DNA of 64,000 nt, taken from Bugula neritina. Taxonomy: Eukaryota > Animalia > Bryozoa. The translations under genes were made by a program, and so were the position numbers. The notes under the pieces are model-generated. The model did not search any database, was not told where the DNA came from, and saw only the letters and a list, made by a program, of their open reading frames with translations. Positions 1 to 64,000 of the stretch are shown here, in pieces (the first letter of the stretch is position 1; each line of letters starts with the position of its first letter). Location: NCBI GenBank assembly GCA_964035545.1, contig OZ037770.1, positions 8,500,973 through 8,564,972 on the forward strand, in the 5' to 3' direction.

Positions 1-3000
1 GGTATTTGAGGATTGCTTTACAATAACCAGCAAATTCTCTTCTGCCAGTGATGTAGTTTCTGCAGTCTTCGACACTTGATAGTGGTTTCTACACAGCAAC
101 ACTCCTGTGCCCCTTTATGCTACAACTTCGCTTCCCTTGTTTGCAATCATGACTTTATTCTTTGGTCGACCTTCATTGTTAATCTTCACTGCCTGACCTA
201 TTTCAATCAGCTTCTTTTTTTAGTTCAACGTTTGTTATTGTAATATTTTGCCTGTACTATGTATTGACTAACCTAGGAACTGCCGAAGTTGGCTCACATT
301 GATACTCTTATCCGGCATGACACCCATAGAGTTTAAAAGCCAACCAAACATGAGTTCAGCTATTGAATAGCTGTTGGTCAATAGCGTATCTTGGTATGCA
401 CACAACACAGCCAGCAAATTGACATTTTTTTCTCATCAAGTCCTTCACTGTATGGACAGCTCTCTCTGCTTAACTATTCGATTGGTGATATTTCAGAAAG
501 TTGATCATATGTTTAACATGCTATTTTGACAAAACATATTGAAATCTATCTGACACAAACTGTGGTTCATTATCACTGACTAACAAGTTAAAATCCTCTA
601 ACAAACAGAAAAGGGTCTCAAACTTGAACACTATAGCATTTGTGTTAGAGGAATCAACGAGTTCATTTGCAGTAACGTACTTACTATAGTTGTCAACCAC
701 CGCAAAAAATGATCTCCCATCTTAGAAAAGCAGGACAGCCGGCAAAAACGCCACCATAGTCTCCAAGGCCAAGAGGAACTAACCAAAGGCTCTAAAGCAT
801 TCAATCAAAACTTCCCACACTTGAAACAACTCTTCATTAGTGATCTAATATCGGCTGTCATCCCAGGCCTCTATACCACATCAACTGCCTTAAAATGCAT
901 TTAGTTTTTTCTGGTGAACATCATGTGTCTCCTTTAACATTCTGTCTCTTTAAACTTGCAAATATAAAAATAGTTGTCAAAATTACCACCCCTTGAACTG
1001 CCGTCAGATTGTCCCTGAATGAGTAAATCTGTTTTGGAGACATGCCAAAATTCTTTGTGCTAGGCTATCATTCTGTAAGATCTTTCAAGAAAATCCCAAC
1101 CTTATCCTCTGTCCAAATGGCAGGCTTGATGCAATCCAGACAAGTTAAAGCATCCATTAGCTCCTGTATCAGCAAAGGTTCTTCTTCAGCTTCCTGTGGC
1201 CCTGTACAAGAAGCCCTAGACAGGGCATTGGCTAGCACCAATTTCCTGCCAGGTGTAAAAACCACATTACAGTTTAAAGACATTCTCAATTTAAACCGTT
1301 GCACCTGGACAAGCTATTTGGCAAATTACTTTTTATCAAGATCTGAGAGCAGAGGCTTGTGTTCAACCTACATCATGAACTGAATACCTGCCAGAAAGTA
1401 GTGGAACTTCTTACAAACCCATTGCAAAGAAATGCCAACACCTCTGACAATCTGCTGGGTCTGTACATATTGTTTTTAGCCCCACTCAGAAACCTATACT
1501 CAAATGCCACAGGCTTCTAAACTCTATCCACTAGCTGCAGCAACGCCACCCCCAAGGCCAAGCGATAACAAGTGTGCACTGAGCATTGTCGCTCTGTGAA
1601 GACTGTATCGAACCATTGACTTCAGCCTTACAGACTTCGGGCATGCAAATTCTTTCTCTTGTTTTGGCTCCCAGTACCAGTCAGAACTTTTTCAAGCAAT
1701 TGACAGAGCTTCCCAAAAAGTTTTGTTTATATAGTTCACTATGCTGGAATGCGGCACAGTTTGTGCCAATTGCAAGAGATTGGAAACCATGTCAAAGTTA
1801 TTGTTTTTCCCTGGTCAACCTTTATACCATCAGGACCTATGGTATGAGCAAGAAACCTGATGTCAGTTTTTCTAAAGATTTTTACATTTCTCTGCATTAA
1901 CGTTTACTCCACTTTCTTAAACTTTCTCAAAGCTTTTTTTATAGCCAGTCATGATGCTCCTATTGGTTTCTTGCATAAATAAAAAAATCATCTATCTGAC
2001 ACATTACCCCAAGTGAGCCCATAAGCACTTTTCGCATTTTGTGTTGGGAAATCTCCGGGGCAGACGTTATACCAAAAGGCAGGCGCTTTCATCAATTCCT
2101 CCCAAAAGGTGTGATAGATGTGGTAAACTGGTACAAGTCAGGGTGCAGCTTTATCTTTCAATATCCACAATTGACATCCAACTTGCTGAGTATATGAGAT
2201 TTTTTGCTACTTTACTAGGTGTCTCATTAGACAGTTGTAGAAGATGGTATTCGTGCTTGACACCTTTATTCAGTTTGCTAACATTGACACAAACTCTTAT
2301 TTTTTATTCTTTCAGGTGCCACGACGCACAGAGAACACTATTCAGTGAGTCTTTCCACTTTTCTAATCACATCCAATTTTTCCATTCGGCAGAGCTCATC
2401 TTGCAGTGGGTGTTTTTTAGCCACTGCAACATGCCGGAGTACCGCTTGAACAAAAAGGATAGCATGCTTTTTTATCTGGATTCTCACTTTTGTAAGCATC
2501 ATTCCAAGCCCACGAAGCAAGTTGGGATAAACAATCTTCGCATCGTGGCTCTCACCATAATTAATAGACCCTTTCCCAAAGTCCAACTTCCTGAATTTTC
2601 ATCACATCGGCTGACCACTTTTAGTTTAATATTATTAGCACCTTCAAACTGTTGTAGATGGCTGTGCTTTGCTTTTGAGCAATGCAGGAAATTAGCAGGC
2701 AATACTGCAACTGCCGAACCTGTATCTATCTTGAATTTTACATAAACATCATTAGCATTGATATAAACTAATGGTTTTGGAGTTAATCACTCTTAATCAT
2801 AAAAATCACCGCCAAGAAAAAGCTTATCCATATCCTCACAGTCAACCTTTTCTGCCTTTGAGCTATTTTGACCACCTTTAAAAATTTTAATACAATATTT
2901 CTTACTCAAATGAATTTTACACTTGCATGTAAAACAAGTTGCATACTTTTGCAAGATCCATGAGCCTCCCAATCACAGAAGGAGCACTTGTCACCACTGT

Positions 3001-3125
3001 TCCCAATGGCTCTGCTTGATGCAGACAACTTTTTTCTTTTAATACTGTCTCTTCCAACATCGTCTAGATTATCATCAGAAGATGACATACCTATTTTCCA
3101 ACTCTGCTCATGATGACCCACTGAC
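1..3125 (-). mobile_element. Degenerate Ty3/Gypsy LTR retrotransposon internal region (gag knuckle, protease, RT, RNase H, integrase remnants)
   Basis: Minus-strand fragments: knuckle-like CSFCDWEAH (~2970), protease KIDTGSAV (~2705-2735), RNase H/linker RFKLRM...FTPGRKLVLANALSR (1068-1304), integrase LVVSDNEPQFVS (~550-590). Many stops and frameshifts. Boundaries approximate. Confidence 0.8.
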
Positions 3126-3597
3126 CTTGTGTGTAATGAACCAGTGCTCTAACCACTAGACCATAACTGCTACTTATCTTTTGATGCTATGAGATTGTGT
3201 AAATTGAAACTTGAAAAAATCAAAACGACAGAAAAATTCTTCAAATTTTGGCAGTGTATCACCTTATTTGTCATTGACGTCCAATAAGGTGAAAAAATGT
3301 TCACTCAACCACATAATTTTGACTGCCGTTCTATTCTATAAGCAACTGACAAGACTTTTTTAATTAAGCAGTGCTTGATACTGAATAAAATGCCTCTCTT
3401 TGAACATTTCAGCCAGGGATACTTTCAAAATTTGGCTGACATTTGACGTTTGGCCTCTATATGATCAACCAGGCCTTAAGAGATCTAGTCCTGCAACAAG
3501 TACTTGGTGACAAACTATGTATGAGTTCTGACATTATCATTCTAAAACAAAACTTGCGCAAGTTTACAGTCGCCATTCCTGTGATAAGCCTCGGTGT

Positions 3598-3870
3598 CCG
3601 GTAAAAATGGCATCGGTAATAACGGCACAAATGGCAAAGTAAATAAAAAATGGTGCATTTTCAATATTAGGGTTTTGAGGCGTGGTTTGGGGGTTTGGAA
3701 TGAGAGGTTTAAGCTTAGGGATGAAATTTGAGTTTGAGATTTGGGTTTAAGGGTTTGGGGCTTGAGAAAATTCAACATCAGTGCGCCATTTTTACCTACT
3801 TTTCCATTTGTGCCCTTATTACCTGTGACATTTTTCCTGTGTCATTTTTATCTGTTCCATTTTTACCTAA
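3598..3870. mobile_element. Non-autonomous element with subterminal inverted repeats (MITE/Helentron-like)
   Basis: ggtaataacggcacaaatggcaaagt...aaaaatggtgca (~3615-3658) is inverted-complementary to gcgccatttttacctacttttccatttgtgcccttattacc (~3783-3823). The core is a GGGTTT-like simple repeat. Confidence 0.5.
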
Positions 3871-3879
3871 AATTGATAA

Positions 3880-4058
3880 ATCCCTGATGGAAAGTTTTTT
3901 TTGTTAAATCAGGCTAAGGACTTATTCAGCAAGGGCACAAGAGCAAGTAGGACAATATACTCTTCCTAACATCACTAATCACCTTTGTCGGAGTTGAAAC
4001 TTATTACTTCGTGTTTTACTAGGCAAAAGCTCTAACCCCTAGACCATAGCTGCTCTCT
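3880..4058 (-). mobile_element. tRNA-derived SINE copy
   Basis: Minus strand reads gagcagctatggtctaggggttagagc...gtttcaactcc...gtgatgttaggaagag...gctgaataagtccttagc. Same family as 46135-46350. Confidence 0.6.
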
Positions 4059-4337
4059 AACATTATTAATATATAAATATTAGCTTTTTTGAAAAGCGTT
4101 TTGGTGAGCCTGGTTAATGCAAAGAGTTTTATAGTTTATTGGAAATTAAAATCTGTAAGACCACTGCTGCTAAAGATAATTTGCTGCACATCACCACAGC
4201 ATTTAATAGGACCATTTTAAAATTTACAATATTATTTCTGCATGGATTTTATTAAAGCAAATGCTTGTAGCTACTAGAGTTAGCAAATAAATAAATATTT
4301 AGATTCTATATGTCTTATGAGAACTCCTGTTACTTAC

Positions 4338-6111
4338 CCTATAGTGATTTTTTAGATGGGATTTATCAAACTCTTTTGTGCCACTCCATTCATGGTAGTA
4401 CTTGCTCTTCATGCCTAATTTGAACAAATGTTCAGCTGTAATGTGTGTGATGTAGCTCTTGCCAATGCCAGTCAATCCATGGAATGATATTGCTAATGGC
4501 TTCTTTGATGGGTTGTTCAGATGGCCGGGGATCATGCGAGAGACTACCTTTATCGCTATGTGTTGGCCATACAGTCGTTTTTCTAAGTCTTTGGCAAATC
4601 CTGCAACAAAATATACACCATTCCCTCTGCTCCAATCAAAAGTCTCATTAAACTGCTGCACTAGTGTGTAATGTATAATAAAATTTAACGATATATTTTA
4701 TCAGCTCAGTAATAGGTCGTACTCTAAATAGCAATTTGACCCTGTAGTGATAAGTTAGTAAATGAAAGCTGTGGTGTGGTAATTCTCCAGTATCCTATAT
4801 TATGAAATGGTTAGCTTAGCAAATTAAAACTTGCAAGTTACAGGTGTGAGGTTCAATTCTCAGTGAAGGGCAGCTATTTTACAAAATCACAACTAAATAA
4901 GTTAAAAATTGAGTTTGTACAATAACATCACAAGCTCTGTAGTTAGCGCTGCTACTTATAGTAAACAAAGATGCTGTTATAAATTTACACGACATTCGAT
5001 ATAATTTTCTACGTTGCTCACTAGGTATGTTATTGTTTTAAAAATGGTTAGTTCAATAAGCCATAAGTCTACATCTAGCAGCTTGCTTTTAACTTTTTTG
5101 AAACAATACTGCCAAGTTTGTAGATAGGCTTCAGCATTTCTGAATAGGTAGAGTATTTTTACATAATTATATGTATTATATGTTATAAAAAGGCATTAGT
5201 CATGGAATCGTAATAGTGTAATGATTGTGTAAGGAGTCATCTGTATGCATCGAAAGGACAACTCTTCTGCTACTTCTCTATTATTGTAAAGTGTAGCATT
5301 TCTTCCATACTCGGCCTGACAGTACTTTCTACGCTACTAACGTACGCTGTGAACAAAGGCAGGATTAGTTAATTAGAGCTACTAGCTAGCGCGCTTAAAT
5401 AGCCGGCAGTCAGGCAGTGGATTAGCTAGTAATCAGTTGTGTACGCTTTGTCTGTAATTATGTAACGTGTTTATCAGCGGATGTGTAGTTTTACTTGTGT
5501 ATCTTTGTAATAAATAAATGCATAATAATCTACTTTGACTGGGCAGTTCTGCATTACTTTAAATACCCAGCAATTAGTAAATGTACAGTTTCACAACAAT
5601 AGTAATTTCTTCTTGAACAATATTCAATAGTGCTGGGCAAGTCATCGCTACACAACAGGGTTTTATACAAAAATAAAAGTCTCATCGACAGTTTTGTCAT
5701 GTTCATAAATATCTTGAACCATTTTTGTAAAAACTGAAAAAGGTTACTCATGAATCTAAGAGTTAGAAAACAAGAGCCTCAAAACTGTTTGTCGTGTTTT
5801 GTGTATTGAACTAGTTTATTGATCTAGTATTCAATAAAGGTTGAGCTCAGGACATGAGTATGTTCCTATTCAAACAAGTAAAACAGCTTTCACAACTGAT
5901 AGATCACCCCTTGAAATAATATACTTGATTTTTCTTAAATTACCTTTAATAGATAGTTAAGTATACCTGTTAGAGAGAGGTTGATCCACTTGCTGGTGTC
6001 ACATGACTCTGCTTCTTTTGGCAAGTTGCAATAGATTAGCGCTATAAGTGAAACAACTACAAGTGGAACAACTACGATTCCACAAACCAACCTTAAATTG
6101 TTGTCAGCCAT
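4338..6111 (-). CDS. Torsin-family AAA+ ATPase, paralog A (only exons 1-2 visible: 6111-5967, 4600-4338)
   Basis: Exon 1 encodes hydrophobic leader MADNNLRLVCGIVVVPLVVVSLIALIYC...ESC...WI. Exon 2 encodes LYGQHIA...KPLAISFHGLTGIGKSY (torsin Walker A region). GT-AG sites are in consistent phase. Downstream exons are not seen before the Gypsy relic, so they are outside the window or lost. Confidence 0.8.
5217..5598. mobile_element. Solo LTR (Gypsy-type) in torsin A intron 1
   Basis: TG...CA termini, 4-bp TSD ATAG (5213-5216 / 5599-5602), internal AATAAA. Absent from the paralogous intron at ~29100. Confidence 0.75.
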
Positions 6112-7602
6112 TTTAATCTACAGTCTGCACCCTTCTAAAGCGCAATAATTTTGGTTTATCGGTGTAGCAATTGGAAGCAGACGGTGCAATCTTTTAAGAA
6201 GAGGTAAACAGCGTTACGCCTCCCCCACGATGCAAACAAGTGCTGATTGTTGATAAGCAAAAGGTCAATCAGGAGTTACCATGGGATACCCATGATTGGC
6301 TGCTGCTTATCTCCTTTAATTACAGCTTCAAACTTCTAATGTAATTATTATTCCACAGGGTAACAAAAGATGAACGGAGATTGGATATCATGTAATATGC
6401 TGACGTCTATTTAAAATTTATAAGAAATCAAGTTTGTAAAATATAATCACAAGCTCTGTAGTTAAAGCTGCTATGCATAGTAAAATAGATGCTGTCAAAA
6501 ATGTATATGCTGTTTAGAATTATAATTTATTGAAATAATTTTTAATTTATTGAGGTAGCTTCATGTTTTTGCATCTAAATATGGTTGACCTCAGGACATG
6601 ACATATTATTTTACCAATGAATAAGAGAGCCTAAACTACTTTTCTGCTTGTACCTTAATTACCTCTAACTTTGTAGTGATGTGCTTGTTATTAAGAAGTT
6701 GTTTTACCGCAACTGCTGCAGCTATTCAAAAAAAGATAAACGTAATATAAGCTTCACCCCAAATGCAAACAAGCTGATTGCTGATAAACAGCAATAATCA
6801 GTAATTGAGGTAGCCCCTGATTATTTACTTGCCTATCCCTCTTACAGTTTAGGCAATAAATGCCTGCAGAATTGGAGGCAAAGGTTGAACAAACATGCAC
6901 TGGACGTTGACCTATTATCTTGACTTTATGTGAAAAGGTAAAAAAACCAGTCCAATTTTACTGGAATTAAAACAATAAGATGTTATGCCAAGAGATGCTT
7001 GTGCAGGAAGAGTGTCAAAGAGTAGCAATTGAAAATTTCTTTATATTTCTCTCACTATATGAAATGGCTTTACATTGCGCTCACTGTATGAAATGGCTTT
7101 ACATTGTGCTCACTGTATGAAATGGCTAACTATAGCTTAGAATTTTCAGTTCTTCCAGTGTAAACATTTAGTACAGTCTGACAATTAATAAGCTTCAGAG
7201 TGTTTGTAGAGTTGAATGTATTAAGTTGAGTTCTAAGTCAAATATCTTAAAACGCAGTTTAGCAGTTTAAGGGTGAAGATTTTAAAGCATGATATTTGTT
7301 TTGGCTGTTACAATGTTTATAAATAAAATATATGAGATGACTAGTTGACTATGTCAAATATATAAATTATTATACACAATAAATTTTTTATTCGATTTTT
7401 TATTGCAAAAGATTTTACAAATTACTGTTATAAAGGCTAAAAGCCTTTTTCATATTAGCATAAATTTTTATGAGTTTGAATTCAAAACTAAATCTAAAAT
7501 AATATATATTAAAAAAGCATAATATATAAAACATCAAATAAAATCAAAATTGCAAAAAGCATCTAAATCTACCCTTTAGGAAGTGAAAGTATCACTCACA
7601 TA

Positions 7603-8131
7603 TCAACATTTCACATCCCCTAAAAACATTATTTGTTCTTGAACCAACTTACAGCCCTGCTTGTAATATGTGGTGCCATTCTTTTGGTAATCATTCAGTC
7701 TACTCAATATTTTCTCGACATGTCTTTTAAAACGCGAAGGTTTTTCACACTTATCTTTGGAGTACCCCGCAAATGTCATGCTATCATAAACACATAGCTC
7801 AACATGTTCCTGGGCAAGTGGTAGAAACGGCACAAACTCGTCTATTCTGATATCGTTTGTTTTTGAAGGGTTTTTGAGACCACCTGTAAGGTTATAAATT
7901 CATAGCAATATCAAAATAAAATAATTGAAATTATGTTTTTATGGTGTACACTAGCAAAAAATGATTATCACACACACACGCACACACACACACATACATA
8001 CACACACACATACACATATGCACACATACACACATACACACATACACACATACACACATACACATACACACATACACACATACACACATACACACATACA
8101 CACACACAAACATACACACGCACAAACATAC

Positions 8132-8218
<87 letters not shown>

Positions 8219-11124
8219 CATACACACATGCACACACATACACATAAGCACACATGCACACATGCACACATACACACATACACACACATATACATGCACA
8301 CACACATGCATACATACACACATACACACACACACGCACGCACATACACACGCACACACGCACACACGCACAAACACATACATACACGCACACGCGCGCA
8401 CACACATGCACACACACACACACACACGCGCGCACACACATGCACACACACACACACACGCAGATACACAATCTACTAGGAGCTAGAATTTTATAAAAAG
8501 TACAAAGCTTAAAAAGGTACAGTATGTGATATAAAATAAAACGACCCAAATAACTATTAGGAAACAAGTCTTAATGAAATAAGACTTGTAGCACAAGTTA
8601 ACCTAAGCAGTCAACTACACGTCAACATAAGTCATGCACTTTGGTTAAACTGTTTATATTCACTGTATGTATAGTTGTAAAACCTTTGAAATATATGTCT
8701 TCCTCCAGTTCTTTTCGAAAGTTGCTAAGATTCAGCTTCTTTCTGCTGTGCCTAGAGGTTATGTCCTTGATTTTAGATGAACCATCATTGCTATTGAAAA
8801 AACATATCAACACAATATACACTGTGAACAAATACAATTTTGACTTGACTTCAGCACTGTCACCTTATCATTGCAGATTTCCCATATGAAATTTGCTATA
8901 CACAGTTATTCATGAAGTAATGTAATACAGGTATATTATGAATTAGGATTTGGATCACATAGCGCGATATATATTTTGATGGGCTAAATTTAGTTTTTCT
9001 CTCCTGTTGTGTAACTATTATTATAAAAGATAAATAAGTCTGTGGGAGTGGCAAGATAGTAAATGCTGTACCATGACTGCAACCAGTTTATTTGCATCAA
9101 TTTTGAGATTATGAACAATGTATCTCATCCCTGTATTCTACATACACAGATGATAGATTACAAGTTATTCCAGCCTTTACACTACATTCAGCACTACCTA
9201 TAAGCATAGCTCACTTAGATGGAGTAGCAGAAAAACTTTTAATAGCTCAAGATCTATAATTTTCTCAATAAACTTTGGTTAGCGACACAGGCTAAAATTC
9301 TTTGTTTGAACATTACTTCTTTTTTCAACAATATTACTTCTCTTGCTACATTTCTAATCTACAACACATTACTGCACCTACCTCACGTAGCTATGCTATG
9401 TGAGTCAATTCTATTTGTCTACATAACACCAAGCCAAAACACCAAAAACATACAATTCATTATCACAGATACGCCTTCTGTCAATCAATTTCATATATTA
9501 CGTTATGAAGATGTAAATGGCTTTGCTGTAATCAGCACTCTTGCCACCAGGACTGGAAGAAATGTAGGGTTGAAGAACGTTGAGTAGTCCGTCAGGCATC
9601 TCGTCAACTTCATCAAACACAAACAGCTGATGAGGGCACACGCTGATGTTTGTGCTCACCCAATCTTCAATCTGCTTCTACCAATCAAAATAATCATTTG
9701 CTGGTTACCATTTTAGTTTGACTGATCAAGACCTTACAACTAAAATAGAATAAATTTGTAACTCTGAAACTATAAAGGAAGTCCTGACTATGCAAGCTGT
9801 TGCATTTTTGGCTGAAATTGGATTCGCGTACTTTAATGGTTTTTTTCGTGACAGTCCGCAAATGTAAATTAACTAAAATACTAGGGAAATCATAGGAAAT
9901 CAAGCAAAATTAAAAAGAACCTTGATTATTGAGTTGTATTTATTGATATTTTATTAATTTTGTGCAAAATCCTATATATATTAGCAGGTAAATTACGAAA
10001 AATAGCTAAAACTGAAGATTTTGAGTGTGTACTAAATTAAGTAAAATTACCCCTTAATGTTTTGAAATGTAAAGATCACAAAACATCTAATTTCTCCCCG
10101 TAATCGTAAGTTTGCAAAAATGTCAACTAATAAAACAATCAGCAGCAAGTATTAAATGTTAATTCACTTAAATGATAATTGAGGTTTCAAAAACATTCTT
10201 CATAGGGCTAATGACATAGTAAGGAGTCACAATCAAAGTGATTTCGATACTAACTAGGAAGGGTAGACTTAAAGTAAAAAATACCTGGTAGTGATTTATT
10301 TTTTCAACATCAGTAAATAGAGTGGCTCCACTCCAGAAATGAGCGAATCTGCTTTCTTTACCAAGTCTAAATACAGCCTCTGCAACCTTCCGACTAGCAT
10401 AACTCTTGCCAACCCCAGTAGGTCCCTGAAACGTTAGGGTAAGTGGTTGCGTTGACTTGTTAAGATGGTTGCCAATCAGTTCAGCAATTGTTGCCGTGGC
10501 TATGTGCTGACCATATATGGTAGACTGAAGATGTTGGTAGAAATCTACAGAACACAGAGTACTGATAGGTGCAAAAAGAGCTTCCTAACAAGCAGAGTTA
10601 ATTAAAAGGCAGCAATAAACAAGTTGAATTCAAATTTGAGCAATGTTGCCTGGCTAAATTATACAAAGAAAACAATAATTATTAACATGCTACCAATATA
10701 CTACAACTATAATATTGTTTTAATATTATTTTAAATTATGAAGATACATTTTTTCAACATGTGAATTTTACTATTCCAATTACATAAATGAATGCATTTA
10801 GCATATTCATACTTTATATGTCAATACATGCCAGGAGATAGCTACAATATTATGTATGCAGTATAATAAGTATTAATGCAGCTATTGATTCTTCTTGTAT
10901 ACTTATTATCAATAACAAATTTTCCATATAAGCTATTGAATTGATAATAAAGTGTTTAATAATGTATATAAAGAGTAAGATAGCTATATCATCACCATAC
11001 CTGGAGTTTCTTTATTTATCCATCTTAGCTGCTGAGGAAGAAATGCTAGTATGCAGTGCTCATAACTTCGCAAGCAGTACACAATATATGCTATCACCAC
11101 TATAATTACAGCACCAACCCTCAT
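7603..11124 (-). CDS. Torsin-family AAA+ ATPase, paralog B, complete 5-exon model (11124-11001, 10544-10285, 9677-9502, 8790-8684, 7883-7603), ~315 aa
   Basis: Hydrophobic N-terminus; IYGQHIA; Walker A FQGPTGVGKSY; Walker B CPHQLFVFDEVDEM; sensor-1 IFITNDG; FVPFLPL...HV.LC; sensor-2 GCK. All intron phases are consistent. Confidence 0.88.
7969..8462. repeat. Imperfect (CA)n microsatellite
   Basis: Direct inspection. Lies in intron 4 of torsin B. Confidence 0.97.
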
Positions 11125-12255
11125 TGCGCCGCTCTATGCAATAATATACTTATGCACGCATGTCAGTCATCAGTCTCTATGTAATTTACATGTAATGGGC
11201 TATGTCTGTTATCTGCAGGTACTTGATCATTACAACTCAAAAGTCCAAACTCTGACATGTTAGATTTTGCAGTGTATAGACAAGGGGAGATAACACCATA
11301 TAAAAGGTGCACTACCTTGTGTTAGTTATTAGCCATGTTATGTCTTAATAGCACTGCTACTCATAAAAACCAACATGTGAGTATTCATATAATCGTATGG
11401 AAACAATGTTTGTTATGCCCACAGCCAACCATTTGCCTCATGGGCTCAAACCTACCTTCTATTAACAATTTGCTTTAGCTGATAAAAAATGGAAAAGACT
11501 ACATAGTTGGCTATAAGCAGTGCTCTTAATGCTGAAAAATACTTTGAATTATCATTGGAACTTCCGTCAACATATATAACAAAGTTGGGAGATGAGAAAT
11601 AAGAGAAGGGAGTGAAAGATATCAGGTAGGAAAGAAGGAAACTGTAGGAAAGTAGATGTAGGGTGAGGATAGATATTGTACTTGCAGCAGCTTTGAAAGA
11701 TTTTTCCCTTACAAGTAAATATCATGGTTGCCACCAACACAAGGGCTTTACTTTCACAGTTTGTTTTACTACATTTGAGCAATTATAGCCTGCTCACCTA
11801 AATGATATTGAACAAAATTTTATCATCATAAGGGTGTACCAGTAAACCTCTCCAATGCTGAGATAAGGTGGGTCCCTAGCTATGACAGTATAACTTATCA
11901 GTACATTGCCAGTATCTCTAACAGTAGGCTACTAGCTGGTGTTTATAAGAAGCTCTGTTAATTTAATTTTGCATTAGAATGTTCATTCTGTTACTGATAT
12001 AAATTATGCAGATAGTGGGCAGCTACAATGTGGTTGCTGTACAAACATCAAAGCAAGATAATATTTACTCTAATATCCATAGGTTATGCAGTGTAGGTAG
12101 TGAAACTCAACATTTTTTGTTTTCCTAATAATATAAAAAAAACTATTAGATTCATATTATTGTTAAAACAGCAGTTCCTGTAATCAATATATGAGCTCAA
12201 AATCCTATGTAAGGGAAAGGTAGTGCATGAATAACTTTTTCCAATTCATTTCTTG

Positions 12256-13140
12256 CTAACCAAATAGGCACCTGCAAAGTAAATACTAAGCTTAGAATAA
12301 AATACAAAATAAGCACAACGTGTTGCTATACAATTACACTTCATAGACTTATAAATAAGAACAATGTGTAATTGATGTTTACCTAGTGTCGTCAGGGTGA
12401 CAGCCTCTGATGATGTCACTTCCTGAAGAAGGATTGTAGATACAACACAGTATATACATTATATTAGCCACATGCATCTACATATTATTAACTTGTTTAA
12501 ATAACTTTGCAAAATGTAGTTATGGGCTTTGAGCCTTCTGTTACCATATTTACCGGCATACAGCATTCTTAGCTTGAAAACTCAATTTACTTATCGCTGT
12601 CTGGGTGGCAACTGTAGTCTGGTTTCTTCAGATTTGCTTGCATGAATCCAGGGGCATAAAGGATGACAGCTTGCAGTGCTACATCTAGCAAGGTCGAATC
12701 TACCAGCAGGTAATTAATGATCACGTATATATAATGCTAATAATCATTAGATGCAATAAAGACTATGGTATTATGATAGCATTATTGATCATAAAATCTA
12801 AGGGAGAGAACTCTACCGCTTAGAGATAGCCATGAAAAAGTAGCTTAAATTGTATTATGGAACAGAGCAATTTGCTCACTTCACCATCTAAGAATTTTAG
12901 ATCCTCTATGAACAGTTATTATACTGAGGTGAAGTAAAACCAATGTATGCTATCCATACTATATTTAGGCCTGTAAACCTTATAATACTCTATTGTTGTA
13001 ATAGAGTTTCGATTATATTATGTTGAAATTAACTACTTTGATCATTATCTGCCTACATTGTAAGATAATGTATCACATTTGCTGTGGAATTGTCTCTTCG
13101 CAAATACTTGTATGTGGGATTGCAATTCCCGTAAATCTCG
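12256..13140 (-). pseudogene. Pseudogene copy of the secreted cysteine-rich modular peptide gene
   Basis: Paralog of 33225-35370. The FDLARC exon (~12591-12699) has a 1-nt frameshift. The next exon has its acceptor AG changed to AT plus an internal deletion. Middle modules and the signal-peptide exon are missing. Confidence 0.75.
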
Positions 13141-13189
13141 TGTTTTTAAAAAATAGTAATAGTACTAGTAATAGTATGGTAATAGTAAT

Positions 13190-14700
13190 AACCTGTAAGA
13201 AAATACCAAATGACGAAGTCTCCAAAATCACTAGTGATGACAAAGCCATGGCTGAACAAATAGAACTCGGAGACAGAATTACTATAACAGCTAAGAAACC
13301 CGCCTTCATCACCATCAAGGACCACAAGGCTAACTACATGACTAACCCCACCTGTCGCCTTATTATTCCTACCAAGCCAGAGATCGGCAGGATGAGTAAA
13401 CAATTATTTGACAGAATTAATTCAGCTCTAAACAGCAAACTTGCTTTAAATCAGTGGAAAAGCACATCTGCAGTCTTCCATTGGTTCACCAATTTGACCA
13501 CCACGAACAGACACTCATTTATCATGTTTGATATTGTGGAATTTTATCCTTCTATATCTTTGAAGCTGCTACCAGATGCTCTGGACTTTGCCAGTTTACA
13601 TACTACAGTCAGCAATTATGAACGGAACATCATATTGCACACACAAAAATCTATATTGGTGCATGCCAACTCATTTTGGGGTAAAAGATCATCAGATAAT
13701 TTGTTTGACGTCACTATAGGCTCACACGATGGTGCTGAAACATGTGAATTAGTCGGCTTACTTTTATTAGGTGCAGTCTCAAAAAAGTTTAAAGCTAATA
13801 TTGGACTATAACGAGATGATGGGCTAGGAGTAACAGATCTCAAACCTCAACTAGCTGAAAGATTGAAAAAGATCTCTGCACATTCTTCCAGTCACACGAT
13901 CTAAAGATCACCATAGATGTTAACATCAAAACAACCAACTATTTAGAAGTCACCCTAAATCTGGTCAAAAAACAACACACACCATACTTTAAGCCCAACA
14001 ACATTCGTCTGTATGTACACAAAGAGTCTAATCACCCCCCTAGCATACTAAACAACATACCAGAATCCATAAACCACAGACTTTGTGATATATCTACTAA
14101 TGAGACCATTTTCAACAATGCCATCCCACAATATCAAAATGCGTTGGCTAAAGGTAGATATAATTATTAGCTCAAATACGGAAACTACACTAACAACACT
14201 AGTATGAGCATTACACCTATACAACAAAAACGAATCATCTGGTACAACCTACCTTGTAGTGGTAATGTAAAGACGAAAATCGGTTCTACATTCCTCAAGC
14301 TAATAAAAGATGTATTCCACAGCAAACACCCACTGCACAAAATATTTAACAAGAACACACTCAAACTCAGCTACAGTTGCTGCCCTAACTTGGAACAAAC
14401 CATTACTGCCCACAACAAAAGTGTTACTAATTGTAACACTGCCCCTACATCACAGGCAGGCTGTAACTGTAGAAATGTAGAGATGTGCCCGCTTTCAGGA
14501 GAATGCACAACCCCAAACATCGTGTACCAGACTAATGTATTCGTTGCATCAAACGATACTGTTGAAACATACTATGAAGCATACCGATTATGCTTCATAG
14601 ATCTTATTTATTTTTAGTCTAACACCTGACGAGTGCAGTTTACTGTACGAAACTATATAGTCGTGTGAGATTTTTTAAATAAAAAAATATATATGTATCA
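13190..14700 (+). mobile_element. Penelope-like retroelement, 5'-truncated and inactivated
   Basis: RT motifs FDIVEFYPSI, IGSHDGAETCELVG and GL*RDDGL (stop at the Y of YRDD). Thumb YVHKESNHPP. Linker IIWYNLP...HKIFNKNTLKLSYSC and CNCR...CPLSGEC...NIVY (start of GIY-YIG, then truncated). Terminal hammerhead followed by (AT)n. Confidence 0.88.
14618..14670 (+). ncRNA. Minimal type I hammerhead ribozyme
   Basis: acac-CTGACGA-gtgcag-ttta-ctgtac-GAAA-ctatatag-TC-gtgt: intact core, stems I and II pair, palindromic short stem III, GUC cleavage triplet (C14662). Confidence 0.88.
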
Positions 14701-14722
14701 TTAACAATCTGAACACACTACA

Positions 14723-14723
14723 T

Positions 14724-14807
<84 letters not shown>

Positions 14808-14903
14808 TATATATATATAGATATAGATATGAAATATATATAGATATATATATATGTAGATATATAGATATATATATGTAGATATATATATATATATATA
14901 TAC
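14723..14903. repeat. (AT)n microsatellite
   Basis: Direct inspection. Immediately downstream of the PLE 3' end. Confidence 0.97.
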
Positions 14904-15219
14904 ATTTTTTAAACATAATAACTGTTATAATACAAATATGTGCTCAGATCTGCATTATACAAGAGAGTGTACATCCTCTACATATCACATAATTATACCA
15001 AATATCAACTTAGAAGTTAACTAGCGTACTGTGATTCTGACTGGCTACCATAACTATATACTCATTCAGTGATTGTTCCAGTTAAAAATATGGCGCTATG
15101 GTTTAGGCATGCAGAAATTTACAAAACTTCATGCTGGTGTGTTATAACATGGTGCCTTGAAAGACATCTTATCACTTCTCAATATTAGAAAACATTATTT
15201 GAGATTGAACATGAAATAC

Positions 15220-16060
15220 AGAGCCAGTCTCCAAACCATCCACACTCGTCTACTAAACAATCGTCAACAGAATCCACTGACTTGCTCAATAACCCTAGAT
15301 CTAAAGGTGTTATATGTCCTAGTCTGGTAACACTAGTCCAACAGCTGCTAACTTTTGAAAGTTCACATAAATTAGCATCAAGTCTAGTCTGAATGTATAT
15401 GCCCTTACTAAAGCAGCTTCTAGCATAGCGCCAAGGTAGAGAGAGAACAGGGTAGTAACTAAGACACAGCCCTGCTTGGCACTATTTTGTACTAGAAACC
15501 TGTCAGATGACACTTGTGCTTGCACTACCTGAGCCTGCATGCCATTATGTAGTGATCGAATCAAATTAACTGTTTTAGACGTGCACCCTAGCTTCTTCAA
15601 TACAAACCAAGGTCCATCTCTTGATACAGTGTCAAAAACCTTTGTAAAATGAATAAATACTTTATACAGAGGCAATTTTGGACTTGGCATTTATTCTGAA
15701 CTTGATGGAGACTGATCCCCTTATCAATAGTACTGTGACCTTCTCAAAAACCGCATTGAGTTTCTGGCAGAACTTCAGCAGCTATGTTTAGACTCAAGCG
15801 ATTCAGCAACATACGGGCCATGATCTTCCCTGCAATTGACAAAAGCAAAATTCTACAATAGTTCCCAGAGTCTTTACGATCTCCCTTTTTTGAAGATTGG
15901 CGTGATGTTGACATCTTTTCAATCTTGTGAAACTTGTTCTTTTCCCAAATGTCTTTAATCAAACAGTGATAGTTTTAACTTCTCACCTCTATATTTCCAC
16001 ACCTGCGTCATGGGGCGAATTGTTGACGACTAAACTGGCACACCATCTTCTACTGGGATA
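15220..16060 (-). mobile_element. Non-LTR retrotransposon RT fragment (RTE-like), degenerate
   Basis: KKGDRKDSGNYCRILLLSIAGKIMARMLLNRL...PETQCGF; FIHFTKVFDTVSR; KQGCVL..TLFSLYL. Confidence 0.8.
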
Positions 16061-16209
16061 AAAAGAAATCGATAAAAATAGATGACAAATTTTCTAAGTT
16101 GGACATCAAAGTCAAGGATATGTCTGTTTTAGAAGAAATATGTTTCTTTGTTGATATGGCGCCAAAGAAATTAAGAGTAGAAAAGAGCCGCAGTTGGAAG
16201 GTCAGTGGA

Positions 16210-16800
16210 ACTACACTAATAACTGCACTACAATACAGTGCTAACTACAATACAGTACTAACTACACTACAATACAGTACTGACTACGCTACAATACAGT
16301 ACCTACTAACTGCACTACAATACAGTGCTAACTACAATACAGTACTAACTACACTACAATACAGTACTGACTACGCTACAATACAGTACCTACTAACTGC
16401 ACTACAATACAGTGCTAACTACAATACAGTACTAACTACACTACAATACAGTACTGACTACGCTACAATACAGTACCTACTAACTACACTACAATACAGT
16501 ACTAACTACAGTACAATACAGTACTAACTACAGTACAATACACTACTAACTACACTACAGTACTAACTACAGTACAATACACTACTAACTACACTACAGT
16601 ATTAACTACACTACAATACATTACTAACTACACTACAATGCAGTACTAACTACAGTACAATACACTACTAACTACACTCCAGTATTAACTACACTACAAT
16701 ACACTACTAACTACAGTACAATACACTACTAACTACACTACAGTATTAACTACACTACAATACACTACTAACTACACTACAATACTAACAGCACTACAAT
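16210..16800. repeat. Minisatellite of ACTAC/AATAC-type ~20-bp units with a higher-order ~84-bp period in its first half
   Basis: Repeated ctaactacactacaatacagta. The peptide TALQYSANYNTVLTTLQYSTDYATIQYLL recurs 3 times in the ORF track. Confidence 0.9.
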
Positions 16801-17790
16801 GCAACCTCTTCTGCGTGTTCCCATTCTAATAACAATGTAATCTCTCTTTATGATGTTTTTAATAGATGTAAAGAAATCTTCAGTCAACTTAGCCTTTGCT
16901 CTAACATCAGATAGTGCATTAGAACCATGCGGTTGTAAAGGTGATGATGAGGTTTATTCCCTTTAGCTACTGTATAGTTGCTACTCAAGATCTTACAGCA
17001 TCATGTGGAGATTCATTACATGTACAAACTTCATTTCTAACTATTCTCTCAGTTTCAAAAATACTTCTATTTAGCAATCACCTTTAGCAGCAGATTAATC
17101 ATTACTGCTACTATTTGTATAGCTATTTATAAATATTATAATAACTTAATTGGTGGCTTGTGATGGCAGCACTCAATACAATCATAATATAATATAATAA
17201 TTATACAATATGTAGATGACTAATTTTATAAATTCGCATTCGAACTATCTTGAGCATGCTCCCCTCCACCCTATGTCTTTGTTATTTAAAGTCATAGGTT
17301 TTTATTGTTTTCACAGTACAGAAATATAGCATTGTAAATATTTTTTTAAAAATAATTTATTTTACAAATATGACCACACAGAAAAAGTACATATTACCAT
17401 TGAAGACATTATGTGCCAGTCTATGTGATCAGTATTGGTAACTCTGCTTGTTTTGATCTGTGTGCAAATAAAATACAGATATTTGGAATTTTTTATATTT
17501 ATCTTTTTACTTTTTAAAAAAATTGTGTTTTGAGTGCTATTAGTGAATTTTCTCAACTATTCTACTTCTATATAAAAATAAGGTATAATATTCAATGCAC
17601 TATAAAACTAAATTAAATGCTGGGATAGGCTTAAACTGTAAAATAACAGTAGCTACTCCTATAAGTTTTGTAGTAACTTGACAATGACTTGGCCACATTG
17701 TCTTTGCCACATTGTCTTTGCCATCTCATACCGTATGTCTAAATTTGTGTATTTTGCTAGTTGATTTATTCGATGTTTGAAAATGTTTCC

Positions 17791-20700
17791 TTACAATTCC
17801 TCATGAAGCGGATCCTCTAGAGCTAAATAGACTTTATTATCAAGACTTTTGCAACCATCTTCATAATATTCTTTGCCATTTATCTCTGTTGACTTTCTAC
17901 CTGACAGCATATCATTAACATAGGTTTCAATTTTTGAACCTTGTTTGTCGCTGGAGTAGCCTGCTTTAAGTAAACTGTCGTAAGCACAGTCTCGAACATG
18001 TTCTCTCTCTAACGGTAGAAATGGTACGTAGGCACTAATTAGTGCTGATTTCATTATAGAAGAACCTTTAAAACCACCTGAAAAAAAAAGAAATATTTAT
18101 TTGGTAGTATGAAAATAGACCATATAAAACTCAGCCAATCAAAGAGTTGTAACACTTGAATACCTCACCATTACAGCTTATATAAAATTCTGCTAGTTCA
18201 AGTACAAAAGACATGCTTTCTAAAAAATACTTGTACAACTTTTGCTTTGTGCGTTATTTGATTTCATATCTCAAGTGTAGAACAATGAGTTCATTTTTTT
18301 AAATTTCTAAATTTAAAGGCATGAAAATTGAAATTAAAAATTACATGTTTGAAAATGTTTTTTGAAAAATCGGTAATACTACTCCAGCCATTGCTGGAAT
18401 AAAAGCCTGGCCTCACAAGAAAATTTGGGGGAACTCAAACGAAATCGTCTTCGTTGGGTGCACAAAGCGATGACGATGGACGAAAAATCACAATCAATGA
18501 TAAGCACCATTTGATTGGTCAATAGAATTTTAGCAACAGTACTTATTTCATTTCTACCACGTTTCTTTATTTGGCAATTTTCTGCTGTTTTTATCTTGTG
18601 CAAGACTCATTCACAGACTATGTATTATATGTTTCGTCCTACGAGTGTGTGGCTGGTCATAACGAAAATCGTCACTAATTGATTTCGTGTGATTCTCACG
18701 ATTGCGAGGCCAGGCCTTTACACACAATACATTTTGCTTTGTTATTATGACATTAGTGAGTTAAGATAGCAGTTGGGTGATGATGTAACACTAAAAAACT
18801 TGGTGGGCTACACAACTCAATAGGTCTGTTAAGTAATACACACACCTATTTACAGTTAGGAAAAATACTATCTGTGACAGCCGATAATGGTTACTGTATC
18901 AGCTGATGATTGTTGCTGCGTCAGCACGGATGCTGTTTGGCACGGATGCCTATGTATTGTGATTCACTTAATGAAGGGTGAATGAATGGATGACACAGAT
19001 GCAGGCCACAAGTCAATTTTTGTTTATTGCCAACAGTATATTTTCTAAGTTAGACTTCATTCATACTCATACTCATACTCGTACTTTACTTTACTTGTAC
19101 TTGTACTTGTACTTGTACTTGTACTTGTACTTGTACTTGTACTTGTACTTGTACTTGTACTTGTACTTGTACTTGTACTTGTACTTGTACTTGTACTTGT
19201 ACTTGTACTTGTACTTGTACTTGTACTTTACTTTACTGTAACAATTATTTTGACAATTAAGTATAGATTGCCTGCATCTTTAGCAGGAGGAAAACTGAGC
19301 CACACTGACTCATCGACCAAAAACTGTCAGTAAAAAGCTATCACGAAAGCTTTCACAAATAGCTTTCGTTACACAATGATTTTTGGAAAGCTACCAAAAA
19401 GCCACTGCAACACTATCTAGCTATTATTAGGAGCTATTAGTTTGAATTATAAATGAAAGATTTTAGGTTTTGTTTTCAACTATGAGAATTTATATAAAAA
19501 TGTTTATGAAGGTACGCTATAATCATTTGAGTCACAAGCTAATACATTTTCAGGTGTGAACATTTAAGTTGCAACTTCGAACCATCTAAATTTAGAAATA
19601 CTAAAAAACGAATTCTATGCTCTGCATTTAAAATATGAAATTAAATTGCATACATAACAAAAGTTGCACAAGTATTTTTTAAAGCATGTCTTTTGCATTT
19701 GAGCTTGCAGAATTTTACATGAGTTAAAATGATGAGATATCTAAGTGGTGCAATCTGATGATTGACTAAGTTTTACATGGTCTAGGGGTAATATGATTAG
19801 CGGTGGTATAAACATTGTTATTGTAAGTATATTAGTAGTAAAATGTAGTAATAGTATATATTATATAGGTAGTATAAATAGGGGTAGTATGAGTAGTGTA
19901 AGAATAAATATTGGTAGTATAAATAGTGATAGTGCTTTTATATAAAAATTTTTATAATTGCAACATTAAACAAAAATACTTTATTTTATCAGAATAAAAG
20001 AATCAAAGAACGGCAAAGCAGCTACCTTCATTTTTTCCTTCCAGAGCTTTCAAATCTTCCTCAAAGTGTGACAGTAATAGATTTGTTCGAGGGAGGTTGG
20101 ATTCGGCCCATGTATATTTTATTCGCTCACCACCACCATTGCTGCTTGCACAAATGAGTATAATAGGAATAATATAGTTCTTTGTGCAGGATATGTTATA
20201 GTCAGTCAGCTATTGTAAAAGGGAGTAACCAAGTTTATTTAGTTGAATACCAGAAAAGGCTGAAGCCGTGTTTTTGCTTCCACAACCTATCAATTTCAAG
20301 CTTGTAACATAGATGAAACACTTATTTAATTATTAATATTGCACACAAAAAGTAGTAAATTAGTAAACTAGCAACTAACAACAACTGTTAATACCAAACA
20401 ACAAACAATATTGAAATCAAAGTTTCAGTCAAATTAAAATTACAACAAATACAAAGCACAAAAGATTGCTTCTGTGGCTTGTCTGGCATATCCTATTTGC
20501 CAAAGAAATATGCAGACATAGGCTAGTGTGAGACTAAAATAGCATTTGAATAATATACAGAATGTAAAACAGCGAAATGCATCTACACATGCATATTTTG
20601 CATCATCTCATATTTTACATTATCTCAAGTAAATATATAAAATATTTGTTTTTGGTTTAGCATGTACAAGCCTTTGGGAATTTCTCCACTCTAAACATAC

Positions 20701-23700
20701 CTTAAGAAAAAGAATATAGACTTGCTATAGTCTACTCCATCTTTTCGGACACCACTTGAATCCAAGAAAGATCTTAAAACATTGAGCAGCCCATCAGGCA
20801 TCAAATGAACTTCATTGAATACAAACATCTGATAGGGACACTCAGTGACATTAGTAGTTATCCACTCTTTAATCTGCTCCTATAAAAATATACATAATAT
20901 TTATTCTGCCCTAGCGTATTATGCATGATTGACTAACTGCGCTGAAGCCGTCATCTCTTTAAAATGTCATTTTGAAAGGTCACATGCACTTTGCAAGCCG
21001 AAAAAAACGACCAAGTTGATGATGGATGTTCAAATTTTGGTTAACTTTTAAACAGCTTATTGCAAATAGGGGAAGGTTGAATTTAGATTATTTAGAACAA
21101 CGAAAAATCTATTTTAATGTCGGTGCAATAATAGTTTTGCCTAAGTCGTTTAATAATTTTACTTTCTTTTACTAAACTATTACCATTTAGGCTGACTTAA
21201 ATCGTTTTATTGTAATAGATTTTGGGGTTATTTTTCTTTATGTATATATTTTTAGAATGCTTTTATTGTTATTTATAATTGATTTGGAGTTATTTTTCTT
21301 TTAAATATATATATCTTCAGAATATTTTACCTTTTCTGATGTGAATCAGATTTCGGCTGAGGTTTAGGCACCCCGAACCTTGAGGTGTCAGATTTGGAGG
21401 CCCTAAAGTTTAGGGTGTCATATTCAGCCCAAAGCTTGAATGAAATGTTCTCAAATCGGGGTGCCCAGGTTTTAGGTTATAAAAGGGCGAGCTCGCCAGC
21501 ATAAATTTATTCAACTGTTGGAGCTCGGAGAAAACACTGCCTACATACAGACGATTATGCTTTTTTTTTGGAAGCATACTAATGAAGATACTTTACACCT
21601 GGAATTGCCTGCTTTTTTTCCAAAAATTTATGTTCATTGGCTAATATTCTACATACCCACTATTTATCACTTTATTACATTGCCTGTAAAGTCAAAGAGA
21701 CTTCTAAGATATTTTTATATATAAACTCACAATTGTAAGATGCTTTGTTTTGAATGGGGAAAAATCAAGATCTAGTAATGTTTTACTATAAACAGATTTT
21801 CTTTATGTAAATGCTAAGTTTTGTCTGTTGGAGTATGTTTTAGAATATTCTCAAATTTTGACAGTGTCAGAATTCTAGAGTATAAAAGAAGCCGAGTTTC
21901 CAGTGTTGAATCAGTCTACAGCTAGAGCTCGCCAGATACAGACCTACTTTGAATATTGCTACCTACAATAAAAATACTCTTACACATACAAGACACTCTC
22001 TCTGCTTTTTTATTATTACAAGGAGTTGTGTTCTCTACTTAATTATTAAAAGTCAACCAAATTACTTCACTAGTGGCAGCAGTGGGATTTTGGAATAATT
22101 AGGTAGCCTTAGATAGAGAGGCAGGAAGGTAGGATGGCCAGTGCAGGGGAAGCACGGTCAAAAGAAGAAGCCGTCTGAATGGAAATGTTGGTTAGGACTC
22201 TCTGAAAAGTAGAAGGGACTAGACAGGCGCCATCTGGAGACAGGTATCGCCTCAAGCCCCCCAACTTTTGGAAAGGATGGAGACGTCGAGCAGTTCATCC
22301 GGGAGTTTGGGGATGTAGCTACCATCGCTGAATGGTCGGCACCGGTGCGACTTCTCAAACTCCGAACCTGCTTAACAGATCAGGCCAACTGTTTTGGGGA
22401 AGGTAGGTGTCTTTAAATGCCCAAAGCCAACAGTAACGTCCGCCAACTGTTGGCCCAAGGTCAACCTTATCTAGATGAAGGTCCAGACAAAGCCTAGGAG
22501 GACCACCATAGAACCCATCGACACTGAGTAGCAGGCACCTCGGAGATTTCAAAGGTAGAGAGGCTTACCTGAGCCTCCTGCCTGGTCACTCGGCATCTGG
22601 ATGGAGTCTCTTGACTCAGGGTGGCAGCCAACCTGAATATTTCAGATACCGCAAAGTCTACCTGAAGCTTCTGTCTGGCCACTCAGCAACCTGATTACCC
22701 AATGAAGTTGTGGAGGGGGAATCAGCTTACTGGCAAGAGTTTCCCAAACTACTCTCCAAGCTTTGAAAAACCCCAATGTTGTGAAGACAAAGAAGAGGGT
22801 CACCTTGAGGGCCCAAGAAGTGTCTTCCCCTGAGACAGACCGCTCCAGGAGCAATCAGCTGTATGGAAGCAGCTACTTCATACCTGGAAAGATTGCAAGT
22901 AAAGGCTTGGCCACACACTTGTGAGAGTCACACAAAATCATCTATTTGACATGAAAACACAAATGTACGATCAAATTTGAGGAAATTCATACGGTATAAA
23001 GTTCGCTGTGTGCATCCACTGAAGACAATGGACAAAAAATCAAAATTAACGAGAAGCGTTATTTGATCGGTTGATAGAATTTTAGCAACAGTGATTATTT
23101 CATTTCTACCATGTTTCTGTGTCTGGCAATTTTCTGCTGTTTGTATCTCGTGAAAAACCTATTCACTAACTATTTATTATGTTTCTCCTCCGACAAGCAT
23201 GTGGCTGGTCATAATGAAAGGATAACTTATGAAAATATTCACATGAAACTTTTCTGATTCTCATGAGTGTGTGGCTAGGCCTTAAAACTGCCACTTTTCT
23301 GCTGAAGACTGGGTGTACTACAAACCTGTTGAGTCGCCGTTTCTTCGACACTTTTGATACGCGGGAGCAGGTGAGCCTCGAGCCGTATGAAGGTGCGTAT
23401 GGTACGCTGGCGGACGAACTGTGCATTCTTTACTATGTCATTATTGCACTACCTGGACAAGTCCATGATCAGGTGGTCCCTGAGACTTTCATTGTCAGCC
23501 ACCTGAAGGAAGTTGCCATCCTGGGCATGTCATTCCTAGAGAAACAACAGTGCCACATGGATTTCTAGAAGTCGGCGGTGGTGATGGCTGGAAAGGAAGT
23601 TGTCTGTGTCCACAAGTTTGGCAGGCCCTTGGTTGTACAAGACTGCACGGTACCAGGACAGTCTCAGGCTACCCTACGCTGCAGGTTTAACTGCAGAAGG

Positions 23701-26700
23701 ATCGCAGAACTAGAAGTGGTAGAAAGGATGCATGGGAAGATCTAACTGGCAAACAGTCTGAATCGGCTAGACTGTCAGGGGGAACTTCTCGCGCAACGCA
23801 TCAACCTTTTCACGAAGCCCATTAAGCTGCTGGCTGGTGCGTTAGTGGGAAAGTACCACTCCATTCAAGAAGAAGTGAGACCGGCACTGAAGACAGTGGC
23901 CGAAGCTTGCTGCTCTCACTAGTAATAGCAAAGGAGAGTTCTGGCTCACTGTCAAACCCAGGTGTGCAAGCCTATATGCACAGGAGAAACAAGTTCAAGT
24001 AAAATAATGTATTACCATTTAATAATAAGCAGGCATGGCAAGCTTTCTACTAGCCCAAGTAAGCATGGCAAGCATGCTTATGTTAGTAGTAAGCTCAGCC
24101 AAATGGTAATTATGGAGCGGGCATGGCATGTCTGCCTGTAGCACTATAGTTGAAACCTGAATGACTTTTCCTTAAATAACAGACTGCACGACAAAGTAAA
24201 ACCATCAACGGCATCAGTTAAGAACTTATTACTAATTCTAGGAGAAAACGGTCAACTCTTATAGGTCAGAACACATTGTACCTAATTGTAAATCTGGACA
24301 GCACACCATCTAAATACAATAGTTAAACTGTAACGGTTTTTAATAAAACCACCTCGAAAGCATACAAAGTGTATATGCCTGAAAATATTTTCAGCAGTTG
24401 GTCACTAAAAACACAACTGTTTATGGCAAACTGCAAATGCAGAAGACAGTAAATACGTATCTAACGCTATTTACATGGCTTAGCTTTTATGTGTCAAGAT
24501 TGGCATAGAAAAACAATTGCTCAATAAACTATGGACATTTTGTTTCTGTCAGACTGATGAAATTAATATTCTGTCTGATGTAACCAAAACAAATGCTTCA
24601 GTGTTTGCAGAGACATTAGTTTCAAATTGTATTTTAATTTGAATGCCTGCAATACCCTAGTTTCACCTTTCATTTCACTTCCTTATACTGTATCTATAAG
24701 GAATAATGGAAAAATACTTTCATAATCAGAAGGGTTAATTCTGGAAATTTTAACGAATTCATCTGTAGGTTATTGTAGTATTTGGCTGTGAACGTAGCTG
24801 CATTGCTGTATAATCTGCTGTGTTGCATTTTAGTAAAAGAGGCATTGTAATCAACGGCCAGATGTTATATAGTGTTGAACATACCGTGAATATTTTTTAC
24901 TCCGATATGATCAAAAAGCGCAAAGTTACGTTTTTGATTTTCTTCTTTTTCGTCAGTGCAACTTTTTTGTACGAGTAAGTTTTTTTGCCAAGCTGTAGAC
25001 AAAACACTGCACAATTTTTACTAATTTTCCTGAAAAATTAATTTTACAGCACCAGTGAAATATCTCCGCAGAAAAATATGATACCTGAACAACAAAAGCA
25101 TTGTTTGAATTTTGAGAAATTTCTTGAATGGAATTTCTTTTTATTCTTTCAATAACTTTTATAGATTTTCTATAAATCAGTAATTTATACATTGAAAATG
25201 CTTTAGTTTTTCCTTAGCAGTCACCATTGCGCTGTCTGCAGACAATATTGTTGCTGAATTGCAAAGTGCTGTTGCTGAGCAAGGGCCACGCTACAAGCTC
25301 CTTGTAGAAAATTCCATGGTTCTTTGATCAGCAGTCGTGGAGCAATTTGCTTATGTTTTGGACAGCAATGAAATTGCAGAAAGAAACCACGTAACAACCA
25401 AAAGTATATTGCAGAATAGGGAGAGACATTCCTGAAAAGACAACGTTTTAGTATAATGTTACACTTTGTAAAGATGTTGATGATGGTTCTGTTCCTTCAA
25501 ATATCTTATTCCAAAGCAATGTCAAAACTCGGGAGCTTGACCCAAAAAGCCAAAGTAATTTCGTGGTTAGTGATCACGTTTGGGTAAAACTGTTTCCAGC
25601 TTCTTTTATAAAACAGTGGGTGCTTGGGAAGCTTACTGGTGTCACCTCCAAACACACAGTCTGTATAAATTTATACCTGTGACAAGTGTGAGACATGGGA
25701 AAACGTCGTTATGGGAGAAGCTGAGAGCGCAACGGGTGTCGACCTGAACCTCTTCATCATAACCCAATGGGCAGGGGCAATCATGGATCAGGTATCACGT
25801 CGGCTCAACTTCCAGAAGATGTTCCAGGTTGGGGGCAACGGCAATGAGGCTCTACAACTCGATCAAGTACCTGGTGTGGCTGGTACTGAGCAGCCATAGG
25901 TTGTTGGCACATAACTGGTGAGTACTGGAGAACACTGCGCAGTAGACAACCTTGATTTGGCTGCAGAGCAGCCAACAGTTTGGCTAAAACCGCTGCAACG
26001 ACTACAGTGACAGCTGGCTTATCTTGTGGACTATGGTTGTAGTTGTGCAGGGTCTGTTAGAGTTTAGTAAAAAGCTGGGTGAGATGTGGATTGTTTTCTT
26101 AAAGAGCAGATGGAAATCATTTGGGCTTTTCCGGTTGAGTGGCCATGTTGCATGCTCATGTTTCTTTTTGAATCCTGATTGCAACAGCGACAAACGCAGG
26201 AATTGAACTAACAATTATTCTTGGTTTTTATTAGTTTTTATCAGTTATTATTCATTTACTTCATTAGTTAATATTCATTTAATTTTTACTAGTATTACTC
26301 ATACAATAGTTGCCTACCAGTAAAAAGGTACTGCAGGTAAGGGGATATGGGTTGAAGCCATTAGGTTCTGCTTGGCAGTTTGATAAGTCAAAGCGCGTTA
26401 GTTTTTGTGGAACAAAGCATGACAAAGGTAGCAGTTTGGAGTTTCACTCTACAGAATTACAGTGCATTTTCTATTTGTAGAGATGTGCAGTTTTGCTGTA
26501 AAATGTAATTAATTGGTCTAACTTATGCTAACCAATCAAATGCATTCTTTTACTGATTAATTCAATTTGCTGAAGGCAATTTTTCCCTGGTAAATAACCT
26601 AGTTCTATTTTAATAATCTGTTTTGCAACTATAAATGCAGCCACGTTCTCTGTTATGATTCTGTTTATACTACCGCCTTGTACAATACACATTTCTCTAT

Positions 26701-29633
26701 TGAACAGACTTGCTAAGTATTCAATAGACTACACATTACTGTTTGCTGGAGATTAGCAATGGAAGCAATCAGAATTATAATTGCATGTTTTACTACAATA
26801 TATTGTAGTTTTACACTGTGCACTGAAACTACTGAAGTGTGAATTTAATAATTAAACTAATGCTAGAGCACTATCTCTTGTAATTATGAAAAAAAAAAAG
26901 ACCACAAGAATTTTCCCTGAATAAGAGTGTCTTGCAGGTCAAGCCTACTGCTGCACAAGTAATTGAAAAGTATACAATAAGCAATAAGTGTAGAACTGTA
27001 CGCGAGCAAAGCAAATCCAACTAAAATGTATCGCTACAATTCATCTCCTTATATAGCTAGATGCTCTCCTTTGTAAATTAAAATGAAGTTGTGTTATCAC
27101 AAACTACAGACTAAGGCACGATAACTGAGTAGTTGCATGTATATAGATATTTTATTCTAATGAGTTAAACTTCGTATGATTTGCTGAATTAACAGGAAAA
27201 GCAAAATTAATTTGGTTGTGCAAATGGATATTTCACTGTTTTCACTGATATTCTACTTTATAAGACTTATAGGAAAATTGATGCTCCATGGCAACTTAAG
27301 TACTGAAATTAGTAGTCAAGTGTTAGTGCACTTTTGGCATTTTCTCTAGTCGAAACCACCGTGGCTAAGGAATTGTTTTCTATTGGTGCAAAAAAGCAAA
27401 AAATGCCATTTCTAACAAAACCTATTATATGGCCTTTTGCTTGCAATTGAACAGCTGACTGTGTTTACTAAGCCAGTGCTCTAGTAGGCTAACTAAACTA
27501 TATGACTGCTACTAATCTTCTGACACTATGGTATTTTGCAAATTGAAATAGCACTAACAATTGAAAAAACACAACAGTTAAATAAATTTATGGGATATGA
27601 GTCTCAAAGCTTCAGTTTGTGAAAGTAGAATAATATATTTAACTCACAGATATGTTAAATTCAGCCATTTTGCCTTTATTTGTACATACATAAGCAATGA
27701 AGCAGAGTTTTAGCCCTTCTCGAGATCTATGGATTTCATGAGAAAGGGATCTGTGAGCTAAGGGGAGTGCACTGTATTATCTTATTGGACATCAATGCCC
27801 AATAAGGTTAAAACATGTTCACTCAATCAACATGCTTTCAAAATGTCCTGCAAGCCTTGACAAAGCTTTTTAAATCAAGCAGTGCAAGATCCTGAACAAA
27901 ATGTCAACCACTGAACATTTCAGCCGCAGGCTTTAAGAAATTTAGTATTTCAAAAAGTACAATTTCTAGTAAGTATTTAGGTGAGACTGATTTACACAGA
28001 GTGTTTTATATAGTTCATTGGAAATTAGAATTTGCAGAATCACTGCTGCTAGAAATAGTTTACTGTACATTACCACAACAATAAATAAGACCATTATATG
28101 GTTTACAATATTTTCCAAAAATATAGGTTCACTTGAATTTTATTAGGCAAATGCTTGCAATTACTAGAGTTGACAAGTAAATAAATAAGTCTATTTAAAC
28201 TCAATATGTCTTTCAAGAACATCTGTTACTTACCCCATAGTGATCTTTTAGATGAGATTTATCAAACTCTCTGTAGCCACTCCATTCATGGTAGTACTTG
28301 CTCTTTATGCCTAATTTGAACAAGTTCTCAGCTGTAATGTGTGTGATGTAGCTCTTGCCAATGCCAGTCAATCCATGGAATGATATTGCTAATGGGTTTT
28401 TTGATGGGTTTTTCAGGTGGCCAGGAATCATGCGTGAAGCTACGTTCGCGGCTATGTGTTGGCCATGCAGTCTTTTTTCTAAGTCCTTGGCAAACCCTAC
28501 AACAAATCCAAAGCCATTTAAAATGAAAAGTGCTTGCTCCGCACTCATCAAAACTTTCATCAAACTGATGCATCAGTGTGTACATAATCAAGTATTATAA
28601 AAGTAAAATTTACCAGCACAGTAATAGGCCATACTTTCATTTGCTTTAACCTTGTAGTAATTAGTAAGCAAATGAAAGCTGTGGTGTTGTGATTCCTTAT
28701 TACTCTTTATTAGGTAATAGTTAGTTTGGCAAGCTATATAGCTTGCAAGTTACCAGTCCAAGGTTTGATTTTGGTGAGGACAGCTATTTTACAAAAGTAC
28801 AATTACATAAATTGGGAATTGAGTTGGTGAAATCAAATCGGCAGCTGAGCTCTGTGTGGTTAAAGATGGTACTAATAGTAAACGCAGATGCTGTTATAAA
28901 TTTACACGCCATTTGAAATATAGTTTTCTGGCTTGTTCAATATGTTCATGTATATGTTAAGAAATGGTAGTTTAATAAGTCATAAACCAGCATCTAGCAG
29001 CTTACTTTTAACGTTTTTGTGCCCAAGTACTGCAATGCTTTAGATAAATTCTGATAAGTTTTTTATACTTATTTTGTTATAAGATACATTTGCCAAATAA
29101 CCTTAAAAGTAATCCTTTCTTGAATAATAATCAAAAATGCTGAGTAAGTCATCGTCATTTACCCAGAATTTTTTAATACAAAAATAAGTACAAGTCCCAT
29201 TGATATTTTTGCCATGTTCATGAACGTGTTGAACCATTTTTGTAAAAGCTAAAAAAGATTACTCATGAATCTATCAGCTAGTAGCCTTACTCAAAGTTAG
29301 TTAGTAAACAAAATCCTCAAAACTGTTGTTTTTTATTTATTGAAATAGTTTATTAATCTAGCCTGCATTTAAAGAAAGGTTGAGCTCTGGGCATGAGTCT
29401 GTTGCTGTACAAGCAGATAAAATGGCTTACACAACTAGCAGATCACCTCGTTGGAACAACCTGCGTTCTTAAATTACCTTTAATAGATAGTTAAGTATAC
29501 CTATTAGAGAGAGGTTGATCCACTTGTCGGTGTCACAAGACTCTCCTTCTTCGGCACGAGGAAAATTCCAATAGATTAGCGCCAGTGAAACAACTACAAT
29601 TCCACAGATGAGCCACAAAGTTCGGCGAACCAT
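17791..29633 (-). CDS. Torsin-family AAA+ ATPase, paralog C, complete 5-exon model (29633-29501, 28496-28234, 20879-20701, 20141-20026, 18077-17791), ~325 aa
   Basis: Leader MVRRTLWLICGIVVVSLALIYW; LHGQHIA; FHGLTGIGKSY; altered Walker B CPYQMFVFNEVHLM; FFFLSNGGG; YVPFLPLEREHVRDC; GCK; C-terminal HEEL. Same intron phases as paralog B. Confidence 0.85.
18403..18717. mobile_element. PIF/Harbinger-type MITE, copy 1
   Basis: TIR agcctggcctcaca / tgcgaggccaggcct with TAA/TTA flanks. Internally similar to 22903-23282. Confidence 0.7.
19090..19228. repeat. (TACTTG)n microsatellite
   Basis: Direct inspection. Confidence 0.97.
21900..23920 (+). mobile_element. Degenerate Gypsy-like element (putative LTR, PBS-like tggcagc at ~22074, gag/protease remnants)
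   Basis: Gag-like PPTFGKDGDVEQFIREFGDVATIAEWSAPVRLLKLRTCLTDQA (~22258-22386). GC-richer tract with a protease-like EVAILGMSFL segment. Interrupted by a MITE. Confidence 0.6.
22903..23282. mobile_element. PIF/Harbinger-type MITE, copy 2
   Basis: TIR aggcttggccacacact / agtgtgtggctaggcct with exact TAA TSD on both sides. Confidence 0.78.
25210..26690 (+). mobile_element. Possible LTR-retrotransposon 3' remnant
   Basis: Integrase C-terminal-like VWVK...KQWVLGKLTGVTSKHTV (~25580-25665). Purine tract gcaggtaagggga followed by an LTR-like segment ending ...aataca. Confidence 0.35.
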
Positions 29634-30550
29634 TTTTGATCTACAGTCTACACTCCTCTAAACTGAAAGCAGCCCATGCAACCTTTCAAGAAGATGTGAA
29701 CAAAATTATAACTCTCAGCCTTAAACAAGAGCTAGTTGTTAATAAGCAGCAATAATCAGTAATTGAGGTAACCTTCGTCTGATTATGACCAGGGTGATAA
29801 GCACTTTGCAGAAGAAGTGACAAAGATTAAACATACACCGGACATTACGTATATTACATTGACTTATTGTAAAAGAGTACAAAAATAGGTTTCAATTTCT
29901 ATTGAAACTTTAACAATAGCATAGTAAGCCATACTCATAAAAAAATGCTTTTGCATGAAGCATGTCAAACAGTAGCAGTTGAAAATGATTTTACATTGCT
30001 CTCACAGCATGAAATGGCTTTACATTGCGCTCACTGTACGAAATGGCTTTACATTGCGCTCATTGTACGTGGCTAACTAGCTTATAATTCTCAGCTCTTT
30101 TTCAAATGTAAACATACAACCTAATATAACAGTTAGCAAATTTTAGAGTACGTAAATACTATTTTTGTAGTACATGGAGCTGTAAATTAAACAGTTCAAA
30201 ATGCAGTTTGGCCATTCAGGAGTGAAGCTGGTAAAGCAAGATACTTGCTTTGATTGCTGCAAAAGCACATTTCAAGTTTGTTTCAAAAATTGGTGATTTA
30301 ATTTTATCAATAAAAAAAATTGTATCAAATCAACTTTTATTCAATTCATTATTGCAAAACACTTTACATATTATTATAAATGTAGAGGCTAAAAATTTTA
30401 GCATAAGTCTTTGTAAGCTTGAATTTAAACCAACTTTGAAATAACTAGATCGAAAAGTAAGCTAATATGTATAAAATATGAAATATCATCTAAATTGCAA
30501 AAGAAAGTATCGAAACATCTACTATAAGAGGTGAAAGTATCACCCAAATA

Positions 30551-30706
30551 TCAACACTTCACATTCAAAAAATATATTTGTTTTTGCACCAACTTACAGC
30601 CACGCTTGTAATATGTGGAGCCATTCACTTGGTAATCATTCAGTCTACTCAATATTTTCCCTACGTTTCTTTTAAACAAAAAAGCTTTTCACATTTATCT
30701 TTGGAG
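30551..30706 (-). pseudogene. Torsin paralog D pseudogene (3' part of the last exon only)
   Basis: Near copy of torsin B exon 5 (...YYKRGCKLVQKQIYFLNVKC*) with a 1-nt frameshift. Upstream exons are replaced by TE sequence. Confidence 0.8.
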
Positions 30707-31039
30707 GGGGACGGAGCAATATTTTAAAGGCCCATTCCTCCAAAGGTCCATTAGTCCAAAAATTAGTAAATAGTTAAGGGGCATTCTCATTGAGATTACG
30801 CTATGACCAGTGAGCGGCTGCCTCAAATAGGGCTGCATCATCTATCAACATTCCATTATGGCTGCACCCAGACCAAGTACACAGCAAGCTATTCACTAGC
30901 CTGTCAACTAGCATGCTTGTAATTAATGATCTACACCTCAGTATCTTCTCATCTCTACGTGTTCACTGAAGCACGGAGTGCTTAACTCGACCCAAATGCT
31001 AAACCTCATACTCTTACTCTCATATCAAATGAAACTAAC

Positions 31040-31403
31040 ATTGTATTGTCATATAAAGTGAAATACCTTATGGCGTGTTAGTGGATCAAATTTGATATTT
31101 CATGTGTATATGTACAATCAATGGTTACAACAGTATCAAAAAGAATGTATATTGTGAAGAAATTTGTGTATTGTAGTTCTGGAGCTCTAGCAAATATGTT
31201 ATTTAAAAGTTTCATCGTGTCCCTCATCTTCTATTGTCTACGTATTATTTCCACTTGTATCTATGCCAGTGATAAAAACGCTACTAGAAATTATATTTTC
31301 ATAGACTGCTCCAAACTAGGTATTGAGCATCATGATATAGACTTGCATATTTAGAAATTAACTAAAGCACTTGCCATCAAGTATATAATTGACGATGACC
31401 ATT
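31040..31403 (+). mobile_element. LINE 3' RT-tail fragment (L2/CR1-like)
   Basis: VKYLM...SKRMYIVKKF...MLFKSFIVSLIFYC pattern typical of the post-RT region of LINEs. Confidence 0.5.
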
Positions 31404-31852
31404 TGTAGTATTTGGGGGGAACTATACCCCCCAGTACCCCCTACTAAACCCTTACAGTATATTATGGTGCAACTAATGTTTCAAGGACGACAACTTCACT
31501 AGTCATGCCGCAGTCCTGTGAGACACCACATCACTCTCTACGGTGACACCGCCGGAACATTACCTTAACCAATCAGGATCAACCTCTCATCTATAAACAA
31601 TGCCTTCCGGTGCCCATAGCAGTCTAGATAATAGTTGTTAAATATAGGTTAACTTGCATGTAGCAGTTACTTCTTGTATTCTCTTTTCTTTTGTAATTTA
31701 CAATGACTTTTATCGTATTTGAATAACTTACTAATACAGTTCTCTCGTTAAACTTCAACTGGTTCCGTTCTTCACATAACCTTACAGTGGATATGCAGTA
31801 ATTATTCGAGTACACAATAACACCCTCAAGAGTAGTGCACAAAACTACAACA
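31404..31852. mobile_element. Solo LTR
   Basis: TG...CA termini with 4-bp TSD CATT (31400-31403 / 31853-31856). Confidence 0.75.
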
Positions 31853-32266
31853 CATTTCATCAATAAGTTCCTGAGTTAATGCCTCTCTGGAAGACATAGA
31901 ACTGTCAAATATATAGTTCACGATCACCGTTTTATCAATGAGTACCTGAGTCAATGCTCCTCCGGAAGATATAGAACCATCAATTAATATAGAGGAGCAT
32001 GGGGCAGAGAGAGCTTTTAACAACACCTTGTAAATACTTTAAATAATAAGTTATTTTAAATAATCCAACCGAGTTCTGACTTTTTTTCTCATTTTGCTTG
32101 TGCCTACTTATTATAGCCAGTAATTACACTAAATTCCACAAAGTATTTTTATGTCTGTGACATGTAATAAATAAATAAAATCAATTAATCATCAGGTGCC
32201 GGTCACACATGCACGCACGCACATGCACGCACGCACGCACGCACACACATATATGTATATCTCAAT

Positions 32267-32311
32267 ATGTGTACAGCAGCTGTTTCGGGGTTTGTCCCCT
32301 CATCAGCACAG
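32267..32311 (-). ncRNA. Minimal type I hammerhead ribozyme in a ~270-bp PLE-terminus/retrozyme-like unit (~32258-32527)
   Basis: Minus strand: tgtg-CTGATGA-gggg-acaaa-cccc-GAAA-cag-ctg-ctg-TA-caca. The unit is flanked by simple repeats on both sides. Confidence 0.85.
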
Positions 32312-32525
32312 AACAGGGTACCATGGCCAACACTTTCGCTATAGTAGAAACTTATAGTTTTACTAAAGCATGTTTAAAAGGTGTGCAAACCCAAGCCAGA
32401 GTGCTCAAGTGACTCTAGGGGTCACCTAGGAATCACGAGCCTTGCTAAATGCTAGCAGCTTAAGTTTATGACCATGGTTAAAGTGCTCGATCACTTAATG
32501 TCATTGCAGAGCATTGAATGGGAAC

Positions 32526-32725
<200 letters not shown>

Positions 32726-33224
32726 TTCACGGTTTGTTTTACTACATTTGAGCAATTATAGCCTGCTCACCTAAATGACATTAAACAAAATTTTATTATC
32801 ATAAGGGTGTACCAGTAAACCTCCCCAATGATGAGATAAGGTAGGTCCCTAGCTATGACAGTATAACTTATTAGTACATTGCAAGTATCTCTAACAGTAG
32901 GCTACTAGCTGGTGTTCATAAGAAACTCTCTTAATTTAATTTTGCATTAGAATGATCATTCTGTGACTGATATAAATTATGCAGATAGTGGGCAGCTACA
33001 ATGTGGTTGCTGTATAGACATCAAAGCAAGATAATATTTACTCTAGTATCTATAGGTTATGCAGTGTATGTAGTGAAACTCAACATTTATTTTCCTAATA
33101 ATATAAAAAAACTATTAGATTCATATTATTGTTAAAACAGCAGTTCCCGTAATCAATATATGAGCTCAAAATCCTAGGTAAGGGAAAGGTAGTGCATGAA
33201 TAACTTTTTCCAATCCATTTCTTG

Positions 33225-36200
33225 CTAACCAAATAGGCACCTGCAAAGTAAATACTAAGCTTAGAATAAAATACAAAATAAGCACAACGTGTTGCTATAA
33301 AATTACACTTCATAGACTTTATAAATAAGAACAATGTGTAATTGATGTTTACCTAGCGTCGTCAAGGTGACAGCCTCTGATGATGTCACTTCCTGAAAAG
33401 ATACCCGCCCTGCCACACATCGAAGGATTGTAGCTACAACACAGTATAATCATTATATTAGCCACATGCATCTACATATTATTAACTTGTTTAATAACTT
33501 TGCAAAGTGTAGTTACGGACTTGAAGCCCTCTGTTACCATGTTTACCGGCATACAGCATTATTAGCTTGAGGACTCCACTTACTTATCGCTGTCTGGGTG
33601 GCAACTGTAGTCTGGTTTCTTCAGTGCTGTTTGCACACATCCAGGGGCATCAGGGTGACAGCCCGGAGCGCTGCATCTAGCAAGGTCGAACCTGCATGCA
33701 ACACACATTTCCTTTTGTATGACATTTCTTGGTTGAATTAAGATAGAGCCTAGCAAGTTTGATATCTATTAATTAGCCGTTTCTTTGCATTACTTTTAAA
33801 ACTAGAACAGTGATTTTAGATTTTGCAATTTAAAAAAGTGAAAATTTCCATATTTTTAATTTAAAATAAGGTTGGTGACTTGGCGTATGAAAATACTAAC
33901 AAGTACATAACATTATTATTGTATTTCAGCAGCAAACTCCTGTATCAGTCTTATGGAAAAAAGAGAAGATGCATTCATTTTAATATATCATAGAGTGTAG
34001 AGTCTCATCATCATTCTAAACTGACATATTCTATACATTATATCGTAATATTACGCATCAGCCCTATTAAAATGGAGAAGATAAATATTCTTTTAATCTA
34101 GAGTAGAATCTCCTCACATTGCATAATTCTCATGAAATACTGGCACAGTTTCAATTTAGACCTACTTCTCACTGTTTGGATCACAACTATAGGAGCTGCC
34201 GGTGGTCACTGCTGACTTATCTGACTGTACACAATCAGTGTCATCGGGGTGACAATCCTTTCTTCCAGTTTTACTACTTCCTTTTCCACCACATTTTGCG
34301 GAATCGTAACTGAAGGATATAAAATCGTGATGTCTTATTACCAGTTCGGAAAACACTCAGTGTGATTTTCTATAAAATTTCTTTTGCTAGGCATTGTGAA
34401 GCATCTAAAGAATGTTTTATTAATGCTGCTTGGATTGAAACAAAATGCACTTTATTTCTTGTCTAAATTTGTAAAAAATAGATAACATGTAGCAATATAT
34501 AACTGTTCAAAAAGAGTGCTTCGATTTTCCCAATACTGTGGCCCATTGGTAAAACTAAAAACTTGGTTATTCTGTTGCACATATCATTACTATTACAGGT
34601 CTTAGCTATTTTAGTTAACTAATTTATGTGCTTACAATAGTCTATATTTATAAAAGGAAACTTAATTAGTATATAATATTATATAAGCAGTAGTGTTAGC
34701 AAATTTTGATAAAATAGTATGATTTCTATAATATATTTTTCTTCAACTGCAATTTTTTCAAAGCAATTTTTAGTAATAAGAACTGAATTTGAAAGATAAG
34801 AAAACTGGTAAATCTTTCAAACTTACTTGGCGCTGTCTGGATGACAGCTATAGTCAGGTTTCTTGACTTCTGTTTGAACACATCCAGGGGCATCAGGGTG
34901 ACAGCCCGGCGCGCTGCATCTAGCAAGGTCGAATCTACGAGTAGGCAATTAATGAGCATGTATAATGCTAATAATCATTAGATGCAATGAAGACTATATG
35001 GTATTATAATAGCATTACTGACCATAAAATCTAAGTGAAGGAACTCTATAGTTTAGAGACAGCCATGACAAAGTAGCTTGGAATGAATAAAGGAACAGAA
35101 CAATTTGCTTGCTGTACCATTCAAAAACTTTAATTTACGAACAGTTATTATACTGAGTGAAGTAAAGCCATGTGCCATTTATGCTAAACATTATAGGCCT
35201 GCAAACCTCATAGTACTTTTTTGCTGAGCTAAGCTAAGCTTATAGATTAGAAATGACTACTTTGGTCAGTAAATGTATATATTGTATGAATAACAAATGT
35301 ATTAAGTTTGCTGTGGAGTTGTCTATTCGCGTGTGCTCGTGTATTGGATCGCAACTCTCGTAAACCTCTTTTATTTGGAGATTATGCTATATTATATAAA
35401 GTATATTATATATATCTCTCAATCTGTGTACAGCGGCTGTTTCGGGGTTTGACCTCTCATATATATATGAATAAGCCACAGCAACAAAGAAGGCTGATGG
35501 GCGGCGGACGCAACAACACACCGACAACACTGAGTCACCAACAGCACACAAATCTAGTTAGACAGTTGGAGATCGCCATCAACACTGGTGTCATCCACAA
35601 GCACATGCTGAATGTGCCACTCATAGAGCCAAACATTCGTGTCATACATCAGCTACTCCAGCTCTGTCAGACCTACCAGAACAGTGCGGAATCACTTGGC
35701 CAGGTGCAGCGGCGATTTGGTCACAACTCGGTGCAGGCGGAACAGGCAAACAGAAACCTGAACAGCATCAGTGCTCAGATGAAGAATCTGCAGATGCCGT
35801 ATGTCAAGCAAGTTAACCACGAGATGAACAAGCAGCAGTACGTTGGTGGCCCCGGGTCGGTGTTGCGAGGATCATCTCTCTCCGACAACATGTCTGGCCT
35901 GTCACTTACCAACAACTTGTTACCAAACAATCCCGGCCCTGTCACTTCCGCCTCTTCGCAGTCCAGGCTCGGTATCTGGACGGACAAGGCGCCAGGCTCA
36001 TCTAGACAAAGTGGCGTATTTGACAACAATCCCTGGTCATCAGCTGGTGGCTCAGGGGCTTGGGCTAACATGAGTCCTAGTGGCCAATACTTGGACAACC
36101 CAGAATCTCATTCTCTGAATCTTAATGTCACACAATCTAGCCACGCTACCAGCGCTGCATCTAGTTTTGACATCTCAGAGTTTGTGCCCGGAGTACCATG

Positions 36201-36615
36201 GCTGGGAGCCAACTCTCAGAAGGTGGAGGATGACCCCAATATTACTCCAGACAGCGTAGCCAGATCTATTTCAGTCAGCACCACTGCCTCACTCAATCCC
36301 ACAGGTCGCAACAGCACAGATCTTAGCTGGGGGAGCGGCTCCAAGAGTTCCTGGCCAGGCCAGAACCTGGTATCTACATCAGGTGGTGACATGTGGAAGG
36401 CTGGCAATACCCGACCCCCTCCAGAGTTTGGCAAGAACATGAATCGTAGCATGTCTATGCCTCAAGGACCCTCAGAGAAGTCTGCCTTCAGTCCAGTTGG
36501 CTCCAGCTGGGATAACCAGCAGGCTCTGCTGTCCAGTGTGAATGTCCCTTGGCTGCTGCTGCGCACTGTTCCAGCTCTTGGGGACAAATCCCGAAACAGC
36601 TGCTGTCCACAGATT

Positions 36616-36656
<41 letters not shown>

Positions 36657-39600
36657 ATATATATATATATATAACAGTAGTGGGAAATTCTTGTTATAAT
36701 CAGCTGCATGGAACCTATATTTTGACATAACGCAAATATTATGGTTTCTTAAATTGTTGTTTACTAATAACCAGCCCATAATTCTTCAGGTTGTGCCTTG
36801 AAATAGTCTGCTCACAGTAACCAATATAATGCTTATATATAACAAGATAACTTTTGTAATGTTACGAAATAGGATGTTTACAGATATTATAACTTGTAGT
36901 ACAATCACACACAATCACAATGTCATTAACCTCAAATTAGCCTAACCACTAGCTGCTAGTAGTCTACCTAATGCTTCTTTAATCCTACCCCAAAATAGTA
37001 AATTGTAAAATCATACCTCTTACAACACAATAATGTTTATCAAATGGATTAGTATATAAGACAAAACCATTTTTAGTAGTTGCAATATTGTTAGAGTCAT
37101 GCTGTCAGTTTGGACAGCATCAAATTTATGTAAGACTACTAAAGAGTAGCATTATTTGAAAGACTGTGCAAAGCCACAGCATTAACATAACAGTAGACTA
37201 GGAGAGAGAGAAAAGAGGTAATGAACATCTATTTACAATTATATATCGTTATTACATTTTTATGTTATAAAGTTTTTAATAATATGGGCTGTAGTTGCAT
37301 GCTATGTTGAATCATTATTTCATGCTGCTATCTACAATTTATGATATACATTGCTAGTGCTTTTACATACATACTTATTATATTACGTACATTTTGTTTG
37401 CCTTATGCCTTATGTTGTATCATTATTATTTTAGTTTTTACGGTCAGTGTTTGGTCAGTATTTGGTGACTCAAATAAACTCTGATCACGTCTAAAACCCT
37501 CCCTATTCCTAGTCAGGCTGTATAAGCTAGAGTGTCACTCTAAAGCAAGAGTCATAGCAAAGAGTGTCATTCTATAGTAAAAACTCTTTCTCAAGTCCGG
37601 GAGTAAAAACTCTTACTCAAGTCCGGGAGAAAAAAGCTCCATCTCAAGTCCAACAAAAGAAGTCGACAAACGTAAGACGACCACAAAGAGAACCTCACTT
37701 CTACCCACCTCAACTATATAAACATTACTAACATTTATCAGGATTATTCTCAACTACTCTCAACTACATACAAAGGTGACCTGGAATCAGCAGATTGGTG
37801 AGAGATTACCATATAACCCGCACCTTCACATATAAGTGACATAATTATAAAGAAAATAGTTGAATTGAAAGTTATTAGAACAGTTAGGCTTGCATGCAGT
37901 TTTATTTTTTGAAGTATTGTAATTATAGAAACTCCATTTGATAGACATTGTGTCAAAGCCCCATAAAATCAATTAGGATCTCCCTGTTTCTGATTGGGCA
38001 GTTGGGTGCAATCCCTGTGCTGGCATCAGCTGTTTGTTTGCATTAGCTGTTGGCTAGTGATAGTTCTTGACAAACTAGTTCAAACTAGTTTTCCTACTGA
38101 ATTTAGGTTATAAAATAGCTGTAGTAAGTAAATGCATGCTTTTCACTAACTGTCTCTATTACTAACACAGCAACAATGAATGATGACACATCCACATGTA
38201 GTAATAGCATTAGGATTAGCAGCCGAGTCAAAACCCTATCTACAAAGGGAAAACAATTAGAGGTAGAAAAAAGGTTTAAATCTGTCACAAGTGCAATTAA
38301 AAGGTTTAGAAGTAGGCATGCAGCAACAGACAATCATGATAATGAATTTTGGGATGACATACAACGAATTATGTTAGATGCAGATGCTGACTTAGCAATT
38401 CTAAAGTCATTAGCTCCAAGTCATCCTCACCTTGAGGACTTAACACAGCAAATTAACAGTATACATGAACAATGTAAGGGCGAAAGCCATTCAGTACATG
38501 CTAGCAGTAAACACACATCAAAAGCAAGCTCATTCATCTCAGCCAAGACAAAATTGCAAGTTGCACAATTAGAAATTGAAATGGAAGCCATGCAAAGACA
38601 GGCTGAGCTAGAAAGGCAGTTAGCCAATGTCCAGTTGGAATTAAGTAAAAGTAAGCTGTTAGAAAAACAGAAACAACTGAGAATAAGGCAGGAAATAATA
38701 GAGGAACATGATGTAGATGTTAGAGATGAGCTAGCAGAGTATTTAGATAATTGCCAACCAATAGTGAATCAGGAAAGCAATAGTGAAGTTATTTTTAGTA
38801 GGCCAGTAGAAGTTTTGCAAAGCAACCAACCACAGCAAATAGGCAGCATGCAAAACAATGAATCACAGCATTCTACATGCAGTAATGAATACCTGGCCAC
38901 ATGCTTAACAAAAGCAATACAAGCCAACAATGTGCCGAAGCCACCAATATTTAAGGGAAATCCCTTAGACTTTATAGATTGGGAATATGCCATAGAGAGT
39001 TACATCAAGGATAAAATGATAGGTGATGGTGGTAAAATGTATGTCTTGAAACAGCATGTTGATGGACCTGCTAGAGAAGCAATTAGTGGCCTATGCAGTT
39101 TACATACACTAGCAGCATACCAAAAGGCCAGAATAATTTTGAAAGAAAGATTTGGGTCAGAATTCACAGTTGCTAATGAATTTCGAAAGAAAATTAATGC
39201 TTGGCCCAAAATGAAACCACATGAACATAAGCAGATACAATCATTTTCTGACTTCCTCACACATTGCGAAATAGCAGCAAAAGATATTAAAGAGTTGGAA
39301 ATTTTAAATGATTGCGAAAAGAATCTTGAGCTCATGTCCAAGCTGCCAGATAACATGATAAACAGATGGAAGCGGGAGGTAACCACACATAGGAAAAATC
39401 ACAGGAGTTACCCCAGTTTTAGTCAGTTTGTAAAGTTTGTACAAACAGAAGCAGAAATCCTAAATGATCCAATCACTTCATCTTTGTCAGGTTCAAGGGT
39501 CATAGACTCACATAAGCCTCAAAAGCACAACAACAAGGGCATTAGCTTTGCTACTAGCATAGAAAAGCATTCTCCTGATGTTAAAAGTACAGAAAATCAC

Positions 39601-42600
39601 AAAGCTAAACTATGCCTCTACTGCAATTACAGTAACCATAGCACACATGAGTGTAGAAAACTGGCTAGCATACCAGTTGATCAAAAACAACAGTTCATTA
39701 CTAGTAAAAGATTATGCTTTGGTTGCTTGAGAATAGGTCACATGACAAAAGAATGCAGAAATAGAGCTACTTGTAAAATATGCCAAAAAAGGCATCCTAC
39801 TGTAACACATAGAAGCAATCAGCCAGCTACACAAGCTAACAACAGTAATACCAAAGTAGAAACAGTGCAGGTAAATGAAGTAGCAAGTAGCAACAACCCA
39901 GAGCAAGTAACAGCTAACAGCAACAATACAGTGGCTAAAACAAATGGCTTGTGCTCAATGGTTGTGCCTATATACCTAGCAACTGTAGATAACCCTAATG
40001 AGGAAGTGCTAACTTATGCACTCTTAGATAGCATGTCAGATACCACATTTGTAACTAACCAAGTTGTTAGTAAGCTAAAAACAGCTACAAGCAAACCAGT
40101 TTCTCTTAAACTAACAACAATGACAGCTGACAACTTGGAAATGAAGTGTAAGGTGTACAATAACTTGACCATTAGAGGACTGAACATGCATGAGCAGATA
40201 CAAGTAGGAAAGACTTACAGTAGGGACAGCATTCCAATTAACAAGCAGCACATACCCACACCAGAAATTGCCAATAGATGGCCACACCTTAAATGCATTG
40301 CAGGTGAAATACCTCAAAGTTTAGATATAGAGATAGGAATGCTTATAGGGTATGACAACTCCAGAGCTTTAGTGCCACTTGAAACTAAAATAGGCCCTGC
40401 AATCAATGATCCCTTTGCTCTGAGAACACCTCTAGGATGGTGTATTGTAGGCAATAGTGGTAAGCATGAAACAAACTCATTTCCCACATGCAATAGGGCT
40501 ATGGCTCATGAGCAGAACTTGAGTTCAGATATCTTGAATGTCCTACAGCAAGATTATACTGACACAAAGTACATTGGTACTCATAAAATGTCACAGGAAG
40601 ATGCCAAGTTTTTAGATAACATGCGCAACAATATTAAACAAAGAGAAGACAATTATTACAGCATGCCACTGCCGTTTAAAAATGCTAAGCCACAATTACC
40701 AAACAATAGACAATTAGCTGTGCACAGACTTGATACCCTCAAAACTAAAATGCTTAAAGACCAGAAATATCGAACAGATTACGTGGCATTCATGACAGAC
40801 ATAATAAACAATGGCGATGCAGAATTGGTACCTACAACTTGTGAGGCAAGCAATCATCAGTGGTACATTCCCCACTTTGGCGTGTACCATCCCAAAAAGA
40901 ACAAGATTAGAGTAGTTTTTGACTGCGCAGCAAAATTTAAGAACACAAGTCTCAATGATCACTTGATACAAGGACCAGACTTTATGAACAACCTAGTAGG
41001 AGTATTGCATAGATTCAGAAAAGGGCAAATAGCTGTAATGTGTGATATACAAAAAATGTTTCACATGTTCAAAGTACATGAGTCAGATAGAGACTACCTT
41101 AGATTTCTCTGGTTTAAAGACGAGACTATGACTGACATTGTTGAGTACCGCATGACAGTTCACTTATTTGGGGCTAAATCATCTCCTGCTTGTGCGACTT
41201 ACGGCTTAAGAACATTGGCTAGAGATCACGGGGACTCTGGTACTGACAGTGACAAACAGGCAGTGAACTTTATTGAAAATGACTTTTATGTAGATGACGG
41301 ACTAATGAGCCTAGACTCACACGAACAAATAGTCAGTGTAATCAAGAGTGCAATTAATATATGTGCCAAGGGAAATGTAAGACTCCATAAGTTTGTATCC
41401 AATGACCAAGCAGTTCTAGCCACAATACCTGAATCTGAACATGCTGAAACAATGAAAGATTTAAACTTAAACACAGATATGCCAGTAGAACGTGTGCTAG
41501 GTGTTCATTGGTGCATAAAAAATGATGAATTTCAGTTCAAAGCTAGCATGAAAGAGAAACCACATACTAGAAGAGGCGTTTTGTCTACAATAGCCTCGGT
41601 TTTTGATCCCTTAGGGTTCCTCTCACCAGTTATTCTAATTGGAAATAACATTTTGCAAGAAATGTGCAAAGACAAAGCTGATTGGGATGATGCACTAAAA
41701 CCAGAACTAGAAAACAGTTGGGTAACATGGCAAAGAGAATTAGCAGAACTGCCTCAAATAAAAATTCCAAGATGCTTGAAACCTAAAAGCCTAAGTACTA
41801 TCAGACTAACAGAGCTACATCACTTTTGTGATGCCAGTAACAATGGTTTGGGTCAATGCACTTATCTGAGACTAGTTGATGTAAATGACAACATACACTG
41901 CACATTGCTTTCTGCAAAATCTAGGGTTGCATCAATAAAGCCTATAACAATGCCAAGAGCAGAGTTAATGGCAGCTGTACTATCCTCAAAAATGTCCACT
42001 GTAGTAACCACAGAATTAGCAATGCCTATAACAAATGAATATTTCTGGACTGATTCTAAAGTAGTCTTGGGCTACATACACAACACAACTAAGAAATTTC
42101 AACCATTTGTAGCAAACAGGGTACAACAAATTCTATCCAAAAGCAAAGCAGCACAATGGAATTACATCAACACAAGCATAAATCCAGCAGATATAGCATC
42201 CAGAGGTGCTAGTATCAAAAAGCTACTCAGTACAGACTGGTTCCAAGGACCAAAATTTTTATGGCAGCCAGATTTATCACATATGTTGAATACAGACAGT
42301 AACTATGAGATAGATTCCTCCGACCCAGAGGTCAAATTATGTTTACAAACCAACACAGAGCCTCAATCTAAGTGCTCATTAGAGCAACACCTAAGCAGAT
42401 TCTCAGACCTAAAAAATGCTATCAAAGCAGTAAGTGCAGCCAAAAGATTGGTAAAGCATAAAGGTAGCATAACTCCCAGACTCACAATTGATGACTTGAC
42501 AGATGCTAAACATCTAATAATGCAGTGGGTACAAAAAGAGTCATTTTCAGATGAATATTGCAGGCTAAGTAAAGACAAATGTGTAAGTAAAGATAGTAAA

Positions 42601-45182
42601 CTAGCAAAGCTAGATCCATTTCTAGACAAACATGGCTTGATACGTGTAGGAGGACGACTCCGAGATTCACAGTTGAACTATAATGAAAAGCACCCAGTAA
42701 TGTTACCAAGCAACTCACATGTAACCAAACTTGTGATTAAACAGTGCCATGAGAAGGTTGCACATCAAGGAAAGAATTTGACAATTAGTGAAATTAAGTC
42801 TACAGGCTATTACATTATAGGAATCTCAAGAGTAGTAAGCTCTTACATTCACCAATGCATAACATGTAGAAAACAAAGACATGCTCCAATGACCCAAAAG
42901 ATGGCAGACTTGCCAGTAGAAAGAGTTGAACCAGCTCCACCATTTACCTATGTAGGATGTGACGTGTTTGGACCATTTATTGTAAAGGATAGGAGAGCAG
43001 AATTAAAGAAATACGGTCTAATATTTACATGCATGGCCTCACGGGCAATTCACTTAGAAATATTAGATGACATGACTACAGATGCTTTCATAAATGCACT
43101 GCGGTGCCTCATTGCTATTAGGGGACCTATCAGACAACTTAGATCAGACTGTGGCACAAATTTTGTTGGCGCATTTAAAGAACTCAAGTCAAACCAAACA
43201 AGAATCCAGTCTTTTGCAAGGGAAAACGATTTAGACTTTGTTACAAATGTACCGAGTGCCAGCCATATGGGTGGTGTATGGGAGAGACAAATACGAAGTG
43301 TTAGAAATGTGCTAAACTCCATGTTAGATATGCATAAAACCAGGCTAGACTCAACAACATTGAGAACATTTTTTTATGAAGCAATGGCCATAGTAAATGG
43401 TAGACCTCTTAACACACTAGATGATGGTAATACACCACTAACACCAAATCAACTCTTGACAATGAAATCAAAGCATGTACCACCGCCACCAGGACAATTT
43501 GACCAAAATGATATGTACTCCAATAAAAGATGGAGACAAGTTCAAAGCCTAGCTAACTCGTTCTGGACAAAATGGAAAACACAGTATTTACACAATCTTC
43601 AGGGAAGGCAAAAGTGGCATAAGCCGCAATCAAATATTCGCAAAGGTGACATAGTACTTGTCAAAAATGAAAATACACATAGGAACGAATGGCCCATAGC
43701 TAGAGTGATAGAAACACATAAAACTAGAGATGACTTAATTCGTAAGGTAAAGGTGCAACTAGCAACTACAGAGTTGAACAGTAAAGGTGTGAGACTAGCT
43801 CCACCCACATACTTAGATAGGCCTATCCACAAATTAATTTACCTATTTACCCCATAACCTTTGCATGCATACCTATATTAGTATTTTAGCTTAGTATTTT
43901 AAATGCATAATAATATAATTGTTAATTCCCTCTAAGTGAATAGAGAGAAATTAAAGGGGGGAGTGTAATGTTACGAAATAGGATGTTTACAGATATTATA
44001 ACTTGTAGTACAATCACACACAATCACAATGTCATTAACCTCAAATTAGCCTAACCACTAGCTGCTAGTAGTCTACCTAATGCTTCTTTAATCCTACCCC
44101 AAAATAGTAAATTGTAAAATCATACCTCCTACAACACAATAATGTTTATCAAATGGATTAGTATATAAGACAAAACCATTTTTAGTAGTTGCAATATTGT
44201 TAGAGTCATGCTGTCAGTTTGGACAGCATCAAATTTATGTAAGACTACTAAAGAGTAGCATTATTTGAAAGACTGTGCAAAGCCACAGCATTAACATAAC
44301 AGTAGACTAGGAGAGAGAGAAAAGAGGTAATGAACATCTATTTACAATTATATATCGTTATTACATTTTTATGTTATAAAGTTTTTAATAATATGGGCTG
44401 TAGTTGCATGCTATGTTGAATCATTATTTCATGCTGCTATCTACAATTTATGATATACATTGCTAGTGCTTTTACATACATACTTATTATATTACGTACA
44501 TTTTGTTTGCCTTATGCCTTATGTTGTATCATTATTATTTTAGTTTTTACGGTCAGTGTTTGGTCAGTATTTGGTGACTCAAATAAACTCTGATCACGTC
44601 TAAAACCCTCCCTATTCCTAGTCAGGCTGTATAAGCTAGAGTGTCACTCTAAAGCAAGAGTCATAGCAAAGAGTGTCATTCTATAACTTTCTTTGCCACT
44701 GAATGTACCATGAGAAGTTAAAAGGAACATGCACATTCCAAAATCATTAAAGTGTTTAACAAGTTAATCACAAACTTTTTTATTTAGAGTTTAGTCTGTG
44801 GACAACCATTATCATGTGAGCTTGCTACTCACACATATAAAGTCTACTCTGAAGAATTATCTTTTCATGTGGCAGAAGTGTGGCCAGTATATGCTGATTT
44901 AATGACATTTAACAAAAACAAAGCCTATAATAGTAGTTTATGATAGGACAACATATGTGTACACTCATAAATGCAAATAATTATGTTCATGCTAGTATTA
45001 AGGGTAACAGCCTAAGTGAAGATTTACAAGCTTAAGTTTTCAACATTATATCATGCAATGACTTGACACAACAATACATGTACTTACATGGGACTCTCTG
45101 GAACACAGCTGTATGTAGGAGAACCTGTACAATGTGTTACCATGGCAACAAGGATCAACAATTCAACAATTATTCCTGCCAT
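33225..45182 (-). CDS. Secreted cysteine-rich modular peptide/protein of unrecognised family (exons 45182-45088, [36714-36673 + ~35380-35306, tentative and disrupted], 34934-34827, 34309-34166, 33691-33584, 33433-33353, 33240-33225)
   Basis: Exon 1 MAGIIVELLILVAMVTHCTG-SPTYSCVPESP has a signal peptide. Symmetric phase-2 exons encode FDLARCSAPGCHPDAPGCV...YSCHPDS, YDSAKC...DCHPDDTDCV...YSCDPNS and YNPSMC...GCHLDDAR. Ends CLFG*. Canonical GT-AG sites. Confidence 0.7.
35415..35460 (-). mobile_element. Truncated PLE-type terminus (partial hammerhead), inverted, left flank of the TNRC6 fragment
   Basis: Minus strand ATGA-gagg-tcaaa-cccc-GAAA-cagccgctg-TA-cacagattgaga then (AT). Homologous to 32258-32305. 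Confidence 0.85.
35467..36579 (+). pseudogene. TNRC6: Intronless retrocopy fragment of TNRC6/GW182 (Q-rich/M region, CIM-1, PAM2, M2, first strand of the RRM); ORF still open
   Basis: LVRQLEIAINTGVI...MLNVPL...IHQLLQL (M-domain-like); SQSRLGIW (CIM-1-like); EFVPGVPW..KVEDDPNITPDSV (TNRC6 PAM2); RPPP; scattered GW/SW motifs; WLLLR (RRM start). No introns over 1.1 kb. GC-rich relative to the flanks. Confidence 0.8.
36580..36620 (+). mobile_element. Truncated PLE-type terminus (partial hammerhead), right flank of the TNRC6 fragment
   Basis: ggggacaaatccc-GAAA-cagctgctg-TC-cacagattgagat then (AT)n to 36672. Confidence 0.85.
36855..44685 (+). mobile_element. Full-length BEL/Pao LTR retrotransposon
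   Basis: 722-bp LTRs (36855-37576, 43964-44685), 5-bp TSD ACTTT, polypurine tract aaaggggggag before the 3' LTR, single intact polyprotein. Confidence 0.96.
38176..43857 (+). CDS. BEL/Pao Gag-Pol polyprotein, 1893 aa
   Basis: Three zinc knuckles (CLYC..H..C, CFGC...H...C, CKIC..HP..H), protease ALLDSMSD, RT WYIPH/RVVFDC/YVDDG, RNase H HHFCDAS/FWTDS/NPADIASRG, integrase DVFGP/SDCGTNF/GGVWER. Confidence 0.96.
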   Translation: MNDDTSTCSNSIRISSRVKTLSTKGKQLEVEKRFKSVTSAIKRFRSRHAATDNHDNEFWDDIQRIMLDADADLAILKSLAPSHPHLEDLTQQINSIHEQCKGESHSVHASSKHTSKASSFISAKTKLQVAQLEIEMEAMQRQAELERQLANVQLELSKSKLLEKQKQLRIRQEIIEEHDVDVRDELAEYLDNCQPIVNQESNSEVIFSRPVEVLQSNQPQQIGSMQNNESQHSTCSNEYLATCLTKAIQANNVPKPPIFKGNPLDFIDWEYAIESYIKDKMIGDGGKMYVLKQHVDGPAREAISGLCSLHTLAAYQKARIILKERFGSEFTVANEFRKKINAWPKMKPHEHKQIQSFSDFLTHCEIAAKDIKELEILNDCEKNLELMSKLPDNMINRWKREVTTHRKNHRSYPSFSQFVKFVQTEAEILNDPITSSLSGSRVIDSHKPQKHNNKGISFATSIEKHSPDVKSTENHKAKLCLYCNYSNHSTHECRKLASIPVDQKQQFITSKRLCFGCLRIGHMTKECRNRATCKICQKRHPTVTHRSNQPATQANNSNTKVETVQVNEVASSNNPEQVTANSNNTVAKTNGLCSMVVPIYLATVDNPNEEVLTYALLDSMSDTTFVTNQVVSKLKTATSKPVSLKLTTMTADNLEMKCKVYNNLTIRGLNMHEQIQVGKTYSRDSIPINKQHIPTPEIANRWPHLKCIAGEIPQSLDIEIGMLIGYDNSRALVPLETKIGPAINDPFALRTPLGWCIVGNSGKHETNSFPTCNRAMAHEQNLSSDILNVLQQDYTDTKYIGTHKMSQEDAKFLDNMRNNIKQREDNYYSMPLPFKNAKPQLPNNRQLAVHRLDTLKTKMLKDQKYRTDYVAFMTDIINNGDAELVPTTCEASNHQWYIPHFGVYHPKKNKIRVVFDCAAKFKNTSLNDHLIQGPDFMNNLVGVLHRFRKGQIAVMCDIQKMFHMFKVHESDRDYLRFLWFKDETMTDIVEYRMTVHLFGAKSSPACATYGLRTLARDHGDSGTDSDKQAVNFIENDFYVDDGLMSLDSHEQIVSVIKSAINICAKGNVRLHKFVSNDQAVLATIPESEHAETMKDLNLNTDMPVERVLGVHWCIKNDEFQFKASMKEKPHTRRGVLSTIASVFDPLGFLSPVILIGNNILQEMCKDKADWDDALKPELENSWVTWQRELAELPQIKIPRCLKPKSLSTIRLTELHHFCDASNNGLGQCTYLRLVDVNDNIHCTLLSAKSRVASIKPITMPRAELMAAVLSSKMSTVVTTELAMPITNEYFWTDSKVVLGYIHNTTKKFQPFVANRVQQILSKSKAAQWNYINTSINPADIASRGASIKKLLSTDWFQGPKFLWQPDLSHMLNTDSNYEIDSSDPEVKLCLQTNTEPQSKCSLEQHLSRFSDLKNAIKAVSAAKRLVKHKGSITPRLTIDDLTDAKHLIMQWVQKESFSDEYCRLSKDKCVSKDSKLAKLDPFLDKHGLIRVGGRLRDSQLNYNEKHPVMLPSNSHVTKLVIKQCHEKVAHQGKNLTISEIKSTGYYIIGISRVVSSYIHQCITCRKQRHAPMTQKMADLPVERVEPAPPFTYVGCDVFGPFIVKDRRAELKKYGLIFTCMASRAIHLEILDDMTTDAFINALRCLIAIRGPIRQLRSDCGTNFVGAFKELKSNQTRIQSFARENDLDFVTNVPSASHMGGVWERQIRSVRNVLNSMLDMHKTRLDSTTLRTFFYEAMAIVNGRPLNTLDDGNTPLTPNQLLTMKSKHVPPPPGQFDQNDMYSNKRWRQVQSLANSFWTKWKTQYLHNLQGRQKWHKPQSNIRKGDIVLVKNENTHRNEWPIARVIETHKTRDDLIRKVKVQLATTELNSKGVRLAPPTYLDRPIHKLIYLFTP

Positions 45183-45710
45183 GTTTGGTAAGCTTCTCAA
45201 ATTAAAATATAAAGAAATAAGTTTACCATACTAGATATAATGTATGTTATATAACTAATTGGCATGATGGGAACTTGGTGTGAACTGCCATATGTTATTA
45301 TAATGTAGCATACACAACTTGTTTTGTAGCGCGAGACTATGGTATTAGTAGAGTAGTAACAATATTACAAACTTAATTAATTTCAAACTTGTAACATAAT
45401 TTAGAAAATAACTATTAATAGATGATATGAACTGAATTTGTCAGGGAAAAGTCCCTTAAAATAATGTGCAACTTGTATTACAAAGTGTAGTGAGGTTTTC
45501 ATCTTCACCCAAAACATGTTTTTAGATTCTTCTAGTGAGCTTCAATTCAATAATTTGAAATCATAGTTTTAAGCTGTTATGGAAACAGATAGGTTAAAAA
45601 TGAGTGCAACATACACTCTGCACAATTACTCAGGATGCTTATATAATAGTTTAATAGACACCATGAAATTTGATATGTGAAACGGTAAATTATAATAAGG
45701 ATTGCAAGCC

Positions 45711-45817
<107 letters not shown>

Positions 45818-46134
45818 GTATAGATCCGTGAAACATATAAGCTGCTGATGTTGGATGTATATTTTGCTAATGTCTACTAACATTTAATATTAGAACCGTT
45901 TAATAATATTATTGACATAATATTATATAGATGTGCAAAGTCTTTAGCTTGATTGGAAGCAGCGTTAGCAAATGTAAGATTTCCTCCTCCCTGTAGACAA
46001 CTTACTATTATAGCTCGATTTAATAAACCTGATTGAAATAACATTTTTCATTTGAATTACTATAGAATAATGAATATATATATAATATATACAACTATAT
46101 TTATATATCAATATGCAAACATGTTTATTTATCG

Positions 46135-46350
46135 AGGAGCAGCCGTGGTGTAAGGGTTAGAGTGTGTGCTTAGTAAACACTAAGTCATGGATTAGAGCCC
46201 TACACTTAAGGTCATTGGTGATGTTAGGAAGAGCATCCAGTCATCATTGCTGCTGTGCCCCATCTGAATAAGTTCTTAGCTCGATTTAACAAAAGCTCTT
46301 TCTATCAGGGGTTTCTCACAGGAATGTCGATTATAACCTTGTGCGAGTTT
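46135..46350 (+). mobile_element. tRNA-derived SINE copy
   Basis: A-box-like gtggtgtaagggttag, degenerate B-box, and a body (gtgatgttaggaagagcatccag) shared with 3880-4058, ~52640-52670 and ~58200-58360. Confidence 0.62.
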
Positions 46351-46552
46351 TGTATGTTTACATATCACTATATAAATATGTTTATGTATCATCATATAAA
46401 GAAATTACCATAACAATATATTTTGAACAACTATATTATAGACCATTATCATATATAGGCTACTCATATTATTGTTTATGAAAAAAAGAAGGGATATTTC
46501 AGTTAGCTTACAATTCTTATAGCTACGTTTGTTTACCGTTGTTTCTGCTATA

Positions 46553-47900
46553 GGGGTAACGGGAGGGGGGGGCACAACGGGCCGAATTTTGCATTTTTTG
46601 CTCTCATTTGTCTATTTTTTAAGTTACTAGTTCAATAATCTCTAGTCTTAATGCTGCATCTGTTGTCTATTACAGGTATCAGTTTGTTGTTTCTATCTCT
46701 CTTACAACTTTCAGAATAATGAAATTTTCATGACGAAAGAATTGGCCCATTGTGCCCCGGTACCGGGGTACAATGGGCCACTGGGTGGGACACAACGAAT
46801 ATATTGAAACTTTGCAGGTTTTGTTACATCTGATTTTTATTTATTTAATATTACAAATGAATAAACATATTCTTTCATATTTAAAGCAAAATTCATGTTT
46901 TAACTGTACAGTTTGTGCCACCACGGATAGCAGAGGAAGGCAAAATCAAACGCACATTACTCGGTTCTACGGTGCCATTATCATTACTGTTTAGAACTAA
47001 AAACATTTTTTATTTACACTTCAGAAAAACTTTTATCAGAAAAAAAACTTTAGTAACATGTGCTACAAAATTTTGAGTGGACTTTTTTCTATGAACTGTA
47101 GCTAAGGTGCATGGCTTCGGTTTATGGCTGGAGTACGGAAAGGAGAGGGGGGGGGAGCGAATAAGCAAATCACAATTTATTTTAGTCAAATACATGTATA
47201 TTCCCTCAATGATATAATGTATAATGAATATTATGACTATCTACTAGTAGCAAAAGCAGAGTGTTTTGTATTATGTATAAAATAGCATAGCTTTAACCTC
47301 ACCAGATGTATATATTAGGGGAGCTTCACCTTGTAGTTTTGTAGTCTTACCATGATGTCTTTGATATTTTACAAAAAGGTCAGAAATGGCTATATCTTTA
47401 GATTTTATTAACATTTCAACCAGATTTTTGGGCAAACAAACCAATAACAGTGATCAGGGTACAATAATCAGGTGGCCCATTGTGCCCTGGTCAGCGTGGC
47501 CCATTGTGCCCCGGTCAGCGTGGCCCATTGTGCCCCGTGTGGCCAAATTGAACATAAATGTGCCTCAAGGAAAATTTATTTTAGAGTTTGCTGTTATACT
47601 AGTTAGGCAATGTAGAGACAAGCAATGGCAACAATATCAGTAAAATCTAGGCTTGTTGCCTTTGAGTGTAAAAAGTTATAAAGCCTTAACGACATCTTAA
47701 AAAATTTACAAAAAGTAAGTAAAAACAGTTTTTCACTCGCCTTTTCAACATGTATGTTCCGCAAGTGTTGAAACTACAATGGCTGAATATTTATGTCAAT
47801 ACCTTTTTATAAAAAAAAAATCACAACTCTAAGTCAATAAGTTCTCTCACAATTTGGCCGGCTTTTCGTACCCCTATGACCGTTGTGCCCCTGTTACCCC
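46553..47900. mobile_element. Non-autonomous Tc1/mariner-superfamily element
   Basis: TIR ggggtaac...ggggcacaacgg / ccgttgtgcccctgttacccc, TA on both sides. Internal copies of ggcccattgtgcccc (three tandem at ~47474-47537). Confidence 0.78.
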
Positions 47901-48407
47901 TACTAATCAAGTTTTATGTTGTTTATCATAGTACACCAACTATTTTGTGCAACTCATTCGTATTAAAAGTGTATGATGTGGACATGGGCTGATCTTGAAC
48001 TGCATGTATATTACATTATAGTATACAGAAAATATGTGCAACCAGTTTTAAAAACTCGATCTATAGAATAATTTTGATATCCCAATATTCCAAATCATTT
48101 ACTACAAGCAGCACAAAGGTGGCAGTTGTACACAGAGCTTAAGTCAGCCAGAAGGTCATCTCACTCCTATAAGAAAAATTTTTCACGTTTCCTGGTCTAA
48201 AGAGAACAACTCTGACCCAGAGAGATGGTTTAATGTGACCACATTTATATTCCATTCATCCATTTGAGTATTAAAACTATTGGCAAACCAAGTCGATAGT
48301 TTTACCCAATCAGAGAGTTATTAGTTAAGTGAACAAGAACTTGATAAGTCAAACTCAGCTCTGTTATGTACTTAATGCAAGTCTTGTTTTATTACTGGTC
48401 AATAAAA

Positions 48408-49026
48408 TACAGTGCTCCCTCCATATCTCACTAAGCTATACAATGCTCCATCCATATCTCACTAAGCTATACAGTACTCTCTCCATATCTCACTAAGCTA
48501 TACAATGCTCCATCCATATCTCACTAAGCTACACAGTGCTCCCTCCATATCTCACTAAGCTATACAGTGTTCCCTCCATATCTCACTAAGCTACACAGTG
48601 CTCCCTCCATATCTCACTAAGCTATACAGTGCTCCCTCCATATCTCACTAAGCTATACAGTGCTCTCTCCATATCTCACTAAGCTATACAGTGTTCCCTC
48701 CATATCTCACTAAGCTACACAGTGCTCCCTCCATATCTCACTAAGCTATACAGTGCTCCCTCCATATCTCACTAAACTATACAGTGCTCCCTCCATATCT
48801 CACTAAGCTATACAGTACTCCCTCCATATCTCACTAAGCTATACAGTGCTCCCTCCATATCTCACTGAGCTATACAGCGCTCCCTCCATATCTCACTAAG
48901 CTATACAGTGCTCCTTCCATATCTCACTAAGCTACACAGTGCTCCCTCCATATCTCACTGAGCTGCACAGTGCTCCCTCCATATCTCACTAAGCTATACA
49001 GTGCTCCCTCCATATCTCACTAAGCT
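48408..49026. repeat. 31-bp minisatellite, ~20 copies (tacagtgctccctccatatctcactaagcta)
   Basis: Direct inspection. The monomer equals the left end of a TA-flanked MITE whose right TIR is 49161-49181. Confidence 0.93.
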
Positions 49027-49787
49027 GGAGGTTCTAAAACGCGACAGAATAGGTACCAAATTTAACTCACGAATCTATTACATTGAGCCATTGTGTCCTT
49101 ATACACGCATACATAAGCCACAAAATGAGATCTAACCCTTTTCTGTGAGAAATGGAACCATGAGATATGGAGAGAGCACTGTAATTCTTATTACCATGTT
49201 GAATAATAATAAAATAATAGATAAAGTTAGAACTGATTTTATAGTATAATTGCTGAGATGTTTTGTATAACAAATCTCCATTGATCAAACAAATACAATA
49301 TAAAAATATGGATAAATAAATGCATAAACTGCACACAAAAGTAAACAATTTACACAGCATAAACCTGCCATGAATGGTACAGTATGCTGGAACAATGATT
49401 TTAAAACATAATAACTGCTATAATACAAGTATGTGCTCAGATCTGCATTATACAAAAGAATGTACATCCTCTACATATGACATGACGACCAGATATCAAC
49501 TTAGAAGTTAACTAGTGTACTGTGATTCTGACTGGCTACCATAACTATACACTCATTCAGTGATTGTTCTAGTTAGAAATATGTTGCTATGGTTTAAGCA
49601 GCATGCAGAAACTTACATAATTTCATGTTAATGTGTTATAAAATGTTGCCTTGAAAGACATCCTATCACTTCTCAATATTAAAAACATTATTTAAGATTG
49701 AACATGAAGTACATTCACAATGCAGGAAGTATCACATGTTAAATGAGATCAATAGTCCTAGGCCCATAATGCAATATACACGAGAGT

Positions 49788-52700
49788 TCAGGTGCTAACG
49801 GGCACGTCCCCTGGCTTCAGAGTCTTTAAGGAGATGGCGCCCTCCTTCATGTGTATATTCTGGATGTGTCTCTTGAGAGGGGCCTGCTGGGTGGCAGCGT
49901 AGGAGCAGAACGGGCAGCGGTGAGGCCTTTCACCACTGTGAGTCCGTATATGTACAATGAGACGCTGCCGTGTCAGCGCACAGTAGCCGCATATCTGGCA
50001 GGTGTGAGTGTGTGTATAACTAGTGGAGCATATCTACAGAATATACAGTGGAGCATATCTACAGAAGATACAGTAGAGCATATCTACAGAACAGCATATC
50101 TACAGAAGATACAGTAGAGCATATCTACAGAACAGCATATCTACAGAAATAAATAAGATCATAATTCATTCAACCTTACTTAGGCAAACAGAGTGAAAGA
50201 ACCTTATTTCGATGGCATAACCATAATAGTGACTTTAAAAATACTCACTTACCTTTATTGTTACATGTAATGTACTTCTATATCTCACTCACTCAGTGAT
50301 ATCTAGTGACATATACCTCTACATCTAGTTACATATATCTAGTAGCATGTACTTTTATATAACTATCTACCTGTGATTTCAGGTGTTGCTGGTAATCCGT
50401 TTTAGATGTAAACCTCTCGTTACATCGCCGACATCTCATCCTCTGTGACCCCATATTGGATTTCTCGTTGTTCGCTGCTGCAACATCATTCAAGTTCGAG
50501 TTGTTGTGATTTTCTTCTTTCAATCCTTGAAAAAACAGAAAATCAAACAATTGGGCATAAGCAATATCAATGCTATGACAGATAACTCCGGTCAAGACAG
50601 AATGACATGACATGACATGAGTGACAACTGAAGACAGGTGTTTCCATATCTGTCAGTTGTTTGAAGCTTTTAAAAATATTTTAAAACCTGAGTAAACAAA
50701 TATCATAATTTACCAATTCTTTGAATATGACTTACATTGCAACACCAGGAAATACAAGTAGCAAAAGACAGCATTGTAAACTCACCAACATTCTTCGGTG
50801 TTTTACGTTTCTTTCTAATCTTATTTCCCGGCATGTGAGCTGAGGGAGGCGTAGCCTCAGAGCCGCTATACCCTGCTAGACCGGCTAGAGTTGACGGAGA
50901 AATTGCGGACAGGTCCGGGAATGGTAGAATGTCATTTGTCAGACAGCTCAATGATTGGTCGGCAATACAGGAGAGGTCAATGGAATCACTCAGCAATGAG
51001 CTCTCCGACAGATAATTGTTAGAAACCGGATAGTCAGAAGGGACAAACGTGTGTTGTGAAGTCGACACGAAGGGCCCACAACCCCCTCCAGCTTCTGTGT
51101 CCTTCGGCTCACTAGACACGAGGGAGTTGTCTACATTATACGGGGTGGAAGTGAAGAGATCAGCTTCAGAGACAGACTGGCTCACATGTGTGGACTGGCC
51201 AGCGACCGTCTCCACATCATTGTTTACACGAGGTGCTGAGGCTACACTCGGTGCCGATACTGTTAACTCACTACCTGTACTATGTGGAGGTGGCGTCTGC
51301 ACAGAGGTGCTGACTAGCAAGTTCTCCAGCAGAGGTAGACTGGAGCTGGCAGCTTCTACAGCCGGCTGCTCTCCACCAGAGTTCACGCTGACTTCAGAGG
51401 TCGGAAGTTCAAGGTTACTCGCTGGGAGATGAGAAACTGCTTTACCGGCGGAAGACCACGGGATATATCTTGGGACAGTGCTCTTTCTCTTGCGTGGTTT
51501 GACGCTGTCATGTATGGCAGGAAGTATGTGGCGCGGCAGCAGTGATACAGTGTTACTCCGCACTGTCTCGGCCACCTAGCAATACAACATGTATGATAAT
51601 AATGATAATACAAAGTATGGATGAAACTTGGCATATTCATTGCAACCAGGTATTCCTCTGAAATGCATGGACACACTGCTGACATAGCAAAACTTGTACA
51701 CATATACTTTAAACTGTTTAAACAACCATTAGTTGCACTCAACTAAAATAATTTCTTTCCTCGTGGATATGGGGCGTGTTATACACCCACCTGCAATCCA
51801 TTTATTACAATTTATTTTAATTGGCCCGTTGAAAATAAATATTTGGAATAATTTTCACTTTTCTATTGTCATAATAAAAAACTTTAAAATCACTGTTGTT
51901 TATGTTACACTGTATCACCGGAAAGTGACTAGAAAGTGACTGGCAGAAGGTTAGAGCTACCACCTTTAAATAAGTAACATTTTATCAACAAAACATTCCC
52001 TGTCCTCTTATATACATGTATACCCTGAGTTACTATATTCATGCCTTACAGAAGGATGACTAATAATTATTTGCTGCCAACAAACCGCTGCTTGGATAGT
52101 CAGAGCTACATTCACTCATGTTGTTTTATCCAGTTATAATGATTGAGCATTGTTTTGAAAATTAGCACCACATTAAGTAATAGTAATACTAGCATATATT
52201 TGAAGGCTCAAGCTATGCAAATCTCAGTTGTGAGACCATTACTCCAAACAATACAAATCTATTAATAATCATAGCAGGTACAAACTGCAAAAACAAAACT
52301 TTCATGAGATGGTTTAGCTACGAAGAGTTGTCTTTTCTTGGAGAATTAGTGACGTTAAAGTCGGTTTTAAAATAACAATAATACTTTTGGTGATATGGAA
52401 AGTCTGTTTACAACTATTATAAAACATCAACATTAAACACTGGCAGCTATTTTAAAACTTTTAAAAATAAGAAGAAAAACCTGTTCAATTATTCACAACT
52501 CATTGCCAATAGTTTACTTTAGTAATTGCTGGTGTTCAAATCCTGGAACAGACAACTCCAAATAAAACTAAGAACTAAATTTAATGAGTTTAATACTTGA
52601 ATGACTTTATTAAGAGATGGGGTCAGTTGTGAGACATGTAATTGATGATGTCGGGAAGAGCATGCAGCATCATTAAATGGGGTAAAACAAACCGACAAAG

Positions 52701-54135
52701 GGTTCGGCCATAAACAAGAGTGAATTTATTTGTAGCGATTTAGAATCAATAGGGTTTCATTAAAAATACTTTTTAATTGACCAAAGCAAAATGTGTATAA
52801 AATAACATTATGATTATGTCCAAATTGGAACAACACCAGCAGTTTGATATTAAATTCATGTATCCCGTGTGTTTTTCTGATGATTTAGTCAAAATATTGA
52901 AACACAGCTTGTAAAGCAACCCTATTTCACTCTCTCCACTCTCCCTTCAACTGCACATTGAAAAAATAAAAAGCCCACAGTTAATGTCATAGCCCCAGCA
53001 AACATACCCTCTTAGAACAAAGGGAGTGCAACTTCTTCCTCGGCTCTCTAGTGGGAAAGGAAAGATGCTTTCTCAACAATTTATCCAGATTGTTAGACTT
53101 AGTCGTTTGATTGGTGACCTGATTGACGGGCATTTGGGAGATGTCAGGTACCAGCCCTTAAATTAGAGAATACCACAGTGCGGGTTGATTGGGAGTTGTA
53201 ATGTAAAAAAATCTGACAGACAATTAATTTAAGGGATACTTAATAACTAAGCTGAAATAAACACGTGCACTTGCCAGCAGTCTTAGTTAACATAAACATT
53301 TGAGTTTATTAGTTTCGATTAATAAACCAACAATTACCAACATTCATACCTGAAGGTTGTGGTTTGACAGCAACTACAGATATGTCAGCCTGTGACTCTG
53401 TCATACTTTGCCTTCTTTCCCTGAATGAAAAAAAGTGAATGATAACTTTTACTACTCAGAGTTGCTGGCTTATAATATGCTCTAAGTGAAGCTTATGATT
53501 CTAAAAAAACTCCAATGGGCAATATTCTTCTATTTTGATGTATTTACTAATATTTCGTCTTTATCTGTATCAGTATTTGCTTCAGCTTACTAATTAAATA
53601 TGAGTGATGCAATGATAACATGCCTGTCACTAATGGTGATGGGGAGAACTGGGAAATGGCCAGTTGCTGGTTCCCCGGACGGTGTATTTGGTCTGAGAAA
53701 CATACTCTGTAATGTACTCGTCATACAGATGTCACCGTCTCCCTCTCCTCCCTCATCCTGTCACATAACAATACACTTTACAGACCTGCCTTACAGACCT
53801 GCCTTACAGACCCCAAGTCATTATTCCCTCCTACACATTCATTTGAAGATATCTATCAGACTTTCAAAGAATACAACAGCCTATACAAATACTATTCGCA
53901 TAAGTTTCATCACTTCTGAGTCAAAGAATTCTGGGTAATATTTAGCTGAACCAACCTTTGTAACAGCAGCGACAAGTGCTTTTTTCAGCATTTCTACTTT
54001 GAGAAAAGCACTCACAATCTGTTTAGAATTGAAAGTGATAACAGCAGTAATGAGTAGTTTCATGTCTGCAACTGAGATAGTCTTGTCTAACGCTGATTGC
54101 GCAGGCAGCACCGCTTCATCTGCGCAATCTTCCAT
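49788..54135 (-). CDS. C2H2 zinc-finger protein (exons ~54135-53887, 53757-53624, 53420-53350, 53156-53008, 51575-50786, 50525-50371, 50033-49788)
   Basis: Last exon CQICGY...RLIVHIRTH-SGERPH-RCPFCSY...LKRHIQNIH. Penultimate exon CRRCNERF....YQQHLK. Long Ser/Pro-rich exon. Phases are consistent if one GC donor is accepted. The 5' exons are less certain. Confidence 0.75.
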
Positions 54136-56561
54136 TTCACCTGCGAGAAATGATAATGTTTGCTAAAAGAAGGTGGTGGATAACTTTCTCTTTTCCAGTA
54201 GTTATTGCTTACATGTAAAACTGTAGTCATTTTATAAACTGTCATTCTTCTTAAACTCATTCAATTGTAAACAAAGAAGGGCCTTGCAACCTTTTAGAGC
54301 CCTTTTCTTTTATGTTCAGCATGACTTAACTATGGTTATTTATGCATTTTTCAGGTGATTAAGTTTGAATAGTGAATCAGTTGGCTATGGTTATAATTAT
54401 GACATGATACACCAGTCAACATTAGGACGACACAGTATTGCTTCTACAGCACTAATTCTCCTTTAATAGTCAGTTACTTATTAGAAAAGTAAATAAAATA
54501 TACAAATTGGTATAAACTTCTATTTTATATTCTACTTGAGTTTTAATGGTGGGCTTGTTTTAATTTTAGCAATAATACTAATTTGAATAACTGATAAATA
54601 GAACTGGTAATTAAACTTATTAACTACTCAACGTAGAGTACTTATAGCTTGTTTATTTTCATGTTACCAAACATGATTTTCATATAATGAATTTTAAAAG
54701 TTTTTGAAACGCCTTGTCCATGAAAAGTTTGCATTTTCTGCAATGAGTGAATTTGTTTTCTTCATGTTACTAGAACTACTATTGCTTTATTTTATATTTC
54801 AACAACACGATATTTTATTCTACAAACCAACTTATTTTGCTTGATTGACTTAGTAGCTATCTTATATTACCTAACCAAGCATCATTTATATATGAATAAT
54901 GCGTTTATTATATATTTTTTCTCGTTTTTATTCAATAGAGTTAATAGCCAAAACCACTTTTTTAACCATCAACTACTCTTGCAACTATTATTAAACGTTT
55001 CTGCTACCTAGTACTTTTTTGTATTAACTGAGAGCTTGAGGCAGACTTGAACAACATAGGAGGTTGAATTTGTCCAAAATATTAGTATCATTCAACATTT
55101 CATAATGCATTCATGGGACAAGTTTACCCCCCTGAATTTGTTTTTGCATAATGAATAAGGTACAACATATACAATTTTTTGTTCGTAAAAGTAGAAATTT
55201 GAGAGACAAATATCATCATTATGAACTAAATACTATGTGGGGTTCAGCACTTGACATTGAAAGGCAGCTGATTCTTGTAGCTGAGAATGCTCAAAGTTAT
55301 TTATTAAATGCATATTGATACTTGTCAGTTTGTAAAAATATACGAAAAAAACTGTATTGAAAAGGGTGCTAAACTTCAATGAAAGTTTGCCAAAAATAAA
55401 CACATTACCCATTTTTCTGGTTAAAAATCAGAATGAATGAATGAATGAATGTGCTTTGGAATTTTGTAAAAAGGTTGATGTCAAAGAGATTTTCATGCAG
55501 TAAAAACTTTGGTTTTTACTGCAGTTGTCACATTGCTTATATTGTCACTATTACTATTACTGTGGCACTGAATTACATTAATTTTAATAAAATAAAAATA
55601 TTATTATACATAAATTATCTATAATTATAATAATAAATAGCATTAATTATAATTATTGATTAAAATAAATAGCTATAGCTAAGGACCTATTTAGATGGGG
55701 CACCGGAGCAATTATGACTAGAAGTGGATGTTCTGCCTAACATTACCTAATGGTAATAGTAATAGTTATACTTATACTTATAGTAATTCACAATTGTGAT
55801 AGTGATACTAACACCAAGTGGTAATATTAATAAAAATACTAAAAATTGATAGAGAATCTAATACTAATGGCAATACTAATACTAATAGCAATACTATGTT
55901 AAACAATGAATTATTATTATAATTTAATTATTTATTAATTATTAATGTTGATATTATACTAATACTAATAGTAATACTAATAGTGTAATACTAATAGTAA
56001 TAGTAATACTAATAGTTACTGTTAGTTTTACAATAACTCAATAAGTATTAGTATAACATCTGTACGTACACGACTAAAAATGAACGTACGTGTAACACTA
56101 ATACTAATAGTAATATTAATACTAATACTTAATAGTAATACTAATAGTAATACTATTACTAATACTAATAGTGCTATGATTAGATTTACACTTAGTGTCA
56201 CGCCGCAGTCACTACCACTATCAGAATGATAAAATCATAAGTAAAAGTTCAACTTCAAGTTGAAGTTAACCTTTATTTAATAAACTAAAAGTAAAATTAA
56301 AACTAAACGTTTTAGTTAAAGTTAATATTAATATTATTCTTAGCGTATCAATTAAACAATACCATGAACTGCTTGTGAATAAAACTAAAAATGTATTTTA
56401 ATTAAATTTATATTAAATTATTCGTTTATAACAACAGTTTACTTGTTTATTTGAGTTTGTTAGTCAAGAATTGTTAGGCTAGAGAATGAGATACTGATAT
56501 TTATAATGATAGTAGGATACTTATACTGATTGTCATTGTATAAATAATGGTATACAAAGAA

Positions 56562-56709
56562 ATTGTTCTATGAGCAGCTCCAAATTGGGTGTGACTGAGT
56601 GCAGTAGTTTGGAGTGCTCGAGTTTTACGGTAGGCCCCCAATTTCAACTTAAGAACTTTAAACTACTGCACTCAGTCATCCCCAACTTGAAGCTGTTTAT
56701 AGAACAATT
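56562..56709. repeat. ~150-bp imperfect palindrome (foldback/MITE)
   Basis: attgttctatgagcagctccaaattggg..tgactgagtgcagtagttt pairs with aaactactgcactcagtcatcccaacttgaagctgtttatagaacaat. Confidence 0.75.
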
Positions 56710-58505
56710 CAGTATCAAGTAGTATCTTTTTTGACCTTGAACTTGTGTAAGTGCCCAAAACACAATCTACGTTACTTTAAACAATTGTCCGCGGAATGCA
56801 TCTGCGAAGCCACTAGTTTCCGGTTTATGGGCATGAGAGAAGAAAATGTTTTCATTGACTTTGAGTGCATCATAGATTGATAGTGATAGAGGTAGTCCAC
56901 CCAAGAGTAGACGTTTCTCCATTCGTAACCACTGCGCTCACATCTATGTTCATATTATCCTAACAAAGTAAGCTTGCCATTTTTTTCTAGTAGTTAACCA
57001 AAATATCACCAAGTCCAATGTAATGCAATAAATATAATTCAGTGATAATCATAATAATAAAATTAATTATTATGGTATTTTATTTAATAACTTATTATTA
57101 TTAAATATTTTAATAATATAAATTACAATATGAATATAACTATAAATTTTAATTTTATAACACTATAAGTATAAGTCTAAGTTAGTCATTTCAAGCACTA
57201 GGTCTTGACCATGTTCATAGTGATAGTGTCATAGTGATAGCGATGCCAGAAAAAGCTTCCCGGCATAATTATTCCTGACTCACAGCTAGATTCCTCAAAT
57301 CATGTTGCCAGCACAGTGAGACTGAGAGGCACAGTCCTTAATTCCTAGTTTCGGTTTGTTAACATTTGATTTTGCTTTGAGGTGTAAAACTAAACACTTA
57401 GAGAAACTAAAAGACAAGCCAATTTCCAGCTTCAATTTGTGTCATGATAACATTAAGTGATAATACTAAGTCTAATAGAGATGGAATATTGTTATTAATA
57501 TGCATTTCTTGATAATCATAGTGCAGCCTGCTGGATGGTTTTCATATTCTAAAAACATCACACTTCAAAGCTTGAAAAAAAACCTCATCATATGGTCAGA
57601 ATGTTGAGATTTAATGTAACTGTACATAAGGCATTACTGGGGTCTGGTTAATGGCAAGCTCGTGATAGCACCCTAAACATTAGGCTATAACATCAGGGAA
57701 ATTCATGTCAGATTCTACTTTTTAAGTTTTAATTTGATAAGTCGTATGCAAGATGCAAGCCTACTGAGTAAGTCTGTTGCTATGTGCTACTCGATAATTA
57801 CTGTTGACTAACTAGCATCTGCCTGAAATCTTCAACCCTTTTGCAAGACAGTTCCATTGTTAAATTTTCTTTGGGTTACATTCAATAAAAAACATGAGTT
57901 ATCATGCTTCACTTGAAAATTACAATTCTAAATTAGTCAATTATATTATTCTTCTAGCCATATATAGAATCGGTGTAGTTACCTCACAATGTAAACAAAC
58001 ATGGCCAAGATTAGTTCAATTTTAGTTACTTTTCTACGGTGTTTTCACACAACTTACTTTGCTAAATTTTAATTACTAGAGTTGAGCACTTTTTGTGAAT
58101 TCAGAAAAAGATTAAGCAATTCCAACCTAAGTAATGATATACCTTGTGCAATGTATAAATGGGGTGACGGTGAAGGCTTTTTGAGTTCGTGGTCAAGCCT
58201 TAGAACCTTCTCACTATGCTCTCAACATGAGGTTCTGCTTGTAGTCCATTAGTAATTATAACTGGAAGCCTTCGTCTGGCATTACATGATAGGATTCAAA
58301 CACATAACTTGTCAGATTTTGTTATCATAGGTCTACTCCTTAACCACTAGACCGCAACAGCATCCTAACACTCTATACTGTTTATTCTTGGCTGTGAGCT
58401 ACTTACTACACTAGTATGTAGTATGTAGTCTACAGTCTACACAAACACTGGGCTCTTAGTTGCAAAGGAGAATCATTCTGAAATATTAGCATTCTTATGT
58501 TTTAG

Positions 58506-61500
58506 ATGGCTGCTAAAAGATTTGCCTCTTTACTTTTTGGAAACTCTATGAGAGCTGTTGCTGTGAGTGCACAGAGAAATGCCCGGAAATTCTATTCTGC
58601 TGGGTAACTCCATTATTGACATTTTTCTGGGTTTACATAATTTCACCTATTCTAATAAGTTTGCTTGCTTGATAGTATAAAAAATTTAGTAATAGATACG
58701 TGCACATTTTATTAGAAATGTTATTCGATTTTGTATTATTAAATTTTAGGGCGTTGTTGGCTGCAACTGGTGGAGCCATGATGGGTACTGCTATGGTAAA
58801 TATTTTAGTAATCTAAAAGCTTGAATAGTAAAGGTTAATTTATAGTAATGCTATGTGCTTCTAAACATAGGAACAGTATTTCTATTAGGTTATTCAACAG
58901 TTAATTGTTGTCAAAGATTTTTGAACCAGGATAAATTTTATAAAAATATGCTGGTTTGTAATATGTTCTAGAAAGTGTTTTAATTTAGTAGTTTTCAGTA
59001 TATACTTTGGTATGAAGAAGCCCAACACTAACCCAACCTTGATGTTGATTTGAAGCTGCTGGCTCTAAATTTATGAATTTTATCATTAAAGTTACTCTAG
59101 AGTTCCTCTTCTTTGGCAGTTGACTTCAAATTTAAAATGAGATGTCTTTGACTTGTTATTCTGTATTTTTCAAATATCTGTCTGTACTAATGCTGCAAGT
59201 AATATCACCCTAGCGTCAGGAAATGAAAGGAATTTCTTTTGTTTATTAGATAGTAGCGAAGGACCCTATTGGTTTGGACGACGAAGAGATGAAAATCAAC
59301 ATTGAGGAATTTATGTGTCGGCCAATCACAGACATGAATACATTAGAGAAGTCTGAAGAAATGATGCACAAAATGGAATTGCTGTGCATGCAGCTACAAG
59401 GTCAACTCTGTCGAGAGTTGGAACGCATTGAGGGCACCACGAAATTCCGAGTTGATAGATGGCTCAAGTGTGAGGTGGTTACTCTATTCTCTTCTTAGTT
59501 GTATGTCACAGCATTATATCAGTCATTCACTATGGTTGTAATATGCATTCTATTCCAATGCGTTGTAGTCTAGTTTCTGTTTTATCATATTGTAGTTTAT
59601 ATCATCAATTTATATGGTTGACTTATACCATATCAACTACTACTATTATTATATCATAGTCTATCATACCAATACTCTGTTCTATCACTGCTACTATATC
59701 AGGAGCTCAAACTTGTCTTACTATTATGTCACAACCTCTACCATATCGTATCACAACCTTTACCATATCGTATCACAACCTTTACCATATCGTATCACAA
59801 CCTTTACCATATCGTATCACAACCTTTATCATATCGTATCACAATGTCTACCATATCGTATCACAACCTCTACCAAATCGTATCACAACCTTTACCATAT
59901 CGTATCACAACCTTTACCATATCGTATCACAATGTCTACCACATCTAAACTTCTACCATTATATCTCAACATTCATTATATCATATCACAGCTTCCACTA
60001 TATCATGCATTAAACCATCATCTATTCATTCTCACCAGCCTGATAAAACTAAGATGAACGCTATACATGACTACGAGCACAAGTGTCAACAGAAAGTGTG
60101 GGACAGCGCTGCCTTTCCAATGCTGCTCGAGAGAAAGGCTGGCAATGAAGAGCTCTTTGAGGTTCTTCTATCCTCTCACTCATCACTATCACACTATACA
60201 CTATCATACTAGTAACTCTACACTATCATACTACTAACTATACACTATCATACTAATAACTCTACACTATCATACTACTAACTCTACACTATCATACTAC
60301 TAACTCTACACTATCATAACAGTAACTCTACACTATCATACTAGTAACTATACACTATCACACTAGTAACTCTACACTATCATACTAGTAACTATACACT
60401 ATCATACTAGTAACTCTACACTATCATACTAGTAACTCTTCACTACCATACTAGTAACTCTACACTATCATACTAGTAACTATACACTATCATACTAGTA
60501 ACTATACACTATCATACTACTAACTATACACTATCATACTAGTAACTATACACTATCATACTAGTAACTCTAAACTATCATACTATTAACTCTACACTAT
60601 CATACTAGTAAATCTACGCTATCATACTAATAACTCTACACTATCATACTAATAACTCTACACTATCATACTAGTAACTCTTCATACACTCTACACTATC
60701 ACGCCGTTAATACAAAACTTTTTTATTAGGTTTTATTCTGAAGATCATTCAAGTTCTTGACTAATAGTTATATAACTTGTTTTAGTAAATTTTATTACAA
60801 ACCTTTTAGTCTGAGCCAATAGTTATGGTTGAGATACATTCTCTTTCATTACTTATAATATAATCCGTTGCTTGTTTTTCTAGCAAATCCAAGGCGGTGG
60901 CGTCACTTGCATCATGGAAGACGGGGCGGTGTTTGAGCGTGCCGGAGTAAACATTTCAGTAGTTGGTGGCAAACTTAGATCTGAGGCTGTAAGAGCCATG
61001 AACAGTCAGTAAGTGTGTGAAGTTGGTTAATATATACTCTCGTGTGTATATTTTGTATACCAAGAGATCCTTGATCTCTACATTGAATTATTTAGGTTCT
61101 GTATTTCAAGTCCTAAATACACTGTCTTGCATTTTCTGTCTTCAGGGGCAGAGAGTTACCAGAAGATGAAGAGATGGAGTTCCGTGCAGTTGGTATCAGC
61201 TCCGTTATACATCCGGTATGTAGACATGTTACGTATTTAATAAGCATTCACACATAAGTCACACTTAATCTCTACACAAGTTGCACTTAAATCACACTTA
61301 GATCACACATAAGTCACACTTGAGCATGGGAGTTTTGCTCTCACCTTACCCAATGCCATGATTATTCAATTAATATACAAAATCAGCAGCTTGGAGTACA
61401 AGAAGTAATCTTGGTGGCATTTTCACCCTCAAATATCATTTTCAGCCTTCGCTGTAGCTAATGATGATTGAAAAGTAGAAACATTATTTCATAACATAAA

Positions 61501-63937
61501 AATTAATGACGGGAAATGTGAAACAATTTCATACACTTTAATTATTCGTCTAAGTTAATGTTTTTACTGACTCGCACCAACCAATCCTTGCTTAGGTAAT
61601 AATGGCTTGTAAATTGTATCTATAATATTCCTGCATCAGCAATATAAATACCGGCATTTGTCTTCCCTTTACCTGCCCGAAGACATAGCCTACAGAGGTA
61701 TCCAGTTTTATATGTCCACAACTTACTTGCAGTTAGTTCAGGATATTTTCTCATTTCAACGTAATATAGGAAATGGGAAATTGAATAGGCCAAGCTCTCT
61801 TATTTTCCTCATTCTGTTTGTGTTGAAATTTTTGTGGGAACATAACTTTTTTTCATACATTATTCATTTGAAGCACAGGATCTTCACAATTTCTCAGTTA
61901 CTCTGCCCGTCATATTGTATGAGAGTTGTCTGCTTTTTAGAGAAACCCAATGGTGCCCACTAAACACTTCAACTTCAGATACTTTGAAGTGATACCAGAG
62001 CTGAGTGAGAGGCAATGGTGGTTTGGGGGTGGTGCCGACCTCACCCCTTATTATCTCGATGAGAAGGTAGGCTATTGTTTCACCTATCTTGAGATTAGCT
62101 GGCTGGGTAATACTGGCTGATCAAACTAGTCCAATATTTCCTATTAGGTGCTGTATAGCACATGTGCTGTGTCTAGATTTATCTGCTCAGTTGCTGAGAT
62201 ACATTCTGATGTGTTGACTCTAAGTCACACTATGTACTACTACCAGTATTAACTCTAAGTCACTCTAACTATGTACTAGTACCAGTATTAACTCTAACTC
62301 ATTTTAACTGCGTACCTTTAGTGCTAGTATTAACTGTAACTAACTATAACTACACTCAGTCTCACTATTAACTCAGCTCTCCGTATGTTGCAGGACGTTA
62401 AGCACTTCCACTGTTCATACAAAGCAGCATGTGACCTGCACGGACCATCCTACTATCGCAGGTTCAAGAAGTGGTGCGATGATTACTTCTTTATTAAACA
62501 TCGCTGTGAGTTATTATCCCCACCTGTGTGTGTCCTGCTTTACAAACTGTGATGTTAGAGTAGCCTATGATCTGTAGTTTTAAGATTTGTTTGTTGCACA
62601 ACAAAAACACCGACTTTAGGTAGCCAGTTGGTGTTTACTGAACAGTGAAGATTGCTCCAAATTATCAATTGCAATCCTCTCCATTTTATAGTCAAGTAAT
62701 GGTGCCTGAATTAGTGTTGGCTGCTGTTTGATGCACTATAAAGCCCTGTTTTTCACACAACTGTTGAAGTATAGTACTGTACAGATGATGGAGTAGCACT
62801 ATGTATATGTATGTATATGGCTTCAAGCATGCTGCTGTGTTTTAGGCATGGGTCGCGGTGTTGGTGGTATATTCTTTGATGACTTTAAATCTAAAAATAT
62901 AGATGCCTGTTTCAATTTTGTTAAGGTGAGTGAAAAGATTTTGAGAGGTGGTTGCATGTTAATGTTAATGCAGGCTATAGTTAAGTACTTATACCTACTT
63001 TGTTGACTTACTTAATTACTTAATTTACAGTAAATACATTCTTCTTTCTATAGGATTTTGATGTATTTTTTGGAGTTGTACTGTCACTGAAAATATTGAC
63101 TAAGAGTAGACAACTACGATTTCTGTTGCAGTTTTACAAGTAATGACAATTTTTTATATAGAAGTGCTGAATATTGATGTGGATATGTATTAATTTAACT
63201 TGATAAAGTTTATGTTACTAGACACTCACTAGATACTTTTCTATTCAACAAGTGAAATGTTCAGCATTATATAAGTCCTTCCTTTATAGAAACTTCAGTT
63301 TTAAACGGAATTTATCGACTACAGTAACTTTTCAATAGGGATAGCCAGTCAACTTGTGTGACACATGAATTCTAGTCAACACAATGCCATCTCATAATTT
63401 TTGGAAATATATTTTACTCCAATTGATATATTAAATATAAAAAAATTCCATACTTGAAATTTATTCTAATTGATATTTAATCAATTGCCAAAAAGTTAAA
63501 ACTATTTTAGATAGGCAGTTAAATAACAAAGTGAAACTATATACTTGAAATTAGCCAACTGTATTACCATATTTCATCAGTTTTATTACGGGATATTAGA
63601 TGCTTCTGCTCTAATCTCTGTAACGCTAGTTAGTATTTTCTATTCACTTCTCTTTATAATTGAGTTACTATTTCTTCATGGAACTTGTATACCTCACTAC
63701 TTGTCTGTTTTCTTTCTATGCTCGTAGTCCTGCTCCAAGGCGGTTATTCCCAGCTACATTCCTATAGTCAATAAGCATAAGAACGACGGCTACGGGCTGA
63801 GGGAACGAGAATGGCAGTTGACCAGGAGAGGTCACTACACTGAGTTCAACCTCTTGTATGACAGAGGTACAAAGTTTGGTTTCTCCACACCCGGAGCTCG
63901 ACACGAGAGCATTCTGATGTCGCTGCCCCCTAGAGCC
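58506..63937 (+). CDS. CPOX: Oxygen-dependent coproporphyrinogen III oxidase, mitochondrial (9 exons visible; 3' end beyond the window)
   Basis: Presequence-like [12 protein letters not shown]...; F.VDRW; [24 protein letters not shown]; [22 protein letters not shown]; [13 protein letters not shown]; [14 protein letters not shown]; [10 protein letters not shown]; [23 protein letters not shown]; ESILMSLP. Confidence 0.96.
59725..59942. repeat. 22-bp minisatellite (tatcacaacctttaccatatcg)
   Basis: About 9-10 copies in a CPOX intron. Confidence 0.92.
60193..60700. repeat. 22-bp minisatellite (acactatcatactagtaactct)
   Basis: About 22 copies in a CPOX intron. Confidence 0.92.
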
Positions 63938-64000
63938 GTAAGTGCTGCCTTGTATTTCTTTAGAAAGATTTGTTTGGTCAGTTGGCCAGAATTATAAATT

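Follow-up and report, generated by a model that had tools for sequence, protein, structure and literature searches.

A partial spliced copy of a GW182/TNRC6 message adjoining a hammerhead retrozyme tail in a (TA)n microsatellite of Bugula neritina

The stretch of Bugula neritina DNA analysed here (hereafter the window; 64,000 nucleotides of contig OZ037770.1) contains, in intronless form, a match to seven exon pieces that follow one another in a GW182/TNRC6 gene (Table 1). The parent gene lies elsewhere, on another contig (G000:C1:20169151-20172561, the retrocopy being on contig C6). The seven pieces are 95-100% identical to the parent, and the six canonical GT-AG introns that separate them there (114-1264 nt) are gone from the insert, which spans the six corresponding exon junctions. 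Spliced parent RNA contigs from sequencing run X2 presented joins identical to those of the retrocopy at the four junctions that they span. Both termini of the insert are exon-internal, with the 3' end falling 12 codons inside the parent exon that encodes the start of the RNA recognition motif (RRM). Of the two hallmarks of LINE-1-type retroposition that were sought, the 3' poly(A) tail is absent, as initially annotated, and a target-site duplication is unreadable within the TA repeats. The fragment is a true spliced retrocopy of a host gene.

Table 1. Features of the retrocopy locus and a neighbouring retrozyme copy, in window coordinates
Feature	Position	Strand	Remarks
Near full-length retrozyme copy, older subfamily	32260..32520	-	91.6% identity over unit 12-271, 261 bp
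Left arm, apparently an old, decayed solo retrozyme tail	35417..35460	-	unit ~226/228-271; 88.6% identity (over 228-271)
Short TA spacer and 5' junction	35459..35467	.	TAT overlap between TA tract and parent exon
Partial processed GW182/TNRC6 retrocopy	35467..36581	+	seven exon pieces, six introns removed; weak Pfam matches
Right arm, young retrozyme tail, presumed start of cDNA synthesis	36580..36619	+	unit 232-271, 100% identity
(TA)n target tract following the tail	36620..36672	.	read from the sequence; (TA)n or TA-rich tract after every non-tandem copy at 30 loci

The retrocopy encompasses the middle region and the PABP-binding region of the protein and extends into the first 12 RRM codons; the GW repeats of the N-terminus are missing, as are the greater part of the RRM and the C-terminus. 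Pfam searches with the insert returned M_domain (E 0.003) and TNRC6-PABC_bdg (E 0.009), both weaker than the Pfam cut-off, and its protein had no match among solved structures. The parent RRM exon matched the GW182 structure 2WBR (E 7.6e-19) and RRM_1 (E 3.6e-6), and GW/WG-rich exons were recognized by eye upstream of it; no Ago_hook match was obtained. The combination of GW repeats, a middle/PABP-binding region and a GW182-type RRM assigns the parent, on sequence grounds, to the GW182/TNRC6 family. The insert differs from every parent allele seen at about 11 positions, counted against parent exons joined by script (queries for database searches were taken from the window reference or from individual exons), and its private divergence is roughly 1%. 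It is a rare and young by-product, probably non-functional and probably still polymorphic, and looks to be evolving neutrally. Its reading frame is open and ATG-initiated.

Read evidence for the locus was drawn from the assembled contigs of sequencing runs. In run X1, which may share its sample with the assembly, a single contig extends without any difference over 286 bases, from unique left flank across the left arm to 69 nt inside the insert. Furthermore, insert-specific variants are carried by contigs of their own at about 55-58x, beside parent-specific contigs at about 118-124x. Together with the differences that set the insert apart from all parent alleles, these observations make it extremely improbable that the assembly wrongly placed reads from GW182 cDNA or mRNA within a TA region rich in repeats, even if TA tracts do break contigs and positions 36654-36850 of the right flank have no contig cover in any run, a gap that in itself proves nothing. 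No contig spanning the right junction was found among the contig pieces listed. A left-flank contig of run X17 is 5% divergent and may derive from a paralogue.

The retrocopy lies between two inverted arms of 48 nt (35407-35454 and 36582-36629; 90% complementary), each of which ends in CACAGATTGAGA followed by TA repeats. A 29-nt motif from this terminus occurs three times in the window, as compared with zero occurrences in 100 shuffles. The source of the terminus is a 271-nt hammerhead "retrozyme", often arranged in tandem and inserted in (TA)n, whose motif has 572 matches genome-wide and none in a reversed control. Many of its arrays show a start-to-start spacing of 271 bp (range 261-274) and contain no ORF, and a (TA)n or TA-rich tract follows every non-tandem copy at the 30 loci considered. 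Copies are variably truncated at their 5' end, often inside the hammerhead, with 12 of about 55 insertions (the two solo tails of locus L046 included) truncated between unit positions 223 and 239. Long TA tracts are unstable in this genome.

The near full-length copy in the window is flanked by a (CACG)n/(CA)n/TA tract and a (TA)n tract and retains an intact hammerhead core (32258-32311) with CUGAUGAG, a 4-bp helix II, GAAAC and a GUA site. The retrozyme unit and this copy present helix I as UCUGUG/CACAGA, helix II as GGGG/UCCC or GGGG/CCCC, the GAAAC box, and helix III as CAG/CUG with the palindrome CAGCUG, together with a GUC or GUA site, an order of boxes and helices that fits a type I hammerhead. 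Rfam searches of the whole window at gathering score and of two retrozyme stretches at E<=10 returned no hammerhead, only microsatellite noise; hammerheads with a short helix III are known to escape Rfam models (PMC4209133). A short non-coding unit, a predicted type I hammerhead and the coexistence of tandem and dispersed copies place this family among the putative non-LTR retrozymes. Neither arm at the GW182 locus contains the CUGAUGA box, which makes cleavage impossible for both.

The initial annotation had ascribed these termini to a Penelope-like element (PLE), a class known to favour (TA)n and to form tails and inverted copies (PMC8557442). PLEs do occur in this genome, where one family was located with a degenerate DNA pattern for a reverse transcriptase (RT) motif and its ORF then verified. 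Its member at locus L065 encodes an intact 720-aa ORF with DKG, FDVVSLFT, AMGSP and YIDD motifs and a GIY-YIG domain with two Cys between its halves, a PLE criterion taken from PMC8557442. RVT_1 was its only Pfam match (41 bits), and among the homologues listed nearly all carry PF00078 and PF26215, most also PF28514 and one PF01541. The family has at least 93 matches, mostly 5'-truncated, and of the first 100 termini 31 pairs are tails-out and 4 tails-in, with a palindromic head-to-head junction at locus L028. By its RT, its GIY-YIG domain with the Cys pair, its truncations and its inverted copies, L065 belongs to a young EN+ PLE family. A genome-wide search with the Pfam GIY-YIG model (PF01541) detected only SLX1. 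The genome also holds 2192 RVT_1 candidates; the top 150 were rejected as PLEs on the grounds of scores that were too high and too uniform, and the one copy inspected, which represents one family among the highest-scoring matches, proved to be an APE-RT LINE ending in (CAAA)n.

All three PLE copies examined (L064, L065 and L028) terminate in (TA)n, which in two cases is preceded by an extension of 33-35 nt, and their 3' end is not that of the GW182 locus. No PLE bearing the retrozyme terminus was found, the two families sharing no sequence beyond the hammerhead core, and no PLE ORF is present at any of the roughly 57 loci with a retrozyme tail, nor inside locus L047, where two direct tails lie 6 kb apart. 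The termini of the retrocopy belong to a non-autonomous retrozyme, and not to a PLE as annotated. PLE and retrozyme resemble each other in their (TA)n end, 5' truncation and frequent stop at the 5' edge of their own hammerhead, and differ in tail sequence and pair structure. Among the first 100 retrozyme matches, pairs are 3 tails-out versus 2 tails-in; because PLE pairs are mostly tails-out and retrozyme pairs are not, the two may not be integrated identically. PLEs have been proposed as the mobilizers of animal retrozymes (PMC7229834; bioRxiv 10.64898/2026.07.22.740005), and the link between them here is circumstantial, consisting of a common (TA)n target, similar truncation behaviour and this literature.

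The arrangement of inverted hammerhead remnants around the insert, proposed by the initial annotation, is borne out by the (TA)n-flanked arms, which nonetheless differ in age. The inverted left arm of 44 nt, located 7-9 bp upstream of the insert, carries the older-subfamily markers AAACCCC and GUA, in common with the near full-length copy in the window, and shows at least four private changes over 42 nt, as against none in the right arm. A search with the 42-nt left-arm sequence, allowing up to three mismatches, found its own site as the sole match in the genome. Given that the genome holds no relative of the left arm within this distance, while the right arm is identical to the young unit, the left arm is best read as an older, decayed solo tail, inserted separately in the same microsatellite.

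These observations bear on the original proposal that a second priming event created the inverted left end, whereby both strands of a cut (TA)n would have been primed on retrozyme or PLE RNA and both arms would have arisen together with the cargo. Tails-out topology is the standard product of the PLE family in this genome, inverted 5'-truncated copies are frequent in PLE insertions (PMC8557442), and the arms are truncated at nearly equal unit positions (about 226-228 and 232). Retrozyme tails, however, present no tails-out excess, and truncation in this zone is common anyway. Moreover, the arms diverge in their identity to the unit, and at the private divergence of the retrocopy only about 0.4 changes would be expected in the left arm. 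Since no other genome copy lies within three mismatches of it, no source RNA with its older-subfamily sequence is on record. We thus consider a common origin of both arms unlikely.

The junctions of the insert are compact. At the 3' end, the right arm abuts the exon directly, with no TA in between, and the parent exon and the last 40 nt of the retrozyme overlap by two nucleotides (GG); the 5' edge of this arm is presumably a template-switch point. At the 5' end, TAT is common to the TA tract and the parent exon. The lack of TA between exon and truncated tail is at odds with the chance landing of an ordinary LINE or LTR-RT retrocopy between two pre-existing retrozyme tails, given that a pre-existing solo tail would be expected to carry TA, as those of L046 do. 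Very many young LINE and LTR RT genes are available for such an event, an intact BEL/Pao element begins 183 bp away, and LTR-mediated retroposition is known in animals (PMC5131818). This element, however, does not enclose the retrocopy, neither poly(A), (CAAA)n nor LTR sequence is present at either end, and the exon-internal 3' end also speaks against this origin, which we regard as highly improbable.

A second chimera of the same architecture was identified at locus L027, where a (TA)n tract is followed by 227 bp copied (97%) without interruption from a unique locus on C3, a 38-nt retrozyme tail and another (TA)n tract, with an overlap of 2-5 nt. At locus L058, dispersed-repeat sequence is joined to a retrozyme tail, and this is probably a third case. 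The initial annotation had expected the inverted termini to provide a searchable signature, which yielded very little: two partial pattern searches directed at the truncation hot spot, designed to leave aside full-length copies and TA-flanked copies, recovered only the GW182 locus, L027 and a single element from a different family. Two to three chimeras were thus seen among 572 tail motifs, with about 57 loci inspected and the hot-spot scans being partial, and the chimera route looks real but rare. Two further candidates were rejected. L066 belongs to a distinct repeat family, about 260 nt in length, with the same tail and a decayed core, and L046, with tails 959 bp apart, is not a composite element but a pair of solo tails with (GT)n between them.

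The recurrence at L027 also bears on whether the locus was assembled by repair, with microhomology-mediated end joining of a (TA)n break capturing free GW182 and retrozyme cDNA and no target-primed synthesis taking place. Overlaps of 2-3 nt at both junctions, the exon-internal ends of the host fragment and the instability of long TA tracts are in line with such a process. The outer end of the tail, on the other hand, is the canonical ...GATTGAGA with (TA)n after it, exactly the end that hundreds of ordinary insertions have, its inner end falls in the usual truncation zone of the family, and L027 repeats both order and orientation, neither of which would be fixed by random capture. Capture of free cDNA at a break is therefore, in our judgement, quite unlikely.

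Overall, the evidence moderately favours, as the most probable origin of the locus, a chimeric partial processed retrocopy generated when a (TA)n microsatellite underwent a single event of target-primed reverse transcription, a scenario for which we infer both the order of steps and the identity of the enzyme. The RT serving the 271-nt retrozyme, most probably the RT/GIY-YIG protein of the (TA)n-inserting PLEs, would have nicked the TA tract, primed on the 3' end of retrozyme RNA and copied some 40 nt before reaching hammerhead helix II, a habitual stop point for the retrozyme family. It would then have jumped, via the GG overlap, onto spliced GW182/TNRC6 mRNA inside the exon that starts the RRM, copied 1.1 kb toward the 5' end of the message and halted inside an exon, and the cDNA end would have been joined to the upstream TA tract through the TAT overlap. 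If synthesis was primed at (TA)n and the template then switched, a sense fusion at the retrozyme 3' end is expected, with a 2-nt overlap and without poly(A). The initial annotation had advanced this sequence of priming, copying of about 40 nt and jump to sense mRNA, and the sense fusion, the overlap and L027 agree with it, if not with its attribution of the copied terminus to a PLE. Overlaps of 2-3 nt are typical of end-joining repair too, which counts against this scenario.

For want of an in vitro system, the way in which animal retrozymes and PLEs become DNA copies has yet to be worked out (PMC8557442). Under the scenario of target-primed synthesis with a template jump, the locus would amount to a natural experiment, in which the start of the cDNA is fixed at the ...GATTGAGA/(TA)n end on a template uncleaved at the ribozyme site, a preferred exit point is placed at hammerhead helix II, and the enzyme appears able to copy over 1 kb of a spliced mRNA unrelated to its first template. 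The locus would also add to the known ways of host-gene retrocopying in animals whose LINEs use no poly(A), where the PLE-linked copies of host genes reported so far have kept their introns (PMC3846280). A more far-reaching proposition is that a 40-nt retrozyme tail suffices as an entry site for a (TA)n-specific PLE RT that habitually leaves its template at the hammerhead, so that any RNA of high abundance could be appended, providing a general route to spliced retrocopies and to tail-sharing non-autonomous families, and in this instance to a GW182 silencing-domain fragment without Argonaute hooks that could interfere with miRNA silencing; this we deem very unlikely. With two or three chimeras seen, the practical yield of the route is small.

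Buzdin and colleagues reportedly described, in 2002-2003, bipartite chimeras formed through template switching by LINE-1, such as U6-L1 and mRNA-Alu. LINE-1 bipartite chimeric retrocopies have been reviewed since (PMC5470649, PMC5408686), and as in the GW182 locus, their 3' part corresponds to the 3' end of a mobile-element RNA at the priming site and their 5' part to a cellular RNA reached by template jump, both in the same sense and with a 5'-truncated cargo. The Bugula locus differs from them in its 40-nt hammerhead-retrozyme tail without poly(A), its (TA)n target, its landing in the middle of the mRNA, and its likely enzyme, a PLE RT rather than L1 ORF2p. Its type I hammerhead, tandem arrays, non-coding nature, coexistence with PLEs and 271-nt unit fit the animal non-LTR retrozymes (PMC7229834; bioRxiv 10.64898/2026.07.22.740005); in the portions consulted, these reports make no mention of host mRNA being captured, of (TA)n as a target or of truncations clustering in the ribozyme. 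Mobilization in trans by Penelope elements in Adineta vaga (PMC3846280) similarly yields relocated host sequence bounded by cis-acting PLE-type termini, and unrelated non-coding sequences were also captured between terminal repeats in that species. The Adineta copies, however, have introns, whole pseudo-LTRs and target-site duplications, whereas the GW182 copy is spliced and partial, with only a 40-nt retrozyme tail. Finally, retroposition by LTR retrotransposons (PMC5131818) departs from the present case, in which no LTR sequence flanks the copy and the BEL/Pao neighbour is separate, and shares with it a host mRNA copy joined to a retroelement by template switching, in an animal whose LINEs do without poly(A).

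A search of the genome's own 216 Mb with the GC-rich insert identified, besides the insert itself, seven collinear pieces on another contig (C1:20169151-20172561), at 95-100% identity. Local alignment revealed that six parent introns, of 114-1264 nt, are exactly missing from the insert, with a GT after each parent piece and an AG before the next, and RNA-like contigs from sequencing run X2 join the parent exons at identical positions, spanning four of the junctions. The upstream exons of the parent are GW/WG-rich, its RRM exon matches the RRM structure of Drosophila GW182 (2WBR; E 7.6e-19), and Pfam matches the M domain of GW182 and the PABC-binding domain of TNRC6 in the insert only below threshold. 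At either end the insert stops within a parent exon, the parent continuing upstream of the insert's start (...GSSR/MNKPQQ...) and, downstream of its end, into the RRM (...VPALG/DGNLLKTLC...). The insert represents a spliced GW182/TNRC6 copy, and the absence of six introns, together with a parent on another contig, bears out the true retrocopy proposed in the initial annotation. No poly(A) was detected at the insert, again as annotated.

Layout of the GW182/TNRC6 retrocopy and its flanks (window positions)
Feature	Position	Strand	Basis
Degenerate TA repeats	left of 35417		window sequence
Repeat end, 44 nt (left arm)	35417-35460	-	match to retrozyme unit
TA spacer, 7-9 bp	between left arm and insert		window sequence
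GC-rich open reading frame, 1115 bp (insert)	35467-36581	+	parent alignment
Repeat end, 40 nt (right arm)	36580-36619	+	match to retrozyme unit
(TA)n	36620-36672		window sequence

The two arms form a 48-nt inverted repeat with 90% complementarity, and the window contains three matches to the 29-nt terminus motif versus none in 100 shuffles. The surroundings also include a 116-nt direct repeat just left of the locus (33578-33693 and 34821-34936; 89% identity, 1243 bp apart) and an apparently intact BEL/Pao LTR retrotransposon (36855-44685), which begins 183 bp to the right of the retrocopy's TA tract. Its 722-bp LTRs are 99.86% identical to each other, and its 1893-aa ORF presents Peptidase_A17, an integrase zinc finger, DUF5641 and a weak RVT_1 match.

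Across the genome, the terminus motif returned 572 matches versus none in a reversed control. In thirty fetched loci it terminates a non-coding unit of 271 nt, which is often arranged in head-to-tail arrays with a spacing of 261-274 bp and followed by TA repeats wherever no further unit comes after it; the unit is 5'-truncated at many different positions. Rfam models did not match the hammerhead, which was therefore read directly from the sequence: the 3' end of the unit is predicted to form a type I hammerhead with helix I, CUGAUGAG, helix II of 4 bp, GAAAC and a short helix III that includes the palindrome CAGCUG; its GUC site lies 12 nt from the unit end. The unit fits the class of animal non-LTR retrozymes outlined in PMC7229834. 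The flanking arms belong to a retrozyme and not, as initially annotated, to a Penelope-like element (PLE), the PLE family found in this genome having a different terminus.

In 12 of about 55 independent insertions sampled, truncation falls between unit positions 223 and 239, within CUGAUGAG or helix II, and generates 33-49-nt solo tails lying in TA tracts. The two arms flanking the GW182 copy are solo-type tails of this truncation zone. Two further instances, identical and 38 nt long, each in its own TA tract, are found at locus L046 (1100-2400; G000:C3:18729800-18733200) of the same genome, where an uninterrupted (GT)n of ~750 bp separates the two tracts and a stray 16-nt piece of the ribozyme 5' half (GCTGATGAGGGGACAA) is embedded in TA.

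The right tail matches the young unit at 100% identity and directly adjoins the exon, with a GG common to both (parent ...CTCTTGG/AGATGG, unit ...GAGG/GGACAAATC); at its 5' end, the cargo joins TA via a shared TAT. A pre-existing solo tail would show TA at the junction, as the L046 tails do at their truncated 5' edge, so that one polymerase run is the best explanation of the exon-tail fusion. Such a run would have begun where ...GATTGAGA borders (TA)n and exited from the retrozyme RNA onto the mRNA at the usual stop point. The directness of the right junction and its GG overlap support the initially proposed sequence of an RT start at (TA)n, copying of ~40 nt of the element's 3' end and a jump to TNRC6 mRNA. 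Because 28 nt located 5' of the GUC site were copied, the retrozyme template was uncut at this site.

The inverted left end had been attributed to a second priming in the same event. The left arm, however, has 88.6% identity to the young unit. Its AAACCCC and GUA markers are those of an older subfamily, seen also in the retrozyme copy at 32260-32520 (91.6% identity to the unit); the left arm has further private changes as well, and with up to 3 mismatches its 42 nt match nothing in the genome except themselves. The right arm has no changes in 40 nt, and the cargo ~11 in 1115 nt that are absent from every parent allele seen. The two arms therefore stem neither from one event nor from one template, and a second priming is not upheld. 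Among the first 100 retrozyme termini listed, pairs are equally rare in tails-out (3) and tails-in (2) orientation, and long TA tracts lie between the members of the pairs examined, which is the pattern expected from repeated hits in one microsatellite.

A degenerate PLE RT motif pattern, with 36 genome matches versus none in the control, led to a young PLE family comprising at least 93 matches, mostly 5'-truncated and with a common 3' end. Locus L065 (1688-3850; G000:C3:16068800-16073700) holds a canonical EN+ PLE with a 720-aa ORF, to which an 809-aa protein (P0001) is related; other members are at L064 and L028 (1184-1412). The GIY-YIG domain of the L065 ORF has two Cys between its halves, an arrangement that is a hallmark of PLEs (PMC8557442), and its homologues match PF00078, PF28514 and PF26215, with PF01541 in one. 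A hammerhead-like motif (CUGAAGA...GAAA) lies ~90 nt from the element end. Of 369 PLE termini genome-wide, the first 100 include 31 inverted pairs tails-out versus 4 tails-in; the members of many tails-out pairs are ~170 bp apart. At L028, the one such pair examined, the head-to-head junction is palindromic and located just upstream of the element's own hammerhead-like motif, and this palindromic centre suggests snap-back synthesis.

All three PLE copies examined end in (TA)n, preceded in two of them by a 33-35-nt extension. The one copy examined from the top-scoring RVT_1 group, a LINE at L061 (1684-4554; G000:C1:20244600-20249800; APE-RT, 956-aa ORF), has a (CAAA)n tail, and the BEL/Pao element does not enclose the GW182 copy. 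About two dozen RVT_1 matches score the same as this LINE, many with a 961-aa open frame. Given these ends and the position of the BEL/Pao element, the PLE RT is the best candidate for making the copy. This assignment is inferred, because the PLE terminus and the retrozyme tail share no sequence relationship; PMC7229834 and bioRxiv 10.64898/2026.07.22.740005 are consistent with it.

In run X1, word depth is ~55-58x for insert-specific contigs versus ~118-124x for parent-specific ones. In runs X14 and X17, from two other samples, the parent appears in long unbranched contigs with introns and no insert-specific pieces were seen, although contigs can only reveal that an insert is there and not prove that it is missing. 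Together, these data suggest that the insertion is hemizygous and polymorphic. X14 and X17 contigs that match the left flank (35250-35392) differ from it by ~5% and continue as (TA)n(CA)n or (GT)n in place of the window's own sequence; they represent either a very different allele, possibly the empty site, or a paralogue. The insert presents 23 differences from the assembly's parent allele (11 synonymous, 12 non-synonymous); ~11 are private to it, 8 of them non-synonymous, a share close to the neutral expectation. Its open frame of 371 codons begins with a Met that is internal in the parent and, with divergence so low, is no evidence of function.

A second chimera, built like the GW182 copy, is present at L027 (1208-1570; G000:C1:32549103-32549367), where (TA)n is followed by 227 bp, a 38-nt retrozyme tail and (TA)n. 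This 227-bp stretch shows 97% identity to C3:13296999-13297227 (L062 499-727), a unique non-coding sequence that runs on as unique DNA on either side, and overlaps the tail by 2-5 nt at the junction. At L058 (598-1229) a dispersed repeat is joined to the tail, and its relative at L063 (3925-4490) ends without it. In a separate family of ~260 nt (L066 1167-1462), with at least 12 copies at 84-94%, the same tail follows a ribozyme core that has decayed, GACAGGGAC replacing GAUGAGGGGAC; the tail thus looks like a module common to several families, seemingly for mobilisation. The searchable signature anticipated in the initial annotation yields very little: two pattern searches of limited reach for hot-spot chimeras returned only the GW182 locus, L027 and L066.

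A literature search of incomplete coverage did not turn up any case in which a template jump had fused a spliced mRNA fragment to a retrozyme tail. PLE-linked movement of host genes is known in Adineta vaga (PMC3846280), where, unlike in the spliced GW182 fragment, introns are kept and whole terminal repeats surround the genes. The GW182-retrozyme fusion follows the same logic as L1-type chimeric retrocopies and as LTR-mediated retroposition (PMC5131818).
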